This document shows positions 1 through 64,000 of a stretch of 64,000 bases of DNA, one piece after another (position 1 is the first letter of the stretch; each line of letters opens with the position of its first letter). Source of the DNA: Octopus vulgaris. Lineage: Eukaryota. The notes under the pieces are model-generated. The model saw only the letters and a list, made by a program, of their open reading frames with translations. It was not told where the DNA came from and ran no database searches. The position numbers were made by a program, and so were the translations under genes. The DNA lies in assembly GCA_951406725.2 (NCBI GenBank), contig OX597816.1:22568001-22632000 (forward strand), given 5' to 3'.

Positions 1-41
1 TAGTAAGCAAGCTTCTTACCACACAGCCACTCATGCGCCTA

Positions 42-111
<70 letters not shown>

Positions 112-133
112 GTTATTATTATAATAATTATTA

Positions 134-680
134 TTGAGTGAGAGAGCAGCCCATGCTATCAAAGTGACACTGGGGTAAAATATACGAAGCCCAGTGTACC
201 CATTATGACTACCCGTCTGATAAGGGTACACTAGGCACATGCATCACAACCATATGTGCGCGACATGGTGATCTCATATCAAGATAAACAGTGCATGATC
301 TTGCAGTTGGAGCCCAGTTAGAATTTACTTCTGGTCGAGTAGCCCATCCCGCTCAAAAGGTCCCTGAATAAGGATTGTTTAAGGATATTGAACGAATGCC
401 CCATGTTTCCAAAGGTGGATTATCCAAACCTCTAAGAATTCCTTTCAACACACGGCTATGATGCTCCCCCCACTACTTCTGCTCGTGATCAGAGATGCAC
501 ATATCATCAGCCACTAAGGGACATGCTCAACAGGTTAAGGTCAAACAACTGACAAGCAAATCTGTGGTATTGAGCAGAATATTTGCCGTTGCCCATCTTT
601 TATACCAAGACAAAACAATATATGTGATAACACTTTCAAACCGTTAAGATCACCAGCCAAGAGAACCACTGCCTGGTACT
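134..680 (-). mobile_element. ~545-bp non-autonomous repeat embedded in (TAA)n, copy 1
   Basis: Homologous to 11026-11569 and, inverted, to 12080-12626. (ATT)n lies on both flanks. The shared fixed end is ..GCTCTCTCACTCAA; strand is inferred from that end. Confidence 0.75.
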
Positions 681-729
681 GTTATTATTATTATTATTAT
701 TATCATCATTATTATCATCATCATCATCA

Positions 730-778
<49 letters not shown>

Positions 779-1411
779 CATTATTATTATTACTATTGTT
801 ATTATTATTAATATTATTATTGTCTCTGCACAGCTTCTATCGCAACAACAGCAATAATAACAACAAATCTTCGTATTATTATTTTTATTCGTCATCATCG
901 TTATTACTGCGCCAGTGCATGTACATCTTATAACCGACACCCGCATTAACTCCAATATGACCCTCAATTATCAACCTCAAACGACCTCTGCGAACAACAC
1001 CATTAATCATCATAATATTTCTGATAAAATTCCTATACATGAAATATGTGTCGATATCAATTTGTGAATACTATATTTTATTAGACCAAATGAAACCATT
1101 TTCTTTTTCTGTTTTAATTTTGATGTTTGTTGTTAAAGGTGTTGTTAGAGTTTTGTCGTTGTAAATCGCTTTGTCATTGGAGATCCATATAAGACTTCAG
1201 TTTTGAAAGCCATGAATGATTGTCGTGATTGACGTATATCTATTTATTATATTACAGAAATTGTTGTGTAGTTTCAAAGCTGTCTTCATTGAATAGGTTT
1301 GTGATCAAACGTATTTAAGATAAAAACCCCTGGTACTTTTTAAATGTAATTTTTCTGGCATAAAATGACGAAATTACGAAAGAAATCGTTTTTTTTAATA
1401 CTGCAGTTTCT

Positions 1412-2020
1412 TATTTCTTCTTTCTTTACTACCCACAAAGGGGCTAAACGCAGAGAGGACAAACAAGGACAGAAAAACGGATTAAGTCGATTATATCGGC
1501 CCCAGTGCATAAATGGTACTTATTTAATCGACACAAAAAGGATGAAAGGCAAAGTTGACTTCAGCAAAATTTGAACTTACAGCGTCAAAGACAGACGAAA
1601 TACCTATTTCTTTACTACCCAAACGTACCTAAATATAGAGAAGACAAACAAGAACAGACAAACGGATTAAGTCGATTATATCGACCCCAGTGCGAAACTG
1701 GTACTTATTTAATCGACCCCCGAAAGGATGAATGGTAAAGTCGATCTTGACTGAATTTGAATTCAGAACGTAGCAGCAGGCGAAATACCTATTGCTTTAC
1801 TACCCACAAGGGGCTAAACACAGAGAGCACAAACAAGGACAGACAAATGGATTGAGTCGATTACATCGATCCCAGTGTGTAACTGGTACTTACTTAATCG
1901 ACCCCGAAAGGATGAAAGGGAAAGTCGACCTAGGCGGAAATTGAACTCAGAACGTAGCAGTAGGCGAAAAACTGCTAAGCATTTTGTCCGGCATGCCAAC
2001 GATTCTGCCAGCTCGCCGCC
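1412..2020 (-). mobile_element. Nin/Deu-domain tRNA-SINE (family B), trimer
   Basis: Three ~185-bp units carrying GCCTTTCATCCTTTCGGGGTCGATAAA..GTACCAG and one tRNA-like head. TSD TTTTAATACTGCAGTTTCT at 1393-1411 and 2021-2039. Confidence 0.85.
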
Positions 2021-2334
2021 TTTTAATACTGCAGTTTCTGAACTCTAGAAAATATAGATTTGCTTGTTAGGATCGCAGTGTATGTCGACAGACATGACGA
2101 CTTGCATACAATACAGAATAGTTTATCAGAGAAAATGTAGAGTCATTTAAGAAAGCAGTGAAGACAGCATTACTCTGACAAGTTGGTTTTGAGAGATAGT
2201 CCTGACAAGTATACTTGACGCTCAACAGAAACATTAGTAAAATGATATCTGGAGTGTTTCAAAGAGTGTCACTTCAGCTGGTTGAAGTAATCTGAGAATG
2301 AGACACAGACTGGCCAACGATAAACACCCCCCCC

Positions 2335-2380
<46 letters not shown>

Positions 2381-2567
2381 CGTTCTGAGTTCAAATTCTG
2401 CCGAGGTCGACTTTGCCTTTCATCCTTTCGGGGTCGATAAATTAAGTACCAGTTACGCACTAGGGTCGATATAATCGACTTAATACGTCTGTCCGTCCTT
2501 GTTTGTCTCCTCTGTGTTTAGCCCCATGAGGGTAGTAAAGAAATACAATATATATATATACTATGTT

Positions 2568-3100
2568 ATAAAGGGTGTCCCAGAATTAACTACTTATTTC
2601 AATGAAATCGGGGAAATTTAAGAAAAGAAACAACGAAAATAATTTTATGTTTTTTTTTATTATTAATTACGATACCAAAAGAAATAGAATTATGAATCAT
2701 ACCTCAAAACTTTATTGAAAATTTTCAAAATATATTCCGCAATTTCTAATCTATCCTATGTGTTGCGAATTTCAAATCTATTCTAAGCGTTGCGAAACAC
2801 ATTTTGAAGCATTTCAGGAGTTATCTCCTGCACCGCGAAAGTTTTGCTGCATTCAGGTAATGGAAGTAGAGGAAATGATTGCAACCAAATTGAAAAAAAA
2901 GTTGTTGTGGACAGATAACCGGTATCTAACTGGAAACGAAAAAAAAAAGTATTAAAAAAATATAAAAATTATAAAATTATAAACAAAATTGAAAAATTCT
3001 GTACTTTTAATACATATTAAACAAGATAGATATGAAAAAAAGGGGTTTTTTTAAAATTCGATTTCATTGAAATAGATAATTCTAGGTACCTTTTCTTATA
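2568..3100 (-). mobile_element. Internally deleted Tc1/mariner element
   Basis: Imperfect TIRs AAGGGTGTCCCAGAATTA..TATTTCAATGAAATCG and CGATTTCATTGAAATAGATAATTCTAGGTACCTTT, with TA flanks. Minus-strand AVQEITPEMLQNVFRNA*NRFE resembles a mariner transposase C-terminus. Confidence 0.6.
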
Positions 3101-3351
3101 TTATATTCTATTATATTATATAGTATACATGTATGTGTGTATTTTTCCAGTAACATAAACGTTATTTTTGTTGGTTATACTTGATTTTCTCCTTTAGATT
3201 CTCACAAATAGAAGAAATAGTTTGTAAATCCAGTATAGATCTCAAGGCAAACTCTTCGAATCCGTGTGATGCAAGAGAAACTACATTCGAAATCATTTAA
3301 GCCACACGACCTCTCAGAGGCTACTATATTTGGCCTTGTTGAAGTTGGTAT

Positions 3352-3734
3352 TCGTGGCACTCCATCGATTACGACGACGAGGGTTCCTGTTGATCCGATC
3401 AACGGAACAGCCTGCTTGTGATAGTAACGTGTAAATGGCTGACCATTCTACAGACACGTGTAACCTTAACGTAGTTCTCAGAGAAATTCAGAGTGATATA
3501 GTGTGTGACAAGGCTGGCCCTTTGAAATACAGGTACAACAGCGACAGGAAGAAAGAGTGAGAGAAATTTGTGGTGAAAAAACACAGCAGGGTCATCATCA
3601 TCCCCTGAGGGAGCCTCGTGGAGCTTTAGGTGTTTTTGCTCAATAAACACTCACAACGCCCGGACTGGGATTTGAAAACGCGATTCCCAGACCGCGAATC
3701 CGCTGCCCTAACCACTGGATCATTGCACCCCCAC
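3352..3734 (-). mobile_element. tRNA-derived SINE (family C), tail type 1
   Basis: Head GTGGGGGTGCAATGATCCAGTGGTTAGGGCAGCGG, B-box-like GTTTTCAAATCCC. The same head occurs at 13328-13456(-). Confidence 0.75.
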
Positions 3735-3892
3735 AGACGTTGATATACAAATAACAATTTGGCATTGAGTGAAATGTTTTGTTTATAGGTTTCTCTAACA
3801 GGAACATTGATGGTCTTACTATTGTTTTTCACTTGATCATCTCTGTACGTGAAGAAATGATTGCAAGTAACTAGATTCAACTGCAGCATATT

Positions 3893-4082
3893 ATAGGGAG
3901 AGTTTACGAAAAACACCAAAGACGAAGACAGGTGGTGTACAAAACAAACAGATGTTTTAGTATAACGCTCTGGAATAGAAAATGTCTTTTACGTTTTGAG
4001 CCTACGCTCTTCTACAGAAAGGGACACAGAAAAAAACAACGAGAGAAAAATGTGTGCAGCGGCTAACGATCTATCATGGCAT
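3893..4082 (-). mobile_element. Penelope-like terminal-repeat remnant with a minimal hammerhead-like motif
   Basis: Homologous (inverted) to 21745-21935. Minus-strand motif cttt-CTGTAGA-AGAGC-gtag-GCTC-AAAAC-GTA-aaag at 3986-4021. Confidence 0.5.
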
Positions 4083-5180
4083 ATTATACTACTTCCAGTC
4101 ATGTGTGTAGTCGAACAATGTCTTGGTAAACAGGAGTGATCTGGAGTTAGATAACAAGACTCAACAAATCTCTTTAAATAGCACTGTTTAAAACAAAACT
4201 ACAAGACACTAGAGACGACAAGTAGGTTTATGTCAAAATATATCTTCAAAAATTAAACCAATTGGTTATACTGGAAAATTCGTTTGAACATAAAATTACT
4301 TGATCAAGCTTGACCTGGGGCTAAACAATAACAAACATTTCTATTGCTTATAGTAATACAAAGATATATACAGAATATACTGCAGAGGGATTTCAAAGTT
4401 TGGAATCACGTGATATTTCCATTCATCAAGGGTATGTTTATACTCCATAAGTCCGCCAGTTATTTCAACATTACCATTCTTCGGTTTATTAAATGTTTGA
4501 TTTGCACTTTCCGGAACGGTTCAGTTTCTTCGTTGTTCCCTTCGACATTGACAGTTGCAATGCCACCGGATCATTGATTTCTTTTAATTAAGACAATGGT
4601 CACTTTCTAAGCAGATGATGTAGAGACAATTGAAATGATATTTCCTTTAAAATGTTATAAATAGTTCTTTTTACAGACAATATTGCCTTGTTGATTGAAT
4701 CTCTGTAGAATTTTACAGGAACACTCTTGAAAAGTTTCCTATTGTCGTATCGTTTGGAAGTAATTCAATAGCCGTTTGGTTGATGTAAAATACAATGCAA
4801 TGCTTTAACGGCGAAATATTATAATGGCAAGTATATTTTGAAAATGATTATAATAAAGATCATATTTGTGATGACGATATTAACGATTTCTCTGAATACC
4901 ACTATTGTTTAGGTCCGGTCAACGATGATGAGTGAAGTCTACAATGAATGAAATTCAACACGGGACCAATCCGTATCTTTAGAAGATATCTAGTATTAGA
5001 TTACTTGTTATATTCCATTTTGTCTTTGTGTGTATTTCATGTATTATCCGAAAACATCTCAGCTGCTATTTCTAGCTGCTCGAGTATTCACATCGAGGTT
5101 ACTTTGATTGTCATAAACGTGATGCTAAATTAGGTGATTTAGTTTTACAGCACATTTTCAATAGAGGTATTAGTAATTTA

Positions 5181-5414
5181 AAGGCGGCGAGCTGGCAGAA
5201 ACGTTAGCAAGCCGCGCGGAATGCGTAGCCGTATTAGATTTGCCGCTACGTTCTGAGTTCAAATTCCGCCGAGGTCGACTTTGCCAATCATCCTTTCGGG
5301 GTCGATCAAATAAGTACCCAGTTGCGCACTGGGGTCGATGTAATCGACTTAATCCGTCAGTATGTCCTTGTTTTTCCCCTCTGTGTTTAGCCCCTTGTGG
5401 GTAGTAAAGAAATA
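5181..5414 (+). mobile_element. Family B SINE, full-length monomer
   Basis: Head AAGGCGGCGAGCTGGCAGAAACG, B-box-like GAGTTCAAATTCC, Nin/Deu core and tail GTAGTAAAGAAAT. TSD AGGTATTAGTAATTTA. Other monomers or truncated copies lie at ~2380-2545(+), 7840-7992(+), 11790-11995(-), 47319-47550(-), 57905-58117(-) and 58262-58497(+). Confidence 0.85.
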
Positions 5415-5971
5415 GGTATTAGTAATTTACACAGAACTATAGAATTTTTCATGTTGAAAACTCTTAGTACCCATCTCTATAATAATTGTAGGGGCCTCTC
5501 AAAATATTTTCAGATGTATGAATGGATTACTTTTATGCATGAGTTTTCCCGTCGAAAGAAAAAAAGTCTTTGCTAGAAAATAACCAGCAATAGTGATAAT
5601 ATAGGAAAATACATAACGTTCACGTCAACATGAAACTTGGTCTACATGACGAAATTTATTACACATAAAGTAACGTTACGCTTCTCACCAATAAACTTGG
5701 CGGGATAAAACTGAGGCCTCAGCAGAGTGTTTTATTCAGTTCTGAAAAGAATAAGGAATTGTGGGTCTGTTGTACATCTTTCATTTGCAGAAATGAACAG
5801 TAAATAACATTCACATAACTCGACTTCGTAAATGAACAATTTGTTGTGTTTCTTTTAATGGTCTACCAATGTTGACAGTGAGTTTCTTTGACCTAGAAAA
5901 TGAAAAAATGAAATAGATAATTCTAGGCACCGTTTCTTATATTATATTATATTATATTATATTATATTATT

Positions 5972-6390
5972 TAGGCGCAGGAGTGGCTGTGTGGTAAGTA
6001 GCTTGTTTACCAACCACATGGTTCCAGGTTCAGTCCCATTGCGTGGCACCTTGGGCAAGTGTCTTCTACTATAGCCCCGGGCCGACCAAAACCTTGTGAG
6101 TGGATTTGGTAGACGGAAACTGAAAGAAGCCTGTCGTATATATGTATATATATATATATGCGTGTGTGTGTTTGTGTGTCTGTGTTTGTCCCCCTAGCAT
6201 TGCTTGACAACCGATGCTGGTGCGTTATAGTGTCCCCGTTACCCAGCGGTTCGGTAAAAGAGACCGATAGAATAAGTACTGGGTTTACAAAAGAATAAGT
6301 CCCGGGGTCGGGTTGCTCGATTAAAGGCGGTGCTCCAGCATGGCCGCAGTCAAATGACTGAAACAAGTAAAAGAGTAAAGAGAAAGAGAG
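5972..6390 (+). mobile_element. tRNA-derived CORE-type SINE (family A), full length
   Basis: A-box-like TGGCTGTGTGG, B-box-like GGTTCAGTCCC, CORE-like CCTTGGGCAAGTGTCTT, internal (TA)n(TG)n, and tail GCTCCAGCATGGCCGCAGTCAAATGACTGAAAC. A head fragment of another copy lies at 1-41(-). Confidence 0.85.
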
Positions 6391-6458
6391 TATACATGTA
6401 TGTGTGTATTTTTCCAATAACATAAACCTTATTTTTGTTGGGTATACTTGATTTTCTT

Positions 6459-7005
6459 CTTTCAGTTCTCACAAATAAAAGAAATAGTTTGTAAATCCGG
6501 TAAAGATCTCAATGCAAACTCTTCGAATCCGTTTGATGCGAGAGAAACTACATTCGAAATCACTTAAGCCACGCAACCTCTCCATTTAAGGTTTTAGATA
6601 AAACCGTGTCATAACATTGCAGTGAATTTGCCCATCCGTCTTTCAGTTCTCACAAATAAAAGAAATAGTTTGTAAATCCGGTAAAGATCTCAATGCAAAC
6701 TCTTCGAATCCGTTTGATGCGAGAGAAACTACATTCGAAATCACTTAAGCCACGCAACCTCTCCATTTAAGGTTTTAGATAAAACCGTGTCATAACATTG
6801 CAGTGAATTTGCCCATCCGTCTTTCAGTTCTCACAAATAAAAGAAATAGTTTGTAAATCCGGTAAAGATCTCAATGCAAACTCTTCGAATCCGTTTGATG
6901 CGAGAGAAACTACATTCGAAATCACTTAAGCCACGCAACCTCTCCATTTAAGGTTTTAGATAAAACCGTGTCATAACATTGCAGTGAATTTGCCCATCCG
7001 TCTTT
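6459..7005. repeat. Tandem repeat, 3 x 181 bp, apparently identical units
   Basis: TTTCAGTTCTCAC starts at 6460, 6641 and 6822. Confidence 0.95.
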
Positions 7006-8040
7006 CCCGTAATGTTTAGAATTCAAGTAATAATGGGAATGTCATAAACTGTCTTTGAAACCTAACACACAATGATATCCATACCAGTTTATGTATGTGG
7101 CGGTCTTATGTATGTGGCGGTCTAGAATTGACCCTCAACTGGAATGATAAAGAGCCGAAATATAGTATCACAGTATCTGTGAAGTGCCGTTGACTTTGCT
7201 GCTGGTAACGGAAAGGAACCGATTCTTTAAAGTTGAGATATTTGTGCCATAATGTCGATATTGTTGAGGATGAATTGCTCCCAGCTCTGACAGGGCGTAA
7301 AGAATACGTGTCAGAATACATTCGGGTGGTTTACTATCCGTTTCAAAGCATTCTAGTCACAAGTTCTCAGTAAATTTCGCTATTAACAAGAGTTGGCTCA
7401 ACGCTAATTTGTTTCGGGTAAAGCACCATATATCCTTCAGATAGCCACAGCAACAACATCACGAATACACATAGTGTTAGAATCAGCCTAAAAGATACAT
7501 AAGCAACTGAACAGAAAACTCTTCCAATTTCTTGACAAACTTTCCCGATGTCATCGGGATTTGAAATGACGGAAGTTGTGCCAAATATTTTATAGATACA
7601 AATATAGAAGAGGTACACTTATGTTTATAATACTTGTAGTAATATATTATAGAGAAATGTATCATTCTAAAGCCGTGTCGATTTTTTGGCTCTTATATCT
7701 ATTTTATAAATGTTTACATATGCGTGTATGTATGTATGTATGTATGTATGTATGTATGTATGTATGTATGTATGTATGTATGTATGTATGTGTATGTATA
7801 CATATTATTTACATAAATATATGTATATACGTACGCTTTATGTTCCGCCGAGGTCGACTTTGCCTTTCATCCTTTCGGGGTCGATAAATTAAGTACCAGT
7901 TACGCACTGGGGTCGATGTAATCGACTTAATCCGTTTGTCTGTCCTTGTTTATCCCCTCTGTGTTTAGCCCCTTGTGGGTAGTAAAGAAATATATATATT
8001 GTGTATATGTATGTACGTATACATACACACACACGCACAT

Positions 8041-8242
8041 ATTCTTTTATTCTTTTACTTGTTTCAGTCATTTGACTGCTGCCATGCTGGAGCACCGCCT
8101 TTAGTCGAGTAAATCGACCCCGGGACTTATTCTTTGTAAGCCCAGTACTTATTCTATCAGTTTCTTTTGCCGAACCGCTAAATGACGGGGACGTAAACAC
8201 ACCAGCATCTGTTGTCAAGCAATGCTAGGGGGACAAACGCAG

Positions 8243-8295
<53 letters not shown>

Positions 8296-8468
8296 CATAT
8301 ATACGACAGGCTTCTTTCAGTTTCCGTCTACCAAATCCACTCACAAGGCATTTGTCAGCCCGGGGCTATAGCAGAAGACACTTGCCCAAGATGCCACGCA
8401 GTGGGACTGAACCCGGAACCATGTGGTTGGTTAGCAAGCTACTTACCACAAAGCCACTCCTGCGCCTA
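8041..8468 (-). mobile_element. Family A SINE
   Basis: Reverse complement of 5972-6390. Confidence 0.85.
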
Positions 8469-8791
8469 TCTTATATATATATGCATACTTATGTGTGTAT
8501 ATGTGTGTATGTATGTATCTGTATAAAGATGGTGGATTAAGAATATTTTATGGTTTTTACATAAGTACATATATACTCATACTCACACACGTACTCACAC
8601 ACACATACACACTCACACATATATATGCATGTGTGAGTGTGTGTGTGTGTGTGTGTGTGTTTATGTACGCTTATATGTATCTATGTATAGGTATGTTTAT
8701 AAGCATGCATCTATGTATATAAACATACAATATATGGATGAATGTATACGCTTAAAAATATATATACATACATATGTATATATATATATAT

Positions 8792-8835
<44 letters not shown>

Positions 8836-9650
8836 CTTGACATCAGGTTTTTTACACCACGCACTTAATATAATATCTACTTAGCAAGAAAATATGACAA
8901 ACAGTATGGGCAAATTTGGAAAGAGCCGCATTATAAGAATAGGATAGAATAAAATAAAAAAAAATTTAAACTATTTTAAGACAAGAATGATGAATTCTGA
9001 GATATAGAACTTTGGGAAAAAGAGACAATAAGAAACAGATGGTGTCACTAACATTGTCAGTGTCAAGGGGTAAACGTACGAATAGACAATACATCCATAT
9101 GTCAAGAAGTTCAATGCGGAGAATAGACAAAAAAACCTGAGCCCTATAAAAGGAAGGCAGTTTTTAAACAGCTGCGTAGATTTTTGCCGATGATAATGCC
9201 GTAGTGACGAGATAAATTCTGAAATGTTACGTAGTAAAAACAAAAGTGAATGTAAAATATTTGTGCGATTTTAGACGGGCGAAATGGCTCCTTATAATAC
9301 AATGGTCTTAGAGCCGATCACTTTCCAAATAAATGCAATCCGGGTTATTTTTTTATTACTTCAAAAATAAATAAATACATGAAAACAGCATTTCTAGAGG
9401 GTAACGAGGACGGGAGGTAGTAAAGACCTTTGGGGCTTATTGACACCATTATCTCTCATAAATCTACACACACAAACACATACATATATAGATAGATAGA
9501 TAGACAGATAAATCGATAGATAGATAGATAGCTATATACACTTTATATATGTATATACCCATTATATACATTATATACATACATTATAAATTATATACAT
9601 GCGTTATATATGTACATATATATATATATATATACACATTATATATACAC

Positions 9651-9700
<50 letters not shown>

Positions 9701-10950
9701 TAAATTAACACCATAAATATCTGCTTAATAATATCTGTTATGATTGTGCGCTGGTGGTGGGCGGTAATAAGTCATCGTTCTAAAAGATCTGTGGCGGGAA
9801 TATTTAAGCTATTGCGGTTGTCAACGCTTTCTCTATATAGATACAGACAGACTTCAGAGAGAGAGAGAGAGAGAGAGAGAGGTGGAGGAAAGAGTGACAG
9901 AGAGACGGCGAAGACAGAGAGGGAAAGAGGGTGGAAGCTGTCAAACGTCGTTATAGAGAAAAAAGTGGAGGGGAAGGAGGAATGAGAGGAACGTTAATTA
10001 CTTGAAATATTTATATTTCTAAAGTCTAATAATTGAAGTTTTAAATGAAATCTATAAATAACTTGGGCTTGTAAAGACATGTTCAGTTAGGAATCTCGCT
10101 CTTACATCAGTCTTCTGTATCTTCTCAAACATTACAGACGAGGTATCACCGTGTATCACTCCAAGTGATATAATTTACTTAAGAACAAATAACACAGAGA
10201 TCAATGCAACGACTAAAGCAGACTCTAGGATTAATGATTAATCTCGCTTGGAGCCAATGCACTCATCCTTTTAATTAGAATGGTGGTTATTATAATACTT
10301 TCCATATCTTTTAATATCGCCTTACAGAATAGCAGATATATATGAATATGCTGAAGGAAAAAAGAGCAGAAGTTACTATATGGATTACAGAAAGCGATAC
10401 AACAATAATTTTAATTAATTATGTTTAGGTGTTTGTAGTGCAAAAAGAAGAGTGCTTCCAATACAAGCGGACTAAATAATAACTGATTTGAAAAAAAAAC
10501 AAAAAAAAAAAAAAAATTTCCACACATTGAATAATACAAAATACTAAAACGGTATTTAAACGATAGGAATATGAGAATTCCGTAAATGGAGGGAGGAAGA
10601 AGCAGAAATATAAGAAGGGGATTAGATTCAAGAAGAGAAAAAATACTAAGACCAAAATCTGATGACGTAAAAGAATAAAACTGAGGCAGACTTTTAGATC
10701 AAAACTTAGAATAAATGGCCCATGCGTCGCATGCATTTCCTAGTTGTTCAATATTTTTTTCATATTCTTGTTTCATAAATCCTATTGGGTGTGTCACATT
10801 TTCTCTAGATATCTTGTTGCTATTTATAACAGCCACTACCGAATAATATTGTTATTATTATTATTATCATCATTATTATCATTATTTTTATTATTATTAC
10901 TATTATTATCATTATCATTATCATCATCATCATCATCATCATAATCATCA

Positions 10951-11023
<73 letters not shown>

Positions 11024-11025
11024 GA

Positions 11026-11569
11026 TTGAGTGAGAGAGCAGTGCATGCCATCAAAGTGGCACTGGGGTAAAATATGCGAAGCGCAGAATACCCATCATGA
11101 CTACCTGTCTGATAAGGGTACACAAGGAACATGCATCACAACCATATGTGCGTGATATAGTGATCTCATATGACGGTAAACAGCACATGAGCTTGCAGGT
11201 GGGGCCCAGTTAGAATTTTCTTGCCGGTGAGTAGTCCATCCCGCTTGAAAGGTCCCTGAATAAGGGTTGTTTAAGGATGACGAACAAAACACCCATGTTT
11301 CCAAAGATGAATTATCCAACCCCCAAATAATTCCTCTCAACACATGGCGATGATGCTCCTCCATTACTACTGCTCGTGATCAGACGTGCACATACCGTCA
11401 ACCACCAAAGGACATGCTCAACTGGTTAAGGTCAAACAACCGACAAACAAATCTGTGGTATTGAGCAGAATATTTGCTGTAGCCCGTCTTTTATACCAAG
11501 ACAAAACAATGTACATGATAACACTTCCAATCAGTTGAGATGAGAAGCCATGAGAGTCACTCATGTACT
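11026..11569 (-). mobile_element. ~545-bp TAA-associated repeat, copy 2
   Basis: Same sequence as 134-680, preceded by an (ATT/ATC)n tract. Confidence 0.75.
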
Positions 11570-11644
11570 CAGAACGCAAAGACGGATTAACGTGTTAGCA
11601 ATTCTGCCAGCTTGCCTCCCTGATAATAATAATGATGATGGTGG

Positions 11645-11711
<67 letters not shown>

Positions 11712-11721
11712 GATGATAATG

Positions 11722-11787
<66 letters not shown>

Positions 11788-12006
11788 GTACTTCTTTTTA
11801 CTATAGGCCCGAGGGCCGAAATTTGGTGAGAGGGGACCAGTCGATTAGATCAATCCCAATATTTCACTGGTACTTAATTTATCGACCCGGAAAGGATGAC
11901 AGGCAAAGTCGACCTCGGCAGAATTTGAAATCCCAACGTAGCAGCAGACTAACTATTTCGCCCGGTGTGCTAACGATTCTGCCAGCTCGCTGCTCTAATA
12001 ATAGTA

Positions 12007-12069
<63 letters not shown>

Positions 12070-12079
12070 TCCCTTATGT

Positions 12080-12626
12080 AGTACCAGACAGTGGCTCTCA
12101 TGGCTTCTGATCTTAACTGATTCGGAGTGTCACCATGTACATTGATTTATCTAGGTATAAATGATGGGCTACAACAAATATTCTGCTCAATACCACAGAT
12201 TTGCTTGTCAGTTGTTTGACCTTAAACAGGTGAGCATGTCCCTTAGTGGCTGACGATATGTGCATCTCTGACCATGAGCAGAAGTAGTGAGGGAAACATC
12301 ATAGCCGTGTGTTGAAAGGAATTCTCAGAGTTTTGGGTAATTCACGTTTGGAGACATGGGTGGTTCGTTCAACATCCTTAAACAATCCTTATTCAGGGAC
12401 CATTTCAGCGGGATGGACTACTCGACGCCAAAAAAATATTAATTGGACCCCACCTGCAAGGTCATGTGCTGTTTACCATCATATGAGATCTCTATATCGC
12501 GCACATGTGATTGTGATGCATGTTCCAAGTGTACCCTTATCAGACGTGTAGTCATGATGGGTATACTGGGCTTCGTACATTTTACCCCAGTGTCACTTTG
12601 ATGGCATGCACTGCTCTCTCACCCAA
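12080..12626 (+). mobile_element. ~545-bp TAA-associated repeat, copy 3 (inverted relative to copies 1 and 2)
   Basis: Reverse complement of copies 1 and 2, preceded by (TAA)n at ~11996-12064. Confidence 0.75.
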
Positions 12627-12689
12627 GAAGAAAAAAATAAACGGACAGACAGAAACAGTCATAACATACTGATAGAACCATCTTACAGA

Positions 12690-26086: not shown

Positions 26087-26215
26087 ACAGGCTTCTTTCA
26101 GCTTCCGTCTACTAAATCCACTCACAAAGCTTTGGTCGACCCGAGGCTACAGTAGAAGACACTTGCCCATGTGGTTCGTAAGCAAGGTACTTACCACACA
26201 GCAACCCTTACGCCT
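25797..26215 (-). mobile_element. Family A SINE
   Basis: Homologous to family A. Confidence 0.8.
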
Positions 26216-26974
26216 TTGTAATAAAAGAATTTCGCTAAGCTGACACTTATTAATCGCTATGACATCTTTGTGGCCCCAACATAAATTCTTTAAATCCATC
26301 GATTCGGATTTCGACATGCTTGAATCCGAAGATGTCGTCTAAGTCTATAAGGGAATGGAAATATGTCGCTGCCACATAACAAATGAGAAATAAATCTAAA
26401 AGTGATTATAACGATTATGAGAAAATGATGGTGGTGATGATGATGATAGCGATGACGACGACGCGATAAAACGGTGACCACAAAAACGAAAGTGACAACA
26501 ACAGCGGAGGCGATGACGGTGGCAATGACGACTGCGATGATGATACTGATAATGGCCTGGCTGAGGGTGATGTTGATGAAGAGAAAGTGGAGGAGAGAAT
26601 GCGGAGGACGGGTGAAGGATGATGTGATGGAGGTGAAAGAGGAGAGGAGGTGGTGAATCCGGAGGGAGGGATAAAGGAGGATGAGGTAGATGTGGTGGTG
26701 GAGGAGGAGGGGGTGATGGAGAGGGAGGTGATGGAGGAAGAGGGAATGGATGAGGATGAGGTGATGGAGGAGGAGTGAAGGGGAGAGGGTGAAGATATTG
26801 TCGATAATGAGGAGGATGAAGAAGTTGATGATGCTGGTGGTGTTGATGATGAAGAGAAGGTGAAGCAGGAGGAGAGGGAGTAGAAGATAAAGAGGAAGCG
26901 GCAAGGGAGGAGAGGAAAGAGAATAATAGATAAAAGAAAGAATGGGTTTCACGGGGATTCTCATGCAGATATAT

Positions 26975-27541
26975 CTCTTCTACTATAGGCACAAAACCTG
27001 AAATTTGAGTGGAAGGGATTACATCGACCCCCAGCGCTCAACTGATACTTTTTTTTATCTATCCCTAGAGAATGAAAGACAAAGTCGGTCCGGTAGCATT
27101 TGAACTCAGAACGTAAAGACAGATGAAATATCTATTTCTTTACTGCCCACAAGGGGCTAAACATAGAGGGGGCAAACAAGGACAGACAGATTAAGTCGAT
27201 TATATCAACCCCAGTACGTAACTGGTACTTAATTTATCGACCCCGAAAGGATGAAAGGCAAATTCGACCTCGGCGGAATTTGAACTCAGAACGTAAGGCA
27301 GACGAAATACCTATTTCATTACTACTCACAAGGAGCTAAACACAGAGAGGACAAACAAGAACAGACAAACGGATTAAGTCGATTAGATCGACCCCAGTGC
27401 TTAAATGGTACTTAATTTATCGACCCCGTAAGGATGAAAGGCAAAGTCGACCTCGGCGGAATTTGAACCCAGAACGGTACGGCAGACGAACTACCGCTAA
27501 GCATTTCGCCCGGCGCGCTAACGTATCTGCCAGCTCGCCGC
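26975..27541 (-). mobile_element. Family B SINE trimer
   Basis: Three cores joined at GAAATAG|GTATTTC-type junctions, with one head at ~27541. Confidence 0.8.
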
Positions 27542-28885
27542 GTTTCTTCTGTTGACATATAAACCTTATTTACTGTATGTCTAGTATCGTTTTGTTTGCA
27601 TCCAGCCTAGAAGATTAGCATTTAACTGTGATCGTCATGAGAACTTCTAAGACTGACAGAAGAGTGATATCAATAGTGTCATAAACCTGTAAACTAGACC
27701 GAATACCTCCAACAGAAAACAATTCCCCGATAAAAAGACCGAAGAGAATTAAAACTGTAGACGAATTAAGTCTCTTACTTTATTAGGCAACAATGGGATT
27801 TGAACTACTAATGCAAAATCCGGAGCATATTACTGAGGTTATTTTGTTTTCTTCCCAATATACTTCAGCCGTCCATCACATGGGAGTGGTATTTATTCAT
27901 CGACTTTATTTGTATGCTAGTTTTACTACGGCGGTTTTCGGTTAATCTACCTTAAGCTTTCTCTTAGCTTATATTATTTATTTGGGCTTTACTCTGAGTA
28001 AGGGAGAATATAATGATTCAACGTCACTTATACTAAAGTGTTATCATTATATCTAAAACCCTAACTACAGTTATAACGTCATAGAGACATATGCGCATGG
28101 AACGCTACGTCAACGACCATGTATGTTGAATATTTTAATCGCGTCCTTTAAAACGCTATAAGAAACATAATTCAAAGATTACAGAAATGCATATTTATCT
28201 ATGCTCAGTTGAAAAACAAACGTGAAGAGAAACATTTTCTTTTTAATCATTTTTTTATTATAGAAATATAACATTTTATATTTTTTTACAGTAAGAAAGA
28301 TAACTTCGTCGCGGAGAAAAAACGACTATAATTTCCTTAGCTAATTTCTTCTTTCTATCTAATACTTTAATCAACAATCAAAATGGATTTGTGATTAACT
28401 CGGACATGGCATAAATTTTACCGATGCCTCCAAAAGTGTGAGTGACGTGGAGTTATGTGACACCAACGAACACTAAAGTCTCTCCCCAAATCCAGGGTTT
28501 TTATAACTGCTCAACCTGACCAAAAAGAATCGAAATTCAGGACAAACATTCTTTTCGAAACTTCTAGAATCTTTATATGAGCAGTTATATTAACCAATGG
28601 GAAAAAAAAATGAAAATGCTAATTCTTCGGCAAAGACATTACGTCATATTGCCAATTCGCGCCACATTTCAAAATGGCTAAAATGATTATTGCTACATCA
28701 GCCTCTCGCCAGAAAAATTGTTAAAATTTTGCGAAAGGAAATTCGTAACATATTTTTTTTTTATGCAACATTTGAATTAATGGTTACAACATATCAATAT
28801 ATACAATGCATTTATAATTTACATGTTAAACATATGAAATCAGCCTTTCCAATACAGCTTTACATTTAAAATGTTCATATATAGT

Positions 28886-31800
28886 TCATTTCATTTCACT
28901 GGAAATTTTTCTTTTATATATATATAATCCAGGAATATAAACAAAATTTTTGAAAATTCTCAAACAAACTGAGAAACTTTTTTTTGGAAAATGTACAATT
29001 CTGCCACTTCTAGTCTTTTTCACATCTGTAGGTAATTTCAAAATTGACTTTGTTTTTCCATTAACATTGGATTTGTTTCTTTGAATATCATTTTGTTTCA
29101 AGTTATGTTGATATGTATTGCTCACATCTTCATTTTCATGACATGAATGTTGGTCGAAATAAGCTTTTTTTACTCTGTCGACACTGACAATTTCTTTTTT
29201 ACCATTCATCTCCAAAGTCATAGTTTTGTCTCTAACTGACAAGACTTTAAAAGGTCCGGTGTATTTATTTTTCAGTGAATTATGAGCAGCATCGTTACGT
29301 ACAAATACATGTGTCCAAGAATTTATATCAATAGGAACAAAGCTTTTAACATTTTGCAATTTTCTTGTAAAAGAAGGAATATCCGTAAGAAATCTCCTAA
29401 GACGAGTTACATAATCATTAACATCTCCATTAAAAAAATTGGTTACTTCGAACATTTGAGCAGGTAGAGTTAATGTTGTTTCGTACAAAAGTTCAGCAGG
29501 AGAATATTGTACATTTTCTTTAACAGCAGTTCTAATTCCTAATAATACGACCGGTAAGGCCTCTAACCAACTGTTAGAATCAGAATAAGTTCTTAATGAA
29601 GATTTCAACTGCCTATGGAACCTTTCTATCATTCCGTTAGATTGTGGGTGATATGAAGTTGTACGAATTCTATTAATCCCCAACAATTTATTGAATTCTG
29701 CGAACAGGCTAGACTCAAATTGTCTACCACGATCTGTTGTCACTGTATTTGGGATGCCAAATCTCGACATCCAATTGTTAAATAAAGTTTTCGCTATAGT
29801 TACTGCAGATACGTCTTTTATCGGATAAGCCTCCGGCCATCTCGAAATGCGATCGATACACGTCAACAAATATATATTATCCTCACATGGAGTTAAGGGT
29901 CCAAATATATCGATGTGGATATGTTGGAATCTCGCATCTGGATTTGCAAATGTACCTAATGGTGCTTTGATATGACGCTGTACTTTGGATTTTTGACACT
30001 GCATACATGACTTTACCCAAGAACGAATATCTTTATTCATACGAGGCCAAACAAAACGACTTGATATCAACTTCAATGAAGCTTCTATACCTGGATGAGA
30101 TAAATTATGTAAGCTAGAAAAAACATTTTTTCTGTGCCTTTCAGGCACAAATGGTCTCGAAAAGCCTGTAGAAATATCACACCAAATATGTGAATTACAC
30201 GAATGGATCGGCAACATTTTAAATTTTAAAGAAGTTGAATTGGAATTTTTATATAAAGAAAATTCTTTATCTGCAACTTGATCCTTAGACATTTCTTTCA
30301 AATTTATAGTGTTTAATGGATTTAATGCATCTACATTAATTCTAGAAAGTGCATCTGCTGCTGAATTTTCAACACCCTTGATATAACGTATATCCACAGT
30401 AAATTATGAAATAAAATCAAGGTGTCTAATTTCTCTAGGAGAATACTTCTCCGAAGAACTTTTTAACGCATATGTTAATGGTTTATGGTCAATGAATAAA
30501 GTAAATGACCTACCTTCAAGAAGATGTCTGAAATGTTTAATTGACAAATAAGCTGCCAACAATTCTCTGCCGAACATACTGTAATTAGTCTCTGGTGCTT
30601 TGAATTTCTTTGAAAAAAATGCTAATGGTTGCCAGGAATTACAATGAAATTGCTGTAGAACGCCACCGATTCCAACATCGGAAGCATCACATATCAATGA
30701 TAATTCTGCTTGTGGAACCTGATGGTTTAAAAGTGTTGCTTTACACAGTTTCTTTTTAATTTTTCTAAATTCTGTTTCTGTTTCTTTTAAAGTTATGGCT
30801 TCATTTTTTTTCTTTCTATTTTTCAATAGCTCAGTTAAGGGATATAGGGTTTCAGTGACTTTAGGAATAAACTTTCTCTAAAAATTAACTATCCCTAAAA
30901 ATTCTCTGAGCTTCCTTAAATTATTCGGTACAGGAAAGTTTTTTATTGCTTCAACTTTTTCTGGTTATGGTCGAATTCGATCTTTATCTATAAGATGACC
31001 CAGAAAAGATATAATGGGTTCACCATAAACACACTTCGATGGATTTATCACAATGCCAAAATTCGTCAATCTTTCGAAAAAATTTTTAAAATGTTTTTCA
31101 TGTGCTTCTTCTGATGGACTAGCAATGAGAATATCATCTATATAAGCAAATACGAAAGGTAAATTTCTTGTTACTTCGTCCATAAATCTTTGGAAAGTGT
31201 TTGCTGCGTTCCTCAATCCGAAAGGCATGCGAAGAAATTCAAAAAAACCAAATGGAGTGGTAATCGCTGTCTTCGGTATATCATTTTCTGCAACAGGAAT
31301 TTGATTGCATGCTCTGACTAAATCAATTTTTGAAAAAATAGTACAACCACTCAAAGAAGTTGCAAAGTCCATAATGTGGGGTATCGGATATTTGTCTGCT
31401 TTTGTTTTCGCATTAAGTTGCCTGAAGTCTCCACAAGGTCGCCAGTCTATAAGATTTTTCTTTATCATAACTAATGGTGTTGACCAGCTACTACTGGAAG
31501 GACGGATTATACCTAGATCCATCATATGCCGAAATTCTGCCTTAGCCACCTTCAATTTTTCAGGAGATAATCTTCTCGGCTTAGAAAAACTTGGTGGTCC
31601 TTGCGTGACGATGTGATGTTCTACCGAATGCACACACTCAGTATTTAGAGCTAACTGTTTCGTGATATTCGGATAATTCTTCAAAATCCTGTGATATCTA
31701 TTTTCCGAGGACGCTATGAAATGCAATGGACTAACTGTGCTTTTTCTGCATCTCATTCCTTGAATTTTTAATGAAGTTTCTGTGTCTATCAATTTTTGTT

Positions 31801-32128
31801 TTTTAACATCTACCATTAAATGATAGTGTGCCAAATAATCCGCTCCTAATATTGGATATGGTAAATCTGCTACTATGAAAATCCATTTATATTCTCTTCT
31901 TAAATTTATATCTAGAGTTAAGCTAATCTCTCCAAATGTTTGGATTTCAGATTGATTAACTGCTTGAAGAGTCGAATATACAGGTTTGTTTTTTTGTTTT
32001 AAAAGCTTTACAGGCCAAATTGAACAAGCTGCTCCTGTATCAACTAAAAACGTTTCTTTTGAGTTTAAGTCGTAGACGAAAAATACGCGACTTTTAATGA
32101 TGCTATCCACAGATTTCGTCGCATCCAA
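28886..32128 (-). pseudogene. pol: Ty3/Gypsy pol (protease-RT-RNaseH-integrase), one reading frame with three premature stops
   Basis: Protease [10 protein letters not shown]; [38 protein letters not shown]; RNase H CDASDVGIGG, RELLA, DHKPL; integrase HHCC (HNLSH..CMQC), DDE (HIDIFG, TTDRG, GMIERFH) and GPF motif. ORFs 30965-32128, 30404-30826 and 28886-30397 share one frame, with stops at about 30965, 30878 and 30404. Confidence 0.97.
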
Positions 32129-32976
32129 TCTGCGGTTCAGAAGTTTCCCGAATTTCCCTTTTTTTGTTGTTTAGGAAATCAAATGCACAAGGTTTAATAC
32201 ATTTGAATGATTTGTCTCCAAATTTTGCATGGTACCAACATATGGCGTTTCTCTTGAAGATAGGGCTCCTTGATCTCCTGCGCCATCTTGTACTATTTCG
32301 TTGAGCCGAGCGACTGTTTCTTTCGAGTTGCAAACTCTCTATTTTTTTAAATTAATAATTCAAATTGTTCTTTATAACAATCTTTTAATTCCTGTATTTC
32401 ATTCGAAATGGATGGAATTGCATTTACAGATGCTTTTGACGATAATGCCAGAATACCGTCTGCTAAATCTGCCAACTGTTGAATGGAGTTTTGGTTTTTA
32501 ACGGCCGAAAGCAAAGTTTGAGTTTTATATTGCAATTTAGTGAAGAACACTTCTTTGAGATAAGATTCTTCTATCTGCTGATTTCCCAGAAGTTCATTCA
32601 TTCTTCGCAGAAGTTGTGTGGGTTTTTTATTTCCCAATTCTTCATTGTTGAATAACTTCACAAACTCTTTTTGTTTCGAATTTGATGTTCGTTTCAATAT
32701 TTCTTCTTTAATGGAAGAATGAGAAACTGGTTCTATAGGGTTTAGTAGCAAATCTCTAATTTCATTATTTAGAGGTGGAGGTAAATTGCTAAGCATTATA
32801 TTGTATTTCTGTTCTTCATTTGTAATTTTGTTAGCTTTAAAGCTTGCCTCCAGTTGTGCCAACCAAATTACGGTGTCTCCAGTCCACGGAGGACTAGGCA
32901 ATACATTCACAGAAGCTTGTGTGTAATTTCTATCGAAATATGACATCTCAAATTCTTTTAAATTCTGCTCCATCAT
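32103..32976 (-). pseudogene. gag: Ty3/Gypsy gag (CsRn1/Kabuki-like), frameshifted
   Basis: ORF 32347-32976 reads PSPPW..WLAQLEASFKANKITNEEQKY..LGNKKPTQLLRRM..QQLADLADGI. It continues after an A-run frameshift into 32103-32333, which carries the CHCC knuckle CWYHAKFGDKSFKCIKPC typical of CsRn1-clade Gag. Confidence 0.9.
32143..32149 (-). promoter_or_regulatory. Putative -1 ribosomal frameshift heptamer GGGAAAC at the gag-pol junction
   Basis: Minus strand reads aat tcG GGA AAC ttc tga (NSGNF*). A -1 slip gives [11 protein letters not shown], the pol frame. The gag phase requires a 1-bp indel in the upstream A-run. Confidence 0.6.
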
Positions 32977-34382
32977 ATGTATGAATATTTTCTCAACGGA
33001 AAATTTTTTTTTTCGTTATGTTATTAAGCTTTTAACAGCTCAAAATATTTTTATATTGCTAGAAAGTGCAGCTAAAATTTTCTTTCATAAAGTTTCTTCT
33101 TCAGCGTTCTTTTTTGTTTCAACTTACTTTTAAGAATTTGTTAATAAAATATTTATCCAATAATTCTGTAATTTATGTTTATTATATTATTAAATTTTCC
33201 ACCAGTTTGTCGGTGTTTATAATTGTGAGTAGTAAAGAAATAGGCATTTATTCATCGACTTTAGTTGTATGCTAGCTTAAGTTGACCATGGTAAGGTATT
33301 AAATCAGAACGCAACGAGCTACGATGAATAAACATAGGCACATTGTTCGATGCTCTTTCTACTCTCTCGTACAATAAATGAATTTGCCAATTCGCCAGTT
33401 AGTGAGCTAGCAAGAAGTGATAAACTATGATGACGATAATGATACAGGTAATTTTCTTTCACTTCAACACTTCAACAATTACAACGCAGATGCGTCTCAA
33501 AATACTAAACCAAGATATCTTGACGTAAAATTTTCAAGAAAAAAAAAAGGATCGAATATAGTCTGACAGAGAAAATAGGTTTCAATGAGCCACAAATGTG
33601 TAGTCGTAGAGTAATGCTCTAAGAATTATGATCACACATACATAGATGCCCCTACAGCTCGAAAACCTTCTCTGAAAGAGTTAATAGGTTATGTTACCTA
33701 TACGACATAATCAACGTTTAATGGCGCTTTTGCTCCTGTTGCTAAAGCTAAAAACAACGTATACTGAAATATATTTTGTTGAGAAAGTAAGCTTCACTAC
33801 AACAAAGAAAGCATGACGAACATTTATTTTATTTTATATTCTATAATATAATACATATATCTCAAATCCTCATAAAACAAATTTAGACACTGCATTTAAC
33901 TTAATATCGAACGAATGATGTCCAGCAATATATATATATATTTATATATTTATTTATTTATATTTATATATATTCCATTTTGGCGCCATTGAAATATGGC
34001 ATTAAACTATAGACATCATATTACGTATATATTCACAAATATTCAAATAGGCATATTACCATAATTCATTGCTAAATATAATGGGAAAATGTCAGAAAGA
34101 ATTTTTTGAAAAGTTTACAAAATGAAATATTATATTTTAAGATAAATAATTATGCTTGAGACGCTATGAAATTCTAATGCAAAATTTGGCACAATTTCAG
34201 GCAATATTTTCTAATCTAACTGCGCAGTTTTATGCTATGGAATAAAGGTGTTTTCTATACGTCAGTTTTTATAGTTTAGTTAAAGTGAGATCCAAAAACA
34301 CATGTCAAATTTATAGTCAAAAGTTTGGGGCAAAATACTTACTTCACATATACGTATAACACATAGACACAGGAGACACACA

Positions 34383-34483
<101 letters not shown>

Positions 34484-34554
34484 CAATACAAACGAAAACG
34501 AAATATACTAAATAGATAAAAAAAAAATCAGACTGAAAGACAAAGAGAAAGAAT

Positions 34555-35187
34555 CTTTTCTACTCTATGCACAAGGCCCGAACTTTTGTGGGGAGGGGAA
34601 CAGTCGATTAGATCGAACCCAGTATGCAACTGGTACTTATTTTATTGACCCCGAAAGGATGAAAGGCGAAGTCAACCTCGGCGGAATTTTGAACTCAGAT
34701 GAAATAGCGCTAAACATTTCGCCCGACGTGTTAACGTTTCTTATTTTTTTTATTGCCCACAAGGGGCTAAACATAGAGACAGACGTAAAGACAGGCGAAA
34801 TACCTATTTCTTTACTACCCACAAGGGGCGAAACACCGAGAGGACAAACAAGGATAGACTAAGTCGATTATATCGACCCCAGTGCGTAACTGTTACTTAT
34901 TTAATCGACCCCGAAATGATGAAAGGCAAAGTCGACCTCGGCGGAATTTGAACTCAGAACGTAGCAGCAGACGAAATATCGCTAAGCATTTCTCTCGGTG
35001 TGCTAATATTTCCTATTTCTTTATTGCCCACAAGGGGCTAAACATAGAAGGGACAAACAAGGAGAGACAAAGGGATTAAGTCGATTATATCGACCCCAGT
35101 GCGTTACTGGTACTTAATTTATCGACCCTGAAAGGATGAAAGGCAAAGTCGACCTCGGCGGAATTTGAACTCAGAACGTAACGGCAG
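34555..35187 (-). mobile_element. Family B SINE multimer
   Basis: Three cores plus a partial unit, flanked by AGAGAAAGAAT. Further copies at ~35420-35600(-) and 35620-35940(+). Confidence 0.8.
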
Positions 35188-36838
35188 AGAGAAAGAATGA
35201 AAAATTGTGAGAAAATATAAGCAAATTTTGTTTTGACATTCAGGATGTAACACTTTCATATGTTACCTTTGAGCATGTATAGATTGGACAGAAGGATAGA
35301 TTGATAGTGACAGTACTAGCATTCATTTGTCCAACTAAACGCTTCAAAGCGGTGCCCCAGCTCCCATGACTGAAACGAATAAAAGATGGAAGATAGTAAT
35401 ATGATGAGGAATTATTGATTTCAGATATTCACACAAGATCATTAGTTTCGGGGAAGGGGCCAAGCCAATTACAATGACCCCAGTGCTCCGTTGGTACATA
35501 TTTTATCGACATATTTTATCGAAGTTGTGAAGGCAAAGTCGACCCCGAACGGAATTTGCACTTACAACGAAATGACAGGCCGCTAAGCATTTTGCCTGTC
35601 TTTTTCTTTCTCCGCGTCTAAGATGGTGAGCTGGCAGAAACGTTAGCACGTCGGGCGAAATGCTTAAGGTTTTTCGCCTGTCTTTATGTTCTGATTTCAA
35701 ATTCCGCCGAGGTCGAATTTGCCTTTCATCCTTTCAGGGTCGATAGATAAAGTACCAGTTGCACACTGGGGTCGATGTAATCGACTTAATCCTTTCGTCT
35801 GTTCTTGTTTGTCCCCTCTATGTTTAGCCCCCTCTGGGCAATAAAGAAATAAGAAACGTTAACATGTAGGGCGAAATGCTTAGCGTATTTCGTCTGTCTT
35901 TACGTTCTGAGTTCGAATTCCACCGAGGTCGGCTTAGCGGCATTTTGCCTGGTGTGCTAAAGATTCTTTCAGCTTGCCTCTTTAAATGTATTGTAGAAAC
36001 ATTAAGTTAAATATTAGGCCGTTAATTGCGTAGTTATAAGTGGATTCGTTTAGAAGTGTATAAAACACGGATATATTTCAAATGATGCGGTCGGGTCTCA
36101 TTTTAATATCTATTGTCTGATTCACTCTTCGTTTCTTACAGCTTTTTTGCATCATAAAAGGTCTCCTGCGAAATTATACACACCAGATTGAGATGCAGTT
36201 TGAAATAAGACTATCATTTCCTTTGTGTTCAATCTGAGCTGATTAATTGGAGAAATACACGAATAATTTGTAATATAATTGTCAGATGATGAGATGAACT
36301 CAATCAAAGAAATAAATAAGTAAATAAATAAATATATTCGCATGTGTGTGAGACACTAATAGATTACACAGACAAAGTAATATTCTTTAATAATATCGTT
36401 CCAGATTGAATTAATTTGTATTGTATTTTCAATGGAAATATTGCATACATTGTATCTGGGGCCTGGCTGCAACTGTTATTTTAATATTGCTATGAAAAAT
36501 TACTGACAGGTGTTTAGCTTGAAACTAATTAAGTTTGATTGCTTGAACGGCGAGGTAATATCAGAGCGATTTTCTACATCATGCGAGTGATTTGTTTGGC
36601 AGATTTGGTCGAAATATAGAAATAAAAGAAAATAGTTTAGGTAACAAAAAGTGTTTATACAATAATAAAATTTATATTTTGTTATGATTTTTAAAAAACA
36701 TTTGCATTTTTATTGTTATAAATATTTCAAAGATTCCTGTATTATTTCTTATTGTTATTTTTGTGTTTGTATTAATTTCCTGATAGCTCCTACAAAATAA
36801 AATTAACATTACAGCTTATTGTTAGTGGTATTGGAATA

Positions 36839-36906
36839 CAGTAGTATCTCGGTTTTCGAACAAGATCGCGAATAAATCGTGCTTTACATATATGTATATA
36901 TGTATG

Positions 36907-37002
<96 letters not shown>

Positions 37003-37054
37003 TAAAGCACGATTTATTCGGTATCAGGTGCGTTCGTGAACCGAGGTACTACAG
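36839..37054. mobile_element. Tigger/pogo-like (Tc1/mariner) MITE
   Basis: TA|CAGTAGTATCTCGGTTTTCGAAC..GAATAAATCGTGCTTTA is inverted with TAAAGCACGATTTATTC..AACCGAGGTACTACAG|TA. Extra right arms lie at ~37084-37135 and ~37664-37716. Confidence 0.7.
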
Positions 37055-37132
37055 TATTAAATGAATAAGAGAAAGACAGGAGATAAAGTACGATTTATTC
37101 GTGATGAGAGTTGTTCGAAAACCGAGGTTCTA

Positions 37133-37196
<64 letters not shown>

Positions 37197-37235
37197 ATAT
37201 TTCGGAATGGTCATATATACAACAAATATTTAAAC

Positions 37236-37277
<42 letters not shown>

Positions 37278-37527
37278 TTATACGCATTGAGTCGAAACAG
37301 GGGCAGCTGAAGAAGGGGAATATTCCTTGTATTGTTTGTCTTGTACTCTGTTTTTTTCGTTGTTAAAAAAAGTCTGTTTCCTTGTTTGATTTCATGTTTT
37401 CGTTTCTCGTTGTGTTCTACGTTTATTTGTGGTGTCCTGTACTCATTTATGCATCTATATATACATATAGATGTAGGTATGTACATATATGTATGTATGT
37501 ATGCATATGTTTTATTTATTAAATTGT

Positions 37528-37578
<51 letters not shown>

Positions 37579-38624
37579 TAAAAATACACACACATATATA
37601 GATAGATAAATAGAGAGAGGGGGAGATAGGGAGAGAGGGAGAGAGAGATACGAATAAATATATATAAAGCACGATTTATTCCTGATCAGAGGCGTTCGTA
37701 AACCGAGGATCTACTCTATTTCTATTTCTATTAGTAATAGCTTTTAACGTACGTTTTCTCTTTCTCTTCTTTTTCTACTAGTCTTGACCATATCTTTGTC
37801 ATTCAGACTCTGGCATTTACTTCTCAAGTCACTATTACTACAGCTGTGTTTGGTTTATCACAAATAACCTCTTATTGTTAGGTATTTTTTTTTCATATTT
37901 TTCTTCTTGCTTTCCTGTATTTTTGACGAAAAGTATAAATTATTTCCTCTCTCTCTCTTCTTCGAGAGTGTTTTTCTCAGATCGTGATTTGGTTACTTTT
38001 TGACATTTCTGCGTTAAATTTATTTGCAGGGTAAAATTAAGCAGGAAAAAAATATTTTCTATGTTTCCAGGCTATTTCACTCGTTATTTTCTCTCAATCC
38101 ATCTCTCTCTTTCTCTCCCTCTTTTTTCTCTCTTCCCCCCGCTCTCTCCCTCTCTTTCTCATTCTCTTTCTCTTAAATATCTTCATACAAATGCACCCAC
38201 ACAGTTGTAAATTTATTAAAGAAAATGTTTCTCATACGCTCACGCATAAACACAAATATGTATACGTTTGCATGTGTGCATGTTTGTGTGTATGTGTGTC
38301 GGATATGTGTGTGTATGTATGTGGCTGTGTGGTAAGTAGCTAGCTTCCCAATCACATCGTTCCGCGTTCAGTCCCACCGCGTAGTACGATGGGCAAGCGA
38401 TTTCTACAATAACCTCATGGCCGACCAAAACCTTATGAATGGATTTGGTACTAGGCTTAAAAAATAAGTCCCGGGATTGATTTGTTAGACTAAAACCCTT
38501 CAAGGCATTGCTCCAGCATGGCCGCAGTAAAATGAATGAAACAAGTAAAAGAGTAGAAGAAAGAATATATGTGTATATATATATATTGGTATGTATATGC
38601 ATTCTATATGTGTGTGTATACATG

Positions 38625-38951
38625 CTGAGACACCCTTCGGTCATCACTGCCCATGGGATTGCCCCTAGAAAGTTACCCTCCGAGGTACAAGGTTGGTTAT
38701 GGAAAACCAGTAGTCGACCATTGATACCGGCCTCCCCTCTCCACGCCACTAGTGTTATCCAAGGGAAAGGCAAAGGCCGATACAGTTGGCACCTGTGACG
38801 TCGCAACTCATTTCTACAGCTGAGTGAACTGGAGCAGCGTGAAATAAAGTGTGATGCTCAAGAACACAACACGCAACCCGGTCTGGGATTGGAACTCACA
38901 ACCTCACGATCGTAAGCTGGACGCTCTAACCACTGGGCCATGCGCCTTCAC
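38625..38951 (-). mobile_element. tRNA-derived CORE-SINE (family D)
   Basis: Head GTGAAGGCGCATGGCCCAGTGGTTAGAGCG; CORE-like TTGTGTTCTTGAGCA..CACTTTA..CACTCAGCTGTAGAAATGAG. Confidence 0.7.
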
Positions 38952-39306
38952 TGTATATATTTAGGTCTTGTATGCATAAATCATTTACAGATATATGCAT
39001 ACATACATACATACATATACATGTGTATATATGTGTGTGTATGTGTGTGTACACATACACATTCAGGCAAATGCATGCATATATATTATATGTAAATATT
39101 AACTGTGGAGCAAAGTGCAGAATATTTATATATGTATACATATATTCATACATTCGTACAAATTTACTTGTATTAGTTCTGTTCACAAAAAAATATACGC
39201 ATTACAGTAAGACGCACCAAATTTGAGGTCCACTGTACTCTACTTTTGTACAGTGTAGAGTTGTTTTTCGTTTTCACTCTAATAATAGCCATATCACTCA
39301 TTTAAA

Positions 39307-39722
39307 TGAGGAGTGGCTGTGTGGTAAGTAGCTTGCTAACCAACCACATGGTTCCGGGTTCAGTCCCACTGCGTGGCATCTTGGGCAAGTGTCTTCTGCT
39401 ATAGTCCCGGGCCGACCAATGCCTTGTGAGTGGATTTGGTAGACGGAAACTGAAAGAAGCCTGTCGTATATATGTATATATATATAAGTGTGTTTGTATA
39501 CGTTTGTGTGTCTGTGTTTGTCTCCCTAGCATTGCTTGACAACCGATGCTGGTGAGTTTACGTCCCCGTCGCCTAGCGGTTCGACAAAAAGAGACCGATA
39601 GAATAAGTCCTGGGCTTACAAAGAATAAGTCCCGGGGTCGATTTGCTCGACTAAAGGCGGTGCCCCAGCATGGCCGCAGTCAAATTACTGAAACAAGTAA
39701 AAGAGTAAAGAATAAAGAGAGT
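39307..39722 (+). mobile_element. Family A SINE
   Basis: Near full length; a deleted copy lies at ~38320-38560(+). Confidence 0.85.
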
Positions 39723-40167
39723 AATCTCAATCAGTATTGGTTACTTTTCGCAGGTGTAACAACGAAGAATTTTGAGGAGTAGCTTATTTGTTTGATTCTG
39801 TAAAAAAAAAAAAAAAAGTTCTACAGAGACAGACTTATGGAGGGAGTTGCTTAAAAGGTACCGAAAATCACAAATGGCATTATCTTTTTAAAATTGAGAA
39901 GAAAATCCTCTGCAGACGATTCCAATCACACGCGCATTTGTCAATGACAAACGACGATCAATTTGGAAGCGTCATTGATGTTTCCCTTGAGCTGTTCATA
40001 AACTTCGAATAATTAGGCTTCTGTTAATGTTCGCGCCTACGATTCTGAAAGATAAATTGAAAGATTCAGCCCTGTGAATTGTGTCTCGTCATCTCTACAG
40101 AACGGAGTCAGAGCTTCTGCGGTACAGTTGATCATTCAAATTCTGTTCAAAGTTACCTAAAGTATAT

Positions 40168-40581
40168 ATTTCTTTTCTACCCACAAGGGGCTAAATATAG
40201 AAGGGACAAACAAGGACGGACAAAGGGATTAAGTCGATTACATCGACCCAGTGCGAAACTGGTACTTTATTTATCGACCCCGTGAGGATGAAAGGTAAAG
40301 TCGACCTCGGCGGAATTTGAACTCAGAACGTAACGACAGACGAAATACCTATTTCTATACTACCCACAAGGGGCTAAATACAGAGAGGACAAACAAGGAC
40401 CGATAAACGGATTATGCCGATTACATCGACCCTAGTGCGTAACTGGTACTTTATTTATCGATCCCGAGATGATGAAAGGCAAAGTCGACCTCGACGGAAT
40501 TTGAACTCAGACCATAACGGCAGACGAAATACTGCTACGCATTTCGCCCGGCGTGCTAACGTTTCTGCCAGCTCGCCGCCT
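40168..40581 (-). mobile_element. Family B SINE dimer
   Basis: Two units; TSD TACCTAAAGTATAT on both sides. Confidence 0.85.
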
Positions 40582-41981
40582 GATAGGCTACCTAAAGTAT
40601 ATCTTATAAAGAAATGAAAGGCTGGCGCACTGGTATGCTCTTGGAACAAAACCGACAGCTTGCGTTAGAATAGCGCGCATAAAGATATAACCAAACATAT
40701 CGCCAAATAAATATTGACGGTGAGCAACAAATAAATATCGGTTGATTAACTCGGAGACGGTGCTGGAGATGAATATCACCCTGGGAAAAATCAACAAACA
40801 CAAGGAGAGCCTTTGGTCTGTTTGTATGGCACGGCGTCAGTGAGGTCATCTTACTGATAAAAAACCGCGGTGGCAGTAGTACAGTAATTTTCTCAAAGTC
40901 TAGTAATGTTGTCTATCTATACTGAAGGACATGTAAGAAGTGCTCAACTTTGCTGAAGCTTATACAGAGTCGAGTAATAGAAGTATAGGCATGTTTATGT
41001 ACGCCAGAAAAAAAACAGCCTTCTGTTCGAAAGGCTTGGTGTGGGTCAAGTGGACTGACTAGGATGGCTCTATTGATGTAGTAATGGGAGCTTTGATATT
41101 CCTGGCGTATGCGATCTTATAAGCTCCTTATTTTAGTTAAATTTCATACGAAATTCCTATCAGTAGCTTTGCCAATATAGGGACGATGCATTGACAGTAT
41201 CCAGAGAAATGAAGTTACGCATATATGATAATATAAGTAACGATCTAAATCTTGCACTCAATCGTCTCAGGCCCAAAGCAGCAATAGCGTCAGACTTGAT
41301 AGTACATAATTTCATAAATGTCACGTTGATCCGAGGCACAAATTCCTATATCATCCTTCGAGAACCAAAAAAAAAAAGGTTCAATTTTCTGTCATTCTTC
41401 AATACTTTTGAAAGGCTTAGTCAATGATATTAGCCCCCAAAATCCCCAAACCACCTCCTAATAAGATTTTCCACGATAAGGCTCTTAACATAAAAAGGTC
41501 ACTCTCAGTTTCACTCTCTTTTGGTTCCTTCTATATTATTTCTCTTTCTTTGGTACCCTCTAAAATTCAACAACAAGAACCCTTTCCTATCAGACAAACG
41601 CATACACAAAATATATTGTGTCAAACATTTACTATCTGCGTGCTGAATGGCGATTACAAGGAACGATCGAGGCTTGTTTTATTGTCATTATGTTTTTTCT
41701 TCTCTGAGCTTTGTTCCGGCTTCTTTACATTATCAATGATGCGTGTAGGCCTGATGTGGTATCTGCAGAATTCCGGTACAAAAGGGTCTAAACAATAATC
41801 TTCAATTCACCCATGAATGTAACAGCAAAAAATGCAAACCACTAGATTCTTTATTTAAGGCCACAGTTTATTGGATTCATTATGATAACAATAACAATGT
41901 GTGTCTGCATATATGTGCAATTGTATATATATATATGTGTGTGTGTATATGTATGTATATATTTATGTCTTGTATGCATAT

Positions 41982-42066
<85 letters not shown>

Positions 42067-42182
42067 CTGTACATTTAAACACAAATAGAAATTACCTATA
42101 ACAGGCTATTTCTGCACGCTAGGAAACAGTCAAAACGACCGAAGACCCCAAAAAAAATTAAGCAATTTCAAAGGGAAATTGC

Positions 42183-42220
<38 letters not shown>

Positions 42221-43604
42221 ATACACATTCAGGCAAATGCATGCATATATAATATATGTAAGTATTAAGTTTTGAAATTTATCCCATATATAGAAATACA
42301 ACTATTACGTGCAAGTGTGTCTGCGAGCGTGTGTATGTGCGTGCACGCGTGTGTGTGTGTGTGTATGTGTGTGTTTGTGTGTAATCATGCGTATTTAATC
42401 TTGTGTATATCTTACCTGGGAAAAATCTTTTTTTCTGAACAAACATTTGTGAGATGGTTGCCAAATCGGTTAAGACTGTATTCTTTATTCATACCATGTA
42501 ATCCACACTTGTTTTATACCTGTGCTATTTTATTTCTTCGATTCCTATTTTCTCATACGGAAGTAGTTATGCTTTAGATACTTTCTACGAAATCGTGACA
42601 CCCAAATATATACCGCGATGCGTGACATTTTGAGCAAGTAACATGCTGCATACATTATGAATTAAATTTAATTTGTAGAGATAAAAATTCTGCGAAGCCT
42701 CTCAATGAAATATCACTTGCCACGCTGATTCTATAGAATTTGCAGTCGCTTGTTTGCTAATACCTAGGGGACAGATGGTTTAGCGTATGTCCTTTCCAAA
42801 TCGCCAAACCTTCCATCATAATGGTGTGATACATTTTTTTATTTCGTCTATACACAGACACACACACACACACACACCTGTACTTTTATCAGGCAACACC
42901 TGTCATTAGTGCGCATACGTTTATTTACTATGCGTTCCCTACAGGTTTTTATTTCATATTTTATCGATTCTTATCTATTTTTTTCTTCTTATAGGACTTT
43001 TGTGAATAGGGAATAAGAGTATGTGTGTATGTACGTATAAAATATATGTGTGTTTGTGTCTATACCTAAGTATACAAATACGGGATATAATTCGTCAAAG
43101 CATCCAAGCAGTCTAGCCTCCGATCATATAAACCAATACACTACAAATTATAAATATACAGTACAGATGTATACACAAAAACACACAAGAACGCAGAAAT
43201 TCAAAATGATCACAAGTATGTCGAACGTCGGTGGTGTCTTGCATCAATTCATGTCCTTAGCGTTTATTTCTGTTTATTATTCTCTCTATGCTAATGCGTA
43301 AATAGCGTGACATATCAGCGATTAGAGGTGTCTATTACTGTGTGATGAGATCAACTAATTCCTTTTGATGGAAGGAACATTTACTGATATCCACCTCCAG
43401 CAGCCGATAGCCGTTATAATTTAATTTATCGACCTTGGAATAATGAAAAACAATTTCGAGTTTGGCATGATTTATCGTCAGAACTTAACTAAAACCGGAA
43501 GCCATTTCGTCTAATGTCCTACGATGCTTCCAATCAATTCCTTTAACACTGTTACGGCCTTGTCCTTCCTTGGCTTGAAACACCATTCACTTGAGGGAAC
43601 AGTG

Positions 43605-44208
43605 AGGTGGTGAGCTGGCAGAAACGTTAGCACCCCGGGCGAAATGCTTTGTGGTATTTCGTCTGCCGCTACGTTCTGAGTTCAAATTCCGCCGAGGTCG
43701 ACTTTGCTTTTCATCCTTTCGGGGTCGATAAATTAAATACCAGTTACGCACTGGGGTCGATATAATCGACTTAATCCGTCTGTCTTTCCTTGTTTTTCCC
43801 CCTCTGTGTTCAGTCACTTGTGGGTAGTAAAGAAATAGGTATTTCGTCTGCTGCTACGTTCTGAGTTCAAATTCCGCCGAGGTCGACCTTGCCTTTCATC
43901 CTTTCAGGCTCGATAAATTAAATACCAGTTACGCACTGGGGTTGATATAATCGACTTAATCCGTCTGTCTTTCCTTGTTTTTCCCCCTCTGTGTTCAGTC
44001 CCTTGTGGGTAGTAAAGAAATAGGTATTTCGTCTGCCGCTACGTTCTGAGTTCAAATTTCGCCGAGGTCGACTATTGCCTTTCATCATTTTGGGGTCGAT
44101 AAATCAAGTACCAGCTACACACTGGGGTCAATGTAATCAACTTAATCCGTTTGTCTGTCCTTGTTTGTTTCCTCTTTGTTTAGCCCTATGTGAGCAATAA
44201 ATAAATAA
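43605..44208 (+). mobile_element. Family B SINE trimer, 185-bp period
   Basis: GGTATTTCGTCTG recurs at 43653, 43838 and 44023. TSD GGAACAGTGA at 43596 and 44209. Confidence 0.9.
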
Positions 44209-44901
44209 GGAACAGTGAAAGCGGTGTCAAGAAAGATAGTGTGTCTTGAACCCATTGCGGCCAGTCGGAGCCTATCTTTTGCAGAACTCATCATCACCGA
44301 TTTCTTCCACAAGAAGCGGAAGATGGTAGACTGTTAGAAATAAATCGGAAGAGTGAGAAAAAAGTCGGTAACAATAAAGGACAACTACGTTATTTATTGA
44401 TCCAGAAAAGATGACTGACATTGTTCATATCAGAAAAAATTAAACTGTTAGCTTAGAGAACTGAGACGGTTATGCAATTATATCTATAACTACCCTGTAA
44501 TAATTCCGTCCATCGGTGGCCTTCGCGTCCATCAAATATAATTTAGCGTTAATTAAATATATGAGCACAATATAGGTATATAAGATTTAGTTTCCTTTCA
44601 CTAATTGTTTGCGTGATTAATTTCGCCCTGTCTCTCCAGTTAGGTTTATTTTAATATTTCCCATTGTATATTTCTGTTTGTCTTTCATTTCATAAAAGAC
44701 AAACAAAGGATTCGTTTTATAAATATGTTTACAAGAATTAATGACTATATCATCCTTAAATATATGACAGCTGAAGGTAAAATATAATATATATATATCA
44801 ATCAGATATTTGTTTATTTCAAACCTTTACGAGTATGTATTGTTCAGTATGTATTTTGCTTGTTTTTCAGTTTGTTATTGTAATACGTGTTCAGACTTAG
44901 A

Positions 44902-44944
<43 letters not shown>

Positions 44945-45752
44945 TTATATAGGTATATATATATATATATATATAGTAAGGAAATTTTTTTTTTTTTTTT
45001 TTTTTTTTTAAATGCAGAATGCTCAAATGAAAGAAAATTTTAATAAAATGAGAAAATGATAAAATATATAAATATATATTTATTCAGCCGGTTTTCGTCA
45101 TTGTATGACTTGTCAAGAATATTTATGTTTTAAGAAGTTTTTTTAAAAATTAGAAAGGGGAAAAAAGAAAATTGCATTGTTTTTTGTAAAAGAATAATGA
45201 TAAAAATGTACAGAAATTGAAAAATAAGTTCTCCGATACATTGTGAGTTCGTTGTGTATCTTGAGTTTTATGGTTGTTTACCAAAAAATTACCTTGAGGT
45301 GTTAAGATCCAAAGGGATTAAGAGCATGTGATGTGTTGTGTTGTTAAATTCAGCATGTTGCAGGACAGGAAGTAGTAGTAATTGTGGTCCTGGTTCTTCA
45401 GTTCCTGTGTTGTGAGTAAGGGGAGACAACTCTTTTGAGTTCTTCAATAAAACCCAAATTATAAAACTATCATTTTAGCTTCATTTGCATTATCTTTTTT
45501 ATATAATTGCTTGTTAACTTAACTTTCAGATTTTAACACTTTATTTATATTATTTTCTAATAATATAAATCTGCATAGACAATTGCATTTCAAATTGTCA
45601 TATCATTTATAATAAAAATGATAGTAATAACAACAATAGTAAAAATGATATTTAAAGAATATAAGTTTTAGCTTGAAGTGATGAATGCATGGTATCTTTA
45701 TATATTTGTGTTAGTCCATCCATGAAGAGTGAGGTAGAGAAAGGAAGTTTGA

Positions 45753-46178
45753 TCAACGAGGAGTTTGCATATTAAGTTGTGTTTGGAATTTTTCAATAAA
45801 GAGATTCTCCTTGTTAATTCTCTCCTGTGTGGTGATCCCGTCTTTACATTGGTAGAAGGGGAATATATAGAATTTGGGGTTTAAGTCTTTAGCACATGAG
45901 TCTAAGTGGTCACTCAGTGGAATTTGTCGGTATTCCGGGAGATTTATTTGTTCTTTATGCACCGTTACTCGTTTACGTAACGGGAGACTCGTTTGTCCAA
46001 CATAATTATGTTGGCAACCAGCGCATGTGAGAACGTAGATAAGGTTCTCGGAGGAACAGGAGAAGTTAGTCTTGATTTTAAACTTCGTACCTTGTTTGAA
46101 GGTAAATTCAGAGCCTTCAAGTAGAAAGGGGCAGGTACCACAGTTTGAGCGTGCACATTTTTTTACTGTTGGGGGTTT
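45753..46178 (-). pseudogene. Penelope-like element GIY-YIG endonuclease (5'-truncated, frame open)
   Basis: Continuous frame KPPTVKKCARSNCGTCPFLL..NFSCSSENLIYVLTCAGCQHNYVGQTSLPLRKRVTVHKEQI..LSDHL..ERINKENLFIEKFQTQLN. It contains LIY..CxxC..YVG, the conserved R and E, and the CCHH motif. The ORF track shows only its 3' part. Confidence 0.9.
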
Positions 46179-46305
46179 ATGTGCACGCTCAAACTGTGGT
46201 ACCCCACCATTTATTGATCTATATATATATATGTATGTTGTTACGATAATGTTTTACTTGGAAAAATTCTTCTCCTCACTCACACCCTTCTTCTTTCGAT
46301 GTTGC

Positions 46306-46563
46306 AAGGTGGCTTTTAACGGGTGGAGAGCTGAACCATCATGGGGTACAGAGTTACACCATGGTACTTCTGCTTTGTGTCAGAAGTAGGAAGAAAGAGT
46401 GAGAGAAAGTTGTGGTGAAAGAGTACAGCAAGGTTCACCACTCCTCCCTGCCGGAGCTTCGTGGTGCTTAAGTGTTTTTCCTCAATAAACACTCTGGGAA
46501 TCGAAACCGCGTTCTTACGACCCCGAGTCCGCTGCCCTAACCACTGGGTCATTGCGCCTCCAC
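46306..46563 (-). mobile_element. Family C SINE, tail type 2
   Basis: Head GTGGAGGCGCAATGACCCAGTGGTTAGGGCAGCGG and B-box GGTTTCGATTCCC. Confidence 0.8.
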
Positions 46564-48429
46564 GGATTGTAGCTGCTTTCGACGATAGCGTTTTGACTAA
46601 AGGTTGCTCTGCGCAAGTTTTCAGGCTGTGGCCATCTCATTTAATGTTGAGGAAGTATATCCATGACTACGTAATTTGTTGTGTTGCTTCGTTGTAATGA
46701 TATAAACGAATGTGAACTATGTTGCTCTTAATCACGGTTCAACTACGACAAAATAAACCTTTCATAAACGCTTCTATCGATACCATCACATCTTACTCTC
46801 TCAATCGATCACATAGCGTATATCCCTTTACCTAGAAAGAAAGAGACTCTTTGATCGGCTTGTCATTTACTATAACAATGTCTACTTCTTTCTTACAACG
46901 GAACAACAGATATTTCATACTGGTAATAAATCAACGGAACAATCCTATGATGGGGAGAATTTTTATGTGGTCAAGTCTTGCTAGAAATAGCAACAAAATG
47001 TTCCTAAATAGCACCCTCTTGTAATGAAAATCAAGACATACATCAGATAATGCAGTCTAGCATACTGAATGTTCTAGTAAACATCATGGCTTGGACGATT
47101 TCGATTATTTGTCTGCTCAGTCAGGAATGAAATGTCTCTATACAACAACATCAACGATACGATGACATGCGGTATAGAACAAAACGTTGCTTTGCTTTTA
47201 AGTACAGTCATAAATTAGTCTTCAAGTAGCAATCATTTTATAAATCCCATCCTCGAAGGACGAAATAGAAACGCACCACTGGTAAGTCTTTAACTATTAA
47301 AGTAGGTAACGTTAAATCTATTTCTTTACTACCCTCAAGGGGCTAAACACAGAGGGGACAAACAAGGACAGACAAACGGATTAAGTCTTTTATATCGACC
47401 CCAGTGCGTAACTGTTACTTATATAATCGACCCCGAAAGGATGAAAGGCAAAGTCAACCTCGACGGAATTTGAACTCAGAACGTAGCGGCAGACGGAATA
47501 CCGCAAAGCATTTGGCCCGACGTGCTAACGTTTCTGCCAGCTCGCCGCCTAGGTAACGTTTAATCGCCAGTTTTATGGCTACTACTATATGCATACTCAC
47601 GAAACGACAGTAATAAATAGGAGTAGGGTGCATTTGTTTATATTAATCCAATCATTTCATCTGCGCATATAGAGCTATGTAGTTAAGATATTCGAATTAA
47701 ATTTTCGTAGCATAGTAATATTAGGTAATTTCTATTATAGCCACGGTTTGAACAAAATTTACAAGAGAAATTTTACGCACAGACACCTTTAGGTGGACTA
47801 TCGGTGGAAGACTTATTGTTTTGCGAATGCATAATTAAAGCAACGTCGAGTTTAAAATCACAACAGAATCCACCGCTAAATTATTTGCTGGATTCACTTT
47901 TGTAAGTATTCAAGTTAATCACAGAGATATTATAAAACATCATTACCGCTCTCCTCTGCTAAATTTCCATTCAAAAATAAATATTAAGCGCATCATAGAC
48001 ACAGGGGTTGCAAAATGTTAAGTTAGTATCAACGGGTTTTGAACTCGTATCAATAACACAATATCTATCACAGAAACTCGTGCTCATAAACATCATATAT
48101 ATATAGAGTGAATAGATTCATTGGAGACTCTATGATTTATTATGCATCGAAGCACAATTCATATAATTACCAAACCTAAAACAGCAGCAGGAACCGTTTG
48201 AGGCAGGGTGGAGTCTGATGTGACATTCTATCTTCCAATCGGCCACTGATATTTTTCAAATAAAATGCAGAAAACTTTAATTGAATAGTACATTAAGGTT
48301 TCTTCTCACGCTCATATTGTTGTCAATAAATTTCTTAAATATCATTTGTATGCTAATACATGTTCATGTTTTACGCAACAACATGACAAGTAATTAAATG
48401 TCTGTATGAGCAGATTCAATTATACACAA

Positions 48430-48430
48430 T

Positions 48431-48497
<67 letters not shown>

Positions 48498-48588
48498 TAT
48501 ACATACATATACATATATATATGTATATATACATACATATACATATATATATATGTATGTATATATATACATATATATATACATATAC

Positions 48589-48638
<50 letters not shown>

Positions 48639-48664
48639 ATATATATACATATATATATATATAC

Positions 48665-48721
<57 letters not shown>

Positions 48722-48754
48722 CATATACATATACATATATATATATACATATGC

Positions 48755-48812
<58 letters not shown>

Positions 48813-48817
48813 GTATG

Positions 48818-48856
<39 letters not shown>

Positions 48857-48939
48857 GTATGTATATATATATATATATATATATAAATATATATATATGT
48901 ATATATATGTATATATATATATGCACACATACATATGTA

Positions 48940-48985
<46 letters not shown>

Positions 48986-48995
48986 CATATGTATG
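48430..48995. repeat. Long (TA)n-based compound microsatellite
   Basis: About 560 bp of TA/CA/TG dinucleotides. Similar shorter tracts occur throughout (e.g. 20000-20350, 20755-20950, 41990-42065). Confidence 0.95.
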
Positions 48996-49905
48996 TGTGC
49001 ATAATGTACACATATGTAGGATTATGGAAGCATATATGTGTGTTACTTATATTACATATATTACTGTTGCTGAAGTTGACAGGAGTGTGATATTATAGAA
49101 ATTAAGAAATGTAGAAACACTAAAATGATTTGAGAATGAATGGAAATAATCGGTTTATATGTGCAGATTTAAAATTGCATTTCTGAATGATAATTACACA
49201 GCGGAATAGTTTTTCTAATAAAGCAAAAATGACGTCAGTATCTTTTTATTATTATTTTTTTTCTTTTTATCATTTGCAATGATTAAAAATGACATATTCT
49301 AAAAGCGAAGTCATAAAATAATGAAATCTAGACATGGCAGTTCGCAAAGACAGCATATAATATTAATATGTTTAACATGTAGGGAAGAAGAATACAAGGT
49401 ACATTTGATGTAGGATGTATCGAATGGTGTAAACAACAACAAAATATTAATTCTTTCTCAACTTAATTGTTATCTAGTTCGTCACTTCGAAAAAGAAAAT
49501 TTAATAAGAGATGAGAAAACATAATTCGTTAGGAAAATAAATATTATACTGACTGACGTTTAGTTAAGATAAGTGGGGGAAATGTAGCCAACATATTTGA
49601 GATACAGACAGACAGAATAGACTAACAGTAGAATAAGAAAAACAATAGAGAAAGGAAATGCTTTCATCAAACATTGGAAGGATTCACAGTTGTTCTGAAT
49701 ATTATATCCAAACACTTAAATAATGTGAAATCCTGGATGATATTACTAATATCATATACGAGTTTACGATGTATTCCAATAGAGATTCGGCGTTTTCAAA
49801 GCCTGTTTATTAAGGGTACATCGTCTTCTTGGTTCCCTGTTCAGTGGGGATGTAGACAGGGCGAGCCTCTCTCTCCATATATTTTTATCCCATGCGTTGA
49901 AATGC

Positions 49906-50397
<492 letters not shown>

Positions 50398-50910
50398 CAA
50401 TTTCTCGAACAAATTACAATTTTTATATCTCTTGCACTACATAAACTCACATAGATATAAATCAACCATACAAAGGTGGGTGCCACAGCGTTGTTTATTA
50501 CCTTGCTTCACAAACGCCCGTGTACTCTCCACTTGTTGCATGTGGGTACCATGTTTTCAGTTAATGAACCCAACTTTGTGGTTCAGCATTCTATGTTCAA
50601 AACTGCATCTAGCAAGTTTAGGAATGTGAGAGTACGCCCTTCACAAATCGCTGAAAATAGCGGTTCCTGGAAGAATCAAGTAACATATTCATTTCTCCAG
50701 TATGTCGAAGTTCTGAAATAGCACCGCATAAAGAAAAACCTGTCAGGTATTGTGACACACTCCTCTGATAACTCACTGCTCACGTAGGACCCTTCCTCAG
50801 TTGTATTTACACCTTAAGAAGACTGCTTCGTCAATCTCAACAATCTTCCCAGGATTGCCAATCTTAAATGGATGACAAACAGGTCCTCCGCACATATTTC
50901 CCTACAGCTG
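50398..50910 (-). pseudogene. Merlin (IS1595/ISXO2-like) DDE transposase remnant
   Basis: CREIC..KIGNPGKIVEIDEAVF..KYN*GR..ILPGTAIFSDL*RAY..HRMLNH..GTHMQQVEST..YLCEFM*, with several stops; not in the ORF track. Confidence 0.88.
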
Positions 50911-51887
50911 TGCAATGGACTCATCCGCAGTTCTTCTACACAAAAGTAGACTGAAGCCAATTCTTTGACCTATAAGTAAAGGAAATGTAGTACTTTTGTC
51001 TAGTTCCTGAAGAATTTACCCGGTTTGAAATTCAGGTAATAATTAACAGATGGACGAAAAGAATAATTACACCAATGGGTAGAATTGCGGTAATAAAATC
51101 ACTACTCGTCTCAAAATTGAACAACCTCTTCCTTACTCAACCAAATCCACAGGGTAAATGTCTTCAGGAACTAAACAAAATATTTTTAAAATTTCTATGG
51201 AGTAGAAAACCGCAAAAAAATTAAGAGAGTCGTTGTTTGTAACCCTGTTAAAGAAGATGGACTTTGTATGGTAGAAGCTTTTGCTTACGTCAACGCTTTA
51301 AAACTATCCTGGATGAGAAGGTTGATGGACATTCAATGTGAATCCAAATGGAAACTCTTATGCCATGCTTCCTCCACAAAACTGAGAAATTTTGCTGTAT
51401 TTGGTAACGTTTTCCCCAGCAAAGTATCTAACACTATCAAGAATAAATTTTGACATGACTGTATTTCTGCCTTTGACAAGTTTACAAATAAGATCAAACC
51501 TAATTGCTTTGATTAATTCATAACGGAACCAATTTAATTTAGTAAAAATTTAAGGGTCGGTAAAGAGGCAATCTTCATTCCCGCGTGATTTGAGAGAGGT
51601 GTTAGCAAGATTCGTGACTTTATCAATTTATGTGGATCTTACCGTACCCTGGAAGAATTCCAGAATTTATTTAAACTAGATACAAAATTTCTCCTGTATA
51701 ATGGGCTTATGAAGGCGATTAAAAGCTACCAAAGTTTAAAATAAGGTAAACCTATTGCTTTCCAACATTTAGAGTTTAAAACAGCTATCCGAAAGCTTAT
51801 GCCTGTTAGGGAAGGGGCCAAACAATGTTGAAGTTTGTTTAATATTCAAACACAAATGGGAATAATACATGCTTACTAAACTGTAAT

Positions 51888-52111
51888 ACTCTCTCTCTTT
51901 TTACTCTTTTACTTGCTTCAGTCATTTTGACTGCGGCCATGCTGGAGCACCGCCTTTAATCGAGCAACTCGACCCCGGGACTTATTATTTGTAAGCTCAG
52001 TACTTATTCTATCGGTCTCTTTTTGCCGAACCGCTAAGTAACGGGGACATAAACATGCCAGCATCGGTTGTCAAGCAATGCTAGGGGGACACACACAGAC
52101 CCACAAACATA

Positions 52112-52171
<60 letters not shown>

Positions 52172-52339
52172 TACGACAGGCTTCTTTCAGTTTCCGTCTA
52201 CCAAATCCACTCACAAGGCTTTGGTCGGCCCGAGGCTATAGATGAAGACACATGCCCAAGGTGCGACGCAGTGGGACTGAACCCGGAACCATGTAGTTGG
52301 TAAACAAGCTACTTACCACACAGCCACTCCTGCGCCTAT
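51888..52339 (-). mobile_element. Family A SINE interrupting an L1/Tx1 remnant
   Basis: Full length; a further copy lies at 52646-53137(-). Confidence 0.85.
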
Positions 52340-52875
52340 GGAATGAGAACAAACATTTTACTTCATATAAAGACAACAACAGATAAGTTAGCAGTCAATT
52401 CTCTATTATTCAAGATTAAACTGGCCGAAAGCAACCTGTGCACGTTTTGTCAACGTGAGGTGGAGACGGTGTCACACCTTTTCCGGTATTGTGAATGTGT
52501 ACAAGTCTTCTGGCAATGCTTCTTAGATTTTCTGTATGAAAAGTGTATACTTGTTCGCAACGTGAAACTTGATCCACAGCTGATTCCATTGGGATTGAGA
52601 AAAAAACAGATATACTGATGGCATCTTTGACTTGCTAATATTATTATTCTTTTATTCTTTTATTTTGTCTCAGTCATTTGACTGCGGTCATGCTGGAGCA
52701 CCGCCTTTAGTCGAACAAATCGACCACAAGACATATACTTTGTAAGCCTAGTACTTATTCTATTGGTCTCTTTTGTAGAACCGCTAAGTTACGGGGGACA
52801 TAAACACACCAGCATCGGTTTTCAAGTGATGTTGGGACACACACACACACACAAACATGCACACACACACACATT

Positions 52876-52972
<97 letters not shown>

Positions 52973-55900
52973 GGGCTTCTTTCATTTTCCGTCTTCAAAA
53001 TCCACTCACAAGTCTTTGGTCGGCTGGAGGCTATAGTTGAAGACACTTGCCCAAGGTGCCACGCGGTGGTACTTAACCCGGAACCATGTGGTTCGTAAGC
53101 AAGCTACTTTCCACACACACAGCCACTCCTGCGCCTATTATTAAGGAATATCATATTATAAATATTATATTACGAATTATTCAGAAATATTATATTACAA
53201 ACTAAATCCTAATTACCTATGCTCATATCATTGTTTATATAGGTGTCACTGAACTCTTATAAAATACTAGACTGTAAAGATATTCGTCAAAGGAGGAAGT
53301 TTTCAATAATGCTATTCATTACACTAAATATAAGAAACTCAATGTTCAAGTAGAAGAAATGTCCAACAGTAATTGCAATACGAAGCAAGTGATATATCAA
53401 TTTAAAGTTGGTGAAATGTAATACGTCACTTTGAATATTAGAAGTGCAATATATCATCTGAAGTTATAAATTTGTAGCAAAATAATATATTGTTAAATGT
53501 ATATATAAGTTATAAAGTATTGATGTATATTCAGAGACTTCTACCGTCGTAATATGAAAGCATCCATCGACGATTGACAATTACAAGTCGGATGGAGGAT
53601 GAGTGTGTTATAGTAGAAAATTTTCCTCAAGGCCATTACCGATGTACATGAAACAGCTGCTAGTAGAATGTGAATACCGTCCTTCGACGATATTAAGCTG
53701 ATTTGATATATGGCAGGTTAATAATTCAGATGAGTAAAAGAGAAAAAAAGTAATTCAGTTTGCTTTATGAAAGCCTCTTAAGGGTGAACAGCATTAACTT
53801 ATGTGATGAGAGATAGGATGTTGAATGGTGACAGTCAAGAAACGCGTTACTTTGATTCGCAGTCAAGTAAGGAAAAGTGATACCGTGATCTTTCTGTCGA
53901 AGATATTCAGAATGAGGAGAAAGGGAGGAAGTATCCTAAACACTAAGAACTTATCCATCCGACAGCTTACTACAGAGTATACTCCAAGAGAGCTACACAA
54001 ATGACAGGTGTCGGTGTGTTAACTGATGCAAAGCATGAGGACCAAAGAACATGAATTCAAAACACAGATGCTACATAAATTCCGGAAGCACCTGCCGACG
54101 CATTATCAATTCTGTTAATCAACCTCCCAGGATTGGTTCCTTATTTTATAGATTCCGCAAAGACGAAAAGCAATGCTGACCTTTACAGAACTTCATCTTA
54201 GACAAGTGGTAGCCATAAGCTCTAAACATTCGGATAATTCGCCTGTGCATGTTTTATACGTGTATACCATAACGCTTTATACATGCTAGGCCACTGGTGG
54301 TGAAATTTCTAAAAATATTCGCCATCCTATATATTTACGAATATGATTTTAGCATTTCGAAGATCGGTTCAGCATTCTTCATCTACTACCGACTGAAACT
54401 GCGCTTGCGCGGTGAATTTTGAAAAGTTATGACATATAATGATGAGACGCGTGTTATTTGTTTCTAAATTATATGTTAATTGTTAAGGCATGGTTACTGA
54501 TGAGGATTAACCTAGCAAATTATTTTATTTGCTGAAGAAATCTGAAATCTAGGTATAACCGTAAAAAAATAATAAGGTAAAAGTTTTTATTTTTGATTCT
54601 CTTCGAAAATTGCTCTTAAATGTGGTTTTGGTCGTTTTGACTGCTTCTTCTAGCGTGTAAAATTTACCTGTTAAAGGTTTTTTGTTCTTGTGTTTAAATG
54701 TTCACTATTTTATATTGAGAATATATTGGCTATAGATAAAATATGTAAAAATATGACCAAATTATAACTTACTAAAGAAATATATCGGTTACGAAATTAT
54801 GGCTTTTTACTCATCATTTAGTAAAGCAACTACTTGTAATATTAAATATTTTCAACAATTCAGTTGCCGTGTACAATAATTATGTTAAGAGACTAATTTT
54901 CTCGAATACACATGCTTATTACATTTTAAATTAATAATTACAACCATTGATAAATATAATTATTTTTCCCACTAATACTTCACTCTAATTCCATTCAACG
55001 AAATGCAATGAATTCATTTTTATATGTAATGTATTCAATTAACTGCAACTTATTTGTGCGACTACGTAAGCGATCTCATTGTCAGAGATATAACAGTAAA
55101 TTATCAATATTTTGTGCTCTACTAAAGAATGTATACTATATCACAAAAATAAGAAGATCTATATTGAAAGTCCTCCTGTACTAAATAGCAAAGACAAATG
55201 TCTCTCATATGACATTCCACTGACAGGAAATAAGGAAATAACGAAGGGATTCATTGGATTATACAGCCATATGCTTTATACCTGGAAATATTGAATTAGT
55301 ATATTAAAATTTGATGATAAGTGCAATGTAATTGATTTTATATCCGCTCACTAAGGACCTTCTTGAGCCTTAATGGATATCATGAACTAAAACTATACTT
55401 TGCTTAATTCATACAAATTTCACATGATACAATTTGCTTGCTACAAACATTGCAAAACTTTATGATGGAACTATGATGAATTTTATGATGAATTTTAATG
55501 AAACTGTGCGAATACGTTTTGATTCTTGATAATTCGTAATGCATGCTTAATTTAGCATTTTGCTCTGTTATAAACAAACACAATATGCGATTTAGAGAAG
55601 TAAGATTTAATAAGAAAAACATCGCTTTTGATGCTGAAGAATATGGCAAATTATAACTGTTTAATCTGTGGATATGTTGAAAATATGATTAGAGTGTTGT
55701 ACAATTTAGAAAGTAGGTTTAATGAAATAAGTAAATATAAATTTTACAATTATTCAAATATGATTTCATTGAATAGCTTCATTCAAATATAGATATATGT
55801 GTTACATTCTCCCCGTCTGCCGTTATTCTCTATTCAAAGTTGCAATGTCATCAGTAAAATTGTTTGAAATATTCATTTGATTAATGTTACGAATGTGGTT

Positions 55901-58900
55901 TTGAAATGAAAATATAGAGAAAAAAATATAGACGCCTGTCTAATTACTGAAAATTCCCTCGCTAACACATTCAATGACATCCGCACACATTCACAGTTCT
56001 TTCTTTTTGTATTGCAATAGTAACAGCTTCGTGCTTGCCATACACGTTTGCCTTCTTTTCTGTAAACAATTCCTAACACATTTAGATTAATAACCTGGTA
56101 TTAAATCATTTCTCTCCAGACATACAATCCTATGAAAACTTCCTACAACGTCTTGTTTTTATTGATAGACCAACTACACCTTATTCCCTGTCTACCATGG
56201 TTATCAAATAACTAGACATGATTCTGTTCTGAAGTATCTCGAAGCACCCTCAAAAAGCAATAAATACTAGCTTGTGTAAATTTATAAACCCTTTTGACGT
56301 CAGCAATATGGAATTATCCGTGGTAAGAATAAAGTTCCTAAAATGGTTAAAGAAATTCGAGCGGTTTTTTTAGTACAATGGTATATGACCTGCCATGTGT
56401 ACAGATGTGTGTTCGAGCCCCTGGTCAGCGTTCGAAATTTCCTATCCAAAATGGGTTTTTCTACCGAATATTTTCATGCTATTATTTATAGCCTTATGTG
56501 TGCTCGTCGAAAGTTTAGAAACTTTTTATGATGACATCAACTAAAGGCATGTATTAACAGGACTAGTTGGTACACTGATATCATTATTCAGAAGAATTTA
56601 AGTAATAGTTGACATCTAAGCAATTTGAAATCAAAGTCGAGTAAAGTAGATTTTCTGACGCTTCAGCGACTCTGCCAAATATATTAAACGTCATAAAACA
56701 TTAATAATTTTTGTACGTACCTGATGAGCGTGTCAAGCTTAAGAGATAGAATTTGCTGAAAAAAATTGTCTTGCTTAAATAAAAAAAAAATTTAACTAGA
56801 TCTCTACAGGAAAAGATTTGGAGTCGCATCTATGAGTTGTTTAATTACTTCTCAACACCCATGCCCACTGGACCACCAAAACAGCAACGACCTTAGTGGG
56901 AAAATTAAGATATTAAATTTGACGAGTGTGTCGAGTAAGGAAGAGAGGAAGTGAGAAAGAAAGTGAGAGAATGAGAGGAATTGGCTGAATTCTTTTGAAT
57001 TCCATTCTAAGATTGAACTGACATTCACCCCTGGCTGTTAAAGGCCCAACCACACACACACACAACACCCCACCAAACATATTTGTTTTACGTCTTCTAC
57101 ATATTTGAATTCCACCTTACACTAGATAACGTCTTATTTACCGAAGTTTAAATTTTGAATTTGTTTAAATTATAAAATTATACCTCAGCTAAAAAGCACC
57201 TTTTGGCTTTCGAATACAGCCTTTGCTTTCTCTTTCTATATTTTTGCTAAGTTAGAATTTCATTGTTTTGGTCAGGATTTTCCAATTTCTTTTTTCATGT
57301 ATCAAGGAACGGATGAAAGCATTAAAAAAATTAAATTCATAGAAAATCAAAAATATTATTTCTATGTTTCCCTTTCCTTAATACTAACAAGAGCACAGTA
57401 TGAGATACATTTGGCTGTTATTTCTAGCAAATTGAACAACGACACAGAGTTGCTTAATTGGCTCATTTGTTGATAAATATAAGTAAACAAAAACTAAAAG
57501 ACACACACACACACAGACATATGAGTGTGTCTGTGTTTTTCCCCCTACCAAGATTGCTTGACAACAGATGATGGTGTGTTTGCGTCCCTGTAATTTAACT
57601 ATTCAGCAGAAGGGACTGATAGAATAAACACTATACTTACAGGGAATAAGTCCAGGGGACTGTTTCTTCGACTAAATGGTGGTGCTCCATCATGGCCCCC
57701 GTGAAACACCTGAAACAAGTAAAAGAATAAAAGAATACGAGAATACGTTCCGTACCACTAAACCAAGAGGTCTCTGAATATGTACGATGTATTTTAAGGC
57801 TAAATAGCAATTCTGTTTACGTTTGTGTAACAGATATTTTGCTTGGATTTGTATAGTATCAGTTTTATCCTTCTCTCTATATTCTCTAGCTGTCGCAATA
57901 TACTATTCTGCTATAGGCACAAGTCCTGAAATTTTTGTGGGGAGAGGGCCAATCAATTAGATCGACCCTAGTACGCAACTGGTACTTAATTTATCGACCC
58001 TGAAAGAATGAAAGGGAAAATCGACTTCGACAGAATTTGAAATCAACGTAAAGACAGACGAAATATCACTAAGCATTTCGCCGGCGTGCTAACGACTATT
58101 GCAGGTTCGCCGCCTTTAACTGTCACAATAAAGAAACATTTCTCATGGCACCAGCACACAATTTACAGATACTTGCATTTTTTATATTTTCATTGAAATT
58201 TTCACGGGTCCAGCTAGTATATATTATTATTTTATGTTAGTGTATATGATATATATTATTGTAAGGCGGCTAGCTAGTAGAAACGTTAGCACGCCGGGCG
58301 AAATACTTAGCGGCATTTCGTCTGCCATTACGTTCTGAGTTGAAATTCTGCCGAGGTCGACATTGCGTTTCATCATTTCGGTGTCGATTAAATAAGTACC
58401 CGTTTCGCACAATGGTCGATATAATCGACTTAATCCCTCTGTCTGTCCTTGTTTGTCCCCTCTATGTTTAACCGCCCCGTGGGTAATAAAGAAATATATA
58501 TATATTATTGTATATGCATCAAACTATGTCGACATTTCTAGAACAGATAAGACATAGACAAACTACTGAACAAATAGAATTCATGACTTCAATATTTTGA
58601 TTTAATTCTATTCTACGGTTCATTGGTCAAGTTTATACTATTGTAGTCATTAGAGAAATCAGGCCTTGTTAACATAATTTTATAGAAATTTTAAGTTACG
58701 TGGTAAGGTATCGGCTCGACCGATATTTAAAATACGTGAAGCATATCGCAGTTTATTTTTATCGGCTGGAATATTTTGTGCGTTCAGTGTAGGCCTGACT
58801 GTTGCATCTGAACTCAGCCTCGAAATTGAAGATGCTCCATGTCGTACTACATCGCTGCTGCATTTGGATTTTATGAGTCATAATATTGTGTCATGGCTAT

Positions 58901-59869
58901 TGCATCTGTTTCCGACCAACCAGAGTCGGATCCTTGAAAATGATATTGCACACGGACCTCCCTCTCTGACAAAGGCTTTAAACAGATCAATCAATGAAAT
59001 AACTATGCTGTTGCTGGTTACATTGTGTGTTTTACATTATTATGATATCACCGAAAGTATGTCCACAACGTGTAAGCTATGTATAACTAAGTGTAGCGTA
59101 TGTGTTGAATGAAAATATCTCTGTTAAATATATATAACCGAAAGTACATCTAATGAGATATTTGATTATAAGTGCCTTACTATTGAACAATCGAGAATCA
59201 ATATCATGTGAACACAGTCTAATATAACAGGTACACCCGCCTTTTACAGATCACAGCTAAGCTTGCTACTAATGATGGTTGGTTAGAACTTTTCAAACAC
59301 AGATGGTTAAAAGATGTTTCAACGGGAAAATTACCTTGCTATTAGAAGTAATGCAACGGATATAGTTTGATCTTCTCATTGACTCTAGAAAACGAAAAAT
59401 TCATAACATTGCACTGAGTAATTAGATTCGTTCTGCTAGAATATTTTGCGCTTTTTTAGTTGAAGTTGGCCATTTTATTCGGGGCACCTGTATATAATCG
59501 ACGGACCTGTTTTGGCAAAATCTACTTTATGCATTCATGAAACAATAATATGGCCATAATAATAATGGTTTTAAGGTATTATCTTTACAAATAACATAAG
59601 AAAAATAAAGAGTGTGTCTAATAAACATATCACCCTAAATTTCAAGTAAAAAGATAACAGAATGATAGTTAACAGTGATCAATGTATTTAATCACTCTGT
59701 ACACACTGAGATTAACGGGCCATGCTCATTCCATATTACTGGTAAACATTCTGAAACATTGCTAGTTCTCATTGTGAGGACATAAATCTTTTGCTTTCAA
59801 TCTCCTCTTGGTCATGGAGCACCGGAGGAGCCGTGAGCTGATCCCGCTATCTTCAAGAAAAAGTTTTCA

Positions 59870-60198
59870 TTCTCTTATTCTCTTATATGGTTCAGTCCAA
59901 TGACTGTAGCCATGCTGGAGCACCACCATTGTAATCATCTTTCCACTTTCCACCTTTGTCGGAGCGGCTTCTGGTTAAGGATGGAGTTCGATGCTACTGC
60001 TCTCTTTTGAGTTTCTTGCTTAGATATTGGCTCATCTGGGGTTTCGGCGAGCCAGAGGTCAAATTCACGTTTGAAAACGTCTACATCCACTCCATGGAGA
60101 CTCCTCAGATTCTTCGGTAGACAGTTAAACAGCTGTGGGCCCTTGAAACCCAAGCTATTGCAGTACATCGTCCATGCCCGAGATGAAGCAGTCGACAC
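59870..60198 (-). pseudogene. 3' end of a CR1/L2-group LINE (ORF2 C-terminus plus 3' UTR)
   Basis: NSLGFKGPQLFNCLPKNLR..VDVFKREFDLWLAETPDEP..RAVASNSI. The short 3' UTR has a CAGTC-attg-GACTG stem-loop and a repeat tail. Confidence 0.8.
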
Positions 60199-61160
60199 AG
60201 AAAATAACTAAGATTGAGAATTTGTCTGCCACGACTTATCCCTGTGTAGGGACTCCTGAATGGAAGTTTTGACTGTTATTGAAAAACAGTAAAGGGAACC
60301 TTTCCTATTGCTTCATTTTCTTCCATCTTCTCCATTATATTGCTGACTACGTATTAGATACGTTTAGAATAACACAAATGCAAATTGATTATATTGAACA
60401 TCATACGAAGCAAAAATACGAAGGCGTCGCATTTCTTCCTTTTATGTGGACGCTATAATAATAAATATAACAGTTCACTTCAAAGATATAGCGAAACAAG
60501 ATAGTTTCTCCGACACAATGACAATAATGATAACGTAGTCTGACTTAGGTACAAAGTGAAAACTGGGTAAAATCGATTATTCTTCTCTGAAGTAATTAGT
60601 GATAAATGATTTTATTGACGAAATACGGATGAAAGCATTGGGTTTAGAATACTTCCTCCCAACATAGTGAGAAGGACGGTAATTTTTCTAAGTTCTGTAA
60701 AAGAACTTGGGTAATTGGGCCTCCAGCCACGCCTTTCACGGTACTCTTAGAGCCAGCAACTTTTCAGTAATCGCTCATGGTTTATGGGAAATATTATTTT
60801 AAGGGTATTTACGATCAAGTAGAATCGTTAGTAAGCGGGAAAATCGCTTAGCGGAATTTCGTCCATCTTTACATTCTGATATCAAAATTCCGCTAAGGTC
60901 AATTTCCTTCGTCGAAGTTGATAAAGTAAATACCAGCTAAGTACTGTGGTGAATTTAATTGACGCACCGCTCCTTCAAACAATCTCGCCTTGTGCCAAAA
61001 ATTGAAATCAATCTAGAATGTATTGCACACGTCAACAAAGAATGACTTTTATAAGTTACAATAGATAACGAAAAATTGCCTTCACTTGAGGTGGTCCATT
61101 TCAAAAACAGAATGACGAATTTTAAAATACATAAGCTGCTAATTATGGAAATGTTAATGT

Positions 61161-61582
61161 TAGGCGTAAGAGTGGCTGTGGTAAGTAGCTTGCCTACCAA
61201 CCCCATGGTTCCGGGTTCAGTCCCACTGCGTGGCACCTTGGACAAGTGTTTTCTACTATAGCCTCGGGCCGACCAATGCCGTATGAGTGGATTTGGCAGA
61301 CGAAAACTGAAAGAAATCCGTCGTATATATGTATATATATGTGTGTGTGTGTGTATGTGTTTGTCCGTCTGTGTTTGCCCCCCCCCTTACCAACATCGCT
61401 TGACAACCGATGCTGGTGCGTTACGTCCACGTAACTTAGCGGTTCGGCAAAAGGGACCGACAGAATAAGTACTTAGCTTCCAAAGAATAAGTCCTGGGGT
61501 CGAGTTGCTCGACTAAAGGCGGTGCTCCAGCATGGCCGCAGTCACAAGACTGAAACAAGTAAAAGGGTAAACGAGTAAAGAG
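61161..61582 (+). mobile_element. Family A SINE
   Basis: Full length; a 3'-half copy lies at ~57520-57745(+). Confidence 0.85.
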
Positions 61583-61882
61583 TTATTTAACTAGTTCATA
61601 AGAACAGCGGGTTACAGCGTGCACTATTTCCCATTGGAACCTAACTAACGAAAGCCATTTCTGAGTAAATTTTAGAAATGCTTTACAGATCAAGGATATA
61701 TTTCGTTCGTATCTTGTTTTGTAAATGAGTTTCAGCATTAAACGAAAGTTAGTTACGTAGAGAAACAGTCGTCTCGAAGAATTAAATATATTATATCTGT
61801 TTATATAAGATGGTTTCACCTGATCGCCACTAGGAATTTAGATAACAGGAATCTCATCATTCATGCACACACACATAAACAC

Positions 61883-61990
<108 letters not shown>

Positions 61991-61991
61991 T

Positions 61992-62025
<34 letters not shown>

Positions 62026-62199
62026 CGATAGACAGACAGACAGACAGATACATGCCAATGCCGAAGAGTGAGAATGAGTGCTCAGCTGTACATAGCTGGA
62101 CAAATATTGTTAACTTACAAATAATATATATAGAGAGAGAGAGAGAGAGGGGGGGAGAGAATGAAAGAGGCACAGACAGAGAGACAGACAGTCAGATTG

Positions 62200-62261
<62 letters not shown>

Positions 62262-62278
62262 ATAGATAGATAGATATG

Positions 62279-63229
62279 TTTCTTTATTAGCCACACAGGG
62301 CTGCACACAGATAGAACAAATTACAAGGTAGAGCTTTTCTTTTGAAGGTTTAAAAAAAAAATAAAATAAAATAAAAAAAAAATAAAAAAAAAAAAAGGAA
62401 GGGGGAGTTTCGATCAAAAGGGATCGTAAAAGGAGAGAAAGAGGACAAAAAAAGGGGGGTTAAAAAAAGGGGGAGAGGAAAAAAAAAATTGATCAATAGG
62501 GATCGTTATCACAGAAATGTCAATATGAAGTGTAAAGGGGAGGACAGGTGAGGTTTACCCGTGGAAAGAAAAGCCTACGGAAAAGACCACGGTAACCTCG
62601 GTCAATGAAGTCACATTTTATATTTCTTTTTTTTTTTTTTTTTTTGCAAATAAGCAACTCTCTGTTTTCGATTTCTGGGTTCATAGGACTATGCTCAAGG
62701 TGGCTTCGTCATTCATACGTGCCATTCTTGCTACATTCACCCATCTTTTTTTAAAACATTCGCTAGACAAAACTTGCCTCTCTACTCTCACTTTCCTTTT
62801 CAAGTGGTACTTGAAGAAGTTGATGAGAGATTGACCAGAGAGGAAAGTGTTTGTCTCCAATCCTTTCAGACGCGTCCACCAGATACATTCTTTCGCCATA
62901 GCCACAAGGATGATGAAAATAGCTCTTCCTTCCCGTTTGAAGGAAGGAGGCGTGACAATATTGACGATAGACTCAGCTGATAAACCGACTCGTCCCACAC
63001 GTGACAGCAGTTGTTCGACATAAGCCCACAGGTCGGAAATTGTTGGGCACTGAACGAGTGCGTGCAGAACGGTTTCGTCGCTCTGACCGCATCTCGGGCA
63101 GGTCGGCCCCGTGTTTCTCGAGCCGTGTCTGTAGAGCTTATCCCGAACGGGTAGCGCTTCTCGGTAGCACTGCCAGGCCAGGGATCTCTGGAAGTTGTCC
63201 ATGGGCCCTGGCCCGAAGGTCGTCCTGAA
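62279..63229 (-). mobile_element. 5'-truncated L1/Tx1-type LINE (zf-RVT C-terminus plus 3' UTR) at a (GATA)n
   Basis: LAWQCYREALPVRDKL..CPRCGQSDETVLHALVQC..LW is open to the stop at 62681. T-rich 3' UTR with AATAAA at ~62283-62288. Both flanks read GATAGATATG. Confidence 0.88.
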
Positions 63230-63245
63230 TAGATAGATAGATAGG

Positions 63246-63371
<126 letters not shown>

Positions 63372-64000
63372 TGACGCATCGTACAATAACTGGAAATTTT
63401 TGCGAGACTTCGTCAGATTGTGTTTCTGTGGATCATTTAAATTATAGATACTGTTACCTAATCCTAAACAGTTTTAAATCAATGGTTAGAAGTATTACAC
63501 GAAAGACATTCTCAAATGCATTTCACGTATTAGATATAAAAATCGATTTTAAAGTTGTTTTAAACATTAATATAAACGTATTAAAACATATTACAACTTG
63601 TTACTACGTTGTTTTTTCAGCCATTTGCAATCATTTCTCCACCATTAATCGAGTCCCTTTCCAAATTCTAGTAATTTTATATCTCTTGAGAAAACGATGC
63701 ATTCTTTTTAAGTTTTTGTTTCCGGTATCAGCGGAGAGATACGCTGAATCTGTTAGAAAAATTTTTAGTATTAATTTTCCAATTTAGGTAAGCTTACAAA
63801 TGTCACCAATAGTTCATAAGCAACTTATGCACTATAAACGGTCTTTGTAGAAGTTCAAACATATAAACTGCATTTCGCAAACCATTTAGGTTACTGTATC
63901 TAATATAGACCAGTTGAGAATTAATTTCAGATCATTGAAGTAGAGATCGATAATAAGCTGTATTTGTTTCGCAGCTTAATTCATGCTTGCTATCCATAAT

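Follow-up and report, generated by a model that had tools for sequence, protein, structure and literature searches.

A CsRn1-like Gypsy copy with a single LTR and a truncated 5' end, flanked by 33-bp direct repeats and carrying a SINE-tail patch

Identity and anatomy of the element

A broken Gypsy gag-pol that is enclosed by two 33-bp direct repeats and carries the 3' end of a SINE at one of them raises the question whether such a locus was made by the machinery of a LINE, represents a new family of LTR-less elements, or is a damaged copy of an ordinary LTR retrotransposon. The locus is a 5'-truncated copy, with a single LTR left, of a CsRn1-like Gypsy family that ordinarily carries two LTRs, and its reading as a LINE-captured element or as a new LTR-less family is probably incorrect. 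Both of these had been put forward in an earlier note on the window, the whole stretch of 64,000 nucleotides analysed here; the observations of this note were confirmed in part and its interpretation was supported in part.

All parts of the element lie on the minus strand, where gag-pol consists of five stop-to-stop pieces, four of them with reverse transcriptase, RNase H, integrase, or gag-like Pfam matches. Downstream of the 5' untranslated region (UTR; 33016..33224), these are an N-terminal piece of gag (32347..33015; DUF7041, 4.8e-17) and, out of frame with it beyond a break near 32350, a Gag CX2HX9CX3C (CHCC) motif (32187..32240, by translation), as defined in PMC2582038. The pol region follows in the order PR-RT-RH-IN, with protease (DTG) and reverse transcriptase (YIDD) in one piece (30965..32170; RVT_1, 6.1e-30; motifs by translation), RNase H in a second (30404..30877; RT_RNaseH_2, 6.1e-29) that is bounded by breaks near 30404 and 30878-30965, and the end of the RNase H region plus integrase, with zinc finger, core, and GPF motif, in a third (28886..30403; Integrase_H2C2, 8.6e-20; rve, 1.5e-12). 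A purine-rich stretch (28698..28712) adjoining the 3' LTR is, by its position, likely the polypurine tract; the corresponding junction is identical in three other copies (L066, L067, and L112).

The earlier description as LTR-less holds for the 5' side of this copy, from which, compared with sister copies, the LTR and the primer-binding site (PBS) are missing, but not for the 3' side, where 27921..28697 is a complete LTR of 777 bp, starting with TGTAGCA at 28697 and having its U5 terminus at 27921. Indeed, in genome alignments the whole of this region is matched at 88-96% by solo LTRs as well as by the two LTRs of full copies. As the LTR reaches 28697, the region 27921-28470 is not a truncated 3' LTR, and a short LTR with a polypurine tract at 28480 was likewise ruled out. 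At the other end, the UTR breaks off at the border of a T-tract (33224), which is, as judged from the sister copies, 46-71 nt before the position of the 5' LTR. The motif at 33200-33207, formerly taken as a PBS close to the start of the element, falls within this UTR and the true PBS has been lost; in sister copies, a tRNA-Trp PBS and the 5' LTR are found 46-71 nt past the break. This PBS comprises 13 nt that match the 3' end of the tRNA-Trp genes of the genome plus CCA; the tRNA search assigned four tRNA-Trp to one cluster (L165), and ARAGORN and Rfam retrieved no tRNA from L161, L162, and L164.

The family includes 28 distinct insertions with 4-bp target site duplications (TSDs; four with one mismatch), namely 23 solo LTRs, four two-LTR copies (L066, L067, L109, and L112), and one with two U3 ends. 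These two-LTR sisters with 4-bp TSDs, together with the absence of the SINE tail from all 13 other loci that reach the break, refute an LTR-less family with a borrowed SINE tail. Based on motifs, gene order, PBS, TSD, and the presence of two LTRs, the family can be assigned as CsRn1-like. It resembles the Ty3/Gypsy elements of the CsRn1 clade (CsRn1, PwRn1, and AgCR; PMC2582038) in its CHCC gag, tRNA-Trp PBS, DTG, YxDD, DAS, and GPF motifs, PR-RT-RH-IN order, 4-bp TSD, and length of about 5.4 kb plus one LTR. It differs from this clade in its 777-bp LTR, which does not finish with CA on the U5 side but mainly at either of two end points, and the present copy differs in lacking the PBS and the 5' LTR. 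The junction between UTR and tail had a single exact match genome-wide, the two one-mismatch matches being unrelated (control, 9). The element is thus a single damaged one-off that gives no hint of being functional or of having spread; a Pfam search of 22 of the other open reading frames in the window did not reveal a host gene.

Two unlike junctions

Gag-pol does lie between 33-bp direct repeats, as had been noted (27888..27920 and 33243..33275, both plus strand; two differences; repeat family D13). The 18-nt core of the 33-mer occurs at two sites in the window, both being the repeat copies (chance mean of 0.24 at three mismatches). The 39 other full matches begin at query positions 59-83, directly beyond the 33-mer, which indicates that it is target DNA outside the LTR, as the earlier note had assumed. 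Its candidacy as the R region of the LTR, with AATAAA on the minus strand, was rejected because it is absent from every other copy. Short inverted repeats at the element ends were ascribed to chance, the sister copies lacking the tail. The right copy is followed by unique flank, not by the decayed SINE that had been proposed: none of 16 alignments to four SINE regions beat shuffled sequences (best score of 24 versus shuffle maxima of 25-32), and a genome search with each flank, which skips very common words, returned self-matches only.

At the left, the exact terminus of the family LTR (four-T class) abuts the CTAG with which the left repeat copy ends, and this junction is of the integrase type. 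TSDs of the V-TA-B class, to which CTAG, itself the TSD of L067, belongs, make up 13 of the 28 in the family versus a background of 5.8%; without ATAT, they still account for 8 of 23 (p 3e-5). Among SINE TSD ends, this class is found once in 26 (Fisher p 0.0004).

The right junction contains a patch of 18 nt from a SINE tail (33225..33242, plus strand), joined through microhomologies of 2 and 7 nt: the SINE match extends over 33223-33249 and shares TT with the element and 7 nt with the 33-mer. The previously reported match to the SINE 3' end stands, since the 21-mer 33224-33244 has 15 matches in the window at up to three mismatches and none in 100 shuffles. The SINE 3' end is flush with the start of the 33-bp repeat, and the tail meets the duplication as it does in true SINE insertions: a GG directly after the tail opens 11 of 27 SINE TSDs (the non-simple cases among 58 head-to-tail copies). 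These TSDs measure 8-21 bp, none of them being 33 bp. Hence, the two junctions of the element are unlike each other.

Contigs of organisms B and C have the tail and 33-mer at the right and the LTR at the left. No joint of 27920 to 33276, as expected of an empty allele, was present among the joints listed (15/36), nor was a corresponding loose end among those listed, although contigs cannot show absence. As no empty allele was seen, the 33-bp repeat is only a candidate TSD. In runs X3, X8, and X9, no contig among those listed spans the UTR-tail junction, which would allow for a longer patch in their ancestry; this gap weighs little, as contigs drop short low-depth links between repeats.

Probable one-ended integration and host repair

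The locus was rather probably made by a one-ended integration that was finished by host repair, giving the SINE-tail patch and the 33-bp duplication. The U5 end would have been joined to the CTAG target by integrase, the other end of the cDNA being unusable, perhaps because minus-strand synthesis stalled at the A/T tract ahead of the PBS, which would have prevented the second strand transfer. The earlier view that the layout fits an unfinished minus-strand cDNA is in line with this. A polymerase may then have switched template twice, from the element end to a SINE tail and from there to target DNA lying 33 nt to the left of the nick made by integrase, whereby these 33 nt would be duplicated.

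Aberrant one-ended integration has been described for end mutants of ASLV and for HIV-1 with a weak integrase or a low inhibitor dose (PMC5041404). According to that source, the products are normal at one end and truncated at the other, bear host pieces added on with short homology, and show a host duplication larger than the normal TSD. Similarly, the present locus combines a normal integrase junction with a truncated, microhomology-joined end carrying appended host DNA. It differs from the retroviral cases in being a natural and inherited event that concerns a Gypsy retrotransposon, in a genome of invertebrate type, in its appended piece, a SINE 3' end, and in its duplication of only 33 bp, those in PMC5041404 usually being much larger. 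It would provide, in a Gypsy retrotransposon, a clean natural and inherited case of the half-integration-plus-repair anatomy known from retroviruses in cell culture; no natural counterpart was found in the literature covered, consisting of titles and abstract openings from a collection with few subscription papers. One decayed copy alone alters little, but it cautions that a long TSD and a SINE tail do not prove LINE mobilisation.

Several findings count against one-ended integration. First, of the two ends it is the canonical one, U3, that was lost, the kept U5 end being non-canonical. Second, the four-T terminus belongs to a minority class (3 of 27 family U5 ends) and equals the unprocessed cDNA end minus one base. 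Third, the patch stops precisely at a true SINE insertion endpoint, which is expected of 10 of 128 unselected GGTATTT sites. Lastly, the family does not supply a second example of a long flank duplication, as none was found at seven other truncated copies tested and five LTRs without a scored TSD. The points made above on the contigs of X3, X8, and X9 and on the empty allele also belong on this side.

The patch may derive, with nearly even chances, from nearby SINE DNA through a host polymerase or from SINE RNA through a LINE reverse transcriptase. Within 2 kb of the site, there are just two GGTATTT 7-mers, both read-throughs of SINE tails on the minus strand, and both are possible templates: one belongs to the neighbouring SINE array at 27000-27541 (27304..27330) and the other matches the patch equally closely (34797..34823). 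An A that is common to the patch and the SINE at 27310-27330 (7 of 130 tails) was not taken to prove copying from a local template: the tail at 34803 comes just as near to the patch, and the shared base could have arisen by later change. Alternatively, a LINE reverse transcriptase may have written the patch alone, the element itself not being LINE-made. It is conceivable, although somewhat unlikely, that the locus records two retroelement machineries completing a single insertion: the Gypsy integrase would have fixed an unfinished cDNA by its U5 end, and this LINE enzyme, having primed SINE RNA on the stranded target end, would have jumped to the Gypsy minus strand and so closed the other end. 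If the patch came from SINE RNA, LINE enzymes can rescue LTR-element insertions that failed.

Alternative origins

The main rival of one-ended integration, although somewhat unlikely, is damage after a normal insertion. A two-LTR copy with a CTAG TSD would, while heterozygous, have lost its 5' LTR and PBS to a break, the right end of which copied 33 nt of the empty homologue, was released, and was end-joined via a SINE patch. This yields an identical product with an ordinary integrase junction at the left, and sister copies are frequently broken in or near the A/T-rich UTR (L108 at 33171, L113 and L114 at 33094, and L120 at 33123). However, a broken LTR would be expected to resolve more often into a solo LTR, which is the prevailing form here (23 of the 28 TSD-bearing insertions), the tail and 33-mer at the right and the LTR at the left are already present in organisms B and C, and a full-length allele was not seen.

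Wholesale LINE capture, as favoured in the earlier note, is improbable. It implies that a LINE reverse transcriptase began on SINE RNA, primed where the 33-mer has its left edge, and some 20 nt later jumped onto a Gypsy minus-strand cDNA, of which it copied the entire 5.3 kb. The 33-mer would then be a TSD of target-primed reverse transcription. The tail-to-TSD geometry is indeed that of real SINE insertions, the layout is that of a minus-strand cDNA, stand-alone tails of about 20 nt occur at 2-3 of 22 other abrupt tail junctions, and template jumps of LINEs are described in PMC2104539 and bioRxiv 2025.02.02.635956, although the latter credits opposite-orientation chimeras to twin priming instead of template switching. 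LINE-made processed pseudogenes of HERV-W (PMC2672075) and template-switch chimeras of LINEs (PMC2104539; bioRxiv 2025.02.02.635956) also resemble the locus, in that LTR-element sequence without its 5' LTR is accompanied by a long direct repeat and, at one of the junctions, by a non-LTR 3' end. However, they have RNA-type ends, a 3' LTR that stops immediately after the poly-A signal (at the R end in LINE-made ERV LTRs; PMC2672075), and TSDs of about 11-17 bp, whereas here the U3-R-U5 LTR is whole, RNA-type ends, poly-A, and poly-T are absent, and element and tail have opposite orientations. Moreover, the integrase-type left end, lacking a PBS or tRNA remnant, stands on CTAG, a preferred 4-mer, and a duplication of 33 bp exceeds the 8-21 bp of the SINE (0 of 27 longer).

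Slightly less probable still is a nested origin, in which a SINE with an unusually long TSD came first, a Gypsy element then inserted at the 5' edge of this SINE, and a deletion afterwards took the 5' LTR and all of the SINE except its last 18 nt. The lack of a contig over the UTR-tail junction among those listed for X3, X8, and X9 would suit a longer SINE, yet contig absence is weak evidence for the reason given above, and three unlikely events are needed, including a TSD outside the 8-21 bp range. Least probable of all is an origin without integrase, in which a double-strand break that arose by chance captured a free Gypsy cDNA together with a fragment of a SINE, since the captures at mouse zygote breaks in PMC4516963, which likewise join several retroelement pieces through short microhomologies, are truncated at both ends, whereas the present element keeps an exact LTR terminus on a preferred 4-mer.

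Structure and family of the element

The minus-strand gag-pol of the window copy, a damaged Gypsy element, lies between two copies of a 33-nt direct repeat (27888-27920 and 33243-33275) with two differences, as reported in the earlier note; the core of this 33-mer did not recur in the window. The gag-pol consisted of five stop-to-stop pieces (breaks near 32350, 30878-30965, and 30404), four of which matched Pfam models (gag-like, RT, RNase H, and integrase). The claim that the element was LTR-less did not survive a genome search (query 27860-28520; 40 of 520 candidates scored). Among the scored candidates, 39 full matches besides the window began at query position 59-83, immediately past the 33-mer, which is therefore not part of the family LTR. 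The majority of the family matches ended at 28697, resulting in a whole 3' LTR of 777 bp (27921-28697) rather than one truncated at 28470. Indeed, this is an ordinary LTR family: among the fetched loci, a 4-bp TSD accompanied 28 distinct insertions, namely 23 solo LTRs, four two-LTR copies (L066, L067, L109, and L112), and L115, which has U3 ends on both sides. For this count, four segmental duplicates were taken once, four TSDs had one mismatch, and L048, L061, L062, L064, and L065 were excluded, as they had no scored TSD.

A T-tract continued the 5' UTR end in all 13 other loci reaching that point, 10 of which displayed a PBS and an LTR within the 120 nt examined; the distance from 33224 to the LTR was 46-71 nt in sister copies (90 nt in L066). 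The sister-copy PBS matched tRNA-Trp genes of the genome at their 3' end, and the PBS proposed earlier turned out to be a look-alike in the UTR, the true one being absent. Because of the LTR extent and the position of the sister-copy PBS and LTR beyond 33224, the window copy retains the whole 3' LTR and has lost its PBS and 5' LTR. The tRNA-Trp PBS of the sister copies and the gag motif CX2HX9CX3C of the window copy fit the CsRn1 clade as described in the accessible part of PMC2582038, and on sequence grounds the window copy is assigned to a CsRn1-like family.

Several family loci were peculiar. L016, L019, L050, and L052 represent a single solo-LTR insertion that recurs with identical flanks at four sites, three of them on C29 and the fourth on C8; this is a segmental duplication. 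L067 (G000:C19) had a 1.9-kb internal deletion and LTRs differing by just 0.4%, making it much younger than the window copy. L115 (2081-3650; G000:C10) carried U3 ends on both sides as the result of an internal inversion; its 4-bp TSD was normal, and it is a rearranged cDNA still able to integrate. Breaks or inversions inside the 5' UTR (window-equivalent 33065-33171) occurred in L108, L113, L114, L117, and L120. Of these, L113 and L114, both rearranged and nearly identical, lie 12.7 kb from each other. A tRNA-Trp gene cluster (L165; G000:C6, about 58.38-58.46 Mb) contained 16 pattern matches, four confirmed by ARAGORN.

Left junction

The LTR terminus directly abuts the left 33-mer copy. The U5 end of the family is not CA (window 27921-27930 and sister LTRs) and fell into three classes (n = 27; sense strand), ..CCGTAGGAAA (three-T; 14), ..CCGTA (five bases shorter; 10), and ..GGAAAA (four-T; 3), the two main end points being five bases apart. 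The window copy has the four-T end. Each class was associated with a 4-bp TSD, and the U3 end was constant (TGTAGCA). This variety suggests that 3' processing is lax or alternative; for plants, LTR ends other than TGCA have already been published, judging from search listings. The V-TA-B target class represented 13 of the 28 family TSDs versus a background of 5.8% (8/23 with ATAT dropped, p = 3e-5), and included the CTAG of the window, which is also the TSD of L067. Only one of 26 tallied SINE TSD ends was V-TA-B (Fisher p = 0.0004 versus the Gypsy TSDs), and a 27th likewise was not. Hence, the left junction looks integrase-made.

Right junction

As first noticed by the earlier reader, the tail sequence of an abundant SINE recurs in the 21-mer 33224-33244 (15 matches in the window, none in shuffles). 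The type of SINE suggests a cephalopod host. The match extends over 33223-33249 and consists of TT, which also belongs to the element, 18 nt specific to the tail, and 7 nt common with the 33-mer start, the latter being SINE read-through into its next tandem unit; the right junction thus reads as a SINE-tail patch. Contrary to the earlier note, the right flank itself is not a decayed SINE, since none of 16 alignments past 33249 exceeded shuffles and a genome search, which passes over very common words, returned only the flank itself. The UTR-tail junction is unique to the window copy, with one exact match genome-wide (the window) and two unrelated one-mismatch matches (control, nine), and no further copies sharing it were found.

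A SINE TSD survey of 631 kb (the window, 47 ten-kb stretches, and 30 loci picked for or holding the SINE) yielded 58 head-to-tail SINEs, for which 34 TSDs were scored; the 27 non-simple ones measured 8-21 bp. GG directly after the tail started 11 of these 27, so the tail meets the repeat just as it does in a genuine SINE insertion. The read-through letters GGTAT started five, pointing to microhomology-primed insertion. Just two GGTATTT sites lie 2 kb or less from the target, and both are SINE tail read-throughs that match the patch equally well, although only 10 of 128 GGTATTT sites genome-wide are read-throughs of this kind; nearby SINE DNA is available as patch template. Most of the 22 other abrupt junctions at the same tail position were jumps within SINEs or arrays that had been truncated; two or three were stand-alone tails of approximately 20 nt, which are extremely short insertions or patches; L168, L178, and L184 (about 1504-1524, match orientation) hold such tails in non-SINE DNA. 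None of the 22 had a long duplication within 1.5 kb, a distance beyond which the window's own lies.

Origin of the insertion

On balance, the window copy may best be read as a one-ended integration finished by repair. It behaves like the aberrant products described in PMC5041404, in which integrase inserts one end only and leaves a free 3' end, often truncated, that uses short homology to prime on DNA nearby, may add two or more pieces, and then joins the target to one side, causing a duplication. Insertion of the U5 end alone would leave a free minus-strand 3' end at 33224, with the SINE tail as first template and the target, at a point 33 nt to the left of the nick, as second. The same product would result if the nicked target strand were extended by 33 nt, annealed over 7 nt to SINE RNA or DNA, and jumped to the element, an extension and jump that a LINE RT could carry out. 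If cDNA synthesis had stalled at the A/T tract and stayed unfinished, this would account for the U5 end alone being usable. Against one-ended integration count the non-canonical nature of the retained end and the lack of a long duplication in any of seven other truncated copies tested. That Gypsy integrase set the U5 end and a LINE RT closed the other is a tentative proposal, which, if true, would matter more than plain one-ended integration; as a single decayed copy, the case is of modest significance. Literature searches, judged from titles and abstract starts, turned up no natural example that carries a SINE-tail patch.

The main rival, in which the 5' LTR was lost after insertion and the site was repaired from the empty homologue, is rather unlikely. 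Full LINE capture of a Gypsy element, the model of the earlier note, is improbable: the tail-to-33-mer geometry agrees with its idea of a SINE-type TSD, but 33 bp exceeds the SINE range and the 7-18 bp of most LINE TSDs (accessible part of PMC6007223), and the left target is of the class frequent among Gypsy and rare among SINE TSDs. Moreover, in the portions available, LINE-made ERV copies have 3' LTRs ending just past the poly-A signal (PMC2672075), whereas that of the window copy is whole, and LINE chimeras have short TSDs, unlike the 33-bp repeat, their opposite orientation being put down to twin priming (bioRxiv 2025.02.02.635956; PMC2104539). Nested accidents are scarcely more probable than capture at a double-strand break without an integrase step, which is the least credible, as break captures lack both ends (PMC4516963, as far as accessible) and the window copy kept one LTR terminus.

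Other sequencing runs and minor observations

Contigs of run X1, which may come from the source sample, covered the left junction, reaching 51 nt into the LTR with 0 differences, and the right junction with 30 nt of element, just below the 31-nt rule; a contig of X2, from a separate study, covered the left junction. In runs X3 and X8 (from organisms B and C), which showed 18 differences in 406 nt, the left side comprised flank, 33-mer, and 30 nt of the LTR, and the right side comprised tail, 33-mer, and flank; X9 had this right side as well. Given these junctions, and in line with an LTR difference of 3.5-3.9% from L066 (the closest copy measured), the rearranged state is likely older than the split of these organisms. 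The contigs listed, which cannot show absence, included no empty or full-length allele and, for X3, X8, and X9, none across the UTR-tail junction.

Elsewhere in the window, the SINE formed arrays of a head and tandem ~183-nt units, each enclosed by a single TSD, at 27000-27541, 43606-44210, 1417-2020, and 40185-40580. A weak GIY-YIG match (45753-46253, minus strand; 1.4e-4, below cut-off) may be the relic of a Penelope-like element; a zf-RVT match (62681-63412, minus strand; 2.6e-8) marks a LINE fragment.
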